The translations under genes and the position numbers were made by a program. DNA of 64,000 nucleotides, from contig CAWBHS010000080.1 of assembly GCA_963788655.1 (NCBI GenBank), positions 1 to 64,000 on the forward strand, given 5' to 3'. The notes below the pieces were generated by a model. That model was not told where the DNA came from. It searched no databases and saw nothing but the letters and a program-made list of their open reading frames with translations. Below are positions 1-64,000 of the stretch, piece by piece. Position 1 is the stretch's first letter; each line of letters begins with the position of its first letter. The DNA is from an uncultured Verrucomicrobiae bacterium (lineage in GTDB: Bacteria > Verrucomicrobiota > Verrucomicrobiia > Limisphaerales > JAFGQR01).

Positions 1-809
1 CGGGGGAGAATTGGCTGGTCGATGGACAGCCGCAAATAGTCCACCCCCGCGCGTGACAACGCATGGCTGGTGTGCTCCCCGAACCAGCGGCTGAGCCCGT
101 GCGCGACAAACGCCCGGCCCGTTTCCGCTTCGCGTGCGCGGTAGATGCCGCCGCCAATGCGCCCGCGCTCGGCGGGATCCTCGAGGTGGAGCACGATGCA
201 ATCATGGTTCTGCGCGACGAACTGGATGGCGGGAATGGCGTCCGGATCGTGCAGGTCGCTCAGGACGACGAACAGGCAGCGCCGCCCCACGCGCGGAACC
301 AGCTCGCGCAGCCGCCGGCCCAAGGTGGTATTACCGGCCTCATCGGGATGACGAAGTTGGTGCAACCATTGCATGATCGAATGGCGCGACAACGTCGGCG
401 GGTGATGCAGGTCCCGCTCGCCGACCGTTTTGAGTCCCACCGGGTTCATGTGATCGAGCGCCGCCAGGGCAAGACCGCCCGCGATCCGCACGGCCCACGC
501 GTATTTACTGACCGGCTGCGAACTGACGCACATCGACGCCGATGTGTCCACCAACAGATAGACGGGCATCTGGCGCGGCGCCTCATACTCCTTCACGTGA
601 AATTTTCCGGTGCGCGCCGTGACACGCCAGTCGATGACTTTGACCGGGTCGCCGGGAAGATACGGACGGGACTGCACGTACTCGATGCCCGCCCCCAGGA
701 ACGGGGAACTTTCCTGACCGTAGCAAAGCGCGTTCGCCAGGCGCCGCACGACAATCTCGAACTGCCGCGCATCGAGCGGATCGTGGGTCAGTGGCGCCGT
801 CGGCTGCAT
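1..809 (-). CDS. DUF58 family (vWA-like) protein, runs off the window edge
   Basis: Manual translation from ATG 809: MQPTAPLTHDPLDARQFEIVVRRLA...GIEYVQSRPYLPGDPVKVIDWRVTARTGKFHVKEYE...LLVDTSASM (DUF58 motifs). Lies directly downstream of MoxR. Confidence 0.85.
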   Translation of the reverse strand, partial: MQPTAPLTHDPLDARQFEIVVRRLANALCYGQESSPFLGAGIEYVQSRPYLPGDPVKVIDWRVTARTGKFHVKEYEAPRQMPVYLLVDTSASMCVSSQPVSKYAWAVRIAGGLALAALDHMNPVGLKTVGERDLHHPPTLSRHSIMQWLHQLRHPDEAGNTTLGRRLRELVPRVGRRCLFVVLSDLHDPDAIPAIQFVAQNHDCIVLHLEDPAERGRIGGGIYRAREAETGRAFVAHGLSRWFGEHTSHALSRAGVDYLRLSIDQPILP

Positions 810-816
810 GCGCTGA

Positions 817-1788
817 TTACCCCAGTTGCTTCAGCAGTTCCTCGAGGACATTGGCCGCCTTTTGGCCTTCGGCCAGCGCCTCGTAGGTGAGCCGGATTCG
901 ATGGAGCACAACGTCCTCCGCCAGCGCAAACAGATCCTCTGGCACGACATAGTCGCGGTTCAGCACGAACGCCCGCGCCCGCGCCGCCTGTACGATCGCC
1001 AAACCGGCGCGCGGCGAACAGCCCAGTTCGATCGCCGGATGCGTGCGCGTCAGCCGCACAAACTCGACGCAGTGTTTCATGAAGACGTTGCTGACATGCA
1101 CGCGCTGCACCGCCTCCATCGCCGCCACCAGTTCCGCCTGGTGGCACACGGGTTCGTTTCCAATCATGTCGAACGCCGTTTTGGGCACCGCACCGCCCTC
1201 GGTGTGCTTCAGGCCCATTTGGAGCTGGCGCCGCAAGACTTCCTCCTCCTGCGGCGGCGTGGGATAGGTCAGTCGGTGGCACAGCATGAAACGATCAAGC
1301 TGCGCTTCGGGCAACTCGAACGTTCCCGCCTGCTCGACCGGGTTCTGCGTGGCGATGACGAGGAACGGCACCGGCAAGGGATAGCGAGTGTTGCCGATGG
1401 TGACTTTGCGCTCCTGCATCGCCTCGAGCAGCGCGCTCTGCACCTTGGGCGCGGCCCGGTTGATTTCGTCCGCGAGCAGCAGGTTGGTAAAGGCCGGCCC
1501 CTTGTGGGTGCGAAACTTCCCCGTGGCCTGGTCGAGAATCTCCGAGCCCAGGATGTCCGAAGGCAGCATGTCGATGGTGAACTGCACGCGGCTGAACTGG
1601 AGATCCACCGCGCGGGCCACAGCGTTAACCAGCAGGGTCTTGGCGGTTCCGGGCACGCCGACGAGCAGCAGATGCCCCCCGGTCAACAGCGCCACCACCA
1701 TGCGCTCCACCACCGTGTCCTGCCCGACCACCACTTCCGCGACGCGCTCGCGGACCGCGTGAACAAAGTTTTCGTTTGGAACGGTCAT
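817..1788 (-). CDS. moxR: MoxR family AAA+ ATPase
   Basis: GVPGTAKT Walker A, LLADEINRAAPKVQSALLEAMQE, IATQNPVEQAGTFELPEAQLDRF. Start taken at MTVPNENF. Confidence 0.92.
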   Translation of the reverse strand: MTVPNENFVHAVRERVAEVVVGQDTVVERMVVALLTGGHLLLVGVPGTAKTLLVNAVARAVDLQFSRVQFTIDMLPSDILGSEILDQATGKFRTHKGPAFTNLLLADEINRAAPKVQSALLEAMQERKVTIGNTRYPLPVPFLVIATQNPVEQAGTFELPEAQLDRFMLCHRLTYPTPPQEEEVLRRQLQMGLKHTEGGAVPKTAFDMIGNEPVCHQAELVAAMEAVQRVHVSNVFMKHCVEFVRLTRTHPAIELGCSPRAGLAIVQAARARAFVLNRDYVVPEDLFALAEDVVLHRIRLTYEALAEGQKAANVLEELLKQLG

Positions 1789-2003
1789 CAGCTTACAAGT
1801 TGCTCGTGAGCATCGCCGCTTATCCCGCCCGGTCAAGCCCAACGTGCGGCAAATTTGGAATTGTGATTGGCACGAATCATTTCGCGGATCAGGCGGATCA
1901 TTATTGCCAACCACAAGTATTTCCATGGCCCGGCACGATACATTGAATCACAGTCAATTGCTGATGGCCGAACGAGCGTGGGAGACCAATGCGTTCCGTT
2001 CCA

Positions 2004-3167
2004 TCAACGAACGGATTCCGTCGCCATGGGTTGGCCGGGTATGAAAATGCTGGCGCCGCCTGGGGCGGTGGGAATCACACGATCGCACGCAATGCCCCAC
2101 AGGTTCCATTGGCCATCGATGTAGTTACCGTTGGCCGGCAACGGGCAGGCTTGCGCGTACAGATACCACCGGCCATTGATCGGATACAGCGCCGGAGTAG
2201 CTACATGATAGATCGTGTCGTCTCGGTACAGTCCCTCCCACTTCGTTTGGAGCACGGTATCCACATCCATTTGCACCCAACCGCGGGCAGGATGTTCGCT
2301 CACCGCGATGACGGGGCGCCAGCGTTTGCCGGCTGAAATGCCGACCTCCATGGTGAGCACGTAGGTGTTGCCCAGTTTGAAAACCTGGTGCCACTCGTAG
2401 TAGGCACCGGGCGTGGACGTAAAAATCTGGCCCATGCCCCGCGGGTCTTTTTCGTTGAAGTGCCGCGTCCAGTGCTTCCCGTCACGCGAGGTGGCCAAGC
2501 GGAAACCAGGCAGGATGCCATCCTTGCCGCGGTAGGAGTAATACATGAACCAATCCCACCGTTGCGCCTTCGCATCCCATTCGCGCAGCACCGCCGATTG
2601 CGAGGCCATCTGCTCGAAATACGGTGCCGCCGGCTCGGGCGCGAGCACCGGTTGCGAACCGACCCGCCGAATCGCCGCCGGGGTGATACCCGAATACCCG
2701 TCGGCTCCGGCCGGGCATAAGGCCAGACCGATCCGGTCCTGAACTGAGGCCGTGGTGCCGGAGTAGTAAATGTAGTAAGAATCTTCCTCGGGAAGGTAGA
2801 GAACGGCATCGAGCCGGATACTCCCGGAATCCCAGCCTGCTTTTCCGGGGCCGAACACCGGATTGCGCGCATCCTGGTGCCAGGTAAGCGGATCAGACTT
2901 GAGCGCCCACGCTTTGCCGATGAAGCACCGGCTCCGGTTGGTCGCCGGCACGCCCGAGTAGAACATCACCAAACGCGTCGGATCTTTGGGATTGGGCAGG
3001 ATACATGGCTCCTGCACCTGCTGCGACTCCCAGGCGGCGTCGCTGCGGCTGACGATGATTTTCCCGCGGATGGACTTCGCCGGAACCGCCGCGTCTGCGG
3101 CGTCGCTCTGCGAGGTCAGAGCAAACAATTGGAGCCCGACAACGAGCGCGATAAAGATCGATTTCAT
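2004..3167 (-). CDS. Secreted five-bladed beta-propeller glycoside hydrolase-like protein (GH32/43/130-like)
   Basis: Signal peptide MKSIFIALVVGLQLFALTSQSDA; WESQQVQEPCI, RNPVFGPGKAGWDSG, YYIYYSG, IGLA, HVATPAL propeller motifs. Confidence 0.65.
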   Translation of the reverse strand: MKSIFIALVVGLQLFALTSQSDAADAAVPAKSIRGKIIVSRSDAAWESQQVQEPCILPNPKDPTRLVMFYSGVPATNRSRCFIGKAWALKSDPLTWHQDARNPVFGPGKAGWDSGSIRLDAVLYLPEEDSYYIYYSGTTASVQDRIGLALCPAGADGYSGITPAAIRRVGSQPVLAPEPAAPYFEQMASQSAVLREWDAKAQRWDWFMYYSYRGKDGILPGFRLATSRDGKHWTRHFNEKDPRGMGQIFTSTPGAYYEWHQVFKLGNTYVLTMEVGISAGKRWRPVIAVSEHPARGWVQMDVDTVLQTKWEGLYRDDTIYHVATPALYPINGRWYLYAQACPLPANGNYIDGQWNLWGIACDRVIPTAPGGASIFIPGQPMATESVR

Positions 3168-3329
3168 TGAATGAAACTGAAGCATGGAACGACGGATAAC
3201 GCGGATACACGGATGAACAGGTTCTGCAATTAGGTTTAGGACCGTTCGTGCACGACGCTGACCCTCTCGTGGATCGTGAATGTGGTAATGGAGTTCGGGT
3301 GGCGCAATTGGTTTGAACACTTCATAAAG

Positions 3330-4146
3330 ACCGGGTAGGCGTAGGCGGTCACCCGCCCACGCCCCCCTAAGAACCGGACTTGAAAGTTTCCCTTCATCAC
3401 GGCTCAAGCCTCTCCAAGGCCACCCCGGATGCGGGGGACCCGCGTAACCAGGAGGCCGGTGACACCCAAAGGCGTCATGGACCTTCCCAATCCCACTTGG
3501 CAATACCGGTCGGCGGCCATATCGCGCCCGGCTCCTTTGGGCCGCAGCACCGAGAGGCACCAAGCGACGGGCGTCGCTCGTCCTATGCTTCTCTCGCTTG
3601 AAGGGGTTCCGCTGATTTTCTTGCCAGGAGACACCAGATCGACGTGGGCATATCCGGTCCATTACCGACCGGCCTTGGCTTGTTCGATCCTCTTCATGCT
3701 GCCTCCCCTGGGCCTGCCTTGCGGTCGGCTTGCCTGGATACTCTCCAGGCGGGAACTGGCAGCTTTTCCATGTTCCGCATTCTCCACAGGATGGGTTAGG
3801 TCCACTCTGTACACCGGCGGTGCGCCATTCGCGTCGGGCTACGTTAGACAGCCCGAACTTGACCGCTGGCCTTCTTTTGGCCGGAGCCTTAAAACAGCCT
3901 CGTATGGCTCGTTCCTCTGACGATGCTTGCGAGTGTTCACGTGGGTTGACCCTACCATCCGATTCTAGCGCCGCACCCGGATTGAGGCTCCCAGGCTGGC
4001 TACATTGTCGGGAAGGCTTCACACCCTGGACAGTAGCCTTGCGGCCGCCCGCCCAACGCATGCTTCCCTGGAATACCTGCCGCGAAAGGCAGGACTGAGT
4101 CAGGTTGCCCATGCTCAGCAGTGATGAATGCGACTTCATGTCACAA
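3330..4146 (-). mobile_element. ORF-less group II intron (IIB / CL-like ribozyme), about 817 nt
   Basis: Minus strand domain V GAGCCGTGATGAAGGGAAACTTTCAAGTCCGGTTC (3405-3371) with AGC triad and GAAA loop. Domain VI GGGGGGCGTGGGCGG-GTGA-CCGCCTACGCCT(A)CCCGGT with bulged A. 5' end TTGTGACATGAAGTCGC. EBS1 loop CTAACG pairs with 5' exon CGTTGG. No RT motifs. Confidence 0.9.
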
Positions 4147-4210
4147 CCAACGCAAAGCTGAGCGACTGGTGGACTCTCACTTGGTGCGCGGCGGCGCCAG
4201 CCGCTGAAAT
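4147..4210 (-). other. Degenerate attC-like hairpin forming the intron target (5' exon)
   Basis: TTTCAGCGGCTGG...CCAGTCGCTCAGCTTTGCGTTGG|CT: 9-bp stem plus an L'/R'-like arm. The R'' box (RYYYAAC) is absent. Confidence 0.5.
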
Positions 4211-6213
4211 TGAATCTTCTTCTCTGTGCCGTCCGTGAGGCGCACCGTCAGGCGGTCGTCCTGGAACTCGACGGAATTCACCGGACAGGCCGCCGCGCCC
4301 GCGGTGGGACAGAGCGCGTAAAGCAACGTCACGTTGCCCGATGCCTCCTTGCGATAGATCGCTGTCGGGATGGGCCGGATGCCTCCGTAGCCGCCCCCAT
4401 GATCGGGCAGCCAACCTTGAACCACCGGCTCTTTCTGGCCCTTCACGATTTCACGCTGTCGGCTCCGAAGGCCAGCACGGTCAGGTTGGGACCGGCGTTC
4501 TGCGTGGCAACGCGCAATCCGTCCACCACCGCGTTCTCGGCGTCGAGGTGTAATAGCGTTTCGTAGGTGTGCGATTTGCCGTCCATTGGCTCCAGTTCGT
4601 CGGCGATGATGAACAGGTCGGGCTTGAGGTAGAAGACATGTCGTGTCTGGCGAACCAGGTGTTGTGCTTTTGGCCCCAAGCCTTCCTCATAAACAGCCGC
4701 GGCATGGTCGAAGGTGTCGTTGCTCTCCCAGACGTGCAGGAGTGGCGTCTTCACGACGAAGGTCGCCCTGGACGACTTGCGTCGGTTCTGCTCCAAGCCA
4801 TCCACGAGCACCACGTTGTGGGCTCGGCTGCTGAGCACGTAACGCCGCCAATCACTCGCGTCATACGTGTAGGTGCCGCCTTCGACCAGCAGCGGCCGTC
4901 CGAACGCGGTGAGGATCACACTGAGTTTGTCCTCGTGCTGGTGACCGAACCCAAACGGTCCGCCGTCCATGCACAGCCAGAGCGCGTTCCGATCCCAGCC
5001 GCTGCGCATGATGAACTGGCCGGCATACGGAAACTCGTGCGACGTATGGTCGGGCGGTTGGCCTTCCTTGCCGTCCGTGGCAACCCACCGGAAATCGGCG
5101 CGCTGCGGAAATAGTCTGGCCCCTTTCTCCAAGTAACGCATCACGCTGCCCGCACCGGAATCGTTCAACGGCGGCGTGGTCCGATTCGGCTGCATGGAGT
5201 CGAGGAAATAGGCGAACATCTTTTCCATCTTGGCCAGGTAATCGTCCGGCACTTTGAAGCCGGTCTGCGCCACCAATTCCACCGGCCCGAGGAAATTGCG
5301 GAGAGCGACACCGTGATAGCCGGGTGCGAGTTCGATCTGCGCCCCATCCGGATACACCTGCACATCCAACTCGCGGTAAAGCCGGCCCAACGCCGTTTCG
5401 CGCCAGAGCTTGGCTTCGGTGAATTCCGGGAACAGTGCGCCGACGTGATAGAGGCCGTTGGCTTCCATCGTCAGCCAATTGCCCTGCCGGTGGAACTTCG
5501 TCAGATATTGCGCGTGCTCGACAAAGCTCTTCACCATCAGCCCGAGCGCGTCGTCATCAAACGCCTTGGCCGCAAGGAAACGGGGAAACACCTCCGGCCA
5601 GACAGTGACCGGTACGGATGCCGGCCTCAATGGTGCGCCAACGGGAGAAGGCGACATTGGCCGGCTTGTCCAGCGGCACCGGGCAGTCGTGTACCAGCTC
5701 TTGCAGCTCGGCGACGAATTCGCGGGCATATTTCTCGTCGCCGGTCGCGTAAAAGGCGCGGGCGAGGTCCAGCCACACTGCGTGCCGGCTGAGCTGCCAG
5801 GTCCATTCATGGTTGCGCGGCCATTTCGAGTCGGGTTGTGTCGTCGGATTGAACGCCCAATCAATCTTGTCCCCGAACTGCCACGGGATGCCGATGCTGG
5901 TGAAGCGGTGCTTGAGGGCGTTGTCCGCACCGCTGCTGCGGAAGCGCGGCTCCCGTCCAACCGCGTGCGGATCCAGTCCCCAGCCCGGAATTTGCCGAGT
6001 GCGGAAATGCTCGGCCAAAGCGTGTTTCGCGGCCGGCCAATCGGACTTGGTGATGGCCTCCTTAACCTCCGCCAAATCTGGCTGCGACACATCTACCAGG
6101 GCGAAGAACTGTTCATCGGTGAGTCGCGGGCCAGTCGCCGAAGACGACGCAGGGACGGCGGTGGCAGTGAACCAGCCGCCGAGGACAATGCCGATAAGGA
6201 TTGCGCGGATCAT
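4177..6213 (-). CDS. Heparinase II/III family polysaccharide lyase, secreted (frameshifted)
   Basis: Signal peptide; HEWTWQLSRH, GNWLTMEANGLY, DGAQIELAPGYH, GHQHEDKLS, SRAHNVVLVDG. Split over ORFs 5557-6246, 4443-6092 and 4177-4446. Confidence 0.85.
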
Positions 6214-6392
6214 AAAGTGTTCAGACGGTTCCCGCCCTGTGGGCATTCAGACGAGCCAAAAAGCAGCAGTGTGTACTTGCTTACGGATAGCAGCGTGCGA
6301 TTCAGTTTCTCCAACGCCGCGCGCCGCTGGTAAAGACGTGAGGCATGGCGTTTACTGAAATCTAGCAACCAATAATTTCACTGGAATAGACT

Positions 6393-6412
6393 ATTTCACC
6401 GTACGGTGAAAT
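6393..6412. promoter_or_regulatory. Perfect 20-bp palindrome, candidate operator
   Basis: ATTTCACCGTACGGTGAAAT in AT-rich DNA upstream of the lyase. Confidence 0.5.
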
Positions 6413-6702
6413 TGGCGCAATGGATAAAATTCCTGCCGACACCCCGGCGTTGTGCAGGCGATGTCGTGCCGGTGTCATCTTAATGAAGTGCGAATTCCGA
6501 AGTGCGAAGTCCAGTCAGTTCGACAATTGAAATTCGTCATTCTGCATTTTCCTTGCCCGCGACACTGACGCTGGCTGACCAGCAGGAGCTGCCCGCCGAT
6601 CTCCCGTTCAATAAAAAGACGCCACGCCAAGGTGCAAAGAACTCTAACCAGCCATAAACACCGATGGACATGGAAGTGGCCGGACCTGTGGAAACCCTGT
6701 AA

Positions 6703-6758
6703 TTACTTTCTCACAAACACATGGTTGACTTACTTTCTATATTGCGTAGGATTTAAGC
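6703..6758 (+). promoter_or_regulatory. Sigma70-type promoter of the TA operon with repeated operator-like motif
   Basis: TTGACT (6725-6730), 16-nt spacer, TAGGAT (6747-6752), ATG at 6759. TTACTTTCT repeated at 6703 and 6730. Confidence 0.55.
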
Positions 6759-7005
6759 ATGAACGTAGTAACTAAAGCAGAGTCGGTTTACTTCTCGGTC
6801 AAAGGCCAGGTGGTCATTCCCCCGGCGCTTGCGGAAGGAGTTCGAGATCGAAGAAGGCACGCGCGCTTACGTGGAAGCCACGCCGGAAGGCATCCTCATC
6901 AAGCCCGTCACCCAGAAATTCATCCGCGGCCTGCGCGGCTCGCTCAAGGGCAAGGGCGTGTTGAAGGCAATGATGGAAGACCGCAAAGCCGAACGGAACC
7001 TTTGA
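6759..7005 (+). CDS. vapB: AbrB/MazE-family antitoxin (one frameshift in a C-run)
   Basis: SVKGQVVIP..LRKEFEIEEGTRAYVEATPEGILIKPV...LRGSLKGK after a frame change near 6820. Confidence 0.85.
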
Positions 7006-7110
7006 TTCATGACCGGAGAAGAGCCCAAAGCGCGCAAGGACTTCTCCCTCTCCGCCTCGAAAAGGGGAGAGGACTAGCGTGATCTGTCGAAATCAGATTT
7101 GAACTAAACT

Positions 7111-7519
7111 ATGGCAACGAAAGTTTTGGATAGCTGGGCGCTGATCGCGTTCTTCGAGGACGAACCGGCGGCGGAAGCAGGTGGAAAAGCTGCTGGCGCA
7201 GGCGGCGGCGGAGAGGCACAAGCTCCTGTTGAGCGTCGTGAACTGGGGCGAGATTTATTACAACACCATGCGCGAAGTCTCGCAGGAAGCCGCCGAACAA
7301 CACGCCCGCGCCATCGCCGCCCTGCCCATTGACATCGTGGGCGTGGGCGACGACCTCGCGCTCGCCCGGCAGGCCGCCATCTACAAGGCCACGCACAAAA
7401 TGGCCTATGCCGACTGCTTCGCCGCCGCACTTGCCAAATTGAAAAACGCCGAATCGCTCACTGGCGACCCGGAGTTCAAGGCGGTGGAAAAGGAGATCAA
7501 GATCAACTGGTTAAGATGA
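7111..7519 (+). CDS. vapC: PIN-domain VapC toxin (one frameshift)
   Basis: KVLDSWALIAFFEDE, SVVNWGEIYY, MAYADCFAAALA, LTGDPEF. Frame change near 7180. Confidence 0.88.
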
Positions 7520-7780
7520 AGCAACCGCCCAAGAGCAAATACGCGAACCACGAATTGGTGACAATCGCGATCCTTCTGCTGGGTGGAGACAGCCGCCCGG
7601 TGGACTTGGAAGACATTGCTGTGCAAGTGAATGATCTGGCTCCGGGGAGATTCGCGTGGAGAAAATACACTTCACAAATCAACATCAAGTATGTGGATGA
7701 CGCATTACGGGACGCTAAGAAGATTAAGAACGGCAGTTACGTGCTAAAGTCGAGCAAGGACGAATGGCTCTTACCTGCCC
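7516..7780 (+). pseudogene. Truncated winged-helix-like hypothetical protein
   Basis: ATGA overlap with vapC; protein-like sequence up to ...KSSKDEWLL, then degenerates. Confidence 0.45.
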
Positions 7781-7783
7781 ACC

Positions 7784-8958
7784 TTGGACCGCGTGCTGAA
7801 GGCCGTAACCGCGGAACTCCCGTGCGCTTGGAGTCTGATCGAGACCATGCTAACATCCCAACAACTGACGAAGGGGAAATTCAGTCTCAGCGGCATAGCG
7901 CGGGCAACTGAGATCACGTCTCGGGATTGCCCCTTTGTTCTGGAGTCCGTCGGCGAACAGACCTACGCAGTTACGGCCAATATGTCGGGGGTCGCGACGC
8001 TCGTTGGCCAGATCGCTCGCAAATCGATTTCGCACTGGGGGGGTGCAACCATTGAGGACATCGCGGCTCAGACGTGCGCAATCACAGATCGGCAGATTTC
8101 AATTGAGTTTGCTGGAGCGGTGCTTTCAGCCCACGCTGGTTTTCGGTGGCTTGACGAACCAACCGGTTGGTTTTGGCTTGAATCCACTGCCCGGAACGCC
8201 TTGCTAAACCAAATCGAGAAAGTCCTCTCTGCGTGCAACCGGATTCACGTTGGCGAACTCCGGTCTGGCGTCTCTCGGCACCATCGCAGAGAAGGCTTTG
8301 CTCCGCCGCAGCGTGTTCTGCTGCAGCTATATGCACAATGCGGCTGGTGCCGTGTGGATGGAGATTACATTGAGGCTGCCAACGCCTTGGATCACCGGGC
8401 GGTGTTGAGCGCAACCGAGGCCGTAATCGTCGATTTGCTCAAGGAAAACCGCAGCATCATGGCACGCCAGGAGCTGGAGGATCAGTGCATAGCACGTGGC
8501 CTCAAGCGGGATATGTTTTACGTCCATCTGACCTATTCCCCTGTCATCGCGAGGTATGCTCCAAGCGTTTATGGTGTTCGTGGGACGGAGATTCCGCCAG
8601 GGCTTGCCGAGTCGATGGTCGAGCAACGCAGGAAGACAAGGGTGATCTCGGACTATGGTTGGCAGAAGGATGGGAGATACGTGTTTCCTACCGCCTTTCC
8701 GGAGGCGCTCTGTCAAATGGGATCGTGAGCGTTCCAGGAAGCATGAAGTCATACATCCAAGGGGAGTTCGGCCTTGTCTCTCCCGACGGGCAGTGCGTTG
8801 GCCGGCTTGTCGTAAAGGACACACAAGCGTGGGGACTTGGCCCGTTCTTCCGAAGGCGCGGCGGTGAACCAGGCGATGTTTTGGAGATTGTCTTCGATCC
8901 GAAGGAACGGATCGCTTCGGTTGCACGCGAGGAGTCAGACGAAGAACCATCCGAGTAG
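7784..8958 (+). pseudogene. 5'-truncated hypothetical protein (frameshift near 8680)
   Basis: ORF 7784-8728 continues in the 8485-8958 frame (..IRVSYRLSGGALSNGIVSVP..). No convincing start; atypical codon usage. Confidence 0.5.
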
Positions 8959-9096
8959 GCTATGTAGCGCGTGTTGCGCGCCTGGGAGCACCAGAAGGCT
9001 CATTGGGTGGAGCCGGCGTTTCACCGCACCAGTCAGCCGCGTGCTCACGAACGCAGCCACGCCAACTGAGTCATTCCGGCTTGGCATTGGTTTGGT

Positions 9097-11052
9097 TCAG
9101 CGTGCGCCCAAAGTCCCCCGATAGACCCGCACCCGTTTCCCGAAGAGATCAATCCGGAACCGGTTCTCACCGTGACGCAGCAGGATGGGCGTGGTACCGC
9201 CGACGCTCTGATACGGGTCGAAAGCGGCGACGGCGATCTGCCGGCCTTTCACGGCACCGGTGATGATTGGCCTCCGGTCCCACGCCACGTCGCACATGGT
9301 CGAGCCGTTCGCGGGCGGCGTGTACCACGTCTGGCCATCATCGAGGCTGTATTCAAAGTCACGGCGTGTGCCCCCTTCCACAATGTCGGCGATCTGGGAA
9401 TACTTCCAGGCGGCCAGGGCATAATACGCGGGGGAATATGCCAGACAGCAAGTGCCGGGAACGCGGGAGTAGCCCGGGGGCGTCCCGGGCACATCGGGCT
9501 GCCAACTGCCACGCGGGTCGTGGTTGTCGAGCGCGTATTTCACCTGCCAAAACGCAGCGTTCGGATCGGGCGAGGTCGTGAAGAAGGAATCCCAGAGGTA
9601 CGCCCCGTCGCCTTCCAGAAAACCGAAAAACGCCAGTTGCTCGGTGACGTTCGGGGCCACCGGCAATCGTTCCTTCCAAGTGACCACTCCCGGCGGATTG
9701 GTCGTGCGCGTGCGGAAGGCGATGGAGGGATGGTGGTATTTGCCCTCCAGGATGGACATGCCAAACCAGATCTCCGGCTTGCCGCGATTGACCGGCTAGC
9801 GGCGGTTCACCCGCGAATAATGAATCCACGATGGGAACGTGTAATCGAAGCGGAACTGCCGCAGTTCATCGTCGTAGCCGAAGAGGTGATCGAAGTAGGT
9901 CGTCACGCAGACGGCACCGAACAGTTCCGCCAGCGAGGTCTTCCGGCCGTTGACTTCCACCGGCCGCGTAATCGCGCGGTGAGTTACGGCCATAGCCTTG
10001 GCCGGATCCGAATAATGTTCCGCCAGCACCGGGAAAGTGGCCGCCCACTTCTGATCCCCGCCAGGTTGCCATTTCCGGTAGGGCGGCGCGCCGCTCCAGA
10101 AATCGCTGGGCTTGCAGCGCGGATTGCGCCGGCGCATCTCCTGGAAGAAGACGCACAGCCGCTCGATCGTGGCCGGTTGGTAGTCGTCATGCCAGAACTC
10201 CTCGTCGAGAAAGAAATACTCGGCGAAACTGGCGGCTGCCGCGCGGTTGGTCACGTGCGCGAGCGAGCATTCCATGAAGGCCTTTTCCGTGGGCGAGATG
10301 TGGTCCTGCTGCTCGTTGGGATTCGGCTTCGAGCCGATACCCTCGTTCAAAAAACCCGTTTGGATCGTGATGGCGCGCCGCGTCGGTGGCAGTTGGTCGA
10401 AATCAGTTCCGGCGCCGGCGATATGGGTGACGCCATGGCGGAACATGTTCGAGAACGTGAGTCCCTCGGCATACCGGCCCAGGATGAAGACTTTTTTGGT
10501 GGGAAGCTGAAACGACGGCAGCAGCTCCGTGAAGAGCGGCAGCCGTTCCCCGGCGCGAAAACGAAATTGCGCCGGATCTTCGCGGATCTCCGTCAGTACG
10601 CCGGTCGTATCCTTGTCCGCGCGCACGGTCCGGCGGACGCCCTGCCCGCCCACCCACAAGAATGCCGCATCGCAGGCTTTGCGCGGGTCGTCGCTGGTCC
10701 AGAAATCCGTCAATGGGCGTGGCTTGCTCAGTTCATAGAGATGCACCAGATAGAGGCGATTGGGCTCCACCTCGACATCCTTGATCGGTCGGGGTTGCCT
10801 GCCATCGCCAATGAAATCCCAGTCCACAAAGTAGAACACGTTGCGGTCCGGCGGTTGGTAGCCGGAGACGTTGCTCAGGAAATATCGTCCACTTCGCTCC
10901 TCCACCGTAAGCTGGAGCTTTGATTGATCGGTGCTGTTGCACCAAAAGAGTGGTTCCCCGGGCGGTGCCGCGTTAGTCGCCGGCAAGCCAGAGAGTAGCC
11001 AGAAGCTGGTGAAAATGGCTGCGTAGGATCGGTCGTGAACGTTAAGTCTCAT
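9097..11052 (-). CDS. Secreted hypothetical protein, possibly glycoside-hydrolase-like (frameshift near 9790)
   Basis: Signal-like N-terminus; ORFs 9796-11082 and 9097-9759 join; FFLDEEFW motif. Confidence 0.6.
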
Positions 11053-11298
11053 GTTTGAAAAGGCTTGGCAGAGGTGAAACAAATGGTCCGCAATGAGCCG
11101 TCGTGGAGGCTAACCATGGGGATGAGCAATTGGTCCACGACCTCGCCTGGAGCAGCCGCGAACAGGACAATTTCTAAGCGGCGCCAAGGCGAAGTCGAGC
11201 GTGTTGGTTTGGTGTTATTCAACGTATGAATTGGAACTCCGACGTGCCAAAGCCCTGTTTATTCATCGTGCTGCCGTACTAGACCGCCAGACACTAAC

Positions 11299-11375
11299 AG
11301 CCTGTTTTAAAATTGGGCGAGATCCTGCGGCGAGGGATTTTGGACGGGGGACCACGCCGAATTTTAAAACAGGCT
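11299..11375. mobile_element. MITE-like element with perfect 16-bp terminal inverted repeats
   Basis: AGCCTGTTTTAAAATT ... AATTTTAAAACAGGCT; CTAA flanks at 11294-11297 and 11376-11379. Confidence 0.65.
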
Positions 11376-11464
11376 CTAAAACGATCTCATTGCTTCACCG
11401 ACCGCAACCACGGCCAAGCCTTCGCAATATTGAATGCCGACCTGAAACGAGCGTCACAATATCA

Positions 11465-12397
11465 ATGTTCGCAACTAATTTGCAGTGGATTCTTCCGACC
11501 GGCCGACGACTGATCGGCCAAGGTCGTCGTCTTCACCTGCCGTGCCGTGCCGGTCTTACGGCGTTGTTACTCGGTGCAGTGTGCCTGGTAAATGTCCTCG
11601 CGGCTACGCCGGCCGATAAGTTCGCGAAAGAGATTCGGCGTTACGATGAATTGGCGGCGGCAGCCCGGGAGACGCTGGCGGCTCGCCTGGGCGACCTCAA
11701 CGACTTCCCGGTGTTCAAGAAAGTGGATGGCCCACTGATCACGAAACATCTGGAGGCGGTTTCCCAAACGTGGGCCGAAGCGGCGCGGGCGCTCGAGGAG
11801 GGTAACGAAACCGCCGCCGCCGCCCTGGCCCGGCGGGCGGAGGAGCTGGCGGGTCAGCGCGGTCGTTGGGAACAGCGGCTGAACTGGCGGCGCCTGCAAG
11901 CGCAGCATGAATACTTGCCGGCTACCGCCAAGGTGTTCTTCATGCTGGCGACCGAGCGCAATGGAGACCTTGAAAAGGAGGTGGGAGCTTTCCTGGAAGC
12001 CAAGCGACGCCGTTCCGAGGCTTACGGTCGCCTGGCCGAAGCGACCACTCCTGCGGCCGACGATCAGATCCTCTTTAAGCTTCAGGATGAAGTGTTCGCT
12101 CTGGATGTCGAAGTGGGGGTGGCCGACATGAAGTATGGTTGGGCGCGAGAAGATTGGGACTTCCACCGGTGGGTCGTGACGGATCCGAAGGTGATCTCCC
12201 TGGAACTCCGCGCCGCCCAGGAACGGTTGACGGAGTGGAGACACCAACGCGAGCAGACCTACCGGCAATCCCGGAACGAGCAACATGAGCTGGAGCGATT
12301 GGATCGCGAGCGCGAGGCCTTGCTCAAAGCACGGGAAAACGCCTATCGAACCGCCAAGGCAGCACGGAATTCATCCGGTCAATCTTCCGAACGATAA
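11465..12397 (+). CDS. Secreted or membrane-anchored helical coiled-coil hypothetical protein
   Basis: Hydrophobic segment followed by E/R/A-rich heptads. Confidence 0.6.
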   Translation: MFATNLQWILPTGRRLIGQGRRLHLPCRAGLTALLLGAVCLVNVLAATPADKFAKEIRRYDELAAAARETLAARLGDLNDFPVFKKVDGPLITKHLEAVSQTWAEAARALEEGNETAAAALARRAEELAGQRGRWEQRLNWRRLQAQHEYLPATAKVFFMLATERNGDLEKEVGAFLEAKRRRSEAYGRLAEATTPAADDQILFKLQDEVFALDVEVGVADMKYGWAREDWDFHRWVVTDPKVISLELRAAQERLTEWRHQREQTYRQSRNEQHELERLDREREALLKARENAYRTAKAARNSSGQSSER

Positions 12398-12420
12398 AGC
12401 AGAATCCGGACACCCCAGAT

Positions 12421-13746
12421 ATGACGAAGAACCTCATGATGCGATCGGCGATGCGAATTTGTTGGGCGGTATGTTGGACGATGGCGGTATGGGCCCAAGC
12501 TGCATTGGGTGGCAGCGTGTTGACGCGCGATGGCAATACCCACACCGGGCAGGTGGCATTCAGGGCGGGCAACCTGGTTGCGGTGACACCGGCGAGCGGG
12601 GAGGCGCAGACTGTGCCGCTCGATGAAGTTGCCAGAATCACCCTGGTGGAGCCGATGCAGGCGGCCGGAAAACCTGCGGACCGCGATCCTCATTTACCGC
12701 TGCCGTGGCAACAAGCCGATGTTGGTCGGGTGAAGGGGCCAGGAAGCGGTCAGGAAGCGAACGGCGTTTTCACCGTGCGGGGGGCGGGTTGGGGCGTTTG
12801 GGGTGAGGCGGATTCGTTCCACTTCGTCTATCAGCCTTGCGTCGGAGATATTGACGTGAGGGTGCGCCTGGGAGCGCCGCCGAGCGAAGAGGACGCCTTC
12901 ATGGCCGGACTCAGCCTCCGCGAAACGTTGGATGCCAGCGCCACTCAGGCGTCGGTGATGCTGTTCCCTGGGGGCGTCGTTTGGATGAGTTGCCGGCCCG
13001 TCAGCGGGGCGGTCGAATCGACAACGACGCCTGGGAACATGCCCTATCAATGGTTGCGATTGGCCCGGACCGGCGACCACTTCAGTGGGTTCTGCTCCCG
13101 GGACGGGAAGAGCTGGATCCTGGCGGGAACGGTCAAGGTCAAGATGGACCTCACCGCCTACGTGGGTCTGGCGTGCGCGACCACATTGAATCACGCAGTG
13201 TTGGGAACCACGTTCGATCACTTCACGCTCGGTGCCCATAGCATGGGGCCGGCCGAAGGCTTCGGATTGGTGGACGGTTCTCTGGTGGCCGCTCGCGTGC
13301 AACAGATGGATGAGCAATGGCTGCAGTATGTGGATGCCGCCGGAACAGAACAGCGGCTGCCGGCAAACGCCGTGGCGTATCTACTTACGCGTCCTTTGCC
13401 TTCGGACGTGCGTGAAGCGTTGGCCAAACAGGCCCCGGGTGTCGCTTTGGCTAACGGCGATAAAATCGAGGGTTACGTCGAAAGCGTCCGTCACGGCAAA
13501 GTCGGCGTCACCTCGTTGCTGTTTGGCCACCAGAACCTGCCGTTCTCGCAGGTAGTCACCGCGGTGCTGCGACCCACGAATGCCCGTGGGACGTTTTCGG
13601 TAACCATCCGCGACGGCTCGATTTACCGTTGCCCTAAATTAACCGTGAGTGATGGAGTGGTGACCGCCGAAAACGAAACCCTTGGCACGATGGACCTGAA
13701 GGCGGAAGCGATCGCGGAAATAGACCTGGGATTGTCACGCGAATGA
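12421..13746 (+). CDS. Secreted protein with a DUF1349/ConA-like domain
   Basis: Signal peptide; GAGWGVWGEADSFHFVYQ, AGLSLRETL, WLRLARTGDHFSGFCSRDGKSW, YVGLA. Confidence 0.7.
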   Translation: MTKNLMMRSAMRICWAVCWTMAVWAQAALGGSVLTRDGNTHTGQVAFRAGNLVAVTPASGEAQTVPLDEVARITLVEPMQAAGKPADRDPHLPLPWQQADVGRVKGPGSGQEANGVFTVRGAGWGVWGEADSFHFVYQPCVGDIDVRVRLGAPPSEEDAFMAGLSLRETLDASATQASVMLFPGGVVWMSCRPVSGAVESTTTPGNMPYQWLRLARTGDHFSGFCSRDGKSWILAGTVKVKMDLTAYVGLACATTLNHAVLGTTFDHFTLGAHSMGPAEGFGLVDGSLVAARVQQMDEQWLQYVDAAGTEQRLPANAVAYLLTRPLPSDVREALAKQAPGVALANGDKIEGYVESVRHGKVGVTSLLFGHQNLPFSQVVTAVLRPTNARGTFSVTIRDGSIYRCPKLTVSDGVVTAENETLGTMDLKAEAIAEIDLGLSRE

Positions 13747-14029
13747 CTCTCGGATATTACGAGCGGCATTATTAGCGGGGTATGGACACACCAAAACAAG
13801 TGTACCCCGCTCGGCTCTCCTTCAGCCGAACTGCTGTGCGCCCGCACTGATTGCACTGATCGGAGTCCAAATCTTCGGAACTGGTGTCAACTCGTGCGCC
13901 GCTGGCCCGATCACAAATCCGGAGTTTAAGGCTGCCGAAACCGCCGAGCAGAACGGTGATTCCGCCACCGCATTGCGGCGCTACGAAACCATCTACGACT
14001 GGTGAAGCCGATACCATCATGGTATTCGC

Positions 14030-14363
14030 CAAGGTGTGGGGCGATCCCCAAAAAGACGAAGCGAGCGAAGTCGTGCCGCAAATGCTTTTGGGTGGCGCAT
14101 TGGGTGCGCTCGGTGAGTTCACCAAGGGCGCACTCGCCTGGAGCAAGTCCTATGTCAGTCTTGAGCCGTATCTGGGGTTGCACATGCCGACGGTCAGCCG
14201 GCCAGGACAAATCGGCGCCGACCGCAGCAAACTGGCCGCAGTTCTAACGGGCGCGGCCCATGGCAAGTATGTGAAGCTGCCGGACGAAGATCTCCACACG
14301 ATTTACCTTGGCTGGACGCCAATGCGCCCTTTTACGGCCGTGTCGCCGCCTCCCTTGCAGTAG
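14030..14363 (+). pseudogene. C-terminal remnant resembling PVC HzsA-related secreted proteins
   Basis: GADRSKLAAVL..HGKYVKLPDEDLHTIYL, then WLDANAPFYG after a frameshift. Confidence 0.4.
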
Positions 14364-14621
14364 CCGCGACTCACTGAAACGCTGGGCGTAACGGACGAAA
14401 CGCCCGACAAAACTTGAGTCCAATCCGCCGCCCGGAACCAATGGCTCAAAATGTCCGCGGGACAGTGGATGGGAGACCGGCGCAACGGGGGGTTACTTAG
14501 ACAAAGTGGTCTTGTAGCGCATTGAAATCCGCTGCCGCTAGCCTGCCTCTTGGGTAGCCCTTTGCCACATACGAACCTGCCGGCCTTCTCGACCGCGCAG
14601 GCGCTGGGGATTGAATAGGGC

Positions 14622-16013
14622 TCAATGCTTGGCAAGAGTCCGGGTTTCCCATCTGTCCACGGTGGTCTCGCCATGGACGCCGCATTCGAACTTGAGGGGT
14701 GACTCCAGGCCGCGAGGTGCATCGGTCTTGGGATTCTCGTAGCGGTCCGTGTCAGAGACATTCACCAGCGTGTTGTTCTGGATCACCGCGTCGTAGCTTC
14801 GGTCATTGCGCAGCAGCGGACGGGGTTGGCCTTCGCACTCGATGACGTTGTTTTGGATGCGGATGGTTGGGAAATCACACTTCGGATTGAAGCCGAACAA
14901 GCCGTCCCGCCGCGGCGTTACGGTGGTCCGGGCCACGATATGGTTGTTGCGGATTGTCAAATGGCTGTAGGGCTCATTGATCCAAACCACTCCTCGACCC
15001 GGATTGCTAACGAGGTTGTTGTGGAACAGAGCCGGACCTTTGGCGGGCGCATGGCCAAAGCCGGAAATCAGGTTGCCGTAATCCTGCTTGACGTCGAAGT
15101 CGAACAGGTTGTGATCGATCTCAACCCCATTGCGGACGAACTCGATGGAATAGCTGTCCCGAAAGCAATTGTGATGAATGTGGAACGTGCGACCACTGGC
15201 CGGAACCGGTCCGCCAGCGTACTTCGGAATCGAAATCGTGCCATCACAAAGATTGTGGTCGATCTCCACCTCCTCATCGTTCTCAAAGGGAAACTCCATC
15301 GAGAAATTCACGGCAATCGTGTTGTGGTGGAGACGACAGCGTTTTCCCTGGCGGCCTTTGATCCCATAGAATTCATCGGCTTTGCCCATTTGCGTACGAA
15401 CGAAGCGATTGTGGGCAATTTCAGTATCGGACATCCAAACCGCAAAGATAGCGCCGCCGGTAATTCCGCCCTTAAGGCCGGGTTCACCTCGTTGCCAGCG
15501 ACCGCCCGCATCGATGAATTCACAATCGTGGATCTTCGCACCCTTCAGGAGAAAAGTCCGAATGCCAGCCCACAGCACATCCTGAACGCGCAAATGATGC
15601 AGATGCAAATCCTTGTTGGCCCACCCGTAGATCGCCCCATGGAGTTGCGGGCCGCGCAGGGTCAAATCGGAAACCGTGATGCCGGTCGCCTGGTCCGGCA
15701 GGCGGATCAGGTAGGCATAGGTGTCCATCCCCTGCGTTTTCATTTCCGGATCCGGAAGCGTCGCGGTGGATGGTTTCCAGGAGGAGACATGTGTCAGAAT
15801 GGTCTTGGCCATCCCGGCACCTTTGAGGGTCATTCCCGCTTTGGGCTCAAGCGGGGCCGTCAGCTCGTAGGTTCCGGCGGCAATCTCGATGGTAGCCCCC
15901 TCTGCGCCGGCGCGCACCGCCTTGACCAGTTCGGCCGTGGTGCCAACCGATTCAGCCATGCCGGGGGAGTCGGCGAGAAAACCTGCCAGCGTCAGCAGCA
16001 GGAGCATCTTCAT
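14622..16013 (-). CDS. Right-handed parallel beta-helix protein (pectin lyase-like), secreted
   Basis: Signal peptide; ELVKAVRAGAEGATIEIAAGTY, MTLKGAG, repeated IHDC/IAHN/LHHN/IDHN coils. Confidence 0.8.
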   Translation of the reverse strand: MKMLLLLTLAGFLADSPGMAESVGTTAELVKAVRAGAEGATIEIAAGTYELTAPLEPKAGMTLKGAGMAKTILTHVSSWKPSTATLPDPEMKTQGMDTYAYLIRLPDQATGITVSDLTLRGPQLHGAIYGWANKDLHLHHLRVQDVLWAGIRTFLLKGAKIHDCEFIDAGGRWQRGEPGLKGGITGGAIFAVWMSDTEIAHNRFVRTQMGKADEFYGIKGRQGKRCRLHHNTIAVNFSMEFPFENDEEVEIDHNLCDGTISIPKYAGGPVPASGRTFHIHHNCFRDSYSIEFVRNGVEIDHNLFDFDVKQDYGNLISGFGHAPAKGPALFHNNLVSNPGRGVVWINEPYSHLTIRNNHIVARTTVTPRRDGLFGFNPKCDFPTIRIQNNVIECEGQPRPLLRNDRSYDAVIQNNTLVNVSDTDRYENPKTDAPRGLESPLKFECGVHGETTVDRWETRTLAKH

Positions 16014-16328
16014 GAACCCGTGTCGTGCCACCCGGTCAGGCTGCCGCAGAACAGACCGGACATCGCTCTTCGGAATTCGGTGATTCACAGAGTATTGTAT
16101 TGGCATCAAAGTTATGACGGTCAGCGCGTCCCCAAATTCATTCGACCCAAGCCTACTGAGTAATGTTTTCATCTACGGATCATTCCTCCTTCACTGAACG
16201 CTTGACCAGCTTCGTTGTTGCCTCGTAAAGCGCCTCGCCCAGCCAGAGGAAATGGCCGTAGTTGCGGATGAACCAATGCAACGTCGGCCCCGTGGCATCG
16301 GCCACCCCAAACGCTGCCGCGACGACCC

Positions 16329-16659
16329 AACGTGCTGCCGGCATTCTGCCGGCAGATCGAACGGAGGAGGACCCCACGAAATGGCAAGCAACGCCGGGCG
16401 CCCCACTGGCCGCTGGCGGCAGCGGCAGTTCGGACGTTTCCAGTGCCTCCGTTTCTGCCGGCGAGACGCCGGCAGCACGCTGGCAGTTTGGAGTGCGTGG
16501 AGCTTGCTCCCGCTTGTGCATGCGTACCGAGGCTACATGGGTCAGCAACGCGTCGATATTCCCTGCACCCCAAAATTTCCCCCGCGAAGTAATGTCCAAC
16601 GTGAGAAGGCGGAGCTGGAGCTGCTTTTTATGCATCGCCTCCTCACGTCGGCGGGTACA
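16329..16659. repeat. Mosaic of three palindromic repeat families (B doublet, A half, D element)
   Basis: ACGTGCTGCCGGCATTCTGCCGGCAG..CTGCCGGCGAGACGCCGGCAGCACG (16329-16479); TTTGGAGTGCGTGGAGCTTGCTCCCGCTT (16487-16515); ..CGCCTCCTCACGTCGGCGGGTAC (to 16658). Confidence 0.8.
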
Positions 16660-16758
16660 CGCTGTCGGCGGCCACGATTCTTGATTTGCGAATTTGATTT
16701 ATCCTTGCGCATACTTCAATTGTCGCAGCGTGGAATGAACGTTTAGATCAAAACCATT

Positions 16759-17550
16759 ATGAGCAAGACACATCGTTACTTTATGACCTTGATTGTGGCC
16801 GGGACCGCTCTGGCAGCCGGACCGTTGGCCGTGGCTGACGTGGGTGTCGGCGCGAAACCGTTGCCGGGCGCCGAGGTGATCATTGATGGCACCCGTCAGA
16901 TGTTGGACGGCAAGTGGACGTATTGGGAAGGGCCGGGCTTCCGCGCGTCGATGCCCATCAAATGGCAGGTGGTGGACGATCCGGTGGATCCCGGCACGGC
17001 GATTTCCACCGCCGATCCCACGGCCGCCGGCGGCAAGTATGGTTCGGCGGATATTGTCACCAAAAAGAAATACCGCGACTTCCGATTGCACATCGAATTT
17101 CTGATCATGAAGCCGGGCGGGAACAGCGGTGTGTATCTGCAGAACCGCTACGAGATCCAGGTGCTCGATGGTGACCGCGGCAAGCACGGCATGGCCGCGG
17201 TGATCAACGAAGCCGAAGCCCCTTTCGATGCCTACCACGGCACCGGCAAATGGAACGTATACGACATCACCTTCCGCGCCGCCCGGTTCAAAGACGGTCA
17301 GCGCGTCGAGAAGGCGATGCTGACCATGTATTTCAACGGCAAGAAGGTTCACGAGAACCAGTCGATCAACCAGGTGTGGGGCGGACCGAACTCAGGCATT
17401 GACGGCGGCAACAATGGCGGCAAAGGCATTACCGATACGCCGGGCGGACTCAAACTCCAGGCGGAAGGCCACGACGTGCGCTATCGCAATGCCTGGATCA
17501 AGGAATTGGATTTGAAAACTGCCGACACAGATTTCCCGAAATCGGAATAA
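16759..17550 (+). CDS. DUF1080 (3-keto-disaccharide hydrolase family) protein
   Basis: DIVTKKKYRDFRLHIEF, GNSGVYLQNRYEIQVLD, GKWNVYDITF, LKLQAEGHDVRYRNAWI. Confidence 0.9.
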   Translation: MSKTHRYFMTLIVAGTALAAGPLAVADVGVGAKPLPGAEVIIDGTRQMLDGKWTYWEGPGFRASMPIKWQVVDDPVDPGTAISTADPTAAGGKYGSADIVTKKKYRDFRLHIEFLIMKPGGNSGVYLQNRYEIQVLDGDRGKHGMAAVINEAEAPFDAYHGTGKWNVYDITFRAARFKDGQRVEKAMLTMYFNGKKVHENQSINQVWGGPNSGIDGGNNGGKGITDTPGGLKLQAEGHDVRYRNAWIKELDLKTADTDFPKSE

Positions 17551-17564
17551 TCTCGCGCCGTCGA

Positions 17565-18488
17565 ATGGAAATTACGACCTGTGAGCGGCCGGTGCTTTCG
17601 AAGCGATTGCGCCGGGCACTTCATTGTGCCGCCGGTTTGCTCCTGCTGGGGACGGTGTGGCAAACCTCGAACGCTGCCGTTGCCGAGCCGCAACGGCTGT
17701 CACTCTGGCCGAATGGCGCCCCGCAGAAAAACAGCACCAACGAGGCGGTCGAGGTGCCGATCACTGTTTATCTGCCGGACGCGACCAACGCCACCGGCAC
17801 CGCCATGGTGATTTGTCCGGGGGGCGGCTACGCCGGTTTGGTCACCGGCGCGGAGGGCCACGGCATTGCTCGTTGGCTCGGACAACATGGCATTGCCGGG
17901 GTGGTCTTGGAATACCGGCTCCCCCGTCACCGCCCGTTTGTGCCGCTGATGGACGCGCAGCGCGCGATTCGCACGACGCGATTTCATGCGCGGGATTGGC
18001 ACCTCCGGCCAGATCGGATTGGCATCATTGGCTTTTCCGCGGGCGGGCATTTGGCGTCCACCGCGCTCACCCATTTTGACACCGGCACCCCGCAGGCGAC
18101 GGATCCGATTGAGCGAGTAAGTTCGCGACCCGATTTTGGCGTGCTGATCTATCCGGTGATTACGCTGGGCGAGAAAACGCACCACGGCACGCGGAACAAC
18201 CTGCTGGGCTCGAATCCAAAACCGGACCTGGTGAAACTGTTTTCCAATGATCTGCAAGTGACCGACCGCACGCCGCCCACCTTCTTGGCCCATGCGTTGG
18301 ATGACACGCTCGTGCCACCGGACAACAGCCGGATGTTTTTCGAGGCGTTGCAAGCCCACCAGGTGCCGGGCAAGTTTCTTGAACTGCCGCATGGTGGACA
18401 CGGCCTGAATGGATACTCGGGTCCGATGTGGACTGCTTGGCAAACCGGCTGCCTCGATTGGCTCAAGTCCATAAAGCGGCTGCCGTGA
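17565..18488 (+). CDS. Alpha/beta hydrolase (carbohydrate esterase-like)
   Basis: ICPGGGY, IGFSAGGHLA, PPTFLAHALDD, GGHG. Confidence 0.9.
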   Translation: MEITTCERPVLSKRLRRALHCAAGLLLLGTVWQTSNAAVAEPQRLSLWPNGAPQKNSTNEAVEVPITVYLPDATNATGTAMVICPGGGYAGLVTGAEGHGIARWLGQHGIAGVVLEYRLPRHRPFVPLMDAQRAIRTTRFHARDWHLRPDRIGIIGFSAGGHLASTALTHFDTGTPQATDPIERVSSRPDFGVLIYPVITLGEKTHHGTRNNLLGSNPKPDLVKLFSNDLQVTDRTPPTFLAHALDDTLVPPDNSRMFFEALQAHQVPGKFLELPHGGHGLNGYSGPMWTAWQTGCLDWLKSIKRLP

Positions 18489-18658
18489 CCGCCCGGCAAC
18501 TCGTGGAGCAGTGCGTCCCGCCTGTCCCGATTTCCAACAAGCCGTGCAACATTTCTTCGAACGTGCTGATACCAATTGACGTTCGTAGCCCATTCGTGGC
18601 GGCCCAGACAGTGTAGGTGAATGGCGCGATTTTGGAACGGCCTGCATTCTGTCGCGCC

Positions 18659-18796
18659 AGCGTTTGGAGTGCGTCCGGCTTGCCGGCGCTTTTGCGGGGA
18701 ACGCAACCAACAAGCTACTGATGCGGACGCTTCATCGTTGGCGAGCCGAATGGTATTTTACGAAGGCGGGAGCAAGCTCCTCGCACTCCAAACGCT
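18659..18796. repeat. REPIN-like doublet, family A
   Basis: AGCGTTTGGAGTGCGTCCGGCTTGCCGGCGCTTT ... GCGGGAGCAAGCTCCTCGCACTCCAAACGCT. Confidence 0.8.
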
Positions 18797-18837
18797 TCGC
18801 GACGTTCGGAGGCACCAACACCTCGCTCGGCTACATG

Positions 18838-19000
18838 GTAGGACAGCGCGTCCCGCCTGTCCCGAAATGCCAAAGAACGCCCTTTGCAACAAGTCCACCA
18901 TGACGACAATTGAGCGGTCCTTGACCATTCGGGACAGCCGAGACGGCTGTCCTACGTGATGGCTCGCAACGCCGGTAGGACATTGCGTCTCGCCTGTCCC
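18838..19000. repeat. REPIN-like doublet family C (18838-18955) plus an extra half copy
   Basis: GTAGGACAGCGCGTCCCGCCTGTCC ... GGACAGCCGAGACGGCTGTCCTAC; second GTAGGACA at 18975. Confidence 0.8.
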
Positions 19001-19011
19001 GCACGCACTGC

Positions 19012-22000
19012 TTACGTCCATTCACACAAGCTCTGCACATAAGTCGCGGAGCCATCGCGGAGCCAGCCGTCCAACTGGGCCTGGTCTTTGAGTTGTTGGC
19101 CGCGCAGACGGGGGACCACGGCAAAGCGTGATTCGATTTCCGGCAGCGCCGTCATGTCCACCCACAGCTTTTCGAATTGCGTCACGGGGAACACGTCCTC
19201 CTGGCCGTGGCCCCAACGTTTCTTCACGTCTTTGATCGTGATGTACGTCGGCATCTTGGCGGCGAGCGTCCGAATGGCGGCAGTCACTTTGCCTTCGTTG
19301 GACAAGTCGTTTCGCGCCAGTTTGAAGGCAGCCAGTAACTGGTCGAGATCGATCCAGCACGTGTTCGAGTTGTAATAGCTCAGGCCGAACTCGACTTCCT
19401 CGCGAGGCATGGCCAGACCTTCCACCAGCCGCACCCGGCCATTGACGCGCGCCAGGCCGCCGCCGCGATCATCCAGTCGGCGCGTGATCACTTCGAACGT
19501 CAAACCCGCACCGCTGGCGATGTGTTGGCCCAGCAACGCGGGGTCCGCGTCCGCGCCCAGGGTGTCAATGTTATGCAGCATCAGGTATTTCAACTGCGGG
19601 CGCTCGGTGAGCAGTTGCGCCAGCACGCCATTGCGGAACAGGTTGGGCACTTCGTACCAGTGGCCGACCGGATGCAGACATTGGAGTGGCAGGTTGTCTG
19701 TGTAATCGCTCGCTGCACCCAGCGACTCCGCCCATTGGATCAGCGCGTGCCGGAGACTATCGCGGACCTTTTGTTGCTGCTCGTCGAGCATTTGTTGGGG
19801 CATTTCTTCCCAGGCAAACCGGAGATCGCGCCCCGTGGGCACCATGCGGAGCCCCACTGCCTTGCCCGGTGAAAGATGCAGCGGTCCTTCATAACCGTAA
19901 TTCTTTTGTTGCGCCAGGAATCGAGCGGTGGGCTCATGCGTAAGATAGCTGGTGGTGAAAATGTGCGGCAAGGTCGTCCCTGCCTTTTGGGAAATTCGCC
20001 GGCTCTTGGCCAGGTGTGTCTCAATAAACGTGCGATGGCGTCCGCCGAGTTTGCAAAAGGGGTGCAGCGCTTTGACAACCCCAGCGCCTTGCGTCCACCG
20101 ACTCCCCGCGCCTGCGGCCAAGGTAACTACGGCGACCTCGCCGTGACGCAAGGCGCTCCAGCCGCGTTCGATCAAGTCCGGCCGCAGGTCCGGCGAATCA
20201 GACATTACTTCGTTTTGCTGGGAGCGTTGATCCGTAGCCCCCGACGTGCGGAGGCGGACATTTTCGGCCCCCGTGCTGGACGAATTCGCCTCGTCCCCTC
20301 GGCGGCTACTCGGCTCCAATTTGCCCCGGGACGCGCTGATGACTTGCCCGACCAACTCCGTGGCATCGACGACATCTTCCGCGCGCACGTCTTCAATCAC
20401 GGCGCTGGCCGGCAGCCGGTTTTGCGACAAACCAATCCGTCCGTCCTTGAGATCGCGACGGATTTGTTCGTGCTGGGTGCGGTCAAAACCATGGTGTTCG
20501 AGCAACAGCTCGAGCGACTGTTCGTTGGCGGACTCGGCTTTGCCACGCGGCAACATCACGTCAAAGAGCGCCTGCACCATGCCGCTCAATTCCGGCTTGG
20601 TGCGGCAGGCGGCGCCGAACTTGTCCAACTCGGCGCGCCGCACCGGCGACAGGGCGTGCCGCTCCTGGCGCAGCAGCGCGGGCACCGTCAATGTGTAATA
20701 CCGGGGTGGCATCAACGCGGCTTCGCTCTCGAGCAGGTCGGCGAACGTGCCGTGTTCGTTGATGGCAAAATCGTAAACCACCGGTTCCATCGCGAATGGC
20801 AGCGCGTGCTGGAGATCGCTTTTGAGCGCTGACATGATCTCCTGCAAGCGCGTTTGCGCTTCGGTCTTGCGCGCCGGGTTGAAGATGAATCCCATGCCGC
20901 CACCGGACATCCCGCCCAGCATCCAAAAGCCCCAGAACGCTTCGCCAAAACTGCCCCGGACCTGCTCGATAAGCGTCTCCGTGAAGTAATTGCTGGCCCA
21001 GGGAATGATGGTTTGCAGTGGCTCAAAGAAATTCTTCGTCGTAGCCCGGCCAATCGCCCGCACGTCGCCGGCTCGCAAGGCCGCCAGGATTTCGTCGAGA
21101 ATGTCCCAGCATGCCCCGGCGCGCTTTCCATTCGGCTTCGCAGCGCAGCAGATATTTCTCGGTCACCATTTCGAGAATCGGCCCGACGTTTTGGGCCATG
21201 CCACCATGGACCAACACCAAGCTATCCTGCAGGGCGCGCCGGGTTTCAGGCGAAGCATCCGGTTGTTCGAGGATGCGATGCGTGGGCATGAGCCGTCCGC
21301 GACTGATGCCCCACTCGGGATCGCCCTCCTGGGCCAGGGCGCCTTCAATGAGTTTCATGCTGGGCCATACGCCGCCCGAATCCTGCCAGCCGCCGCCGGA
21401 ACCGCTCAGCCATTCACCCAAGAGAGCGCGCGCCAGCACCAGCCGCCGTTCCTCCTCGTGCAGCGGCCCGGCGAGGGATTGGGCCTGGCCCGTGGCCCGC
21501 ATGCAGACCGAGATCAACGCGGCCAGCAGGTTGGTGGAAACGGCCAGGCGCGAGCCCTTGGGGATGTCGTTGACACTGCTGACGATTTCCAACCCGCGTC
21601 CCGGTCCGACGATGCGCGCGAGCAATTCCGCCAGGCTTTGCCCGGAACCTTCGATACCTGGAGGCACAATGCCGGCAGCAATCACTGCTGCTTTGAGCAG
21701 GCCCAGGTAGTCCTTGGCGAAGTCAAACATTTCGGCGAGATGCGTGATGTCCGCCGTGCAATTCAAATCGACACTGACCAGGCGCAACAATGGTTCGTCG
21801 ATCACTCGCAAATACGCTTCGACCGGCGGGCGCGGAGCTTGGTCGCGGCCATGCACGCCCAAATCAATGGACACATTCAATACCTTCGCGCCTTCGGGAT
21901 AATCCATGCCGAGGAAGAAAATATCGCTCCAACCGCAGTGCGTGAGGTCCATGCGGACGGGCGTTCGTTCGCGCAGAATGGGATGTGTGCCATCGTCGGC

Positions 22001-22513
22001 CTGGCACAGTAACTCGGGCCGGATGCGCAATGGTTGATCGATGGGATGGCCCATGCGAAACATCCATTGGTTGCCCCGCACCGAACGCACACTGCGCCGC
22101 ACCTGGTCCGCGAGCGTCTGAAATGCGAGCCGTTGATAGGCCGCCGCCAGCGCGCTCGAAATGCCGTCGCTCGGACCCTGTTCCGCTTGCACGCTCAGGA
22201 AATGATCGATGGCCTCCTCGAAACGGCGTTGGAGGAGGTGTTCGTAGCCTTTGAACGGGATCAGCCCGGTCTGGTTGTCGGCCAAGGGCGTTTCGGCGAG
22301 CAGTCGCCCCGGAAGATGAAAGCGATGGAGCGCGTACAGGAAGAACAGCGCCCGGACCCGCTCGTAGAGGTTTTCACTGCGCCGGCGAAACGTGTCCAGT
22401 TCCGCCGCCTGGGCCATCAGTTCCCGGAGTGACGTTTCCTGGCAAAGCGCGTCGAGTGATTGATGGCGTGTCGCCGGGTCGGTGGCGGTGATGATGCTGG
22501 TTAGACTTTGCAT
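19012..22513 (-). CDS. GHMP-type sugar kinase / UTP-sugar-1-phosphate uridylyltransferase fusion (frameshift near 21100)
   Basis: [40 protein letters not shown] (GHMP); [37 protein letters not shown] (UDPGP). Confidence 0.85.
20234..20309. repeat. Family D palindromic element inside a CDS
   Basis: GTAGCCCCCGACGTGCGGAGGCGGA ... TTCGCCTCGTCCCCTCGGCGGCTAC, matching the intergenic copy at 25788-25857. Confidence 0.75.
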
Positions 22514-22684
22514 GTTATGCTGGGCGCCAAGGTCACAAAACCCGCGCCCGCCGTCAACAGCGCGTGATCTTGGTGGGGCAGAGGGGGTGAATGGCCGTCG
22601 CTGCCTCGTGCCGGCGCTTTTGCGCAGGTGGTTCAAATCCTGACGCAAACGGTTTCGTTCATTGCACGCCCTATGTCCACCGAC

Positions 22685-22788
22685 AGCGGGAGCAAGCTCC
22701 GCGCACTCCAAACGCTGGCGCGAGGTTTGACTGGGTCGGCGGAAATGGCGCGCGGGCGTTTGGAGTGCGCTCGGCTTGCCGGCGCTTT
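22685..22788. repeat. Family A doublet (opposite arrangement)
   Basis: AGCGGGAGCAAGCTCCGCGCACTCCAAACGC ... GCGTTTGGAGTGCGCTCGGCTTGCCGGCGCTTT. Confidence 0.8.
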
Positions 22789-22835
22789 CGCACACCCAAA
22801 GCAGCTTGGCCAAATTGGTGGACGGCCCTCTGGCC

Positions 22836-25442
<2,607 letters not shown>

Positions 25443-25578
25443 CGCCCGGAAAGGTAAACCGAAAGGGGGATCCGTTCGAAGTCAAAATTCGGACGGCAAA
25501 ATGATCGGGAAATCCGAAAGAAGCTCGTCAGGATATTTCTGCACCAGATCGCACCACGCAGAATTTGGAAAGCTACCT

Positions 25579-25651
25579 TTCACCGCAAAGACACGAAGGG
25601 CGCAAAGGTTTTCCGCCCCAGCCTTGGTGCCCTTCGTGTCTTGGCGGTGAA
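25579..25651. repeat. Long inverted repeat
   Basis: TTCACCGCAAAGACACGAAGGGCGCAAAGG ... CCTTGGTGCCCTTCGTGTCTTGGCGGTGAA. Confidence 0.7.
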
Positions 25652-25702
25652 CTGAGGCCTGCCAGATGCAGTGGCTGGTGCGACACCCTTGAGTTTCAGG
25701 TC

Positions 25703-25737
25703 TTTGGGCTTCGGGCTTCGGATTTCGGCGTTCGGAT
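25703..25737. repeat. Heptamer tandem array
   Basis: TTTGGGC TTCGGGC TTCGGAT TTCGGCG TTCGGAT. Confidence 0.65.
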
Positions 25738-25787
25738 TTGGCTTTTGATCTGGATATTTCGCACCGAGTTTAAAACACGGACCGCCT

Positions 25788-25857
25788 GTAGCCGCCGACG
25801 TAAGGAGGCGGAGCACTGGAAGAGGTGCCAGGTCCGCCTCTTTCCGTCGTCGGCTAC
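25788..25857. repeat. Family D palindromic element
   Basis: GTAGCCGCCGACGTAAGGAGGCGGA ... TCCGCCTCTTTCCGTCGTCGGCTAC. Confidence 0.8.
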
Positions 25858-25986
25858 AGCGAGTGTGAAATGTTCGGGTTGGCCCTCTGCCGCTCCTTTT
25901 CCGACAACAAAATCTTGGCCGCGAGGCTGGGGCAACATAAAGTCTCACCGACAGCCGTCTGACCTTGGCCTGCGTTAAGCGCCGCC

Positions 25987-26520
25987 ATGAATAACATTGT
26001 CTATTTTGATTTGGAAACGCAGAAGTCCGCCGACGAAGTGGGCGGGTGGAATCGTATTCGGGAAATGCGGATGAGCGTGGGGGTGACGTACAGCACCGCC
26101 CGTGGCGAATACCGGATTTATTCAGAAAAGCAGGTGGACGATCTGATTGGTGAGTTGCAACGGGCCGATCTGGTGGTGGGCTTCAACCACCTGCGTTTCG
26201 ATTACGAAGTGCTTCATTATTACACGGTTCTGGATTTGCGTCAGATTCCCGCCCTGGACATGCTGGTGGAATTGCAAAAGACCCTGCCCCATCGGTTGTC
26301 GCTCGATTCCATTGCCTCCGCCACCTTGGGGGTCGAAAAGACCGCCGAAGGATTGCAGGCGATCCGGTGGTTTCGGGAGGGGCGCCTGTTGGAAATTGCC
26401 GAGTATTGCTGTTTTGACGTCAAAATCACCCGGATGGTCCATGAATACGGTCGCGATCATCACCAGCTTCATTATACGGATCGCATGGGCCGCAAATTGG
26501 CGGTTTCCGTGGGTTGGTGA
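25987..26520 (+). CDS. RNase H-like (DEDD, RNase_H_2/YprB-like) exonuclease
   Basis: VYFDLETQ, VVGFNHLRFDY, YCCFDV. Confidence 0.85.
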   Translation: MNNIVYFDLETQKSADEVGGWNRIREMRMSVGVTYSTARGEYRIYSEKQVDDLIGELQRADLVVGFNHLRFDYEVLHYYTVLDLRQIPALDMLVELQKTLPHRLSLDSIASATLGVEKTAEGLQAIRWFREGRLLEIAEYCCFDVKITRMVHEYGRDHHQLHYTDRMGRKLAVSVGW

Positions 26521-26534
26521 AGGTCGAAGAAAAA

Positions 26535-26619
26535 TGGTGCCCGCGACAGGATTTGAACCTGTACCCGGTTACCGACTAGAACCTGAATCTAGCGCGTCTG
26601 CCAATTCCGCCACGCGGGC
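26535..26619 (-). tRNA. tRNA-Leu (CAG)
   Basis: GCCCGCGTGGCGGAATTGGCAGACGCGCTAGATTCAGGTTCTAGTCGGTAACCGGGTACAGGTTCAAATCCTGTCGCGGGCACCA; long variable arm, encoded CCA. Confidence 0.97.
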
Positions 26620-27089
26620 CCATTGCGACCGGTGCCCCGGCCGGAGCGGATGCTTTGAATCCGCCGGTTTCGGGGGCTAAATAAACACCAAACTCGGTCG
26701 GTGCAAGTAAAATCCTTAAAACTTACTTGAAATTGATTACCAATTGGGGTCAATTATGTCCAATCAACCGCAACGCGAGGGCAAGTCAATATTGTGCCTG
26801 CGTCGGTTGTCGCTGTTCCGGGGCTTCCAGGGTTGGCAGAAAACCGGAGGGCGGAAGTGTGTATGAAGATTTCCATGCTGGAGAAACGTAGCTCCCGCCG
26901 CTCGGTCGGAATCGGCAGCAGCGGCCCAATCGCTGGTGAGGGGCGTCTCCGATCTTGGGACAAAACCAATCCGCGAGGATTGGCTCGATGGGTGAACCGC
27001 ATCGCAACGTGGCACAAATGAAGCTGTTGAGTAAGAGTTACCTATTTGAGAAGTGCAACATTAGTAAACAGATAAACCGTAAGCGTCTT

Positions 27090-29150
27090 ATGCGAAGTGT
27101 CTTTTTTAAAACTGTGGCTTTGATCGTTACCGCGATCGGGCTGGCCGCCAGTCTGCCCTCTGCTTCCGCAGCAACGAGTGGGACCCGATCTTCTCGTGGG
27201 ACAAATCCTTGGCAATACAATGATTCCGGAGCGAACTTTGGAACCATCTGGAGAGCGACCGGATACAACGACACTGGTCCTGGCTGGAAGACTGGCACCG
27301 GAGGTGTTCGCTGGGTTCCGGCGAGATGGCGACGACCGCAACCGTTGGCTTAACGGAAACGCGGTCGCCGAGCGCAGGGCCCATCAACGCACCACCATGG
27401 CGCGCTATCTGACAGACGGCACAACGCAGATCACGACGTATTATTTCCGAACTCATTTCAATTTCCGGTGCAACCGCGCTTCGTGTTTTTGGTCGTGTTC
27501 CAACATGTTCTGATGACGGGGCCGTCATTGTACCTCAATGGTGTGGAGATGATCCGCTTGCACATGCATGACCGGCACGGTCACCCCCGCCAATTGGCTA
27601 ATAACGGCGCTGCGGTGGAAGTCAGCCGAGCGGGGGATGTCACCATCGCCCAACGATGGCGGTCTACTATGAGTATTTGCTAGGCTCGACGAATCTGCAT
27701 TTTGGCGACAATGTGCTGGCGGTCGAAGTGCATGAGCGTAAACGCGACGAGTTCGGACGTGGTCTTTGGCATGGCCTTGGGCTACCGGATCGTGACGCCG
27801 CCAACAATCACCACGCAACCGGTCAGCGTGGATATTGAACAAGAAATTCCTTTACCCTGAGCGTTGGGGCGACTGGCGAATATCCGTTGTACTACCAATG
27901 GCAAAAGGACGATGGGACGGGCACCTTTGTGGATGTGGCCGGCGCGGTCAACGCGACTTACTCGATTTCTCAGGCGCTGGCGTATCATGCCGGGCGTTAC
28001 CGGGTGATCGTTTCCAATGCCGGTGGCAGTGCCACCAGCGCGGTGGTCCGGGTGAACGTGGTCACCGACAGCAGCGGGACCGCGTATCGTTTCGGCCATC
28101 GCCGACCCGGTGTTTCCCCCTTATCTGGTCGTTGTCCGGTTCAACGAGAACGTCTCATTGGCAACCGCAACGAAGACAACCAACTATATTATTACCGAGA
28201 TGGCTACAGGCAATCGGTGACCGTAAGTAACGTTCAATTGGGGAGTGATTACCGCCCGTTTGAACACGGGCCCCTGGGATCCCACCAAGCAATAGAAGAT
28301 CACCATCAACAACGTGGCCGACAATTTCGCCGCTCACAACCTCATCGCTCCGGACACCAAAGTGGGCATGGCGTTCACCAGCATACAGCCGATCTTTGCC
28401 ATGAACAAAGAATGGTCCTTTTGGCAAGATGGTCCTCTATACATTTATCCCGGGTTGGAAGATTCGTGGAAAACCAATGGCTTGGACAGCAGTAATCCGG
28501 ATTTGCCCTATGATCCCAACACGGGGCACGGCGTTTTCTATTTTGAATACAACGGGCTTCCGAATTTGTGCAATGGCAACTTGGGGACGGTGATCGACAA
28601 CGGGCCGATGACCCACTATTTCACGACGCGTTTTACGGTGGGCACCGTCGATCCCCGGGCCTCGTTTGAACTCCACTCCGTCATCGATGATGGGGCCGTG
28701 TTTTATCTGAATGGCGACGAGATTGGCCGGTTCAATATGCCAGCGGGACCGGTCGATTATTGGACACCGGCGGCCACCAGCATCGGGGATGCCGAGTGTG
28801 TCACGAATGTCTTTGGAGTGACCAATCTGGTGTCCGGGGAAAACCTGTTGGCTGTCGAGTTGCACCAGATCAATCAAACCACCACCGATGATGTGTTCGG
28901 TGGGGAACTGGAGGCACGTTTGGTTACCTTCTACGATCTGACGAATGACCCGCCGCCCACGCTGAACTTGACGCCCAACCCCGGTGCGGCCAACGACATG
29001 GTCCTCTCGTGGACCGGTTCGGGTTTTGCGCTGGAATACGCCAACAAGGTCGAAGGACCATGGTTTGAAGCCCAGCCCATGGCGAATCCGTTTGCGACGG
29101 CTTCCACCAACGCAATGCAACGGTTCTGGCGCTTATCCTTGCCACAGTAA
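27090..29150 (+). CDS. Secreted protein with two jelly-roll/CBM-like modules, an Ig domain and a C-terminal beta module (many frameshifts)
   Basis: Signal peptide; repeated YFRTHF..DDG...YLNG.E..R..M..G.NVLAVEVH; YQWQKD..GRYRVIVSNAGGSATS (Ig); LSW..GFALE..RFWRL C-terminus. Confidence 0.7.
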
Positions 29151-29408
29151 CTGCTGGGATACGGTTGATTCTGCACGCAAGCGCGGCACTTCGCCGCGCT
29201 TGTTTGCTTTGGGTGGTGGCTGCGTGAGGATCACGCACTATGCGTGGAAATTTTTCGCAGTTGAAGGCGTAACTGGGCAAAATCCGTGTGTTATGTGGAC
29301 TTCTGTAGAAAAAGTTGCATGGCATTGCTGCTGCTTAAAGGTCTGGCAGACTTAGTCGCGCAAAGTAACAATTAATTCCGAACCCGTAATTAGGAACAAA
29401 CGCAGAAC

Positions 29409-30098
29409 ATGAAAAATAGATACCAACAAAAAAATCGGGCGTTCACTCTCATTGAGTTGCTCGTCGTTATCGCCATTATCGCCATTCTGGCGGGCTTGCT
29501 CTTGCCGGCCCTGGCCCGCGCCAAGGCCAAGGCGCAACGCATCAACTGCATCAGCAACCTCAAACAGGTTGGGCTGGCGCTTCGCATGTGGTCCAATGAC
29601 CACGATGATCGGTTTCCCTTCATGGTGGAGAATCGGCGCGGCGGCAATTTGCACAATGATCAAACGCTCGACATTGGTAACGTGGATGCCGTGGTGGACA
29701 TCTTCCGCAACATGTCCAACGAATTGAGTTCGCCCAAAATCCTGGCTTGCTCCAGCGATGGCAACGCCACCAAGGAAACCAGGTGGCCAGACCTCACTGG
29801 GGGCAATACCGGAGGAGATGTAAGCTACTTCTTGGGACTGAGAGCTGATGAATCCCAGCCGCAAACCATTCTCACCGGTGACCGGAATATCGATGGCGAT
29901 ACTTACCTCGGCAGTGGTGGCAAGTCGGTCACGTCTGGTGCCGACGTGCAATGGGGTGGCAACATTCACAACGACAACGGCAACCTCGGACTTTCCGACG
30001 GTAGTGCCCAGCAGGCGAGCCAGTCGGCGCTCGATCGGCAGGTTGAGGCGAACTTCTCCGTCATCGACCCGAATCCGATTTTGCTCAAAGGGCCATAA
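29409..30098 (+). CDS. Prepilin-type N-methylation / H-X9-DG domain protein
   Basis: [48 protein letters not shown]. Confidence 0.92.
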
Positions 30099-30115
30099 TC
30101 GTCTGATTTGACAAA

Positions 30116-30150
30116 CAAAAGGCATCCCGGCAGTTCAGGGATGCCTTTTG
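30116..30150. terminator. Intrinsic terminator (possibly bidirectional)
   Basis: CAAAAGGCATCCC-loop-GGGATGCCTTTTG. Confidence 0.75.
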
Positions 30151-30292
30151 TTGCTTTCCGGATTCGGCAAGATTGGGGCTGGTCGAGTTGATGTGGACCG
30201 TTGATATAAATGCGTTTTCCCCATGCTTTTAGTGTAAAAAAACCGATTGACACCGAATCTTACGAACTGTTAAATTCCCTCTAGCATTGCTT

Positions 30293-31093
30293 ATGAAAAA
30301 TTTTCGCCCAAAAAATACCTCGACGGCATTCACCCTGATTGAACTTCTGGTCGTGATTGCTATTATTGCGATTCTGGCCGGTCTGCTGCTACCCGCCCTC
30401 GCCAGGGCCAAGGCCAAAGCCTTGCAGATTGCCTGCGTCAGCAACATGAAGCAAATCTCTCTGGCCTACAACTTATGGGTCAACGACAACGACAAGAATA
30501 ACCTCCCCTTCCGCGTCTGCTATGACGATGGGGGGCTCAAACTCACCGGATCCAACCCAACTTGCACTCCAAGTCAACAACCGCCCTGGGCGGGATTTCA
30601 GAACAACCTTTGGTTTCAGTATTCGTTTATCTCCAACGAGCTGGCGTCACCCAAGATTCTGGTGTGCCCCGCGGACAAAGCGAAAACGGCCGCATTCGAC
30701 TGGTCGCACAGTGCCGATGGCGGATTCTTGAATGGCGCGTTTAAAGGCAACGCAGTCAGCATCGTTCTGGCCCTGGATGGCGGGTACCTGAACGGCGCAT
30801 TGAATTGGGCGGCGGCCCAACAGCACATTCTCTTGGTGGATCGTAATATGTACACCGAAGGTGTTAATGCAGGCTGTTCTTCAGGCATAACCACGGCGAA
30901 CGGGCTCACTGCGCCACGCAAGGGCGGTAAAGCCATTTGGGAAAAAGGCATCCATGGTGAAGGCAACGGCAACGTTGCCAAGCTGGATGGGAGCGTAGAA
31001 AAAACTAGTAACTACGGTCTGAAGGATGCGCTGGACCTGGGTGATGAAAACGGTAACCTGCATTTCCTTTTCCCGCTGGGCAGTAAGAACTAA
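30293..31093 (+). CDS. Second prepilin-type N-methylation / H-X-DG protein
   Basis: [49 protein letters not shown]. Confidence 0.92.
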
Positions 31094-31128
31094 GCTCTCA
31101 GACATCGCAAGCTTGACGCTTGCATGCG

Positions 31129-31167
31129 AACCTCGCCGTTTCCGAAGCGGTGAGGTTTTTCTTTTTT
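31129..31167 (+). terminator. Intrinsic terminator
   Basis: AACCTCGCCGTTT-CCG-AAGCGGTGAGGTT followed by TTTCTTTTTT. Confidence 0.75.
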
Positions 31168-31347
31168 CCGCGCGGTCAACCGGCGTCGATCAGCTTAAAA
31201 CCAGCAGCAGGACGTTACGGATTTCACGGATGCAAGGCCCTGGCCGCCCGAAGCCGCGTAAGCTGGCTTACCAAGCGTGCGACCAGGAAAGCGCTTGTCC
31301 ATCTGTGTAATCCGGGCAATCCGGGGTCCCAACTGGATCATTGGGGA

Positions 31348-32502
31348 TCAACCATCATGGACCGAGTCTTGGTTCGCGAACACGTAAACTTGCCGATCAG
31401 TCGCCGGCACGAACAGATTTCCCCGAGCATGGAATGAAGGCCGGGCCTGAATGGCTCGGGGCGCTTCAAAGATGGGTTGCCCCAATCCGTTCGGCTGAAT
31501 GCAGTGGATCATCCCCAGCGGATCGCCAATAAACACAACTCCACGGTTATCGCACACACCTCCCGCCAGCAAATACTCGCAGCCGGTGGCATAGCGGTAG
31601 CGTGTCGAACCATCGGGCGCCAAGGCATGAACGAAACCCGCCATGTCCGCCACCACAATGGTGCCGTCGTTCGCGACCGCCGGCGTGGCGCCAACCGCCG
31701 CGGAGAATTGGTATTTCCACATCAGTTTGGCGCTTGCTGCGGACCAAGCGTGAAGCGCTGCCTCCCGGTCACTGTTGACCACCAAGTAAACGATTTTCCG
31801 CCTCGCATCCCAAACCGGCGCCGCCGCCACCAGCAAACGATTGGCCGGCCGATGTTTCCCCGGCTGTTCGAAGAGGATCGTTTCCTTGCCTTCCGCACTG
31901 ATGCGGACGCACTGCACCCCCTGCGGCCAGACGGTGCGCACGCAATAAACCATTTCATCGTCATCCGCCATGGCACCAGCGGATGGAGAGATTCCAGCGT
32001 CCCAGGAATGTGTTACTTCCCCCGAGCGGGCATCCAGCAGATGGAACCGGCCACCCCAACTACTCAATACGACGGTCTTCTGCCGAGGTAGATACAGCAG
32101 ATCCGAAAGAATGCGCGCATCGCTTTTGGTGGGGATTTCTTTCTTCCAAACCACATTGCCATTGGCCGCGGCCAACGCATAAATCCAACCGGTGTGTGTC
32201 CCGACGAACAAGAGACCGCCGTCAGGATCAATCGCCGGGGTCGCAGAAATGCCTCCTGTCAATCGCTGCTCCCAGATACGCCGGCCATCATCAGTGAACG
32301 CCTCCACCCCGCCGGCCATGTCGGCGACATACGCGCGGCCCTGCGAATCAAAAACCACTGCCGCTTGGACCGCGCCTTGGGCTGGCAATCGCCGGAGAGG
32401 TTGGTGGCCCGGTTGCACTGCGCCGGCAAATAAGCCACGGCGGGAGTTCTCACCGCCACTGGTGGACCATCCGCGCTCAAATTGGGAGTTGGTGTCGGAC
32501 AT
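31348..32502 (-). CDS. PQQ-like (BamB-type) beta-propeller protein
   Basis: Repeats such as ISATPAID..LFVG..IYAL...G.VVW and VGATPAVANDG. Confidence 0.8.
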   Translation of the reverse strand: MSDTNSQFERGWSTSGGENSRRGLFAGAVQPGHQPLRRLPAQGAVQAAVVFDSQGRAYVADMAGGVEAFTDDGRRIWEQRLTGGISATPAIDPDGGLLFVGTHTGWIYALAAANGNVVWKKEIPTKSDARILSDLLYLPRQKTVVLSSWGGRFHLLDARSGEVTHSWDAGISPSAGAMADDDEMVYCVRTVWPQGVQCVRISAEGKETILFEQPGKHRPANRLLVAAAPVWDARRKIVYLVVNSDREAALHAWSAASAKLMWKYQFSAAVGATPAVANDGTIVVADMAGFVHALAPDGSTRYRYATGCEYLLAGGVCDNRGVVFIGDPLGMIHCIQPNGLGQPIFEAPRAIQARPSFHARGNLFVPATDRQVYVFANQDSVHDG

Positions 32503-32513
32503 GAATTCGGTGC

Positions 32514-33749
32514 TCACGCATGAATACGCTGGAAGGTTGGTTGGTATTCGAACCGCGCGGACTTGATATCCACTCCGGCCACTTCGAGATTCTGGAGGCG
32601 ATTTTCCCCGAGCCCCTTGCGGCGCGCCAGCGCCAGGTAATTGGTGCCGTTGGCAAATGGATGCGTGCGATCCGGAGCTTCGGGATTGAAACCCATCACT
32701 GCGGCGGCCACCGAGTCGGTGCTGACCGCATTGCGCCCCGCCAGCAGCAACCCGGGCCGCGTGACCGACACCATGGAACCATTCCACCAGCCTTCGGCGG
32801 TTTGAATCACGCTGATCGCATCGATCACCACCAAGTCGATGGGAAACGCGGCGTTCAAATCGACGATAAACCGCGGCACATTGAAACCGTGGTCGCCCTC
32901 GACTGAGTTGCCGGTGAAGTAATCCACCGAGGTGAGCGGTTTGCGGGTGCAGGCATGCATCGTCTTGCCCCGGTAATCAACGGCGTTTTCGTCGGGCTCG
33001 TTCTTCAAATCATCGCCGTAAAGGCTGCTGGGCGGAATGCCGAACAGATTCTTCATCCCCCCGGTGATCCCGCCAGAAACGTGACTTTTCAATTTCGTCA
33101 GCGAGATGAGCACGTCCGTATCGACATAGCTGCGATTGACCTCCCACGCCGTGGCCAGTTCGGCGCCGGAAGCGACTTTGACCGTGGCATAATTCGCATG
33201 CTCCCCTCGGTTGCGGGTGTTCACGAATCGCGCCCGACCGGCCATCACTGCGTTGAACTTCTTGAGATCAAAGCCGTAGCCCAGGAACGCTTCGGCATCC
33301 AATGCCCGGAATGGCAACTGATCGCAAAACGTCACGCGCCGCGCGCCGCAATCTACCAGCAAACTGCCCAGCGCCATTGCGACTTGCGGATGCACCGTTA
33401 CCGTCAGCCACAAGGGCACCCCGTAAACATCCTCGGCCGACGTGTTCACCAGATTGGTCTTGATGGTCACGTGCTTGTTTTTCACCAACGGACGAATGTC
33501 GCCCAAGTCCTCCAGAAGTTGGGCCAATGTCCGCCGGACTGCGGCAAAGTCATAGCGTTTGCAGAGGCCAATAGCCGACAAGGCGCGCGGGACCGCGATG
33601 GAGGGTTCTGCTGCGGACGCAGTGTCGGACAGCGACTTCGCCAGAGGTAGAAGGGCCGCAACCGCCGTGCCCTTCAGGAAGCTGCGGCGCGATAGCACTC
33701 CACCGGGGCACTTTGGGGCGGCAGCGAAATCAAGTCGGTGCGAATTCAT
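32514..33749 (-). CDS. Tat-exported DUF362 protein
   Basis: SRRSFLK; IKTNLV, TVHP, KLKSH..GITGGMKNLFG, VIDAI, D.VAA.VMGF.P. Confidence 0.88.
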   Translation of the reverse strand: MNSHRLDFAAAPKCPGGVLSRRSFLKGTAVAALLPLAKSLSDTASAAEPSIAVPRALSAIGLCKRYDFAAVRRTLAQLLEDLGDIRPLVKNKHVTIKTNLVNTSAEDVYGVPLWLTVTVHPQVAMALGSLLVDCGARRVTFCDQLPFRALDAEAFLGYGFDLKKFNAVMAGRARFVNTRNRGEHANYATVKVASGAELATAWEVNRSYVDTDVLISLTKLKSHVSGGITGGMKNLFGIPPSSLYGDDLKNEPDENAVDYRGKTMHACTRKPLTSVDYFTGNSVEGDHGFNVPRFIVDLNAAFPIDLVVIDAISVIQTAEGWWNGSMVSVTRPGLLLAGRNAVSTDSVAAAVMGFNPEAPDRTHPFANGTNYLALARRKGLGENRLQNLEVAGVDIKSARFEYQPTFQRIHA

Positions 33750-34047
33750 GGTTCATTTACACGTCAGGCCAATTTACTACGGAAACAAGTTACGCCATAC
33801 GCGCATTTAGCAAAGGCCGAATGCATGGCCTCCGCGCGAACGAATACTTCACGATTCGTTTACAATACCGGCGGCTACCGCGGTTGGTGGCTGCGCGGGC
33901 GTGTTGTTCACCCCGGCAGGGTTCGACGGAGTTCCGCCCTGCCTTGCCAGCCCTGTGGGCTACGCTGTCCTGCGCAAAAAAGCTCACTTCGACTGCTTCA
34001 GCAAAATCTTGCGCCCCAGCTTTGCATGCCCAACACTCAGGCGACTT

Positions 34048-34983
34048 ATGAACCACCAATCCAACCTCTCACGCCGAACGTTTCTGACTCGCACTGCTTT
34101 GGCGTCCTCCGCCGCTGCGCTGTGGCCCGGCAGCCTGTTTTCCAGCTTGGCAGCGGAGGCGTTCAATCCACCCGTCGCCGTCTTCAGCAAGGTCTATCAG
34201 GAATTGAAATTGGACTTCGAAGCGGGCGCTGCCGTAACGGCCCAAGCTGGACTGGATGGGATCGATTGTCCGGTTCGTCCGGGGGGAGAAATTCTGCCCG
34301 AACGCGCCGCGGACGATATGCCCCGTTACGCCGAGGCTCTGCGTCGGCACCAGGTTCGCATGCTGCTGATCACCACCGGCATTCTCGAAGTATCCTCGCC
34401 GCACGCGGAAGCCATTCTGCGCACTGCCAAACAACTGGGGGTCCAATATTACCGGCTGGGGTCTTCACGTCACGCAACTGGCAAGCCGCTGGCACCACAA
34501 CTCGCGGATGTGAAAGCCAAGCTCAAAGACCTGGCCGCCCTCAACCGCGAATTGGGAGTGTGTGCGCTGTTCCAGAATCATTCTCCCGGCCGGCAACAAT
34601 ATTTTGGCGGTGAGCTGAACGAACTGTATGAGCTGGTCAACGATTTCAATCCGGACCAGATTGGCGTTGCGTTTGATCTCGGGCACGCCCTCATCGTCCA
34701 CGGAGACGAATGGACCACGCACTTCGAGCGGCTCAAGCCGCATCTCCAGGTGGCCTACATCAAGGATGTCAAATTGCCCAGGAGCTTCGTGCCGTTTGGC
34801 GAGGGCGAATTCAAAAACACGGATTACTTCACGCGCCTGAAAAAGATGGGTTATCGCCATCCGTTCTCATTGCACATCGAATTTGAATGGGCGGGCGAAG
34901 GCAAGCCCAAGACCCGGGCCGGGCTGGTGAAGACGCTGCGGGATAATCTCCAAGTGTTGAAGCAATGGGTGGCCAAGGCATAG
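34048..34983 (+). CDS. Tat-exported sugar phosphate isomerase/epimerase (AP-endonuclease-2 TIM barrel)
   Basis: SRRTFL; FSK, DGID..VRPGG, QNHS, FDLGH, IKD, VPFGEG, HIE. Confidence 0.85.
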   Translation: MNHQSNLSRRTFLTRTALASSAAALWPGSLFSSLAAEAFNPPVAVFSKVYQELKLDFEAGAAVTAQAGLDGIDCPVRPGGEILPERAADDMPRYAEALRRHQVRMLLITTGILEVSSPHAEAILRTAKQLGVQYYRLGSSRHATGKPLAPQLADVKAKLKDLAALNRELGVCALFQNHSPGRQQYFGGELNELYELVNDFNPDQIGVAFDLGHALIVHGDEWTTHFERLKPHLQVAYIKDVKLPRSFVPFGEGEFKNTDYFTRLKKMGYRHPFSLHIEFEWAGEGKPKTRAGLVKTLRDNLQVLKQWVAKA

Positions 34984-34992
34984 ACGGATTCC

Positions 34993-36412
34993 ATGAACCA
35001 CCAGCCCACCTCCGAATCCCACGGCAGTCCGGCTTACCTGACCGCTATATGCTTGATTGCTGCCTTGGGCGGATTGCTCTTTGGCTACGACACCGCGGTC
35101 ATTGCCGGCGCAATTGGATTTTTGAAAACGCACTTTCAACTCAGTGCCGCGATGGAGGGCTGGGCGGCTTCCTGCACGCTGCTGGGTTGTATTCTGGGCG
35201 TGTCCATCGCGGGGGTGTTCAGCGATTGGCTCGGCCGCAAGAAGACGCTGGTTTTGGCCGGCGGGCTCTTTCTCGTTTCCGCGGTGGGCACCGCCCTGCC
35301 GCAAGCGCTTTGGCAGTTTGTGACGTTTCGCATTCTGGCGGGGGTCGGCGTCGGCGTGGCGTCCCTGGCTTCGCCAATGTATATCGCGGAAGTCACCCCG
35401 GCGCGCATTCGAGGCCGAATGGTGTCGGTGAACCAGTTCGCGATCATCTCGGGAATGCTGGTCGTCTATTTCGTCAATTATTTCATCGCCCGCCACGGTA
35501 CTGGGGAATGGAACGTCACCACCGGCTGGCGCTGGATGTTCGCCTCCGGAATCCTGCCGTCGGCCCTGTTTCTGGCCTTACTGGTTTTGGCTCCGGAAAG
35601 CCCGCGCTGGCTCATCAAACAGAACCGGACCGAGCAGGCCCTGGCGATTCTCAGCCCGGGTGGACGGCTCCCGTTTTGCCCAAAACGAAGCCGTGGCTAT
35701 CCGCGAGAGCACGGCGGATGATCGCAATCCCATGGCACGTGGATTCCCGTCACGAATGCTCCCCGTTTTTGTTATTGGGGTAGCCTTGGCCATCCTGCAG
35801 CAAGTCACCGGGATCAATGTCTTTCTCTACTACGCCCCGACCATCTTCGAGAGACTGGGCACGGGCGTGAACGGTGCGTTGCTGGCGCAAGTGGCGGTAG
35901 GCGTCGTCATGTTGGTGTTTACCGTCGTGGCGATTTGGACGGTGGATCACCTCGGGCGCAAACCGTTGATGATAGCCGGGGCGGCGGGTATGGGCGCGTT
36001 TCTCCTGGCCATGGGAGTGGCCATGCAGGTGCAGGTCGCCACCGCCACGTTACCGATCATTCTCATTCTGGGATACATCGCGTGCTTTGCCTTGTCGGTT
36101 GGGCCGGTGACCTGGGTCATTCTGACCGAGATTTTTCCGACGAGTATTCGCGGACGCGCCCTCTCGATTGCGACCTTCGGCCTGTGGGCGGCGAACTATG
36201 TCGTCTCCCAAACCTTTCCCATGATGCGCGATGATCCCGTGCTGATCGAGCGCTTCCACCACGGGTTTCCCTTTTATATTTACGGCGCCTTTTGCGTCGT
36301 GCTGGTGTTGGTGGTCTGGTTCGGCGTGCCGGAAACCAAAGGCAAATCGCTCGAGGAAATCGAGGCGTTTTGGAGTCGGGGCGTGCGTCCAGCGCCAGCG
36401 GTTTTGCCGTAA
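34993..36412 (+). CDS. Sugar porter family MFS transporter, XylE-like (frameshift near 35660)
   Basis: GGLLFGYDTAVIAG, PMYIAE, PESPRWL, QQVTGINVFLYYAP, PETKGKSLEEIE. Confidence 0.92.
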
Positions 36413-36541
36413 TAAAAGGAGGCCGGGCTAACAATGTTTAAGGTTGTTCCTGCGTTCGTCGCAAGCCTGACAAACCAACCGCGGTTAGCACGGTTTGACG
36501 TTTTTCACCGATCCGAAAATCCCAGCGGGCCGGACGCCCCC

Positions 36542-36658
36542 AGCGTGCTGCCGGCGTCCCGCCGGCAGAAACGGATGCCAACGCAGTGCGCGAACGACCG
36601 GGGGCTACGATTCGGAGCGGGCCGTTCCAAACTGCCGGCAAGATGCCGGCAGCACGTT
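36542..36658. repeat. Family B REPIN-like doublet
   Basis: AGCGTGCTGCCGGCGTCCCGCCGGCAG ... CTGCCGGCAAGATGCCGGCAGCACGTT. Confidence 0.8.
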
Positions 36659-36743
36659 TGAGGCGTTGGCGCAACGAACCGAACACTGCTCCCAACATGG
36701 CTCCAGCCATCCCCCCACGGCCACCGGAAAGAAAACGTGCAGA

Positions 36744-37220
36744 TCAAGGATTTTTGAGGATCTTCTGTTTCGCGGCTTCGTACTCCTGGTCGTTGATGAT
36801 GCCGTCCTGGTGCAATTGGTGGAGACGCCGCAACCGTTCGTCGAACGGAAGTTGTTCTTTGGGCGGTTCGCCGCCGAAGTTAATGCCCGCTTCATCCAGG
36901 GCATCTTTGACTACGCCGCCGGTCATCCGCGACCAGGGTTCAACGTCTTTGCGGGTTTCCTCCGGATCGAGCTTGATCCCAGAGCCGGCCACGCCCATGC
37001 GGCCGACGCGCATCAGGATGCCACCGCCAATCATCAGCCCCATGCCGATGATCGCTCGCGCGGCCATCGAACGGGTGCGCTGTTGGAATTCGCTGAAGTC
37101 GCCGAAATGCAGGGCGCCCGAAATAAAGACGGAGCCAAATGACAGGAATCCGATCACGGCCAGAGCCATGCCCAAGTAATAAGTGCCTTTTCGTTCAGGC
37201 GATATTTGTCTTCGAATCAT
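36744..37220 (-). CDS. Two-TM membrane protein with a C-terminal SHOCT domain
   Basis: Two hydrophobic helices; ERLRRLHQLHQDGIINDQEYEAAKQKIL. Confidence 0.85.
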   Translation of the reverse strand: MIRRQISPERKGTYYLGMALAVIGFLSFGSVFISGALHFGDFSEFQQRTRSMAARAIIGMGLMIGGGILMRVGRMGVAGSGIKLDPEETRKDVEPWSRMTGGVVKDALDEAGINFGGEPPKEQLPFDERLRRLHQLHQDGIINDQEYEAAKQKILKNP

Positions 37221-37281
37221 ACGCTTCAATAAGCCAACACCGGCTCAAACTGGTTTGTTGCCAGGAACAGTCAAGCCGCCC

Positions 37282-37397
37282 GTAGGACAGCCGTCCCGGT
37301 TGTCCCGAACTTCCAAAGCGGCCCCGTTAGTCAACGCACGTGTTGCGAAAAGCCAACGCATTCAAGCCATCCTGGACAGGCGAGACGCCTGTCCTAC
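37282..37397. repeat. Family C doublet overlapping the stop codon of the SBP gene
   Basis: GTAGGACAGCCGTCCCGGTTGTCC ... GGACAGGCGAGACGCCTGTCCTAC. Confidence 0.8.
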
Positions 37398-38488
37398 TTT
37401 TCTTGTACCATCTTGATGTAAGTCGGATCAAATCGCAGGGCGGCGTCTGCTGCTGCCGCTTTGGCGCCATAGCCGACTTTGGGTGCCGAACCAGTGATCT
37501 CGTGGCTGACACAGAAGGTCACGACTTTCTTCATGATGTTGGGTAGTTCGGGACCGGTCAGCACCGCCAGGCCGTCCTTCGGCGTGCTGTAGAACTTGGT
37601 TTGCTGCACGACCTTTTTCATGGACGCCAGGTCGAGATGGGAGAATTTTTCGCCCAACGCTACGAGGGTCTTATCCGCGGTCGCCGGTGCGGCCAGGCGC
37701 TGGCAGAGTGTGTAGTACGTGTCGATCACGGCGCAGGCAAAATTCTCGCCGCCGGGCTTGTTCAGGGAATCCTGGGCGACGACGACACAATCAATGATTT
37801 CGTTCGGGATCTTGGTTGAGTCGAACAGCACTTTAACGTCGGGACGTTTGTTGAGCGTATCCAGCACAAACGGATTCCAGACGACAATGGCTTCAATGTC
37901 CTTATCCTTTTGTTGCATCGCCATGGCGGCGGCGGCGGGGTCCATGTTGCTGAACTGGTAATCGGATTCTTTCTCCCCCAGGATTTCCAGGTTCCGCACG
38001 AAGCAGTATTCGGAAACACTCTTCGCCAGGCCATGGACCTTCTTGCCCTTGAGCTGCTTCACGTCTGTGACGGTGTTCGGCACCAGGCAGGCATCCGCAC
38101 CGTAACTGGTGGAGGTGGGCAGGATGACGACCGACGGCCGGGTGAGCGCCGGATTGAGCGCGTCCATGTCGGTGATGCACACCGCGTCGCACTGGGCGGC
38201 GCCATACATCGAGATGCACGGATCATACTCGGCCTCCTTGAGCACGATATCGACGTTCCACTTCTTTTCGATGGGCCCAAGCTGGCCTTCGCGGCCATCG
38301 ATGAGTTGATCGACATGCGCCACGCCGAACGTGCTCCAGGAGGGATACTCACTCCAGGCCAGCGAGAAACTGGGAGCGTTCCCCGCCGGCGTGGACGAGC
38401 CGGTTTCTTGTTTGCTGCAGCCGGTGAAAGCCAGGCCGGCCAGGGCCAGCGTGACGAACGAAGCGATGAATGAACTTGTTTTTTTCAT
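37394..38488 (-). CDS. Lipoprotein substrate-binding protein (PBP2, NMT1/SsuA-like)
   Basis: Lipobox LAFTGC; LAWSEYPSW, STSYGADA, LKGKKV, AIVVWNPF, FDSTKIPNEIIDCVVV. Confidence 0.85.
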   Translation of the reverse strand: MKKTSSFIASFVTLALAGLAFTGCSKQETGSSTPAGNAPSFSLAWSEYPSWSTFGVAHVDQLIDGREGQLGPIEKKWNVDIVLKEAEYDPCISMYGAAQCDAVCITDMDALNPALTRPSVVILPTSTSYGADACLVPNTVTDVKQLKGKKVHGLAKSVSEYCFVRNLEILGEKESDYQFSNMDPAAAAMAMQQKDKDIEAIVVWNPFVLDTLNKRPDVKVLFDSTKIPNEIIDCVVVAQDSLNKPGGENFACAVIDTYYTLCQRLAAPATADKTLVALGEKFSHLDLASMKKVVQQTKFYSTPKDGLAVLTGPELPNIMKKVVTFCVSHEITGSAPKVGYGAKAAAADAALRFDPTYIKMVQEK

Positions 38489-38514
38489 GGGATCAAATGT
38501 TTGGGTGTTGGCGT

Positions 38515-39345
38515 TTATTCCGGCAGTGCGGAACTCTTGTCCGGTGAAGCTGGCTGCGCCGGGGTTTGGGATTCGGCTTGTTGGGCCAGGCCGATCAATT
38601 GATCAAATTCATTCGAGGCCTGGCTCTTGCGGGCGTATTCGAGAAACTCGGCTTCCTGCGCCTTGGTGTCCGTGCCGGCCATTTCCTTGGAGACGCGGGC
38701 TTCGGCGTGAATCTCCTGGCGCAATTGCCGCAACTGCTGGAGTTCCTCCGCCGAACCATCCTGGGCAATGCCGGACAAGGTGTCGGCCAGGTCGCGTTCC
38801 TGCTTGGCGGTGATGATGTCGGCCACGGCGTCAGCCGCCTCGGATTTGATTTTATCAACGTCGCGCAAGAGTTGCTGCAACTGCACCTTGTGATTCGCAA
38901 TGGTCTTGGCGTATTCGTTGATGTCCTTTTCGAGGCTGCCGATGTGGTCTTGTTTCTCGGACAAGGTCGAAGAGAAGTCGTTGTAGGCTGCGAGGCATTT
39001 CTTGTAGTCCTCGGTCTGGTGGATCGCCTCCAGGCTCTTGCCGGTCTTCTGCAGATCGACCACGGTTTGTTTGGCTTTGGCCAGCGCGCCGGCTTTCAGG
39101 CGCTCCAGGTTGTTGACCTCTTCGGTCAGGGCTTTGACCTTGGCCATCTTGTTTTCCTGCTGGGCAATCAAGCCGGCGACCGCTTGTTTGTAGGTTTGGA
39201 TTTGCGTGATCTTGTCCCGGATGATCGCGTCGTATTTGGCGCGAATGACATGCGGATTGGTGTCGAGCACGCGCCGGGCGGAATCAATCTGACCGGTCAG
39301 CATGTATCCAATGGCTTTGACCCAACGAGCTAGAGCGCGAAACAT
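38515..39345 (-). CDS. PspA/IM30 (ESCRT-III-like) family protein
   Basis: Amphipathic N-terminus MFRALARWVKAIG, NP at the helix start, long coiled coil, C-terminal EAEFLEYA..EFDQL. Confidence 0.7.
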   Translation of the reverse strand: MFRALARWVKAIGYMLTGQIDSARRVLDTNPHVIRAKYDAIIRDKITQIQTYKQAVAGLIAQQENKMAKVKALTEEVNNLERLKAGALAKAKQTVVDLQKTGKSLEAIHQTEDYKKCLAAYNDFSSTLSEKQDHIGSLEKDINEYAKTIANHKVQLQQLLRDVDKIKSEAADAVADIITAKQERDLADTLSGIAQDGSAEELQQLRQLRQEIHAEARVSKEMAGTDTKAQEAEFLEYARKSQASNEFDQLIGLAQQAESQTPAQPASPDKSSALPE

Positions 39346-39355
39346 AGGTATTCCT

Positions 39356-40129
39356 TCAGGTTTGGGGTTTATCGATGATCGGTGGTAGTTGCGACATCAC
39401 GGAGGTTTCTTTTACAAAATTATTGACCCGCGCTTCAACTGCTTTAGCAACGGCCAGACTCTGGTCCAGTTCGTCGCGGAGCTGCGTCAACTGGGCGTTG
39501 GCGCTTTCTCCGGCACCCATGCGTTGCAACGCCACCAGGGTATCGCTCAATTGCTTGATGCTGCCCTGCACGTCGGCAATGAGTTTTTCGCGCTGCTCGA
39601 TAATCGGCTGGCGCGCCGCCGGGGTGTGCAGTTGCTGGGCGATCTGCCACAATTGATCGGTTTGTTTCAACGAATCGACGCATTGGTCAAACAATAGTCC
39701 AGTGCGGGACTGGATTTCGATCGCGTTGCCGGTATTGAACCGCAAATCGTGGTCGGCGTAATCGGCAAAAGCCTGCACCAATGCCCGCATGTCGCGCAAG
39801 GCGGTTTCGGGACGCGGATCCTGGTCGGCAACGGTGAGGCGGCGGTCCAGTTGGTCGAGGGCTTGTTGCCGCTCTTTTTGTTTGGACTCCTCAGCTTCGC
39901 GCAGAACCCGTTCGGCCACCTTGTCGCCGCGAACGAGCAAGCGCGTGACGAAGGTCCCGGCGGCTACCAACACGCCCGCCAACCCGGCGAACAACCCGAT
40001 GCCCGGCTGCCATTCCAAAGCCCAACTGGCGGTCAGCGTCGTCATGCCCAGCAGAAACGGAAGCACCGTGCCGGGACTGCCCAGCAGGCGCAGGAAGACT
40101 TTTCGTTTGAGTGTCGGTTCGTCCAGCAT
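39356..40129 (-). CDS. Two-TM plus cytoplasmic helical-bundle protein (XpaC-like architecture)
   Basis: Two N-terminal TM helices followed by coiled coils; 10 bp from the PspA-like gene. Confidence 0.6.
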   Translation of the reverse strand: MLDEPTLKRKVFLRLLGSPGTVLPFLLGMTTLTASWALEWQPGIGLFAGLAGVLVAAGTFVTRLLVRGDKVAERVLREAEESKQKERQQALDQLDRRLTVADQDPRPETALRDMRALVQAFADYADHDLRFNTGNAIEIQSRTGLLFDQCVDSLKQTDQLWQIAQQLHTPAARQPIIEQREKLIADVQGSIKQLSDTLVALQRMGAGESANAQLTQLRDELDQSLAVAKAVEARVNNFVKETSVMSQLPPIIDKPQT

Positions 40130-40198
40130 GGCTGGTTACGGGTCAGGGAGTATGGGCTAAGAGCATGCGCGTGAACAGCAAACAATGGGCTGAGCGGA

Positions 40199-40226
40199 AT
40201 GGCATAAGGCATAAGGCAAATGGCAA
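40199..40226. repeat. Heptamer tandem array
   Basis: ATGGCAT AAGGCAT AAGGCAA ATGGCAA. Confidence 0.55.
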
Positions 40227-40245
40227 AGGTCATAGGTGCTGAAAC

Positions 40246-41823
40246 TCAATACGGCACTTGCCCGACCACGAACAATACCGACTGCGCTTCGCCGCCGGCC
40301 ACGGTGCTCGGGGCGGCTTCGGTGCGGATGCGGTCCGCTGATAATCCTTGCCCGATCAGGTATTGCGCCGCAGCGTCCGCGCGGGCCTGGGCCAACTGGC
40401 GATTGGCCTCGGGATCGCCTTCGGCGCGGGCCTGCCCGATCACCCGCAGATAGAATTCCGGAAAGGACTGCAACCGTTTGCTCAACGCTTGCAAGTCGCG
40501 CTCGCTTTGGTCGCTCAGTTTGGCGGAAGCGCGTTGAAAAGTGATGGGCTCGACGCGCAATTCCCCGACCGGACGCAGGCTGCTCCATTGCTGCGGCGTC
40601 AACGGCCCCAGCGCCCTGTCCGTATGCACCTGTTCCTGGTCGCCGATGTTGCCCACGCCGGGAATGAGGTTCAGGCCCTTTCCCGGATGAAAATTGGCGG
40701 CTTTCATTTCCGCCAGGATTTGGCTGTAAAAGAGGGTAGTGTGCTGGCCATTTAACGGATCACTGGGCAATGCCTGCGTCTTCACCAGCACGTCGATGAT
40801 ATTGCCGATAATGTCCTCCAAGTGCTGCTGGTCGTTGGCCGCCGCGTCCTGGGCGAGGCCAAAATGGGCGTAGTTTTCCAACGTGTTTTTCCATTGAATC
40901 CCTTTTACGACCTGCCGGGCTTGGGTTTCGTCCAGGGCATCGGCTCCGGCGCCACCCGCGTCGGCGCGCACAAGTTTGACCAGACCGTCGGGCGATTGGC
41001 TGTAAGCGTACGCCGCGCGGCAGTGCGCTTCCACCACGGCCTTGACGAGGTCCGGATGATCGCGCAGGAATTGTCGTTCCGCCACGAGCACGTCCACGAT
41101 GAAGCCTTTGAGTTTGGAACTGTCTATGAGCACCTGGGCGTCCGGAATTTGAAGGGCCTTGGACACATACGGCTCCCATAGCACGTAGGCCCGTTTCTCG
41201 GCGGGATTGGCGGAACGGAATTGGTTGTAAACGTCCCGCGCCCCATCCGCTTTCACCCACCATTGGTCCGGCAGCCGGGGCAGGTTGAAATGGGCAAGCA
41301 CCACCCGCGCGAGGAATTCGCTGGGCGAATTCGGCGTGAGCACCAGCCGCGCCGCCGGATCATTCAAATCCTGCAGGCTGGCCACGGCGGTTTTGCGGGA
41401 GACAATGGCGTCACCGCCCTTCGTTTCGTCGATCACCAGCACAATGCTGCCGGGGAATTCGCCGGCCTTGGCCCCCGACGTGATCAGCGAATCAACGGTA
41501 AAGACCGCCATCTGCACCTTGCCGGATTGGAGAGCTTTCACGCGGGCCGAGTAATCGCCGCTGTCATCCTGGAAGTTCAACTTGATCTGTTGGGTCTTGA
41601 GATCCTGCCGGACCGCGTCCGAACGCAGAATGGCGTAGCCCGAGAAGGAATCCACCGCGACCGTGATTTCATGTTGGTATTGGCTGGTGGAAGCGGTCTG
41701 GCGTTTCAGCTTTTCGGAGAGATACGGATGGATCAGCAGTTTATAGCCCACCCCCAGCGCCGCCAAAATGACGCACCATATCACTGCCGCCATCAGGCAT
41801 CCTTTGGCGCGGCGTTCACTCAT
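40246..41823 (-). CDS. Membrane-anchored PBP2 substrate-binding domain fused to OmpA-like C-terminal domain
   Basis: N-terminal TM; DSFSGY, DETKGGDAIV, VLWEPYVS, IVDVLVA; ITF..ASAKL, VIGQA, NRQLAQARADAAAQYL. ATGA overlap with the vWA gene. Confidence 0.85.
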   Translation of the reverse strand: MSERRAKGCLMAAVIWCVILAALGVGYKLLIHPYLSEKLKRQTASTSQYQHEITVAVDSFSGYAILRSDAVRQDLKTQQIKLNFQDDSGDYSARVKALQSGKVQMAVFTVDSLITSGAKAGEFPGSIVLVIDETKGGDAIVSRKTAVASLQDLNDPAARLVLTPNSPSEFLARVVLAHFNLPRLPDQWWVKADGARDVYNQFRSANPAEKRAYVLWEPYVSKALQIPDAQVLIDSSKLKGFIVDVLVAERQFLRDHPDLVKAVVEAHCRAAYAYSQSPDGLVKLVRADAGGAGADALDETQARQVVKGIQWKNTLENYAHFGLAQDAAANDQQHLEDIIGNIIDVLVKTQALPSDPLNGQHTTLFYSQILAEMKAANFHPGKGLNLIPGVGNIGDQEQVHTDRALGPLTPQQWSSLRPVGELRVEPITFQRASAKLSDQSERDLQALSKRLQSFPEFYLRVIGQARAEGDPEANRQLAQARADAAAQYLIGQGLSADRIRTEAAPSTVAGGEAQSVLFVVGQVPY

Positions 41824-42800
41824 CGGCGGCCTCTTCTTTGGTTGGCTTTGACGATCAGGAAGACGACGGCGATGATGCCAATGAACACGATGACGCCCAC
41901 GACGAACAATCCCACCAGGATGGGCAACCACACAACTTTCGCCCGTGGCGAATGACTTTGCGATCCATGCGACTGCATGGGCGGGGCTACCCGATTTTGC
42001 GCGGGCACTGGACGGGGAACCGCCGCGTTTCTGATCGGTGGGCTGGAGCCGATCGGCTCATTGCCGGAAGTCGAGAGCGATTGGATCATGGCGGAAGCCA
42101 CTTCCGTCGGGATCGGCGCGAGCAGATCGAATGCTTCGGCTTGCGCCACATCCGTAGCGGTACCGCCCACCTCGGCAAACACCTCTCGAATGGCGCGCTT
42201 CAAGGATTCTGGATCATCCGCCCGCCGATAGGAATGCACGCGGGTCGCCAGCGTGTGCGCCTGGCTCATGGCCACGCCGATGACATCCATGGTGATGCCC
42301 CGCGCCATGACTTCGGGCGTGTAACGGTTCACCAGATTTTTGTCATTCGCTTCACCATCCGTGACAATCAGTAACCGGTAAGTGCCATAACCAAACTGGG
42401 CCTTCCGCTCGGCCAGCAACCGGTCGGCGCCTTGCTTGATATAGGCTCCCAGCGGGGTGCTGGAGCCGGGCTGGATGCGATCCAGCGCCTGCATCATCAC
42501 CGCATCATTGCGCGGACCCAACGGATACACCCAATCGTTCTTCAAGTTGGACGCGCTGAATACCAGCAATCCCACGTGCGTGGACTCGGGAACCGTTTGC
42601 ATCACCGCTTTGATCGCGGACTTGGCGGCGTCCATCTTTTTAGTGCGCTTGTCTCGCATCATTTGTCCCATGGAACCGGAAGCATCCAGGACGATGACGA
42701 CATTGTCGGCGAATTGCTGGGCGGGTGCGGTAGTGGGGAACAGCATCAGTGCCAACGCTAAACCGCACAAACCGGCAACAAGGCGTTTTCGATTTCGCAT
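41820..42800 (-). CDS. Exported vWA-domain protein with C-terminal TM anchor
   Basis: Signal peptide; VLDASGSM (MIDAS), STPLG, IVTDGEA; C-terminal TM plus basic tail. Confidence 0.88.
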   Translation of the reverse strand: MRNRKRLVAGLCGLALALMLFPTTAPAQQFADNVVIVLDASGSMGQMMRDKRTKKMDAAKSAIKAVMQTVPESTHVGLLVFSASNLKNDWVYPLGPRNDAVMMQALDRIQPGSSTPLGAYIKQGADRLLAERKAQFGYGTYRLLIVTDGEANDKNLVNRYTPEVMARGITMDVIGVAMSQAHTLATRVHSYRRADDPESLKRAIREVFAEVGGTATDVAQAEAFDLLAPIPTEVASAMIQSLSTSGNEPIGSSPPIRNAAVPRPVPAQNRVAPPMQSHGSQSHSPRAKVVWLPILVGLFVVGVIVFIGIIAVVFLIVKANQRRGRR

Positions 42801-42829
42801 CAGCCAGAGATTCCCTGCTCCTTTGATTA

Positions 42830-42899
42830 GTAGCAGCCGACGTGAGTCGGCTCTGGCTTTCTTTCCCGAAAGAGTCAGCGGATTTACATCCGCTGCTGC
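42830..42899. repeat. GTAG-tagged doublet related to family D
   Basis: GTAGCAGCCGACGTGAGTCGGCT ... AGCGGATTTACATCCGCTGCTGC. Confidence 0.65.
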
Positions 42900-42963
42900 G
42901 AAGTTTATGGGGAGGTGCGGCTCCACCAGTAAATGCTTTGTATGCGGCATAGCGCCCTCCGGG

Positions 42964-44806
42964 TTAGAAGTCGAAGTCGGCGGCTTTGGTGGCTTCGGCG
43001 GCCACCCGGACGACGCGGAATTCCACGCGCATGTTTTGCTTGGCTTCGTCCATGTTGCGCGGCTTGGCGACGAACGGTTCACGAATGCCCACGCCCACCG
43101 GCTGGATCTGGCTTTTATCGAAATTGAGCCCTTTGGACTTCGCGTATTCCACGATGGAATCGCGCACCGCTTCGGCGCGCAATCGCGACAAATTCAGTGC
43201 CGCCTGCATGGTTTCGCGCGGGTTGATATCCGGCACCCCGTCGAAGGCGCCCGCATCGATGTACTGGGTGAGTTGGTCGAGGGCGCTCAGGTCGAGCGGC
43301 TTGCCGTTGAGCGAATAAGAGTAATTCCCGCTCGAACCCACCCGCTTGAGCACGCCTTTTTTCATACCGGCGCGAACCAAATCCAGCAGCGTTTTGGTGG
43401 GGTCGGCGTGCCCGCGAATGGCGATCGCGGCATTGCCAAACTTGTCGGCGGTTTCCACCACGCGCTGGAACTCGGCGCCGTATTGCACCGCACTGAACGT
43501 CTCCTGGTTGGGCTCAAAGTTGATGGTGAACGAAATGATCGTGCGCGAATCCAGCGCGCCGCCCGAACTCAGCGCCTCGATCTCACTCTGCACCGCCTCG
43601 GCGCGGAAGCGTTCTCCGCGCTCAAATTTGGTCTTGGTGAGGTAACTCAGGAACATTGGCGATTGATAATCCAGGCCCGACGGAAACAAGCCCATCCGTT
43701 CCTTCGCGTAGCCGCGGCTGGTGGCCAGGTCGAGCGCGGATTTTTGGAAGGCCTCGAATCCGTGCAAATTGCCGGTCTGCGTGAAGAACGTCACGTTGCC
43801 CGGGTAACCCACAAACGTGCAGTCTGAGATCAACCCGTGCGCATCCTCCAACGTCGGGATGGTTTGCTTGCCATAGATCGTTTGGGTTAATTCCAGCATC
43901 GCCTTGTAGGGCGCCGAACCGGAAGCTTCGTATTGTTTCTTCAAGTCGATAATTTCTTCGCAGGCCTTCAAGTAGCCGGCCACGAATTTGGTAATCAGCG
44001 GCTTGTTGGCGTCGTAGAAATCCTTGCGGCAGACATACACGTCCGCGATGGAACGGCTCAGTTCGGCCGTCGAAACCAGCACCCGCGCGTCCTTGACCGT
44101 GCCCTCGGCGCCCGAACCCGTGTTGTGCAGGCCGCCGCACAAACTGATCATGTCCGGCGTGATGGCGAAGCAGGCGTCAATGTTCGTTTGTTTGCGGAAC
44201 ATTTCCGGCGCGGAATCGGGCGAGGCGGTCAGGTCCTTGGCCCAGACGACTTTGATGTCGTTCCAACTGAGCTTGGCGGTTTGCAGAATGTCATTCAGCA
44301 TCCCGACATGCGGGCCGCCTTGCTGGAGGACCACGGTTTTGCCTTTCAGGTCGGCCATGGTTTTGATGTGCCCCCGCGCGACCATGTGATCGCCGGCCGA
44401 CCAGGTCAGTTGCAGGATCACGACGCCTTTGGTCCGCGGGTCCGATCCAATCGCTTCGGAAGCCAGACCCATCATTCGGAACGTGCCGCGCAGGAACGGC
44501 GTTTTGCCCGCCCGGTAATCCCGCACTTGTTGGACGAAATCATCGCCGGCCGTCAGACGGAGGTTGAGTCCCTGTTTTTGGAAAATAGTATTGGGCTGGG
44601 TCGCGAGGCCGCCGTTCGCGTAGAACGTGGCCATGTCTCCCCCCCAGGTGATGTAGGGCACCTGCAAGGGCGCTGTTTGCGTGACCGGTCCCACCGGCGC
44701 GTTGCCCACGAGATCAAGAAAGCGTTTTTCCTGCGCCCGGCTGGCTACGGCCACCGAGAGCAGTCCGAGCGTGACAATGAACAGAAGATGATTTCGTCGG
44801 TTTCAT
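42964..44806 (-). CDS. Exported PBP2 (NMT1-like) substrate-binding domain fused to OmpA-like domain
   Basis: Signal M.RRNHLLFIVTLGLLSVA (1-nt frameshift just after the ATG); ITWGGD, TWSAGD, IADVYV; INFEPNQ, IRGHAD, LSRLRAEAVR, GVGIREP, NMRVEF. Confidence 0.88.
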
Positions 44807-45301
44807 GGCAGTGTCTTTCGTTGGCAAACAATTCATGTTATTCAGTCGAGCTATCTCGCGTCCATTAACAACGAGTCCTTATGGGCGCCAGCCGGATCCC
44901 GCAGGATTTCCCGGCCGTGCCAGCATCGTTGCAATGAGTCCGGTCCACAGGCACTTGTAGTAATGCAACCCGCCGTGCCGGGCAAGTACACATTCCCCGG
45001 CACTTTGTAATATTTTGACAACGTGATGAAGCATTCGTCGAGCTTTGCCATAGAATTGCACGGCGCGGTGGTTTATACCTTCGCTCCATGATCGCTTGTT
45101 TGAAACGGCTCAGGCTGCCGCTCTGCTTGGTGAAAAGACTGCGCTTTGCCGTAGCGCAGATTTGCAATCTGCTGCCGCTGCCGCGCTGGTGCGCTTTAGC
45201 GCGCCACGGGTATTGCCGAGTTGGATTCGGCACTGGAGCTTGGGCTATTGTCAGTCGGCTCGTTCAATTGGACTTCTTAATTGGTGCGGGGCTCGCGCTA
45301 A

Positions 45302-45406
45302 CGCGGCAGCGTCGTGGAGTGCGGCAGTCCTCTGCCGCTTTCGAACGCCGCGCCCCGTCGAAAGCGGCAGAGGACTGCCGCACTCCAAAACCTGGCGGCT
45401 ACTCGC
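45302..45406. repeat. Family A' doublet (GGAG-tagged)
   Basis: GGAGTGCGGCAGTCCTCTGCCGCTTT ... AAAGCGGCAGAGGACTGCCGCACTCCAAAACCTGGCGG; near-identical to 53121-53227. Confidence 0.85.
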
Positions 45407-45414
45407 ATGGCTCA

Positions 45415-48210
45415 ATGGACAGGCTTGCGCATTCCTTGGCTGTTGCCTGGCTGATGATTCTCGCAACTGGCGGCGTTTCGGCCACCGGCCAAGCAGCGGC
45501 GCCAATTGGCAACCGCGTTCTCGCGGCCTGGGAATTCAATCAGGCGGGCAACCTGCAAGGTTGGCAGCCCAACGGGCACTTGACCGAGGTGAAGGTGGCC
45601 GATGGCGCGCTCTCCTGCCGGGCGGTGGGCTCCGATCCGATTCTGGAATTGCGTCCGCTGATCGATCTGACGGCGTCGCCCTGGCAGTTCCTCGAAGTCC
45701 GCTTGAAAGCCAGTCGCGACGGCACCGCGGAATTCTTCTGGAGCAACACGTCCACCGGCCGCTATGGCGGATTCAGCCAGGAGAAAACCACGCGTTTCAA
45801 CGTGACCGGCGACGGCCAGTGGCACACGTATCGATTGATGCCCTTCTGGCAGGCGGAAAAGAAAATCGTTCGGCTGCGGTTCGATGTGTTCGACGGCGCC
45901 AGGTTTGACGTAGATTATTTTCGCATCCTCCAGCAAGACATGCCGCGGGTAGTGGATCGAGCGGATTTTGATTTTGCCGACTCCGCTCAGAATTGGCAGG
46001 CGCTTGAAGGCGCTTCATTGGATGCCGGTTCGCAGGGGGTGTCCATTTCGACAAGCACCGCGGAAGGATTTGTTTTCGCACCGCCCGTGCGACTGTGGGC
46101 GGACGAGGAGAATTTTGTTTCGTTGCGCCTGGCGGTTGACCGCGGAAGCCGGGCCACGTTGTTTTTCGCTACTGCCGAGCAGTCCAGTCTGAAGAGCCTG
46201 ACGTTCCCCATCAAGGCCGGCGCCGGGGAGCGCACCTACAATCTCGATATGCTGGCGGCACCGGGATGGAAAGGTCACGTCATTGCCTTGGGACTGCGTC
46301 CGAGCGATGCCGACGGGGCAACTGGCCGATTGCGCTGGTTGAAGGTCAGCGATGCACCGCAGGGGGCACCGCAATTGCAGGTCAAATCCTTTGTGCTGGC
46401 GGATGCTCTGCCGCGCGCCGGACGGTCTGCGACATTGGCAGCGATTGTTTCCAACACCGGCGGCATCATGGCCACGAACATCCAGGCCCGACTGGAACTG
46501 CCGTCTGGCCTCAAGCTGTCGGATAACGATGCGGATGCGAAGTCCATTGCGGCGTTGGGCTTTGGCGACGAGGTTCCGTTGAATTGGCGCGTGATGGCGG
46601 CGGCTCCGTTAACCAACACTGTCCGACTGTCGCTTTCATCGCCCAATGCCGAAGCTGTCGAGACCACTGCGTCGGTGGATTTCCTGCCCGCGCTCAAAAT
46701 TGAGCCGGCCGAATACGTGCCCGAGTGCAAACCGGTGCGCGGTCCGTATGAGGTGGGAGTTTATTACTTTCCCGGTTGGAAGACCGCCAGCCAATGGCGC
46801 CCATCCGGCGGTTCCCGGAACGCAAACCGGTGTTGGGCTGGTATCGCGAAGGGGATCCGGAAGTGGCCGATTGGCACATCAAATGGGCGGTCGAGCACGG
46901 CATCACGTTCTTTGCCTACGACTGGTACTGGAACCAGGGCGCGCGACAGCTTGAGCACGCGCTGCACGACGGTTACTTCCACGCGCGCTACCGGCACTTG
47001 CTCAAGTTTTGCCTGCTCTGGGCCAATCACAATCCGCCCGGCTCTTCGTCGCGAGAGGATTGTCTGGCGGTGACGCGATATTGGATCGAGAACTATTTTC
47101 GCCGCCCCGAGCATTTGACCATCGACGGCAAACCGGTGGTCATCATTTTCAGTCCCTACCGGCTGACCTCGGACCTGGTAAGCGCCAACGTAAAGGCGGC
47201 ATTTGAAGCGATGCGGGCGGAATGTCGGCAAGCAGGTTTGAAAGGGCTTTACCTGATCGCCTGTGTCGGCGATGCGGGCGGGGCTCGTCAGGCGGCGGCT
47301 GAAGGTTATGATTCGGTGACGGCCTACAATTGGCCCGGCCTGGGAAAAACGGGCGAGGGCATGTATGCGCCGTATTCGACGTTGATCGAGGGCTATCGTC
47401 GGAACTGGGAACACATCCTGGAACAGAGTCCCATTCCGCTGGTGCCGCTGCCCGTGAGCGGTGGTTGGGACAGCCGGCCCTGGCATGGTGAGAACAACCT
47501 GGTCCGCTTCGGTCGGACACCGGAATTGTTCAAACAGCATTTGTCGGATGCCCGCCAGTTTCTGGAGACGTTCCAAGCCTCTAGCGTCAGCGCCGAAAAT
47601 GGTATTGGTCGAAGCCTGGAACGAATGGGGGAAGGTTCGTATATCGAGCCGCACAAGGAATATGGATTCGGCTATCTTGACGCCATTCGCAATGTGTTCA
47701 GCTCGGCCCCGCAAGCGCACACCGATCTTGCGCCTGCGGACGTGGGACTGGGTCCTGTACGATTTGCCGCCCGTAGTGTATCAGACCGCGTGGGATTTCG
47801 CGTCGAATGACGAAGGTTGGAGCAACACGATGGGCCTGGCGGACGTTCAGTCGAAGGCGGGCGTGCTGGCCGGACGCGCGGTTTCAAATGATCCGGCGTT
47901 TTTCGGACCGCCGATGCAGGCCCGGGCGAGCGAGTTCAACGCCGTCAGGATTCGCCTGCGATTGGAGAAAACCAGCGGCTCGGCATTCACTGACTCCGCC
48001 CAGTTGTTCTGGCGCACGAGCCGTCTGGCGGAAAGCGAAGCCACCAGCGAGCACTTCGCCGTCACTGGCGATGGTCAATGGCACGACTACACCGTGGTGG
48101 TGGCGAAGAACCGCCGTTGGCGGGGTGTCATCACCCGTTTGCGGATCGATCCGTGTAACCGACCGGGGGTGAGGGTGGAGATTGGTTCCGTCAAACTGGT
48201 GAGACAGTAA
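45415..48210 (+). CDS. Multidomain GH99/WbsX-like glycoside hydrolase with three CBM-like repeats (frameshifted)
   Basis: VGVYYFPGW, PVLGWYREGDP, FAYDWYW, LWANHN, EAWNEWGEGSYIEP; repeated W.F..GW..DP..DGQWH.Y modules. Confidence 0.8.
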
Positions 48211-48313
48211 ACAAGCGTCGCTTGATCATTGCCACCAATCCGCAAGCAGAAAGAACCAAGAATGAATCCAGTGCCGCTGAATGGCAATCCATCCCCAGGT
48301 AGGGCTCCCAACG

Positions 48314-48418
48314 AAAGCGGGAGCAAGCTCCCCGCACTCCATACGCTGCGCGAGGTTTGGCCGGGCCAGCCGCAACGTCGCGCCAGCGTTTGGAGTGCGT
48401 CCGGCTTGCCGGCGCTTT
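48314..48418. repeat. Family A doublet (same arrangement as 22685)
   Basis: AAAGCGGGAGCAAGCTCCCCGCACTCC ... TTTGGAGTGCGTCCGGCTTGCCGGCGCTTT. Confidence 0.8.
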
Positions 48419-48563
48419 CGCGCGCCAGGTGCATTCAATTCTGCGCTACGATTGGCGGCAACTCCATCGGTTCTTTTGAACAAGCAAGTGCGTGCATTAG
48501 CAGGTCAAAGCTCCAATCTTCATTCGTGTCGATTTGTGTTCATTCGCGGCTGATCTAACATTT

Positions 48564-49700
48564 ATGAGTGACAAACTGGAAATCCTGCCGCTGTCCTGCA
48601 ACTCGCGGGACGTGCTCCGTTTCTTGAAGGTCAGTTACGGCATCTACCGCGACGACCCGCTTTGGGTGGCGCCGTTGTTGATGGACCTGAAGAAAGTATT
48701 CACGCACGCCAATCCGTTGTTTACCCACGCTGAGATGCAATTATGGGTAGCGGTCAAAAGTGGCCGCGATGTCGGGCGGATTGCCGGGATTGTCGATGAA
48801 AGCCACAACCGGACTCAGAAGGATCAAGCAGCCTTTTTCGGCTTTTACGAGTGCGTAAATGATGCAGCAGTCAGCCAGCAGTTGTTTGACGCCGTACAGG
48901 ATTGGGCCCGGCAAAAAGGACTGCGCCGGTTACTCGGTCCGATGAACCCCACCTCGAACGACGAGTGCGGCCTGTTGGTGGACGGTTTCGATTCCTCGCC
49001 GGTGATCATGATGACCTACAACCCGCGCTATTACCTGGACCTGATGGACACAGCGGGATTTCGCAAGGCCAAGGATTTGATCGCGTATCACATTGACCTG
49101 GCCAAAACGCCGATGGAACGATTCGAGCGGATTGCCGGGAAAACCAAAAAGCGATGGCCGGACTTGAAGTTTCGTCCGATCCGGCGCAAGACGCTGATCC
49201 AGGATTTGGGCAAGATCAAGGAAGTGTACAACGAGGCCTGGGAGGAGAACTGGGGCTTCGTGCCGATGACGGATGCCGAGGTGGATTTCATGGCCGAACG
49301 GCTGAAGCCCTTGTTGATGGAAGGCATCGTTTGGCTCACCGAGTTCGGCGATGAACCCGTGGGGTTCCTGCTGGCCTTGCCGGACTACAACGTGCCGATG
49401 AAACCGCTGCGCGGCCACGTGCTGACGCCCAAAGTGCTTGGCTTCCTACCCTATTTGCTGGGGTGGAAATACCCGCCGCGTTCGCGCGTGCTCGCGCTGG
49501 GCGTCAAGAAGGCCTATCGTGGCAAAGGCCTGGAGGCGGTGATGTTGTTCGAAGGCTTGAAAGCGGGATTTGCGGTTGGCTTTGTGGAAGCTGAAGCCTC
49601 GTGGATTCTCGAAGACAACACCATGATGCGCCGCGTGCTGGAGGTCTTCGGTGCAACGTCTTACAAAACCTACCGGCTCTACGAGCGGGAAATCTTGTAA
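48564..49700 (+). CDS. GNAT-fold N-acetyltransferase (YghO-like)
   Basis: WVAPL, VGRIA, FFGFYE, GLLVDGF, YNPRYY, WGFVPMT, LALPDYN, SWILEDN. Confidence 0.85.
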   Translation: MSDKLEILPLSCNSRDVLRFLKVSYGIYRDDPLWVAPLLMDLKKVFTHANPLFTHAEMQLWVAVKSGRDVGRIAGIVDESHNRTQKDQAAFFGFYECVNDAAVSQQLFDAVQDWARQKGLRRLLGPMNPTSNDECGLLVDGFDSSPVIMMTYNPRYYLDLMDTAGFRKAKDLIAYHIDLAKTPMERFERIAGKTKKRWPDLKFRPIRRKTLIQDLGKIKEVYNEAWEENWGFVPMTDAEVDFMAERLKPLLMEGIVWLTEFGDEPVGFLLALPDYNVPMKPLRGHVLTPKVLGFLPYLLGWKYPPRSRVLALGVKKAYRGKGLEAVMLFEGLKAGFAVGFVEAEASWILEDNTMMRRVLEVFGATSYKTYRLYEREIL

Positions 49701-49850
49701 GGGCTGGCGCGTCCGACTGTTCCCTGGGCTCTAATCCGGGCAGGTCACACCCTCATCGTAGCCGCCAACTGGAAACAAGAGGGTAGCTGGAAACATTCAG
49801 GTATGATTCCCTGAATGTGTAGCGGCTTCTCGCTGGCGCCAACTTGGGAC

Positions 49851-49883
49851 AAAAAAATGTGCGGCGCTTTACCGAAGCGCCGC
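49851..49883 (-). terminator. Intrinsic terminator downstream of LysR
   Basis: GCGGCGCTT-CGGTA-AAGCGCCGC followed by ACATTTTTTT on the minus strand. Confidence 0.7.
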
Positions 49884-49942
49884 TGCTCGAGATTCAGAGT
49901 GAAGGGATAAGGTTGGCAAGCGCCATTCGGGACTTCGCTTCG

Positions 49943-50824
49943 CTACGGTGTGCCCTTGAGGGTCGTGATGAATTGCGTCATCGCGGGCGACAGCGTTTTG
50001 CTTCGCTTGTAGATTACGGCCCAGGGTCGCCCCAGGTTCACGCCGTCGATCGGCACTGCTTTCAAGGTCTTTTTCGCCACTTCCTGCACCACCGTGCTCT
50101 GGGGTACAATGGCAACGCCGGCGCCAATCTCCACCGCCCGTTTGACAGTTTCCACGTTATCGAACTCCATGGCATGCGCCACACTCAGGCCATGTTCGCG
50201 GAACACCTTGTCGAGGGCCTTGCGCGTGGGCATGTCCGGGGCAAAACTGACGAATTTCTGCCGGGCCAGATCTTTGAGTTTGACGCTTCTCCGGCCGGCC
50301 AAGGGATGGTCCGGTGGGCAGATGAGCACCATCGTGTATTTGTGCAGGGGAACGATCTCGAGGTTCTTGGTTTTCTGGGGAAAGGCGACGAGGCCCAGGT
50401 CCACCAAGTTGCCCAGCACGTCTTCATACACCCGATTGGCCCGGCGGTATTCAATATGGACGTTGACGGTGGGATAGGCCTTGAGGAACTTCTTCACATA
50501 CGGAGGCAGATCGTGGAGCCCAATGCTATAGACGGTGGCCACGCGGATATTGCCGGAGATGATGTCCTCGATTTCCTTCAACTTCTTGAGCAGCGAATCG
50601 TGGGTCTGGAGGATCTTCCGGCTGTAGTCGTAAACCACCTGGCCTTCCCGGGTCAGGTTGAATTGCTTCTTGCTCCGCTCGACCAATCGGCTGTCGAAGA
50701 TCCGTTCCATTGACGAAATCTGCTGGCTGACGGCCGACTGGGTGACTTCGTTGATTTTGGCGGCTTTGGTGAAACTTTCAGTGTCCACCAGGTCACAAAA
50801 CATTTTCAGGCTTTCAAGTTGCAT
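49943..50824 (-). CDS. LysR family transcriptional regulator
   Basis: SFTKAAKINEVTQSAVSQQI, LTREG, DLGLV, EFDNVETVKRAVEIGAGVAIVP. Confidence 0.95.
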   Translation of the reverse strand: MQLESLKMFCDLVDTESFTKAAKINEVTQSAVSQQISSMERIFDSRLVERSKKQFNLTREGQVVYDYSRKILQTHDSLLKKLKEIEDIISGNIRVATVYSIGLHDLPPYVKKFLKAYPTVNVHIEYRRANRVYEDVLGNLVDLGLVAFPQKTKNLEIVPLHKYTMVLICPPDHPLAGRRSVKLKDLARQKFVSFAPDMPTRKALDKVFREHGLSVAHAMEFDNVETVKRAVEIGAGVAIVPQSTVVQEVAKKTLKAVPIDGVNLGRPWAVIYKRSKTLSPAMTQFITTLKGTP

Positions 50825-50866
50825 AATCGTGGGTGGGTAAGTTGTTTGGTTGCGTGGGTGGACGAC

Positions 50867-51364
50867 CTAGGCGCGGCGACGAGACACTTTCTTGTGGGCC
50901 TTCTTGCCGGTGGAAGGCACCGAGGACTTTCCGGTTGCGGTGGCGGCCAGCGACGGCGCCAGTTTGGCCAGCAAAGCTTTGGGGGGACTAAATTTGCCAT
51001 CTTGGCGCGGAAACTTTTGGCCATACAAGATCACTTGGATGGAGTTGGCCGGGTCTTTGCCGCCAAAGCGATAGCCCAGTTTCTTCACCGCCTCAAGGAT
51101 CTCCGGTTTGGTTAAGGGCTTGACGGCAGTCACCCTGACGATGGCCTCGCGCAGGGGCATGGGGTTGTCGATTCGTCGTTTGCCCTTGCGTCGGACTGCC
51201 GGCCGCGCAGCCGCAGCCGCCCGGGGTGCCGGGGCCGCGGCTGGAGCTGGGGATTGGCCCGTCAGCGCGGCGGTAACTTCCTTGAGTCGCGACGTGACGC
51301 GAGCTTTTTCGTCGATTAGTTTCTGCCGTGCTTCCACGTAGGACTTCAAAATGTCATTTGCCAT
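50867..51364 (-). CDS. Small basic protein: coiled coil, Ala/Pro linker and wHTH-like domain (putative nucleoid-associated)
   Basis: ARQKLIDEKARVTSRLKEVTAAL; PAPAAAPAPRAAAA; LREAIVRV..KPLTKPEILEAVKKLGYRF..DPANSIQVILY; K/R-rich tail. Confidence 0.7.
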   Translation of the reverse strand: MANDILKSYVEARQKLIDEKARVTSRLKEVTAALTGQSPAPAAAPAPRAAAAARPAVRRKGKRRIDNPMPLREAIVRVTAVKPLTKPEILEAVKKLGYRFGGKDPANSIQVILYGQKFPRQDGKFSPPKALLAKLAPSLAATATGKSSVPSTGKKAHKKVSRRRA

Positions 51365-51367
51365 GCG

Positions 51368-51405
51368 CAGGATATACATCCTGAGTATTGCTTATGACAA
51401 GCAAT
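51368..51405. promoter_or_regulatory. Two adjacent palindromes over the promoter region
   Basis: CAGGAT-ATAC-ATCCTG and ATTGCTT-ATGAC-AAGCAAT; TTGTCA on the minus strand. Confidence 0.5.
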
Positions 51406-51565
51406 CACTTTGTAACGAGGGGAGAAACTTTTCCCCGGCGCCTTAAAGTCTTAGCCGTTGCATCTCGAAATATGGGCTTCGCCGGGCGCACTAGGAATGT
51501 TTTCCCTTGAATATGCACCCAATTGTAGTTCTAATCCGCACACGTCATATAGATCGATTGAAGCC

Positions 51566-52828
51566 ATGAACATTTATATTTCCCGATCCGGCCAGTCGTT
51601 CGGCCCCTACCCCCTCGAGTCGCTGGCAGACATGATCCAGGCCGGTAACGTCTTGTCCACCGATCTCCTATGCCCCGAAGGCGGAACCGATTGGGTACCC
51701 GTGGCCGAGTTCCAGGCGGCGCATCCACCCAAACCCAAATTGTCGGTCGCCAAACCACCGGCCATGGCTTCCGGCGATGAAGGACCGCCGGTAATTGCCG
51801 AAGGCGCGGTAGGACACGCCGGGGAATATAGCGACGTGGAACAAGCCATTCTGCACGGCGGACGTTTCGTGCTGTACCAATACTGCGTCTCGGTGCTGGT
51901 CATGACCTTTAAGCGGGCTTCCTCGCCGGTGTTTCTGCGCGGCGACCAGGATGGTTTGGGGCCGGCGCTGCAATACTCGCTGATTTCGCTGGTGGCGGGT
52001 TGGTGGGGCATTCCGTGGGGACCGATTTGGACCATTGCCTCATTGGTCAACAATACCCGCGGTGGCACGGATGTGACCCAGGCCGTGTTGACGGACCGCT
52101 TCGGCCCGGCGCGCGCGGCCCAACTCATGGCTCGACGGCAGGCGCCGGTGCCACGAGGCATGGGTCTGAAGATGTTTCGGTGGGCGCTGGTGGGTTGTGT
52201 GTTGCTGCTGGTCGGAGGCATTGGGATTTTTGGGTATGGCGTGTATCGTGCCGGGGAACGGGAACGCAACCGTCCCCGGATGGCTGGCGAGACGGAGTTC
52301 GAGGTGGCCAACGACCGAATCAACTTGCCCCATGGCACGGTCGCTTTCGGCAACTCGGCGCAAGCGATCGCGGTGGCAACCCATTTTTCCCGGACCATGA
52401 AGTCGCTGCGCGAACAATTCTTTGAAGCCGGCCAAAAATCCGGACGGTCGTTGCGGGACAATCAATTCCTGACGTATTGCGAGCTGCGGCCACAACATTG
52501 TGTGATCCTGGTGCATGTGTCCGAGTTGCGGCGCTTCACCCGGGAGGCGCAAAAGTCCTTGGGCGAAATGGCGTGGTTTGCTGCCCAATCAGCCCTGAAG
52601 AAAAATGCGGTTGGCCGATCAGGCATGCCGGTGGCCGTGGGGGTGCGAGGCGAAATCTTGTACGACCGAGTGCTCCTGGGGCAATACCAACCAGCGGCAT
52701 CGGAGGACGAAACCGGCCTGGCGGCCACCCATGAAGGAAACCGATCTCGCGAAAAGTTGTTCGAGTTCTTCCAACCGCCGGCACGAACGCTGAGTGCCCC
52801 CGACAGTCATGCCCTTACGAACCGTTGA
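51566..52828 (+). CDS. GYF_2/DUF4339 domain membrane protein
   Basis: YISRSGQSFGPY..L..MIQAG....DL..EG..DW.P; GWWGIPWGPIWT. Confidence 0.8.
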   Translation: MNIYISRSGQSFGPYPLESLADMIQAGNVLSTDLLCPEGGTDWVPVAEFQAAHPPKPKLSVAKPPAMASGDEGPPVIAEGAVGHAGEYSDVEQAILHGGRFVLYQYCVSVLVMTFKRASSPVFLRGDQDGLGPALQYSLISLVAGWWGIPWGPIWTIASLVNNTRGGTDVTQAVLTDRFGPARAAQLMARRQAPVPRGMGLKMFRWALVGCVLLLVGGIGIFGYGVYRAGERERNRPRMAGETEFEVANDRINLPHGTVAFGNSAQAIAVATHFSRTMKSLREQFFEAGQKSGRSLRDNQFLTYCELRPQHCVILVHVSELRRFTREAQKSLGEMAWFAAQSALKKNAVGRSGMPVAVGVRGEILYDRVLLGQYQPAASEDETGLAATHEGNRSREKLFEFFQPPARTLSAPDSHALTNR

Positions 52829-52844
52829 CTCACCCGCCGCCAAA

Positions 52845-52991
52845 CAGCGTGCTGGCGGCAGATCGCACGGAAGAATGGCGGCGAATTGCCGCAGTGGTTC
52901 GGACCCACCTGGGGGTATTCGTTTCTGCTGGCGGGACGCCAGCAGCACGTTGGGCAGCGTGCTGTCGGCATCTGGCCGGCAGTTTGGAACG
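52845..52991. repeat. Family B degenerate doublet plus half copy
   Basis: CTGCTGGCGGGACGCCAGCAGCACGTT and CGTGCTGTCGGCATCTGGCCGGCAG. Confidence 0.7.
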
Positions 52992-53012
52992 TGAGCATTG
53001 AAGAAGAATGAA

Positions 53013-53072
53013 CCGAGGACCAATGACCAATTGCCAATGCCCAATGACTGGAGAATGACCAAAGTCCAATGG
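53013..53072. repeat. Heptamer tandem array
   Basis: CCGAGGA CCAATGA CCAATTG CCAATGC CCAATGA ... CCAAAGT CCAATGG. Confidence 0.7.
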
Positions 53073-53120
53073 CTAGTGAACCGTTGCAACTTCCCCCCAT
53101 GGGTTGGGGATCGGCGCCAG

Positions 53121-53227
53121 CGCGGCAGCGTCTTGGAGTGTGGCAGTCCTCTGCCGCTATCGGACGCACCGCCGCCCAGCGAAAGCGGTGGAGGACTGCC
53201 GCACTCCAAAACCTGGCGGTCACTCGC
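53121..53227. repeat. Family A' doublet
   Basis: Near-identical arms and flanks to 45302-45406. Confidence 0.85.
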
Positions 53228-53415
53228 GTGGTTCTTTAGGCATAGAACCGACAGTAATGCTGGGATGAGTCTTAACCTTCCTCGATTGAGAATATGCAAT
53301 ACTCCGTTTGCCCGCAGACGAACAGTGCAAGGCGTTTCGAACACAGTGCAAATTTCGTGCGCATCCACTGCATCCGATCCTGCCGGCGGGACGCTGGCTG
53401 CACGTTATTAACCCT

Positions 53416-54360
53416 ATGAAGCTTTTTAAGAATATCCATCCCCTCGTTCTGTTGATCGTGGCCGTTTCTTTGCCACTTCCAGCTCCGGCTGCGAGCCCGG
53501 TCGTTCCTCTGTTGCAGGCCCACGCGCACAATGATTACGCCCACGCGCACCCACTGCACGATGCGTTGGGTCAGGGCTTTTGTGGCGTCGAAGCTGACGT
53601 GTGGTTGGTGGATGGTCAATTGCTCGTGGCGCATGACCGTCGTCAGGTCCGCCCTGACCGCACTTTGCAGGCGCTTTACCTTGATCCGTTGCGGGAGCGG
53701 GTTCGGGAAAACGGGGGTCGTGTTTATCCGGATGGTCCGTCGATAACTTTGTTAATTGATCTGAAGTCGGACGCGGTTGCGACCTATCAAACGCTTGAGA
53801 AAATCCTGGAACCCTATCATCCCGTCCTGACGCGCTTTGAATCCAAGCGCACCGAAACCAATGCCGTCACTGTGGTTGTTTCGGGCAACCGACCGAAAGA
53901 TTTGATGCTATCCGAGCGTATGCGGTGGGCCGGCTACGATGGCCGTCTGGCGGACCTGGACACGGGATGGTCGCCGCACTTCATGCCCCTGGTAAGTGAC
54001 AACTGGACGCTGCATTTCCAGTGGCGTGGCCGGGGTGAAATGTCAGCCGCAGACCAACGCAAGCTGAGTGACCTGGTGGCCAAAGCGCATCATCAGGGGT
54101 ACCGGTTGCGGTTTTGGTCGATTCCAGATTTCCCGGCCGGCTGGCGTGTTTTGCAGGACGCGGGCGTTGATTTGATCAATACGGACAATCTGGCCGGCTT
54201 CGCCAAATTCAGTGCCGAGGAGCGAGCGAAATCCCCAAGTGATTCGCTGACTTCCCCGCTTTTGTCTTTCCCCGGGGCTCTGCCCTCCGCATGCTGGCGT
54301 CATGTCAGGTCTGATCGCTATCGTAGGCCGGCCCAATGTGGGCAAGTCGGCGCTGTTTAA
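53416..54360 (+). CDS. Secreted PLC-like / glycerophosphodiester phosphodiesterase
   Basis: AHAHNDY, GVEADVW, LLVAHD, LLIDLK, VSGNRP, GVDLINTD. Confidence 0.85.
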   Translation: MKLFKNIHPLVLLIVAVSLPLPAPAASPVVPLLQAHAHNDYAHAHPLHDALGQGFCGVEADVWLVDGQLLVAHDRRQVRPDRTLQALYLDPLRERVRENGGRVYPDGPSITLLIDLKSDAVATYQTLEKILEPYHPVLTRFESKRTETNAVTVVVSGNRPKDLMLSERMRWAGYDGRLADLDTGWSPHFMPLVSDNWTLHFQWRGRGEMSAADQRKLSDLVAKAHHQGYRLRFWSIPDFPAGWRVLQDAGVDLINTDNLAGFAKFSAEERAKSPSDSLTSPLLSFPGALPSACWRHVRSDRYRRPAQCGQVGAV

Positions 54361-55804
54361 TCGCATCGTCGGGCGCCGCATTGCCATTGTCCACGACCAA
54401 CCCGGCGTCACCCGCGACCGCATCAGTGCCGAAGCCGAATGGCGCGGTCGGCCCTTTACCCTCGTGGACACCGGCGGGTTGGGATTGTTGCAGCGGGAGA
54501 AAGCGGGCGATGCCCTTGTCCAGGCTGCCTTCGACCAAGTGCAAGTGGCCATCGACGCGGCCCAGGTTGTCCTGTTCGTCGTCAATGTGCAGGAGGGCAT
54601 TGTGCCACTGGATCGCGAGGTGGCGAACCAGTTGCGGCAAGCCGGCAAGGCGGTCGTGGTGGTGGTGAACAAGGTGGATACAGTCCAGGTCGAACTGGGC
54701 GCGACCGAGTTTGCCGAATTGGGATTTGATACCATCCTCCCCATTGCGGCGATTCACGGGCGCGGCATTGACCCGCTGATGAGAACTGCGGTGGCCCTGC
54801 TGCCGGTCGCCACCGACGACCAGGGGACGGAATCGCCCGCCCGCCAACCTATGTCGGCGGTCAAGCTGGCGATCGTCGGCCGGCCGAATGTGGGAAAATC
54901 CTCAATCATCAATGCCCTCACCCAATCCGAGCGGGTGATTGTCAGCGCGATCCCTGGCACGACGCGCGACGCCGTGGATGTCCCGTTCGAGGTGGAGACC
55001 GACGGCGTCCGCGAACCCTACATCCTCATCGACACCGCCGGCATGCGCAAAGCGCGCCGGGTGGGTGACTCAATTGAGTTTTTCAGCGTAAAACGGGCCG
55101 AAGATTCCATCGCCCGCAGCGACATTGTCGTGCTGGTGATCGATGCCGAACAGGGCGTTTCCGAGCAGGATAAAAAGATTGGTGATCGGATCGTGGACGG
55201 CCGCAAAGCCTGCATTGTGGTGGTGAACAAATGGGATTTGTTTGCCGACGACGTCCGCCAGGCGCAGGCCAAGGTCGCGGCGCAGTCTCGCAAAAAGACT
55301 CGGCCCGAGAACGCCGTTCAGAGGCACTCCCTGGCGGAGTTTGGTCAGTGGGTGCAGCAACATCTCTTTTTCCTGGACTATGCTCCGGTGATTTTCACCT
55401 CGGCCACATCGGGGTTCAATCTGGAGCGTTTGCTGGAAGCCATCCGGTATGTCTCCGCCCAATTGCGGCAGTCCATCCCGACCGCCCTTTTGAACCGGAC
55501 CTTGCACAACGCAGTCGAGCGGCGCCAGCCCGCCAGCGCTTCTGGGCATCGGCTGAAGTTCTTTTACGCCACCCAGGTCCGGTCCGCACCGCCCACATTC
55601 CTGCTGTTCGTGAATCGCAAGGAATTGTTTTCGGATCAGTACAAGAAACATCTGACGCGGGAAATGCGTCAGGCCTTCGGATATGAAGGCTGCCCGTTGC
55701 TCTTGGTGCCCAAAGACCGGCCCAAGACCGTGGAGTCAAAATCACCGGTCCGACGCAAACGGCCGGGCGCAGCGAAGAGGGTTTGGCGGCCGGATCATGA
55801 GTAA
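54302..55804 (+). CDS. der: Ribosome biogenesis GTPase Der (EngA)
   Basis: Two GRPNVGKS P-loops, GVTRD/GTTRD, DTGG/DTAG, NKVD/NKWD, C-terminal KFFYATQV..PPTF. Confidence 0.97.
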   Translation: MSGLIAIVGRPNVGKSALFNRIVGRRIAIVHDQPGVTRDRISAEAEWRGRPFTLVDTGGLGLLQREKAGDALVQAAFDQVQVAIDAAQVVLFVVNVQEGIVPLDREVANQLRQAGKAVVVVVNKVDTVQVELGATEFAELGFDTILPIAAIHGRGIDPLMRTAVALLPVATDDQGTESPARQPMSAVKLAIVGRPNVGKSSIINALTQSERVIVSAIPGTTRDAVDVPFEVETDGVREPYILIDTAGMRKARRVGDSIEFFSVKRAEDSIARSDIVVLVIDAEQGVSEQDKKIGDRIVDGRKACIVVVNKWDLFADDVRQAQAKVAAQSRKKTRPENAVQRHSLAEFGQWVQQHLFFLDYAPVIFTSATSGFNLERLLEAIRYVSAQLRQSIPTALLNRTLHNAVERRQPASASGHRLKFFYATQVRSAPPTFLLFVNRKELFSDQYKKHLTREMRQAFGYEGCPLLLVPKDRPKTVESKSPVRRKRPGAAKRVWRPDHE

Positions 55805-55814
55805 AGCTGCGTGC

Positions 55815-56178
55815 AACGTGCTGCTGGCGTCCCGCCGGCAAAAACGAACGCGGCAAGTGCGCTCGATCATATAACCTCAGTTCGAAAGTGATATTTCCGT
55901 TCGAATTGCCGGCAAGATGCCGGCAGCACGCTGGCATAACGTGCTGCTGGCGTCTCGCCGGCAGAATCGGATGCGGCAAGTGCGCTCGATCATATAACCT
56001 CGGTTCGAAAGTGATATCTCCGTTCGATCTGCCGGCAAGATGCCGGCAGCACGCTGGCATAACGTGCTGCCGGCATCTTGCCGGCAGAATCGGACGCGGC
56101 AAGTGCGCTCGATCATATAACCTCAGTTCGAAAGTGATATTTCCGTTCGATCTGCTGGCAGGATGCCGGCAGCACGTT
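55815..56178. repeat. Three tandem 123-bp family B doublets
   Basis: Units start at 55815, 55938 and 56061 with near-identical interiors. Confidence 0.92.
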
Positions 56179-56304
56179 CCTTGCTGACATGCCGTGCGTA
56201 GATTCAAAACGCTGGTTCTTCGCCAGCGAAGTCTGTCCCCGCCAGCGATGGTTTCGTGAAATTTTGCGCTTGGCGAACTGGCTCCCGCGCGCTCAGATGC
56301 AGTC

Positions 56305-58395
56305 ATGCAAGCTACAATCTTCCCGCTCGCCGTTTGCCTGAGCCTGACCACCGGTCCGCTGGTGGCCGACCAAGTCCTTTTCGATTTTGGCCGCAACTTC
56401 GACCGCACTAAAGCCACCGTATCCGATGCCACCATTACGCCGATGAAGTCGGGCGCGAAGACCGTGCTCCGGATCGCCACCGGTCACGAACGGCCGTGGC
56501 CGGGCGCCACTTTGGCGGCTCCCGACGGACATTGGGATTTGTCGCCGTTTGGGCATGTCGCTCTTGACGTCCGCAACACCGGCTCCGAACGCGTCACGGT
56601 CCATTGTCGCGTCGATAATCCCGGCGCGGATGGCACCCGACATTGTGTCACCGGTTCAATCGGATTGAATCCCGGCGAAGCGGGCACCTTGAAAGTGATT
56701 CTGAAACGCACGGCTAGCGACAAGTTGGACGGCAAACTATTTGGCCTGCGCGGCTATCCGGTGTCGGCCGGTGGTCCCGGCACGGTGAACGCCTCGAACA
56801 TCACCCAATTGCTCGTCTTCGTGAGCCAGCCCAAAGCCGACCATGTTTTCGAAATCGACAACCTTCGCGCCGAAGGCCGTTACACCCCGCCGACCGCCTG
56901 GGTCACCGACGCCGATCCGTATTTCCCGATGATCGACACCTTCGGCCAATACCGGCACAAGGATTGGCCGGGCAAAGTGCATTCGCTGACGGAACTCAAA
57001 CAACGCCGCGAACAGGAGGCCCAGGAACTCGCGGCCGCTCCCGGACCGAAGAATTGGTGTGAATACGGCGGCTGGACGGCGGGTCCGACGTTGAAAGCCA
57101 CCGGCTTCTTCCGCACCGAAAAGTATCACGGCAAATGGTGGTTCGTCGATCCGCACGGGCATTTGTTCTGGTCGCACGGCGTTGATTGCGTGCGGATGAT
57201 CGACACCACGCCCATCGACGAGCGCGAGACTTGGTTTGCGGATTTTCCCGGCAAGGAAACTGACTTCCGGGAGTTTCTCTCCCGCGGGTATGCCTTGAAG
57301 GGCCACTACGCCGGGCGTAGTCCGCAATGTTTTTCCTTTGCCGCCGCCAACCTGAAACGCAAATACGGCGACGACTGGAAACATGCCTATGCCGGCGTCG
57401 CCCACCAACGCCTCCGCAGTTGGGGATTGAACACCATCGCCAACTGGTCTTCAGCGGACGTGTTCCTGATGCGCCGCACCACCTACACGGACACCCTGGG
57501 GTCGCGCGGCGCGAAAATGATCGAAGGCAGCGAAGGCTATTGGGGCAAGTTTCCGGATGTATTTGATCCCAGTTTCGCCGCCAGTGTCCGCCGCGCCATG
57601 GCCGGCAAAAAAAGCAGCAGCGCCAACGATCCCTGGTGCCTCGGCTATTTCTCGGACAACGAAATGTCCTGGGGCGATGAGACCTCGCTGGCGATTGCCG
57701 CCTTGCGCTCACCCGTGGGCCAGGCGGCGAAACAGGAATTCATCGCCGACCTCCAAGCGAAATACGGCGACATCGCCAAGCTGAACGCGGCTTGGGGATC
57801 TGCCCAGGCTTCCTGGGAAGCGCTGGCGGAATCGCGCGAGGCACCGGACCAGAACAAGGCGCACGACGATCTCACGGCATTCTATACCAAATGCGCGGAA
57901 ACCTATTTCCGTACCGTGCATGAAGCCATCAGGGCCGTGGCGCCGAACCAACTTTATCTTGGCTGCCGTTTCGCCTGGGTGAACGAACGGGCTGCCAAAG
58001 CCGCCGCCCGGTATTGCGACGTGGTCAGCTACAATCTCTACCGTCGCAACATCGCCGACTTCCAATATCCCGGCGGCGACAAGCCGCTCATCGTCGGCGA
58101 ATTCCATTTCGGCGCGTTGGATCGCGGCATGTTCCACACCGGTCTGGTGCCCGTGGAAAATCAGGCCGCCCGCGCCCAGGCGTATCGGGATTACGTGCTT
58201 GGCGCGGTGCGGCATCCGCAGTTTGTCGGTACGCACTGGTTCCAGTGGAAAGATGAGCCGACCACCGGCCGGGTGTACGATGAGGAGAATTACCAGATTG
58301 GCTTTCTGAGTGTTGCCGACACGCCTTATGCCGAAACCATCGAAGCCAGCCGCGAAGTAGGCCAGACGCTGTACCAAACCCGGCTCGGAGAATAA
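56305..58395 (+). CDS. GH50 (beta-agarase-like) glycoside hydrolase with N-terminal CBM-like domain
   Basis: IDTFGQY...WPGK, ATGFFRTEK..KWWFVDP, WGLNTIANWS, YFSDNEMSWG, GEFHFGALDRG, HWFQW, ENYQIG. Confidence 0.85.
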   Translation: MQATIFPLAVCLSLTTGPLVADQVLFDFGRNFDRTKATVSDATITPMKSGAKTVLRIATGHERPWPGATLAAPDGHWDLSPFGHVALDVRNTGSERVTVHCRVDNPGADGTRHCVTGSIGLNPGEAGTLKVILKRTASDKLDGKLFGLRGYPVSAGGPGTVNASNITQLLVFVSQPKADHVFEIDNLRAEGRYTPPTAWVTDADPYFPMIDTFGQYRHKDWPGKVHSLTELKQRREQEAQELAAAPGPKNWCEYGGWTAGPTLKATGFFRTEKYHGKWWFVDPHGHLFWSHGVDCVRMIDTTPIDERETWFADFPGKETDFREFLSRGYALKGHYAGRSPQCFSFAAANLKRKYGDDWKHAYAGVAHQRLRSWGLNTIANWSSADVFLMRRTTYTDTLGSRGAKMIEGSEGYWGKFPDVFDPSFAASVRRAMAGKKSSSANDPWCLGYFSDNEMSWGDETSLAIAALRSPVGQAAKQEFIADLQAKYGDIAKLNAAWGSAQASWEALAESREAPDQNKAHDDLTAFYTKCAETYFRTVHEAIRAVAPNQLYLGCRFAWVNERAAKAAARYCDVVSYNLYRRNIADFQYPGGDKPLIVGEFHFGALDRGMFHTGLVPVENQAARAQAYRDYVLGAVRHPQFVGTHWFQWKDEPTTGRVYDEENYQIGFLSVADTPYAETIEASREVGQTLYQTRLGE

Positions 58396-58415
58396 ATTGA
58401 GGACGTCGGTATTTC

Positions 58416-58531
58416 GTAGGACAGGCCTCCCGTCTGTCCCGGATGTTCAATCGGCAATTGGCATTTTTCAGGACGGTCGATAACGATTGGATCTCCCCAG
58501 TTGTTCGGAACCGCCGAGACGGCTGTCCTAC
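58416..58531. repeat. Family C doublet
   Basis: GTAGGACAGGCCTCCCGTCTGTCC ... CCGAGACGGCTGTCCTAC. Confidence 0.8.
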
Positions 58532-58641
58532 CATGAAGGCGCGCCCAGCCAACTGATTCTTCGTTGCCGGACATGCCGCCGTGTCGCGCCCGCAACTCGA
58601 CAATTGTGTTTGCCTGCCGGATGTCCCACACTCGAATCATT

Positions 58642-61600
58642 ATGGCAAGTCCCTTCATTTGGCTTCGTTACGCTGGTTTGGTAGTGCTGCTCACCAGCGC
58701 CCTCACGTTTGGCGCTACGCCGAATTCCCTGTCGCTTCGGCTGCGCAGCTTGCAGCCAGCCCCCGGTGATCCCGCACGTTACGAACCGGTGGACCGGCCC
58801 GCGACCTGGGACGCGCCGCACACCGCCGCCGTGATCTGTGACATGTGGAATCAGCATTGGTGCCAAGGCGCGACTGCGCGGGTGGCGGAAATGGCGCCGC
58901 GCATGAATGACGTGATCAAAGAGTTGCGCCGCCGCGGAGTGCTGATCATTCATTGCCCCAGCGGCACGATGAAGTTTTACGAAGGCACCCCACCGCGGAA
59001 GCGGGCTCAATCGGCACCCAAGGTGACGCCCCGCGTGCCGTTGCAAGGTTGGTGCAACCTCGACCCGAAACGGGAAGCGCCCCTGCCGATCGACGATTCG
59101 GATGGCGGTTGCGATGACGAGCCGCAGTGTAAGCATCCGCCCTATCCCTGGACGCGCCAGATCGCCACACTGGAAATCAAGGACGGCGATGCGATCACCG
59201 ACAGCGCCGAAGCCTATTACCTGATGCGCCAACGCGGCATCACCAACGTCATCGTCATGGGCGTGCATGAAAATATGTGCGTGCTCGGCCGGCCATTCTC
59301 CATTCGGCAGATGGTCAACCAGGGCCAGAATGTCGTGCTGCTGCGCGACCTGACCGACACGATGTATAACTCGCGCCAGCGTCCGTTCGTCGATCATTTC
59401 ACCGGCACCGACTTGGTGGCTTGGCACATCGAAAGATATTGGTGCCCCACCATCACCAGCGACCAGATCGTGGGCGGCAAACCGTTTCGTTTTACGGCCG
59501 ACACACGAGCGCCGCGGCAGTTCAAGGATTACGCGTATTTGTTTACTCCGGACGGTCACCCCGCGGACCGCTACAATGTGGTCTGGACCAGTCCGAGCCA
59601 GGATTCCTCCGGTTCGATGCCGTTGGGCAATGGCGACATCGGGCTGAATTTCTGGGTTGAGGAAAATGGCGACCTGCTGTTCTACCTCAGCAAGAGCGAC
59701 GCTTGGGACGAGAAAGATCACCTCGACAAACTGGGGCGGGTGCGCGTGAGACTGTCGCCCAATCCTTTCCAAGCGGGTTCGCCCTTCCGGCAGGAACTCA
59801 AGCTCAGTCAGGGCGAAATCGAAGTCCGCGCCGGCGAACCGGATGCGGCGATCACGCTGCGCGCTTGGGTGGATGCCAATCATCCCGTGGTCCATCTCGA
59901 AGCCGAAGGTGAACAACCGTTCAACCTGCAAGCAAATCTGGAAATCTGGCGCACCAAGGAACGAACCCTTTCGCCCGAAGAAGCCAATGGCGTGGACCAC
60001 TTTGCCAAAGACGAACCGCCCAAAGCGTATCCCGACCAAGTGGTCACCGACCAAGCTGACCGGGTCATTTGGTATCATCGCGACGAACGCTCAATCTGGG
60101 CGGCCACGCTCGCTCACCAGGGTTTGGCTGGTCTGACCAATCAGTTCAAAGATCCGCTGCTACACCGCACCTTTGGCGGGACAATGAAAAGCGACGGACT
60201 TGTGAAAGCCGGCGCCACTCAATTGAAATCAAAGCAGGCGGCAAAGCATTTCGTCCTCTCCATCTACGCGCTCACGGCGCAGACCCCAACGCCGCAAGCT
60301 TGGCTGGACCAGCAAGCCGGCAACGTGGCAGCGATTGACGCGATTGATTTAAGCCAGGCGCGCCAGGCTCATCGCCAATGGTGGCGCGATTTTTGGAATC
60401 GCAGTTGGATCCGCGTCACCGCTTCGGGCAGCGACCACCTGATGGCGCGCGCAATCACCCCTAACCAATTCCCCTTGCGCATTGGCGCCGACAGCGACGG
60501 CCAAAACCGCTTCCGCGGTGAACTGGGCCGCGTGGCCGTGTACGATCGCGCCCTCAATAGCGAAGAAATTACGGCGCTGGCCAAAACCAAGTCTATACCC
60601 GCCAAGCGGCCGGCTGGTTGCGTTTGGGAATGGCTGTTCAGCCGCGGGTCGGCCGGCGATAGCTCAAGCTTGCTCAATGATGCTGCGGTTCCCAAAGCAG
60701 TTGGCCAATTTGAAACGAAGGAAAACGCCGCGGAATCCGGGGGGTGCAGCATTCAATTCAATGGCCAAGGTTACTATGAAATTCCTTCGGCACCAGCCAC
60801 GGACTTAACGAATGCAGTCACGCTTGAAGCCTGGATCAAACCCGATCAGTTGCCGCCCGGTGGCGGCCGCATCCTCGACAAATCCAAGGCCGGCACCTCG
60901 AACGGTTACCTGCTTGATACGTATCCCGGTAATTCGCTCCGGTTGATCGTTGAAGATGGCACTTTGACTTGCGACGCCAAACTGCCCACGAACCGATGGT
61001 CGCACGTCGCCGCCGTCTTTGATGCGCACACCGGCGAAAAGAAGCTGTATCTCGATGGCAAAGTTGTGGCCACTGGCGGCCAAGACCAAAGGTCGCGCCC
61101 CGATGACCAAATCGTTTCCCAAGGCTACGCGCTCCAGCGGTTCATCAATGCCTGCGCCGGACGCGGCGGCTCGCCCATCAAGTTCAACGGGTCGATCTTC
61201 ACGGTCGATGTGCCGGGCAAGTTTGACGGCGATTACCGCCGGTGGGGTGGCTGTTACTGGTTTCAGAACACGCGCCTGCCGTACTGGCCGATGCTGGCCG
61301 CCGGTGATTTCGACCTGATGCAACCGCTGTTCAAGATGTATCGCGACGCCCTGCCGTTGGCCCGTGCCCGCACGCTGGTTTACTACCGTCACGATGGCGC
61401 GTTCTTCCCGGAAACGATGCACTGGTGGGGCGCGTATCACAACGGCGGCATGGGCTACGGCTGGGACCGTGCCGGCGAACCATTGGGGCGTACGGTGAAC
61501 CGCTACATCCGCTTCTACTGGTCGGGCGGGCTGGAGTTACTGGCCATGATGCTCGACCACTTCGCGTTCACGCAGGACCGCGTCTTCCTTCAAAACACGC

Positions 61601-62397
61601 TGTTGCCGCACGCGGAGGCCGTGCTCGAATTTTACGCCAAACATTACCCCCACGAACCGAGCGGCCGGATTCTGTTTGCGCCCGCGCAATCGTTGGAAAC
61701 CTGGTGGGAATGCGAGAATCCCATGCCGGTGGTCGCGGGTTTACGCTGCGTGCTGAAGCAACTGCTGGCCTTGCCGGTGGGGCAAGTTGGCGAGGGACAA
61801 ATGGAGGATTGGAAGAAGTTGCAAACCCGGTTGCCGCCCATTCCACGGCGCGAACTGGCCGGGCAACCGGCGCTGTCGCCGGCGGAAGCGTACCGGTCGC
61901 AACACAACATGGAGAATCCCGAATTGTACGCCGTGTTTCCCTACCGGCATTATGGCGTGGGGAAACCCGAGCTGGACATGGCGCGCTGGTCCTTTGCCCA
62001 TCGCCAGTTCAAGGGAAATCGCGGCTGGCAGCAGGATGACACGCAAGCCGCGTTCCTGGGCTTGGCGGACGAAGCCCGCCGGATGGTGGCGAGCCGTTTT
62101 TCCAATAAGAATCCTGGCAGCCGGTTCCCCGCGTTTTGGGGACCGAACTTCGACTGGATTCCCGATCAGGACCACGGCGCCAACGGCCTGATGGCTCTGC
62201 AAACCATGCTGCTCCAGTGGGACGGCCGGAAGATGTTCCTGTTCCCGGCTTGGCCCAAAAACTGGGACGTGGAATTCAAACTGCACGCGCCGTTCAACAC
62301 GACCGTGGAAGGCACTTGGCGTGGTGGCCGATTGCTTTATATGAAAGTCAGTCCACCCGAACGCAAACCCGACCTGGTGCAAATGACGCCCCAGTAG
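58642..62397 (+). CDS. Isochorismatase-like domain + DUF5703 + LamG + GH95-like (alpha/alpha)6 hydrolase fusion
   Basis: VICDMWNQHWC, GVHENMCV; YNVVWTSPS..SMPLGNGD; VTLEAWIKP..WSHVAAVFD; PIKFNGS, WFQNTR, QSLET, ENPELY, PDQDH, LFPAWP. Confidence 0.85.
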   Translation: MASPFIWLRYAGLVVLLTSALTFGATPNSLSLRLRSLQPAPGDPARYEPVDRPATWDAPHTAAVICDMWNQHWCQGATARVAEMAPRMNDVIKELRRRGVLIIHCPSGTMKFYEGTPPRKRAQSAPKVTPRVPLQGWCNLDPKREAPLPIDDSDGGCDDEPQCKHPPYPWTRQIATLEIKDGDAITDSAEAYYLMRQRGITNVIVMGVHENMCVLGRPFSIRQMVNQGQNVVLLRDLTDTMYNSRQRPFVDHFTGTDLVAWHIERYWCPTITSDQIVGGKPFRFTADTRAPRQFKDYAYLFTPDGHPADRYNVVWTSPSQDSSGSMPLGNGDIGLNFWVEENGDLLFYLSKSDAWDEKDHLDKLGRVRVRLSPNPFQAGSPFRQELKLSQGEIEVRAGEPDAAITLRAWVDANHPVVHLEAEGEQPFNLQANLEIWRTKERTLSPEEANGVDHFAKDEPPKAYPDQVVTDQADRVIWYHRDERSIWAATLAHQGLAGLTNQFKDPLLHRTFGGTMKSDGLVKAGATQLKSKQAAKHFVLSIYALTAQTPTPQAWLDQQAGNVAAIDAIDLSQARQAHRQWWRDFWNRSWIRVTASGSDHLMARAITPNQFPLRIGADSDGQNRFRGELGRVAVYDRALNSEEITALAKTKSIPAKRPAGCVWEWLFSRGSAGDSSSLLNDAAVPKAVGQFETKENAAESGGCSIQFNGQGYYEIPSAPATDLTNAVTLEAWIKPDQLPPGGGRILDKSKAGTSNGYLLDTYPGNSLRLIVEDGTLTCDAKLPTNRWSHVAAVFDAHTGEKKLYLDGKVVATGGQDQRSRPDDQIVSQGYALQRFINACAGRGGSPIKFNGSIFTVDVPGKFDGDYRRWGGCYWFQNTRLPYWPMLAAGDFDLMQPLFKMYRDALPLARARTLVYYRHDGAFFPETMHWWGAYHNGGMGYGWDRAGEPLGRTVNRYIRFYWSGGLELLAMMLDHFAFTQDRVFLQNTLLPHAEAVLEFYAKHYPHEPSGRILFAPAQSLETWWECENPMPVVAGLRCVLKQLLALPVGQVGEGQMEDWKKLQTRLPPIPRRELAGQPALSPAEAYRSQHNMENPELYAVFPYRHYGVGKPELDMARWSFAHRQFKGNRGWQQDDTQAAFLGLADEARRMVASRFSNKNPGSRFPAFWGPNFDWIPDQDHGANGLMALQTMLLQWDGRKMFLFPAWPKNWDVEFKLHAPFNTTVEGTWRGGRLLYMKVSPPERKPDLVQMTPQ

Positions 62398-62403
62398 CAA
62401 ACG

Positions 62404-62520
62404 GTAGGACAGGCGTCCCGCCGGTCCCGGATTTCCAAAGAACGTCCGCCCTTGAAGACAACGCAGCATGACGAGTGAACGTTTTGGGGAAGTCCGGGAC
62501 AACCGGTACGGCTGTCCTAC
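62404..62520. repeat. Family C doublet
   Basis: GTAGGACAGGCGTCCCGCCGGTCC ... GGACAACCGGTACGGCTGTCCTAC. Confidence 0.8.
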
Positions 62521-62609
62521 ACCGGTGTCCCGCCCAATACTGCCTTCCCTCCAGCGTTCGTTTATCCAAGCGTGAATTCCAACCCTGTTTACCCCATGAT
62601 GCTCAGGCA

Positions 62610-63980
62610 ATGAGCACGTCAACCGCGAGTGCATCGCCCGCCCCAGACCGGTTTCCCGCCGGCCTGAAGAACGCTTTTGTCTTCGCGATGTTCAACGCGC
62701 TTTCGTTCCAGATGATTGTGGGCAATCCCATGATCCTGTATGCCAAGACGCTGGGAGCCAGCGCGACCACGCTGGGTTTGATTGCCGGCATGCTGCCGTT
62801 GCTGAACGTCTTTCAGATTCCGGCGGCGCGGCACGTGGACCGCATTGGCCACAAGCGGTTTGTCCTGGCGGGTTGGTCCACGCGGGTCATCTTCATTTTT
62901 ATCATGGCGCTGGTGCCGTTGGCGGCGGTGTTTTTGCAGAGTCAAACCCGGCTGGCGCTGATTCTGTTTCTGCTGTTCGCCTTCAATCTTTCTCGCGGCA
63001 TTTCCGTGTGCGGTTGGTTGCCGTGGATTACCGGGGTGATTCCGCCGGCGATCCGGGGACGCTACCTGGCGCTGGAAAGCGGTTGCGTCAACGCCGCCAG
63101 TTGCGTGGCCTTTCTCCTGGCTGCTGGCGTGCTGGGTGTGTCGCCGGCTGAATGGCGGTTTTCCTTCCTGTTCTTTTTCAGCGGACTGGCCGGCGTGATC
63201 AGTCTGACGTTCTTGAAACGAATTCCCGAGGCCTCACCACCTCCGGCGGACGTTTCCACCTCCCGGGAACCGGTGCCGTGGCGGGCAATTGCGGGCTATC
63301 GTCCGTTTCGAAAACTACTGCGGATGAACGTGGCTTACAGCCTGGCTTCGGGGGGTGTCATTGCGTTCGTCACGGTGTTCATGCGGGTGGAACTGCGCCT
63401 GGCCGAATCGCTCATTTTGTTGATCACGGCTACCAGTTTTGTCGGAGGGCTGAGCAGTTTGTGGTTGTTGGGCCGGCGTCTGGATCGCTTTGGAAGCAAA
63501 CCGGCGTTGATCCTGTTTCACGGCGTGTGGCTGCTGATCATGGCCGCGTTAACGGCGGTGGCCACACGCGTATTGCCAGCTTGGTTGGGTGTCTTGGTGG
63601 GGCTGCAATTTCTGTTGGGACTCAGTTCCGCCGCCGTGCAGATGGCCAACATGCGGCTGGTGATGGCCACCATTCCGGAACGGGGACGCAGTCATTTCTT
63701 CGCGTTGCAATCGGTCGTGAGCAACGTGTTACTCGGCGTCTCGCCCATTTTCTGGGGCGTGTTGATCGACGCCACCCGGTCGCTGGAGTTCACCTGGCAC
63801 GGGATTTCGATCAACCGGTACGGGCTGTATTTTGCGGCGGCCTTGGTGGTGTTTGTGGTTTCCCTATTCCTGTGCCGGCCGCTGGAGGAAGCGGAATCGC
63901 AGAGCACCGAAGCCATGTTGCGGGACATCCTCACCCGGTCGCGATTGCGCGCCTGGCTGCGTCTCTGGCCCAGAGCCTAA
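62610..63980 (+). CDS. MFS transporter
   Basis: About 12 hydrophobic helices; HVDRIGHK, IRGRY, LGRRLDRFGSKP. Confidence 0.88.
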   Translation: MSTSTASASPAPDRFPAGLKNAFVFAMFNALSFQMIVGNPMILYAKTLGASATTLGLIAGMLPLLNVFQIPAARHVDRIGHKRFVLAGWSTRVIFIFIMALVPLAAVFLQSQTRLALILFLLFAFNLSRGISVCGWLPWITGVIPPAIRGRYLALESGCVNAASCVAFLLAAGVLGVSPAEWRFSFLFFFSGLAGVISLTFLKRIPEASPPPADVSTSREPVPWRAIAGYRPFRKLLRMNVAYSLASGGVIAFVTVFMRVELRLAESLILLITATSFVGGLSSLWLLGRRLDRFGSKPALILFHGVWLLIMAALTAVATRVLPAWLGVLVGLQFLLGLSSAAVQMANMRLVMATIPERGRSHFFALQSVVSNVLLGVSPIFWGVLIDATRSLEFTWHGISINRYGLYFAAALVVFVVSLFLCRPLEEAESQSTEAMLRDILTRSRLRAWLRLWPRA

Positions 63981-64000
63981 TTAAAATGACCAATCACCAA

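Follow-up and report, generated by a model that had tools for sequence, protein, structure and literature searches.

ORF-less group II introns of bacteria are described as rare and as nearly always accompanied by related introns that encode an IEP (PMC4424553). In T. elongatus, 17 ORF-less TeI3 introns were reported, from experiments, to be mobilized in trans by the IEPs of sister TeI4 introns (Mohr, Ghanem & Lambowitz 2010, PMC2882425). Group II introns have also been described at the attC sites of integrons. The group IIC-attC introns (the S.ma.I2 lineage) are reported to home to attC, in cassette arrays as well as in CALINs, and to possess a class C ribozyme and IEP, an IBS1 of 3–4 bp and a stem-loop replacing IBS2 (PMC7923331, PMC3001079); their insertion point is given as R'' (TTGT/T) of the bottom strand, so that they lie antisense to the cassettes (PMC7923331). 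UHB.I2, found in a soda-lake metagenome, is described as one IIB1/CL1 En-minus intron located directly after an attC in the cassette orientation (Sonbol & Siam 2021, PMC7923331).

The ORF-less intron found in the window (the whole 64-kb stretch of DNA that was analysed) resembles the TeI3/TeI4 system, as published, in several respects: both are of IIB/CL type, the IEP of its sister introns is closest in sequence to TeI4h among solved structures, one ~1.5-kb deletion in D4 is common to all ORF-less copies, the EBS/IBS fit has been kept and ORF-less copies outnumber the ORF-bearing ones. It differs from that system, by the same account, in host and in number of ORF-less copies (7 against 17), in its target, which is the R' core of attC, in its ends, which are UUGUG...GU, and in that trans-mobilization is here a proposal from sequence comparison; the sister IEP, unlike TeI4h, lacks the C-terminal ~80 residues. 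With UHB.I2, as far as its published description goes, its family shares non-consensus ends (5'-UUGCG..GU-3' there, UUGUG..GU here), an IIB1/CL1-type IEP without endonuclease in the ORF-bearing sisters and, in most copies though not in the window copy, the cassette orientation directly after an attC. UHB.I2, however, encodes its own IEP and is known from one copy on a single contig with, according to its authors, no conserved flanking exons, whereas the family studied here inserts inside R' (CGTTRG|), at a site paired to EBS1 with covariation in relatives, and the window element is an ORF-less, multi-copy derivative. In contrast to the IIC-attC introns, the ribozyme here is IIB1-like, EBS1 pairs over 6 bp and it is R' of the top strand that takes up the intron, sense to the cassettes; membership in the IIC-attC group was rejected on account of the CL1-like IEP, the 6-nt EBS1 and the attC top-strand orientation. 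The family thus ties the IIB1 lineage to attC on the strand opposite to that used by the textbook IIC-attC introns.

Trans-mobilized introns without an ORF have been described before, and for sense-strand IIB1 introns at attC there is one precedent in the literature; a literature search for an ORF-less attC-homing IIB intron found none in print. The more interesting context of the window element is this scarcely described sense-strand, attC-homing IIB1 lineage. With a probability of roughly 0.8, the window intron is an ORF-less derivative of an IIB1-type (CL1-like) intron that has kept a full ribozyme, would be served in trans by the IEP of its sisters, belongs to an attC-homing family and occupies an ectopic site.

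Anatomy and fold of the 817-nt intron

Group II introns are recognized by a D5 hairpin of ~34 nt with an AGC triad, a 2-nt bulge and a GNRA loop, by a bulged branch-point A in D6 located 7–8 nt from the 3' end, and by the terminal sequences 5' GUGYG ... AY 3'. The window element is a complete ORF-less group II intron of 817 nt (5' UUGUGACAUG ... CCUACCCGGU 3') that runs along the minus strand from 4146 (5' end) to 3330 (3' end), as delimited by Rfam matches and by limits common to 7 copies; in D5, D6, D1–D3 and EBS1–IBS1 pairing it has the features of a group II ribozyme. An earlier reading of this DNA from the letters alone (the sequence-only reading) had given exactly the coordinates 3330–4146, without recognizing that the element reads on the minus strand. 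At gathering thresholds, the Rfam search of the 64-kb window returned three matches, two of which lie in the intron, the third being a tRNA. Of these two, RF02012 (group-II-D1D4-7) aligns to 4094..3969 and scores 61.9 bits (gathering threshold 34), and RF00029 (domains V–VI) aligns to 3407..3330 and scores 49.6 bits (gathering threshold 40). A permissive Rfam scan of positions 3000–4500 gave nothing meaningful beyond the gathering-threshold matches. The minimum free energy of the whole 817 nt lies at z = -5.5 relative to shuffled sequences.

All domains lie on the minus strand. Domain I (intron positions 7–378, window 3769..4140) was delimited by RF02012 together with the consensus fold of 26 relatives mapped onto the window copy. 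It contains EBS1 (CUAACG, 3842..3847) in the loop of the hairpin GGGCUGUCUAACGUAGCCC, recognized as the complement of the CGTTRG found 5' of 10 copies and by covariation. Domain II (intron 386–447, window 3700..3761) comprises consensus helices 17–20, in which 92–100% of the cells are paired, and domain III (intron 459–509, window 3638..3688, alignment columns 628–732) is shortened, being devoid of the distal stem found in most relatives. Domain IV (3406..3637) comprises ~230 nt and contains no ORF, as judged by blastn and tblastn against the ORF-bearing copy. Domain V (3371..3405) is a 35-nt hairpin with the AGC triad, an AG bulge and a GAAA loop, aligned through RF00029 and with the 34-nt D5 of the relatives, and domain VI (3333..3367, RF00029 alignment) has its branch-point A at intron position 811 (window 3336), the seventh nucleotide from the 3' end, bulged between GGG/CCC and GGCGU/ACGCC. 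The sequence-only reading was right about the intact D5, with AGC triad and GAAA loop, and about the bulged A seven nucleotides from the end. Compared with the canonical 34-nt D5 of the relatives, the D5 of the ORF-less form has an inserted G that re-pairs a changed C and leaves one extra U; the difference is a compensated change and not decay, and it is the extra bulged U that lowers the RF00029 score of the window copy (49.6 bits vs 63.9 bits in the ORF-bearing copies).

For the fold of D1–D3, the first ~560 nt of the window copy were aligned with two sister copies and 23 relatives found through their IEP (n = 26). The RNAalifold consensus has 120 pairs in 23 helices, and at 100 of the 120 pairs at least one sequence is changed on both sides. 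Standard pairs occupy 94.3% of the alignment cells, compared with 36–42% when the partners are slid by 1–3 columns, a control that is somewhat favourable to the fold because the structure was predicted from the same alignment; despite this favourable control the number of compensatory pairs is very large, and none of 500 shuffles reached the observed values on any of five measures. The window copy itself forms 104 of the 120 consensus pairs, and half of its 16 misses are gaps, because its lineage is without one D1 subdomain and the distal D3 stem. A lack of covariance-model matches beyond D5 and a failure of D1–D3 to fold, either of which would by its own account have spoken against the sequence-only reading, were thus not observed.

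Copy family and loss of the ORF

The assembly that includes the window has 8.96 Mb in 115 contigs and is 86% complete with 5.6% contamination; the window contig is designated C80. As the sequence-only reading had suggested, the genome was searched by blastn for sister copies and for an RT-encoding parent, and both were found: 7 full copies with 98–100% identity, several fragments, and 4 longer relatives alike at both ends only. The full copies (C80, C17, C49, C93, C59 twice, and C9) are all exactly 817 nt long, share one common deletion, differ at 15 variable columns without a single indel (2–14 differences per pair) and are each embedded in different flanking DNA. All 7 have kept D5, D6, the branch A and EBS1, and each stands behind a matching IBS1, CGTTRG. 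The longer relatives (C44, C46, C99 and C50) measure 2209–2220 nt, and truncated fragments of the family occur in C56, in C27 and at the end of contig C9.

An intact RT/maturase frame of 502 aa with YADD is present in C44 and C99, while that of C46 is frameshifted and that of C50 is broken into several frames. The sister IEP matches Pfam RVT_N, RVT_1 and GIIM, and TIGR04416 (364 bits; cut-off 300); the PDB chain that matches it best is 6ME0_C (TeI4h of T. elongatus; E 1e-167, residues 6–483 against 5–480 of 562). The C-terminal endonuclease part is missing, as the TeI4h match stops at 480 of 562 and no HNH family is found in Pfam. The nearest relative of the sister IEP is in a Limisphaerales MAG. 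Since TeI4h is the best solved relative, the match places the family, at the level of sequence, with the group IIB1/CL1-type introns, in agreement with the IIB assignment made before. The presence in the same genome of 2.2-kb relatives with intact RT/maturase and the same EBS1 likewise agrees with the proposal that the element is a satellite of an RT-encoding parent.

Aligned with C44, positions 1–568 of the short form are 90.4% identical and the last 92 nt 88% identical, and the 157 nt between them (intron 569–725, window 3578..3422) are without significant similarity and specific to the ORF-less form. The first ~59 nt of D4, up to intron 568, are homologous to the D4 base of the relatives with its RBS/start region, and the position of the IEP start codon is retained, with ATG changed to ATA. 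Homology to the ORF-bearing relative at the DNA level stops at intron 568, ~23 nt past this start codon; beyond it there is only an 11-nt exact match (E 0.77). A tblastn search of the intron with the family IEP gave a best E value of 0.32, and the read-through ORF has no Pfam match. The window intron has lost ~1.55 kb of D4, the whole RT/maturase gene included. The sequence-only reading had correctly described a D4 of a few hundred nucleotides without RT motifs. Its suggestion of a decayed IEP stub was not upheld beyond the first few codons: the C-terminal 'RGGLGEA*' taken for a remnant is the D4/D5 junction, at least 66 nt downstream of the IEP stop of the relatives, and was rejected as such.

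Identity to C44 is distributed as a mosaic, being 95.4% over positions 1–393, 85.3% over 396–463, 76.3% over 464–522 and 71.7% over 523–568, and locally, at several positions, C50 is the better match. None of the ORF-bearing copies in the assembly can therefore have given rise to the ORF-less form by a recent deletion, and it does not derive directly from any of them. The last of these segments is the D4 base, the usual place of IEP binding, which at 523–568 is only 72% identical to the C44 type. The EBS1 loop has the identical sequence in the ORF-less and ORF-bearing forms.

Splice-site pairing, intron ends and the attC target

The 5' flank is CGTTAG or CGTTGG in 10 of the 11 copies, the remaining one (C99) starting at a contig end. 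These 10 begin with TTGTGACATG, and all copies but one, which ends in C, terminate in CCTACCCGGT. In the window copy, EBS1 and IBS1 form six pairs (CUAACG/CGUUGG), one of them G-U. The EBS1 loop and the 5' exon covary in relatives from other phyla, the pairs being TTATCG/cgataa, GCGAAC/gttcgc, CATAAC/gttatg, CGAACG/cgttcg and TAACGG/ccgtta (L051, L118, L109, L089, L113). The pairing and its covariation fix the 5' splice site just before UUGUG, in agreement with the sequence-only reading. When candidates for EBS2/IBS2 were sought as 6-bp complements to exon positions -7 to -17, no consistent alignment column emerged.

The intron ends are UUGUG ... GU instead of GUGYG ... AY, and this is common to all 11 family copies and to one relative from outside the family (L052); the variant ends TTGTG and GT named in the sequence-only reading are supported by the exact limits of identity among the 11 copies and by the EBS1–IBS1 pairing. 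Both ends could be read by script in 19 of the 26 relatives' introns. In all 14 introns with G1 (13 GUGCG and one GCGCG) the penultimate position is A, and in all 5 with U1 (UUGUG, UCGCG or UUGCG) it is G, without exceptions, although some rows in this comparison are copies of one intron and the independent events are fewer. L110 is a further case, with UUGCG...GGC; a candidate ORF-less intron of ~825 nt is present in L110. The first and penultimate nucleotides are described as interacting in the second splicing step (Chanfreau & Jacquier 1993, cited in PMC4238363). Given this contact and the co-occurrence of U1 with G and of G1 with A, the variant ends therefore seem to be a co-adapted pair and not damage, and UUGUG...GU looks like a trait of the lineage. 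U1 with a penultimate G would provide a natural covariation for the first/penultimate contact.

Integron attC sites are the target of the family, which enters their R' core directly behind CGTTRG on the strand that encodes the cassettes. The 5' flank common to the copies, GTCG[C/G]T[C/G]A followed by 5–7 nt and CGTTRG, is the 3' end of an imperfect palindrome of ~100–130 nt that is repeated genome-wide; in a pattern search, 9 of 35 palindrome sites with enough flank were occupied by an intron. From an alignment of 20 unoccupied repeats, the attC anatomy was read as an R'' box (GCCTAAC, GGCTAAC or GTCCAAC; RYYYAAC), an L'' ending in CGAAC, a variable paired centre and, on the 3' side, L', a spacer and R', which is CGTTAGGC or CGTTGGGC (GTTRRRY). 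L'' and L' show compensatory variants (GAGCGA/TCGCTC vs CACCGA/TCGGTG). A promoter of the ECF type and the C-terminus of a gene family had been considered for the conserved flank, and both were dropped in view of the imperfect palindrome with its R'', L'', L' and R' boxes.

A profile of the attC-like repeats had 90 matches in the genome at E <= 0.01, in same-strand arrays with a spacing of 0.4–1.3 kb; this profile is circular in its L'–R' part, as the repeats were chosen by the target motif, a choice that has no influence on the R'' and L'' boxes, the arrays or intI. The integron integrase model TIGR02249 was matched above its cut-off at three loci (C59:66134-67021, C49:288364-289293 and C69:40024-40947), the matches in C59 and C49 containing one internal stop each and the C69 integrase appearing intact. 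In C49 and C59 the integrase is oriented divergently from an array with ORF-less copies, at a distance of 6 kb and 4.4 kb, respectively. The profile matches stop exactly at the intron 5' end in 5 of the 7 ORF-less copies (C17, C49, both in C59, and C9), in the long copies C44 and C46 and in the truncated copy in C27. A local profile search covered positions 3–129 of 133 at C17, 11–129 at C50 and, partially, 47–129 at C93. The introns are oriented as the attC top strand and thus as the cassettes, opposite to intI. Removal of the intron restores R' boxes of the GTTRG[G/C]C type, namely GTTAGGC at C93, C44, C46 and C50, GTTAGCC at C49 and the second C59 copy, and GTTGGCC at C17.

By eye, introns of relatives were also seen at attC-like 3' arms with matching R'' and R' boxes (L050, L052, L063, L077, L089, L113 and L118), the relatives with such arms belonging to Desulfobacterota, Chlorobiaceae and a Limisphaerales MAG. 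In L089, EBS1 CGAACG goes with the boxes GTTCG/CGAAC, and in L118 EBS1 GCGAAC goes with GTTCGC, as examples of an EBS1 that may have co-evolved with the local attC type.

The window copy stands at a different kind of site. The attC profile has no match anywhere on contig C80, and the 5' flank of the window copy matches locally only to profile positions 107–129 of 133. The 5' exon (4147..4166, minus strand), GTCGCTCAGCTTTGCGTTGG, consists of an L'-like box of attC, a spacer and the IBS1 CGTTGG (4152..4147). The integron attC target, which the window site mimics in part only, had been missed by the sequence-only reading. We read the window copy as the probable product of an ectopic retrotransposition event whose target, 20 nt long, imitates the L'-spacer-R' arm of an attC; if it is ectopic, ~22 nt of linear sequence, and not a folded attC, would suffice for recognition.

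Upstream of the intron lies an 89-codon ORF without a family (4177..4446, minus strand), whose TGA stop is 31 nt before the intron, and upstream of this a heparinase II/III-like gene (4443..6092). Downstream, 163 nt beyond the intron, begins a gene for 387 aa with a signal-peptide-like N-terminus and no Pfam or NCBIfam family (2004..3167, minus strand). The DNA match of this gene in one related genome (G005) starts exactly at ATG 3167, and that of other relatives at 3102, never upstream. In 40 related genomes searched with the 2-kb locus, an intron-less syntenic junction was not found, and the downstream gene was present in G035, G004 and G005 (76–81% identity). A consensus scan in and next to the intron gave no promoter-like site and one unrelated terminator-like site; between the intron and the upstream genes it gave neither a promoter-like nor a terminator-like site, which is compatible with co-transcription of the intron with these genes.

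Proposed mobilization in trans and alternative readings

The proposed route is as follows. The intron would be co-transcribed with the flanking host genes, and the RT/maturase from sister introns of the C44/C99 type would bind the ORF-less RNA in trans and aid its splicing by branching at A811. The lariat RNP would then reverse-splice into DNA in which GTCG[C/G]T[C/G]A stands before CGTTRG, the IBS1 that pairs with EBS1 CUAACG, and priming of the cDNA would depend on replication because the IEP is without the endonuclease part. The natural target of the family is the R' core (GTTRRRY), with which an attC terminates on its 3' side, on the cassette-coding strand; the window copy would have arisen by ectopic retrotransposition. 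The sequences show the anatomy, the covariation, the copy family, the ORF-bearing relatives and the target; present-day splicing, the acting IEP, the priming route and trans-mobilization are what we infer. The 7-copy ORF-less family with its ORF-bearing sisters would make a second natural system, after T. elongatus, for an intron RT acting in trans.

A broader proposition is that the window element represents the non-autonomous side of an extensive and little-described IIB1 lineage that homes to the R' core on the coding strand, in which EBS1 co-evolves with the local R'/R'', the ends have been swapped from the universal G1...A(n-1) contact to U1...G(n-1) and modulation of cassettes is possible; for all of these parts together the chances are about even. 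If true, R' is split just 3' of the G|TT crossover, and introns, especially cheap ORF-less satellites, could modulate the excision or expression of cassettes in large chromosomal integrons.

The main alternative, that the element is a dead relic which spread in the past or by DNA recombination and whose RNA, carried in a transcript or silent, no longer splices or moves, is improbable but keeps some weight. The non-canonical 35-nt D5 with its lower Rfam score than in the ORF-bearing copies would suit a relic, as would the non-consensus ends, the divergence of the D4 base from the IEP-bearing copies and the truncated fragments in C56, C27 and at the C9 contig end. It also accords with the public sequencing runs, where a search gave small shares only (<=0.22 of the sampled words) and no splice joints were present in contigs from runs X1, X2, X4 and X6, which cover parts of the intron and no flanks. 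These partial intron contigs, which speak neither for nor against splicing, are 90–99% identical to the element; record 4 of X1 spans 3440–3615 with 3 differences, and a contig of 759 nt from the RNA library X4 extends over 3492–4125 with 26 differences. However, decay is hard to reconcile with 7 copies that vary at just 15 of 817 columns and are free of indels, that have kept D5, D6, the branch A and EBS1 and that are all matched by IBS1. The D5 change is compensated, the inserted G pairing with the changed C, the odd ends are common to intact IEP-bearing introns in several phyla and covary like a functional contact, and the genome encodes two intact IEPs of this family.

It is very unlikely, on the sequence of the copies, that an RT-bearing intron had its ORF collapsed out of the contig during assembly, an outcome that the sequence-only reading had named among those that would speak against it. 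Introns do break this assembly, since contig C99 breaks off exactly where the 5' end of an intron lies and C9 inside a copy; yet the 817-nt form is present 7 times at the same length with unique sequence on both sides, it differs by ~10% from the RT-bearing copies and has its private 157-nt D4 segment, and this private segment is covered by contigs from X1 and X4, one of which is maybe a run of the source sample.

The least probable reading, with next to no weight, takes the 711-codon ORF (2004..4139, minus strand, read from 4139 to 2004) as a real gene and the RNA-like features as incidental: the frame is open through intron and spacer, for which a chance of ~1e-3 to 1e-4 was estimated from 62% G+C, and continues into the downstream gene in 5 of the 7 copies, but its 711-aa translation contains no Pfam family, it is not open in C50, the same 817 nt stand in front of unrelated genes, downstream homology starts at ATG 3167 or later and never inside the intron, and conservation is explained by base-pair covariation. 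The ORF is spurious, as had been suspected from the letters alone, and results from the fusion of the intron frame and the spacer, in frame, to the 387-aa gene. In practice the window element leads to the prediction of a gene of 711 codons that does not exist, and gene calls at the sister loci are extended in a similar way.

Intron termini and domain V

Among the related introns, the nucleotide at the first intron position covaries with the one at the penultimate position (window positions 4146 and 3331 in the ORF-less intron): G1 occurs together with a penultimate A in 14 of 14 relatives and U1 together with a penultimate G in 5 of 5, as well as in the ORF-less intron's own family; the relatives cited for this covariation are those at loci L052, L063, L077, L089, L113 and L110 of other genomes. 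UHB.I2, an intron located beside an attC site, with UUGCG..GU ends, was the single published case found (PMC7923331). The 35-nt domain V of the ORF-less family (window 3371-3405) differs from that of the ORF-bearing copies by an inserted G that pairs with a changed C, and by an extra bulged U positioned between the AGC triad and the AG bulge.

Short relatives outside the genome

On the chromosome of a Desulfatiglandales MAG, related introns are arranged head to tail (L110, 888-3937), a 2.2-kb copy beginning directly after the domain VI end of another intron and being followed immediately by a copy of ~825 nt (UUGCG...GGC), which appears to be ORF-less. Further short forms may be present in Shewanella benthica (L098, ~3099-3736) and at L072 (from 3368). 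A sediment metatranscriptome library (run X4) contains a 759-nt contig that agrees with 634 intron nucleotides (window 3492-4125) apart from 26 differences; the matching stretch takes in part of the domain IV segment specific for the ORF-less form, and beyond it the contig diverges. This contig indicates that a close relative of the short intron form exists elsewhere; DNA carry-over in the library is a possible origin of the contig.

Integrons and group II introns of the genome

The genome carries chromosomal integrons. Integron integrases scoring above the NCBIfam cut-off were found at three loci, on contigs C49, C59 and C69 (C69:40024-40947), and at two of these the integrase match contains a stop; the regions C49:288364-299235 and C59:60300-67021 together comprise loci L128, L131 and L132. 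The 90 attC-like repeats are arranged as same-strand arrays, exemplified by nine matches on C49 (290279-299235). The genome is also rich in group II introns (21 RF00029 matches, 18 above the gathering score), among them a second family whose five copies all score 47.2 bits (domains V-VI of ~105 nt) and lie on C39, C60 (two copies), C68 and C107. Two ORF-bearing copies share more than 80 nt of near-identical 5' flank, which is the same attC (C44:29705-29789 and C46:2429-2532), whereas their 3' flanks differ; intron copies recombining with each other, or a join made during assembly, could explain this pattern.

Reading frame through the intron, and a tRNA gene of the window

A single frame (window 4139..3168, and the six sister loci) stays open across the whole 817-nt intron and continues in frame into the downstream gene in five of the seven copies (binomial p ~0.045). 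This is probably a chance effect of G+C-rich DNA, and over-long gene calls are to be expected at these loci. Elsewhere in the window, a tRNA-Leu gene (anticodon CAG; 26535-26619, minus strand) was identified by both Rfam and ARAGORN.

Follow-up and report, generated by a model that had tools for sequence, protein, structure and literature searches.

Among the platforms by which bacteria capture genes, integrons are the main ones, and to our knowledge textbooks tie only one class of introns to them, class IIC, which is inserted antisense and guided by a hairpin. These group IIC-attC introns (S.ma.I2 and relatives) are described as having a class C RNA and protein and as inserting into the bottom strand, antisense to the cassettes, at TTGT/T in the R'' box; their EBS1 comprises 3 to 4 bp, EBS2 is lacking, and a hairpin replaces IBS2 (PMC7923331, PMC8876359). 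They are the only introns mentioned in the accessible sections of a 2022 review on integrons (PMC8876359). In the literature on IIB and other group II introns in connection with attC, EBS1, or cassette orientation, mostly available as abstracts, a IIB intron at attC was found only in one report (Sonbol and Siam 2021, Mob DNA 12:8, PMC7923331). This intron, UHB.I2, has a IIB1 RNA with the ends 5'-UUGCG..GU-3' and a CL1-class protein without an endonuclease, and it is located in cassette orientation directly after attC. In the available parts of that report, no conservation of the exons was noted, and a role for the hairpin was put forward only as speculation. The TeI4 introns of Thermosynechococcus elongatus are also of the CL/IIB1 type and encode a protein with D and En domains at its end (Mohr et al. 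2010, PMC2882425). In T. elongatus, ORF-less derivatives are reported to outnumber the ORF-carrying copies and to be mobilized in trans by "driver" proteins (PMC2882425).

The DNA analyzed here, called the window in the following, is a stretch of 64,000 nt from an uncultured Verrucomicrobiae bacterium (contig CAWBHS010000080.1). On its minus strand, at 3330..4146, an ORF-less group II intron of 817 nt (5'-UUGUGAC...CCUACCCGGU-3') was delimited by Rfam matches and by comparison of copies. This intron is very probably one copy of a non-autonomous CL/IIB intron, the family of which has attC 3' ends as its retrohoming targets and is inserted in the same strand as the cassette genes. The family is a new, multi-copy, and mostly ORF-less example of a kind that, as far as the accessible literature goes, is in print once (UHB.I2), and computational evidence on how attC is found is added here. 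Judged by description, not by sequence, it is like UHB.I2 in its IIB1/CL type, the lack of an endonuclease, the unusual ends (here UUGUG..GU), and the cassette-sense position right at the attC 3' end, whereas UHB.I2 is known from one metagenome contig as a single copy, which carries an ORF. Beyond what is described for UHB.I2, the family shows a fixed R' register, an EBS1 complementary to R', and an occupancy that depends on R'.

Group IIC-attC introns resemble the window family in that they naturally home to attC sites, also to those in clusters that lack an integrase (PMC7923331, PMC8876359). In contrast to them, it is of class IIB/CL with a CL-type protein, is inserted in sense, as seen in the intI-proximal arrays on contigs C49 and C59, uses R' after GTTAG, and has a 6-bp EBS1 together with an EBS2. 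One class IIC intron, a single case in the sources available, shares the top-strand, cassette-sense attC insertion but differs in class.

Rfam model RF02012 (domain I-IV match) matched 4094-3969 with 61.9 bits (gathering threshold 34), and RF00029 (domains V/VI) matched 3407-3330 with 49.6 bits (gathering threshold 40). Since all copies (seven of them near-identical) have different flanks, the intron ends could be placed at 4146, where it starts with UUGUGAC, and at 3330, where it ends with CCUACCCGGU and thus with a terminal GGU. In a profile alignment with relatives, U1U2G3U4G5A6C7 matched the canonical GUGCGAC column by column; therefore, intron position 1 is U, and the 5' splice site placed at 4146 in the earlier note (exon end CGTTGG | UUGUGAC) is upheld by the copy flanks and by the relatives alike. 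The first base of the 3' exon was C or G across the genome copies.

Both hallmarks of group II ribozymes, a domain V with an AGC triad and a domain VI with a bulged A, were found. In the RF00029 alignment, the two domains cover 3330..3407 on the minus strand; the AGC at 3404-3402 is presumably the catalytic triad, and the bulged A at 3336, 7 nt before the 3' end, is a candidate branch point. The consensus ends of IIB/CL introns, 5'-GUGYG...AY-3', are absent from the window intron, which has UUGUG...GGU instead. Because UHB.I2 has the ends UUGCG..GU and because U1 recurs among relatives, we consider the non-consensus ends a lineage trait and no ground for exclusion from IIB/CL.

The genome containing the window (8.96 Mb in 115 contigs, 86% complete) harbors seven near-identical 817-nt ORF-less copies, three ORF-carrying copies with approximately 90% RNA identity (on contigs C44, C46, and C99), one ORF-carrying copy with 75% identity (C50), and four intron fragments. 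By blastn, nt 1-568 and nt 726-817 of the window intron were 90% and 88% identical to the C44 copy, respectively, which leaves nt 569-725 (157 nt; 3422..3578, minus strand) as a domain IV remnant. For this remnant, blastn against the ORF region of the C44 copy gave nothing significant, whereas ORF deletions in T. elongatus are described as leaving recognizable remnants (PMC2882425). The outnumbering of ORF-carrying by ORF-less copies is, like the CL/IIB1 lineage, a trait shared with the TeI3/TeI4 introns (PMC2882425).

The C44 and C99 copies each contain an open frame of 505 residues. In the C44 protein (P0001), the domains RVT_N, RVT_1, and GIIM were detected, and no other family matched at E<=0.001. 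Among PDB structures, the TeI4h maturase-RT (6me0_C) was the best match (E 1e-167), and LtrA (IIA/ML; 1.8e-38) and the IIC RTs (4e-36 to 7e-34) followed with weaker values. Since the alignment with TeI4h ends at residue 480 of 562, approximately 80 residues before the chain end, the En part is missing from P0001. The assignment of the window intron to a IIB/chloroplast-like (CL) lineage with a predicted endonuclease-less protein, as already proposed for the RNA, holds at the sequence level and is made via the protein of the 90%-identical C44 copy, the window copy itself having no ORF. TeI4h differs from the window family by the D and En domains of its protein and by its targets, which, as described, are not attC sites (PMC2882425). 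Four sequencing runs matched the intron body only (approximately 3361-4131), none of them extending into either exon, and they yielded no exon joint. One contig from an RNA library matched 3492-4125 with 26 differences, by which neither transcription nor splicing of the window copy is demonstrated.

The flanks of the intron copies are the 3' ends of attC sites. The 5' flanks end in CGTTAG at 10 junctions, in CGTTGG at the window and on C17, and in CGTTCG at one 36-nt relic, and each of them has GTCG[CG]T[CG]A plus 6 to 7 more bases before the R' hexamer. From an alignment of 19 empty attC sites of this genome, we built a covariance model, R1, which is thus a model of the genome's own attC sites and not that of IntegronFinder. 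In the 19 sites, R''/R' and L''/L' helices are recognizable, and the 5' arm has bulged bases. Paired cells made up 95.2%, compared to 22-50% in slid controls, and 12 pairs had changed on both sides. They had been chosen by a pattern requiring L' and CGTT[AG]G, so attC sites of other types may be undercounted. Of the 13 junctions with a 5' flank, 12 were such that R1 ended exactly on the last exon base, in cassette orientation, with 39-105 bits (C17, 71.5; C49, 69.6; C93, 45.3; C59, 59.8 and 45.4; C9, 69.6 and 39.0; C44, 45.4; C46, 53.7; C50, 46.9; C27, 105.2 and 44.5). The copies on C99 and C56 have no 5' junction and are outside this count. Cassette-sense insertion at the attC 3' end, as in UHB.I2, is therefore seen at all these junctions with a single exception from the attC register, the thirteenth junction, which is that of the window.

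Integrase matches above the TIGR02249 cut-off (265 bits) were detected at C59:66134-67021(+), at C49:288364-289293(-), and on C69, with scores of 397, 352, and 275 bits; stops were flagged inside two of the three. Beside the integrase genes, there were nine attC hits on C49 and nine on C59, and the integrase gene diverges from the array, as expected for integrons. The intron copies at C59:60957-61782(-) and C49:295276-296100(+) are located on the cassette strand of these diverging arrays, 4-6 kb from the integrase genes.

The exon-binding sequences were analyzed by a covariation scan in relatives. We collected 79 loci from genomes and 79 from metagenomes, aligned their 5' parts by an iterated nhmmer profile, and searched for alignment bins containing a 6-mer with perfect Watson-Crick or G-U pairing to each intron's own last six exon bases. 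The genomic set comprised 24 relatives, L086 having been dropped as a case of tandem introns and L037/L038 as duplicates of L036. A single loop paired with exon positions -6 to -1, in 16 of the 24 (shuffled mean, 2.95; maximum, 7; 200 shuffles). The same loop was found in the metagenomic set, with 23 of 38 distinct exon/loop pairs (shuffled mean, 2.81; maximum, 9; 1000 shuffles). In the window intron, it is the loop of the hairpin UCGGGCUG-UCUAACG-UAGCCCGA (3834..3856, minus strand), which is also the minimum-energy fold of 3866-3826, with an energy z-score of only -1.87. The EBS1 CUAACG at 3847-3842, which had been read from this hairpin before, is thereby confirmed as the only loop that covaries with the last six exon bases, in two sets. 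Its partner in the window is the IBS1 CGTTGG (4147..4152, minus strand), an R'-box-like core that pairs with one G-U. Exon/EBS1 pairs in the relatives include CGTTAG/CUAACG, GTTCGC/GCGAAC, GTTATG/CAUAAC, CCGTTA/UAACGG, CGATAA/UUAUCG, and CTGCCT/AGGCAG, and the covariation extends to relatives at non-attC sites. Misfits were L048 (3/6 pairs), L029 (5/6), and L086, in which the junction is that of a tandem intron.

Likewise, only one bin covaried with exon positions -15 to -6 (14 of 24 relatives; shuffled mean, 3.15; maximum, 7), approximately 30 nt upstream of AAGGCU, the sequence at 3885..3890 (minus strand) previously suggested as EBS2. It corresponds to CAGAGG at 3914..3919 (minus strand), which we take as the revised EBS2. 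Its partner, the IBS2 CUUUG at 4153..4157 (minus strand), lies at the position of the attC spacer and forms five contiguous pairs with CAGAG. CAGAGG paired at 5/6 positions with the window exon and at 4-5/6 with the other occupied sites. By these scans, a 6-bp EBS1 and an EBS2 that pair with the 5' exon are both present in domain I, as is typical of IIB/CL introns. In complementarity to EBS2, occupied and empty attC sites were not separated (mean, 4.5/6 versus 4.26/6; p 0.30).

AAGGCU itself had to be given up as EBS2. It pairs 6/6 with AGCUUU of the window exon, but it forms the 3' side of the stem in AAGCC-AAAGRUGCUGAYA-GGCUU, a hairpin that is kept in relatives with unrelated exons, and it showed no covariation excess and a mean pairing of 3.9/6 at occupied versus 4.5/6 at empty attC sites. 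Its perfect fit to the window exon is a matter of chance, and its fit to the other occupied sites is worse than that of CAGAGG. Two further candidates, CGAGGC in the loop AUACGAGGCUG and ACCCAC at 3946-3941, were dropped, since their homologues are conserved across relatives whose exons are unrelated.

In its reconstructed empty form, the window's own insertion site would read ...CCAGTCGCTCAGCTTTGCGTTGG|CTTTATG. It contains an L'-box-like sequence, GTCGCTCA, at 4159..4166 (minus strand), which fits GTCG[CG]T[CG]A, the consensus of L' in the attC sites of the genome. The 9-bp stem noted upstream of the insertion point was verified by reading the sequence: AGCGGCTGG (4205-4197, minus strand), within the coding end of the upstream gene, pairs with CCAGTCGCT (4169-4161), with one G-T pair. 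No AAC for an R'' box was found within 150 nt upstream of the site. With R1, the site, which had been read as an attC-like cassette boundary, scored as background, as judged by the criterion named in the earlier note: with 8.5 bits and an E value of 5.4, it ranked 22nd among the 38 hits in the window, of which the top one had 13.2 bits, and the alignment covered only 4174-4147. L', spacer, and R' are present, and an imperfect hairpin of R'' (RYYYAAC), L'', L', and R' (GTTRRRY) with extrahelical bases that scores above background was not detected. The site is solitary and without intI, as stated previously, since the window's contig yielded neither an integrase match nor another attC.

Upstream of the site lies a heparinase II/III-like gene in two overlapping frames (4443-6092 and 4177-4446; together 4177..6092, minus strand; Pfam PF16889 and PF07940), with its stop codon TGA at 4179-4177 and with the PF07940 match cut at 185/237. 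The downstream gene (2004..3167, minus strand; 387 amino acids; ORF list and Pfam) is weakly GH43-like. The ATG just downstream of the insertion point, at 3325, does not qualify as the cassette start it had been taken for: it opens a frame of 29 codons only, there is a distance of 162 nt between the site and the start of the next long gene at 3167, and no cassette-type gene start lies beside it. In a search for an orthologous or empty locus, the 5' flank 4147-4900 gave only short spurious matches in 30 relatives, which belong to the same order or genus; the exact 26-nt exon string had 0 matches in metagenome contigs.

Occupancy was evaluated for 79 attC sites that were found by the profile and reach the 3' end. 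Introns were present at 7 of 25 sites with CGTTAG and at 1 of 18 with CGTTGG, and at none of the 21 sites with CGTTCG or the 15 with eight other R' types. Grouped by complementarity, this corresponds to 8/43 for CGTTAG/CGTTGG versus 0/36 for other R' boxes (Fisher p 0.0067), and to 7/42 versus 0/35 with duplicates removed (p 0.014). The occupied CGTTAG sites on C93, on C50, and at C9:105878 were detected by the covariance model only and are outside the 79. Introns are thus frequent at perfect R' sites, rare at wobble sites, and absent from mismatched ones, which is the order predicted by EBS1 pairing. Of the 25 CGTTAG attC sites, 18 were empty; in the whole genome, CGTTAG occurs 974 times. The combined IBS2 and IBS1 pattern, YTYTG-CGTTRG, is found at 32 sites, of which only the window's is occupied. 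Three of the 32 have an L' box, and the other 29, which are equally complementary, are all empty. Therefore, base pairing is insufficient, and recognition must extend to the L' box or to a feature linked with it. Most likely, L' would be recognized by the intron-encoded protein; group II intron proteins are described as recognizing the distal 5' exon (PMC7923331). A local hairpin may serve as a cue, the 9-bp stem at the window mimicking L''/L'. The proposal in the earlier note that attC R' boxes are targeted by base pairing is thus supported in part, namely, by the R' register (12/13), EBS1, and the R'-dependent occupancy, with pairing being only one part of recognition. The proposal holds for the family but goes too far for the site in the window.

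Could the attC hairpin itself be what is recognized? If the RNP recognized the folded hairpin in the top strand, as in class IIC, with EBS1/R' complementarity adding little, then the emptiness of the 29 complementary sites, which are outside attC, would be explained, and the window site retains its 9-bp stem beside the insertion point. Moreover, such a role of structure was speculated on by Sonbol and Siam (PMC7923331). We nevertheless consider this unlikely, because well-folded attC sites with a noncomplementary R' are unoccupied in contrast to the complementary ones, EBS1 follows the local R' variant and register in relatives, and the 6-bp EBS1 and the EBS2 are unlike those of IIC introns. 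Furthermore, the window site is occupied despite its background score and the missing R'' box; since it lacks an attC fold, the whole hairpin cannot be required. Even less probable is a passive spread, in which an intron located 3' of the integrase crossover moves with the downstream cassette and the constant TTAG is carried along, not selected by EBS1. The integrase crossover in attC is G|TT, and the insertion point GTTAG| is, as we take it, 4 nt 3' of this crossover; the nearly identical 5' flanks of the C44 and C46 copies would also be in line with such a spread. However, the 3' exons and the downstream genes differ at all copies with a 3' junction, so each joint between intron and 3' exon needs its own insertion event, which passive spread cannot explain. 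In addition, the window copy is outside any array, and EBS1 covaries with exons at non-attC sites, too.

Retrohoming guided by EBS1 and an additional element thus remains the preferred explanation for the family. As part of it, and jointly with it, we regard the window copy with good confidence as an off-site insertion behind the heparinase-like gene, at a 20-nt stretch that retains L', spacer, and R' and not the rest of an attC. For this site alone, a decayed true attC, short and with its 5' half drifted inside the end of the upstream gene, is a serious competitor to a chance look-alike, although we lean slightly against it. In a string comparison, the 20 nt at 4166-4147 showed a single mismatch to the 3'-terminal part of a true attC, that at C39:38330, and TTCAGCG, on the L'' side, is common to both. 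By base composition, a full match to L', YTYTG, and CGTTRG is expected approximately 0.002 times per genome, according to a rough estimate. Against decay speak the background score of the covariance model and the absent AAC, the unequal spacers (2 versus 6 nt), the coding function of the upstream arm, which specifies the C terminus of the heparinase-like gene product, and the lack of other attC sites and of intI on the contig.

The boundaries, the family, the attC register, the locations of EBS1 and EBS2, and the influence of R' on occupancy are computed; beyond these, we infer reverse splicing into DNA, protein supply in trans, protein recognition of L', and splicing. In the proposed mechanism, EBS1 in its loop at 3847-3842 would pair with the R' box CGTTAG, EBS2 (3919-3914) would pair loosely with the attC spacer, and the L' box at -13 to -20 would be needed as a third element, probably read by the protein; insertion would then occur after GTTAG|. 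Being 3' of the crossover, the intron would become the first part of the downstream cassette and, transcribed in sense with it, is predicted to splice out. The endonuclease-less RT-maturase of the approximately 90%-identical ORF-carrying copies presumably acts in trans on the ORF-less ones, both in splicing and in mobilization.

For the window itself, this is a modest result, one off-site copy of a family. The family amounts to a natural experiment that points to a second solution for introns in integrons, a IIB-type intron that would read the attC 3' end in sense via pairing. It makes testable how an endonuclease-less intron finds a foldable DNA site, whether sense insertion is tolerated via splicing, and whether the intron travels with cassettes. 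Furthermore, targetron-type work may profit from a IIB intron that is "programmed" by nature for a target as short and defined as L'-spacer-R'.

The wider distribution was analyzed in the relatives. In a protein tree (FastTree only), GTT-type targets were confined to one clade of 18 rows (SH-like support 93) and a Bacteroidales sister group, which we consider modest, sequence-based support for a GTT-target clade; in the branches of Burkholderiaceae, enterobacteria, and clostridia, the targets are unrelated. It is conceivable, albeit rather doubtful, that there is a widespread endonuclease-less CL/IIB1 clade, seen here in records from Verrucomicrobiota, Thermodesulfobacteriota, Chlorobiota, and Bacteroidota and in many metagenome contigs, with EBS1 set to the GTT core of attC R' and L' read by the protein, for which cassette junctions would be dedicated homing sites. 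Such an intron would be a doubly mobile passenger that retrohomes by itself, moves with the downstream cassette via the integrase, and leaves the cassette transcripts by splicing, and the ORF-less derivatives would be its miniature parasites.

The tabulation of homologous 5' exons, suggested earlier as a check, supports attC targeting in some relatives and not in the branches with unrelated targets. The tally does not include the Vibrio and Shewanella relatives, the 5' ends of which were not recovered by the profile. L134 has the same EBS1 and a CGTTAG exon, yet no attC hit with R1, and is not taken as an attC insertion. Likewise, a weak hit in L155 (20 bits) was not counted, since its end is offset from the place where, by sequence reading, the intron begins. 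In L029 and L048, R1 ended one base short of the junction. It ended on the last exon base in L054 (33.9 bits) and L076 (19.7 bits), in the metagenome contigs L145 (55.7 bits) and L141 (25.5 bits), and in the Limisphaerales MAG L033 (49 bits), in which two more attC sites follow downstream.

In the genome that holds the window, R' (the attC box at the insertion point) is non-complementary at a single junction. There, 36 nt of the intron 5' end persist as a relic (TGGTGACATG...; C27:23848-23883, L012/L019) directly next to an attC that scores 44.5 bits with the attC model, a covariance model built from 19 empty attC of this genome. The R' at this junction reads CGTTCG, which is likely due to a mutation later than the insertion. 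In the same genome, the attC and upstream flank of two ORF-carrying copies (C44:29705 and C46:2429) are nearly the same, and the 3' exons of the two copies differ; the reading frame of the C46 copy is truncated at 401 residues. This pattern could stem from a duplication, from recombination via the intron, or from an effect of the assembly.

The intron relatives in Vibrio, Shewanella, and Photobacterium (loci L061-L097 and others) form a separate protein clade of their own. Their 3' flanks read ACA-n5-GTGTTAGG / GTGTTAAC / GAGTTAGC approximately 8 to 10 nt past the point where the intron ends (...CUACUCGAC|), which looks like the attC R' core. Since an R'-like core would thus lie just 3' of these introns, they may represent a second lineage within attC, inserted upstream of R', as read from the 3' flanks.

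Introns were also detected next to, and possibly inside, other introns. In a Desulfatiglandales MAG, they are arranged in tandem, head-to-tail (L086, 1795-4496), and the 24 nt preceding two of the intron 5' ends are themselves an intron 3' end (...CCCCUGGCUACUCGAC). In the intron relatives on two metagenome contigs (L144 and L146), EBS1, the loop that pairs with the last six 5' exon bases, is GAAGCC, and the insertion follows ...TTCCTCGGCTTC / ...TTCCTGGGCTTC. Judged by sequence, these 5' exons resemble the part of a reverse-transcriptase gene that encodes the conserved F-L-G-F; if so, these introns would home into the ORFs of other introns.

In a sediment metatranscriptome library (run X4), a 759-nt contig matches the intron body (window 3492-4125) with 26 differences. 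This match indicates that relatives of the ORF-less intron of the window are present in the RNA library, with DNA carry-over being possible.

Upstream of the window intron, a heparinase II/III-like frame (4443-6092) overlaps an 89-codon frame (4177-4446) by 4 nt (4443-4446), and the C-terminal Pfam domain of the heparinase II/III-like gene is cut at 185/237. A frameshift or an assembly error is the probable cause. Elsewhere in the window, the top match to the attC model (12388-12467, minus strand) has the right end motifs for an attC, GCCCAAC...CGTTCG, and a score that is not significant (13.2 bits, E 0.34). Furthermore, a tRNA gene with a long variable arm is located at 26538-26619 on the minus strand (Rfam tRNA, 56.4 bits).
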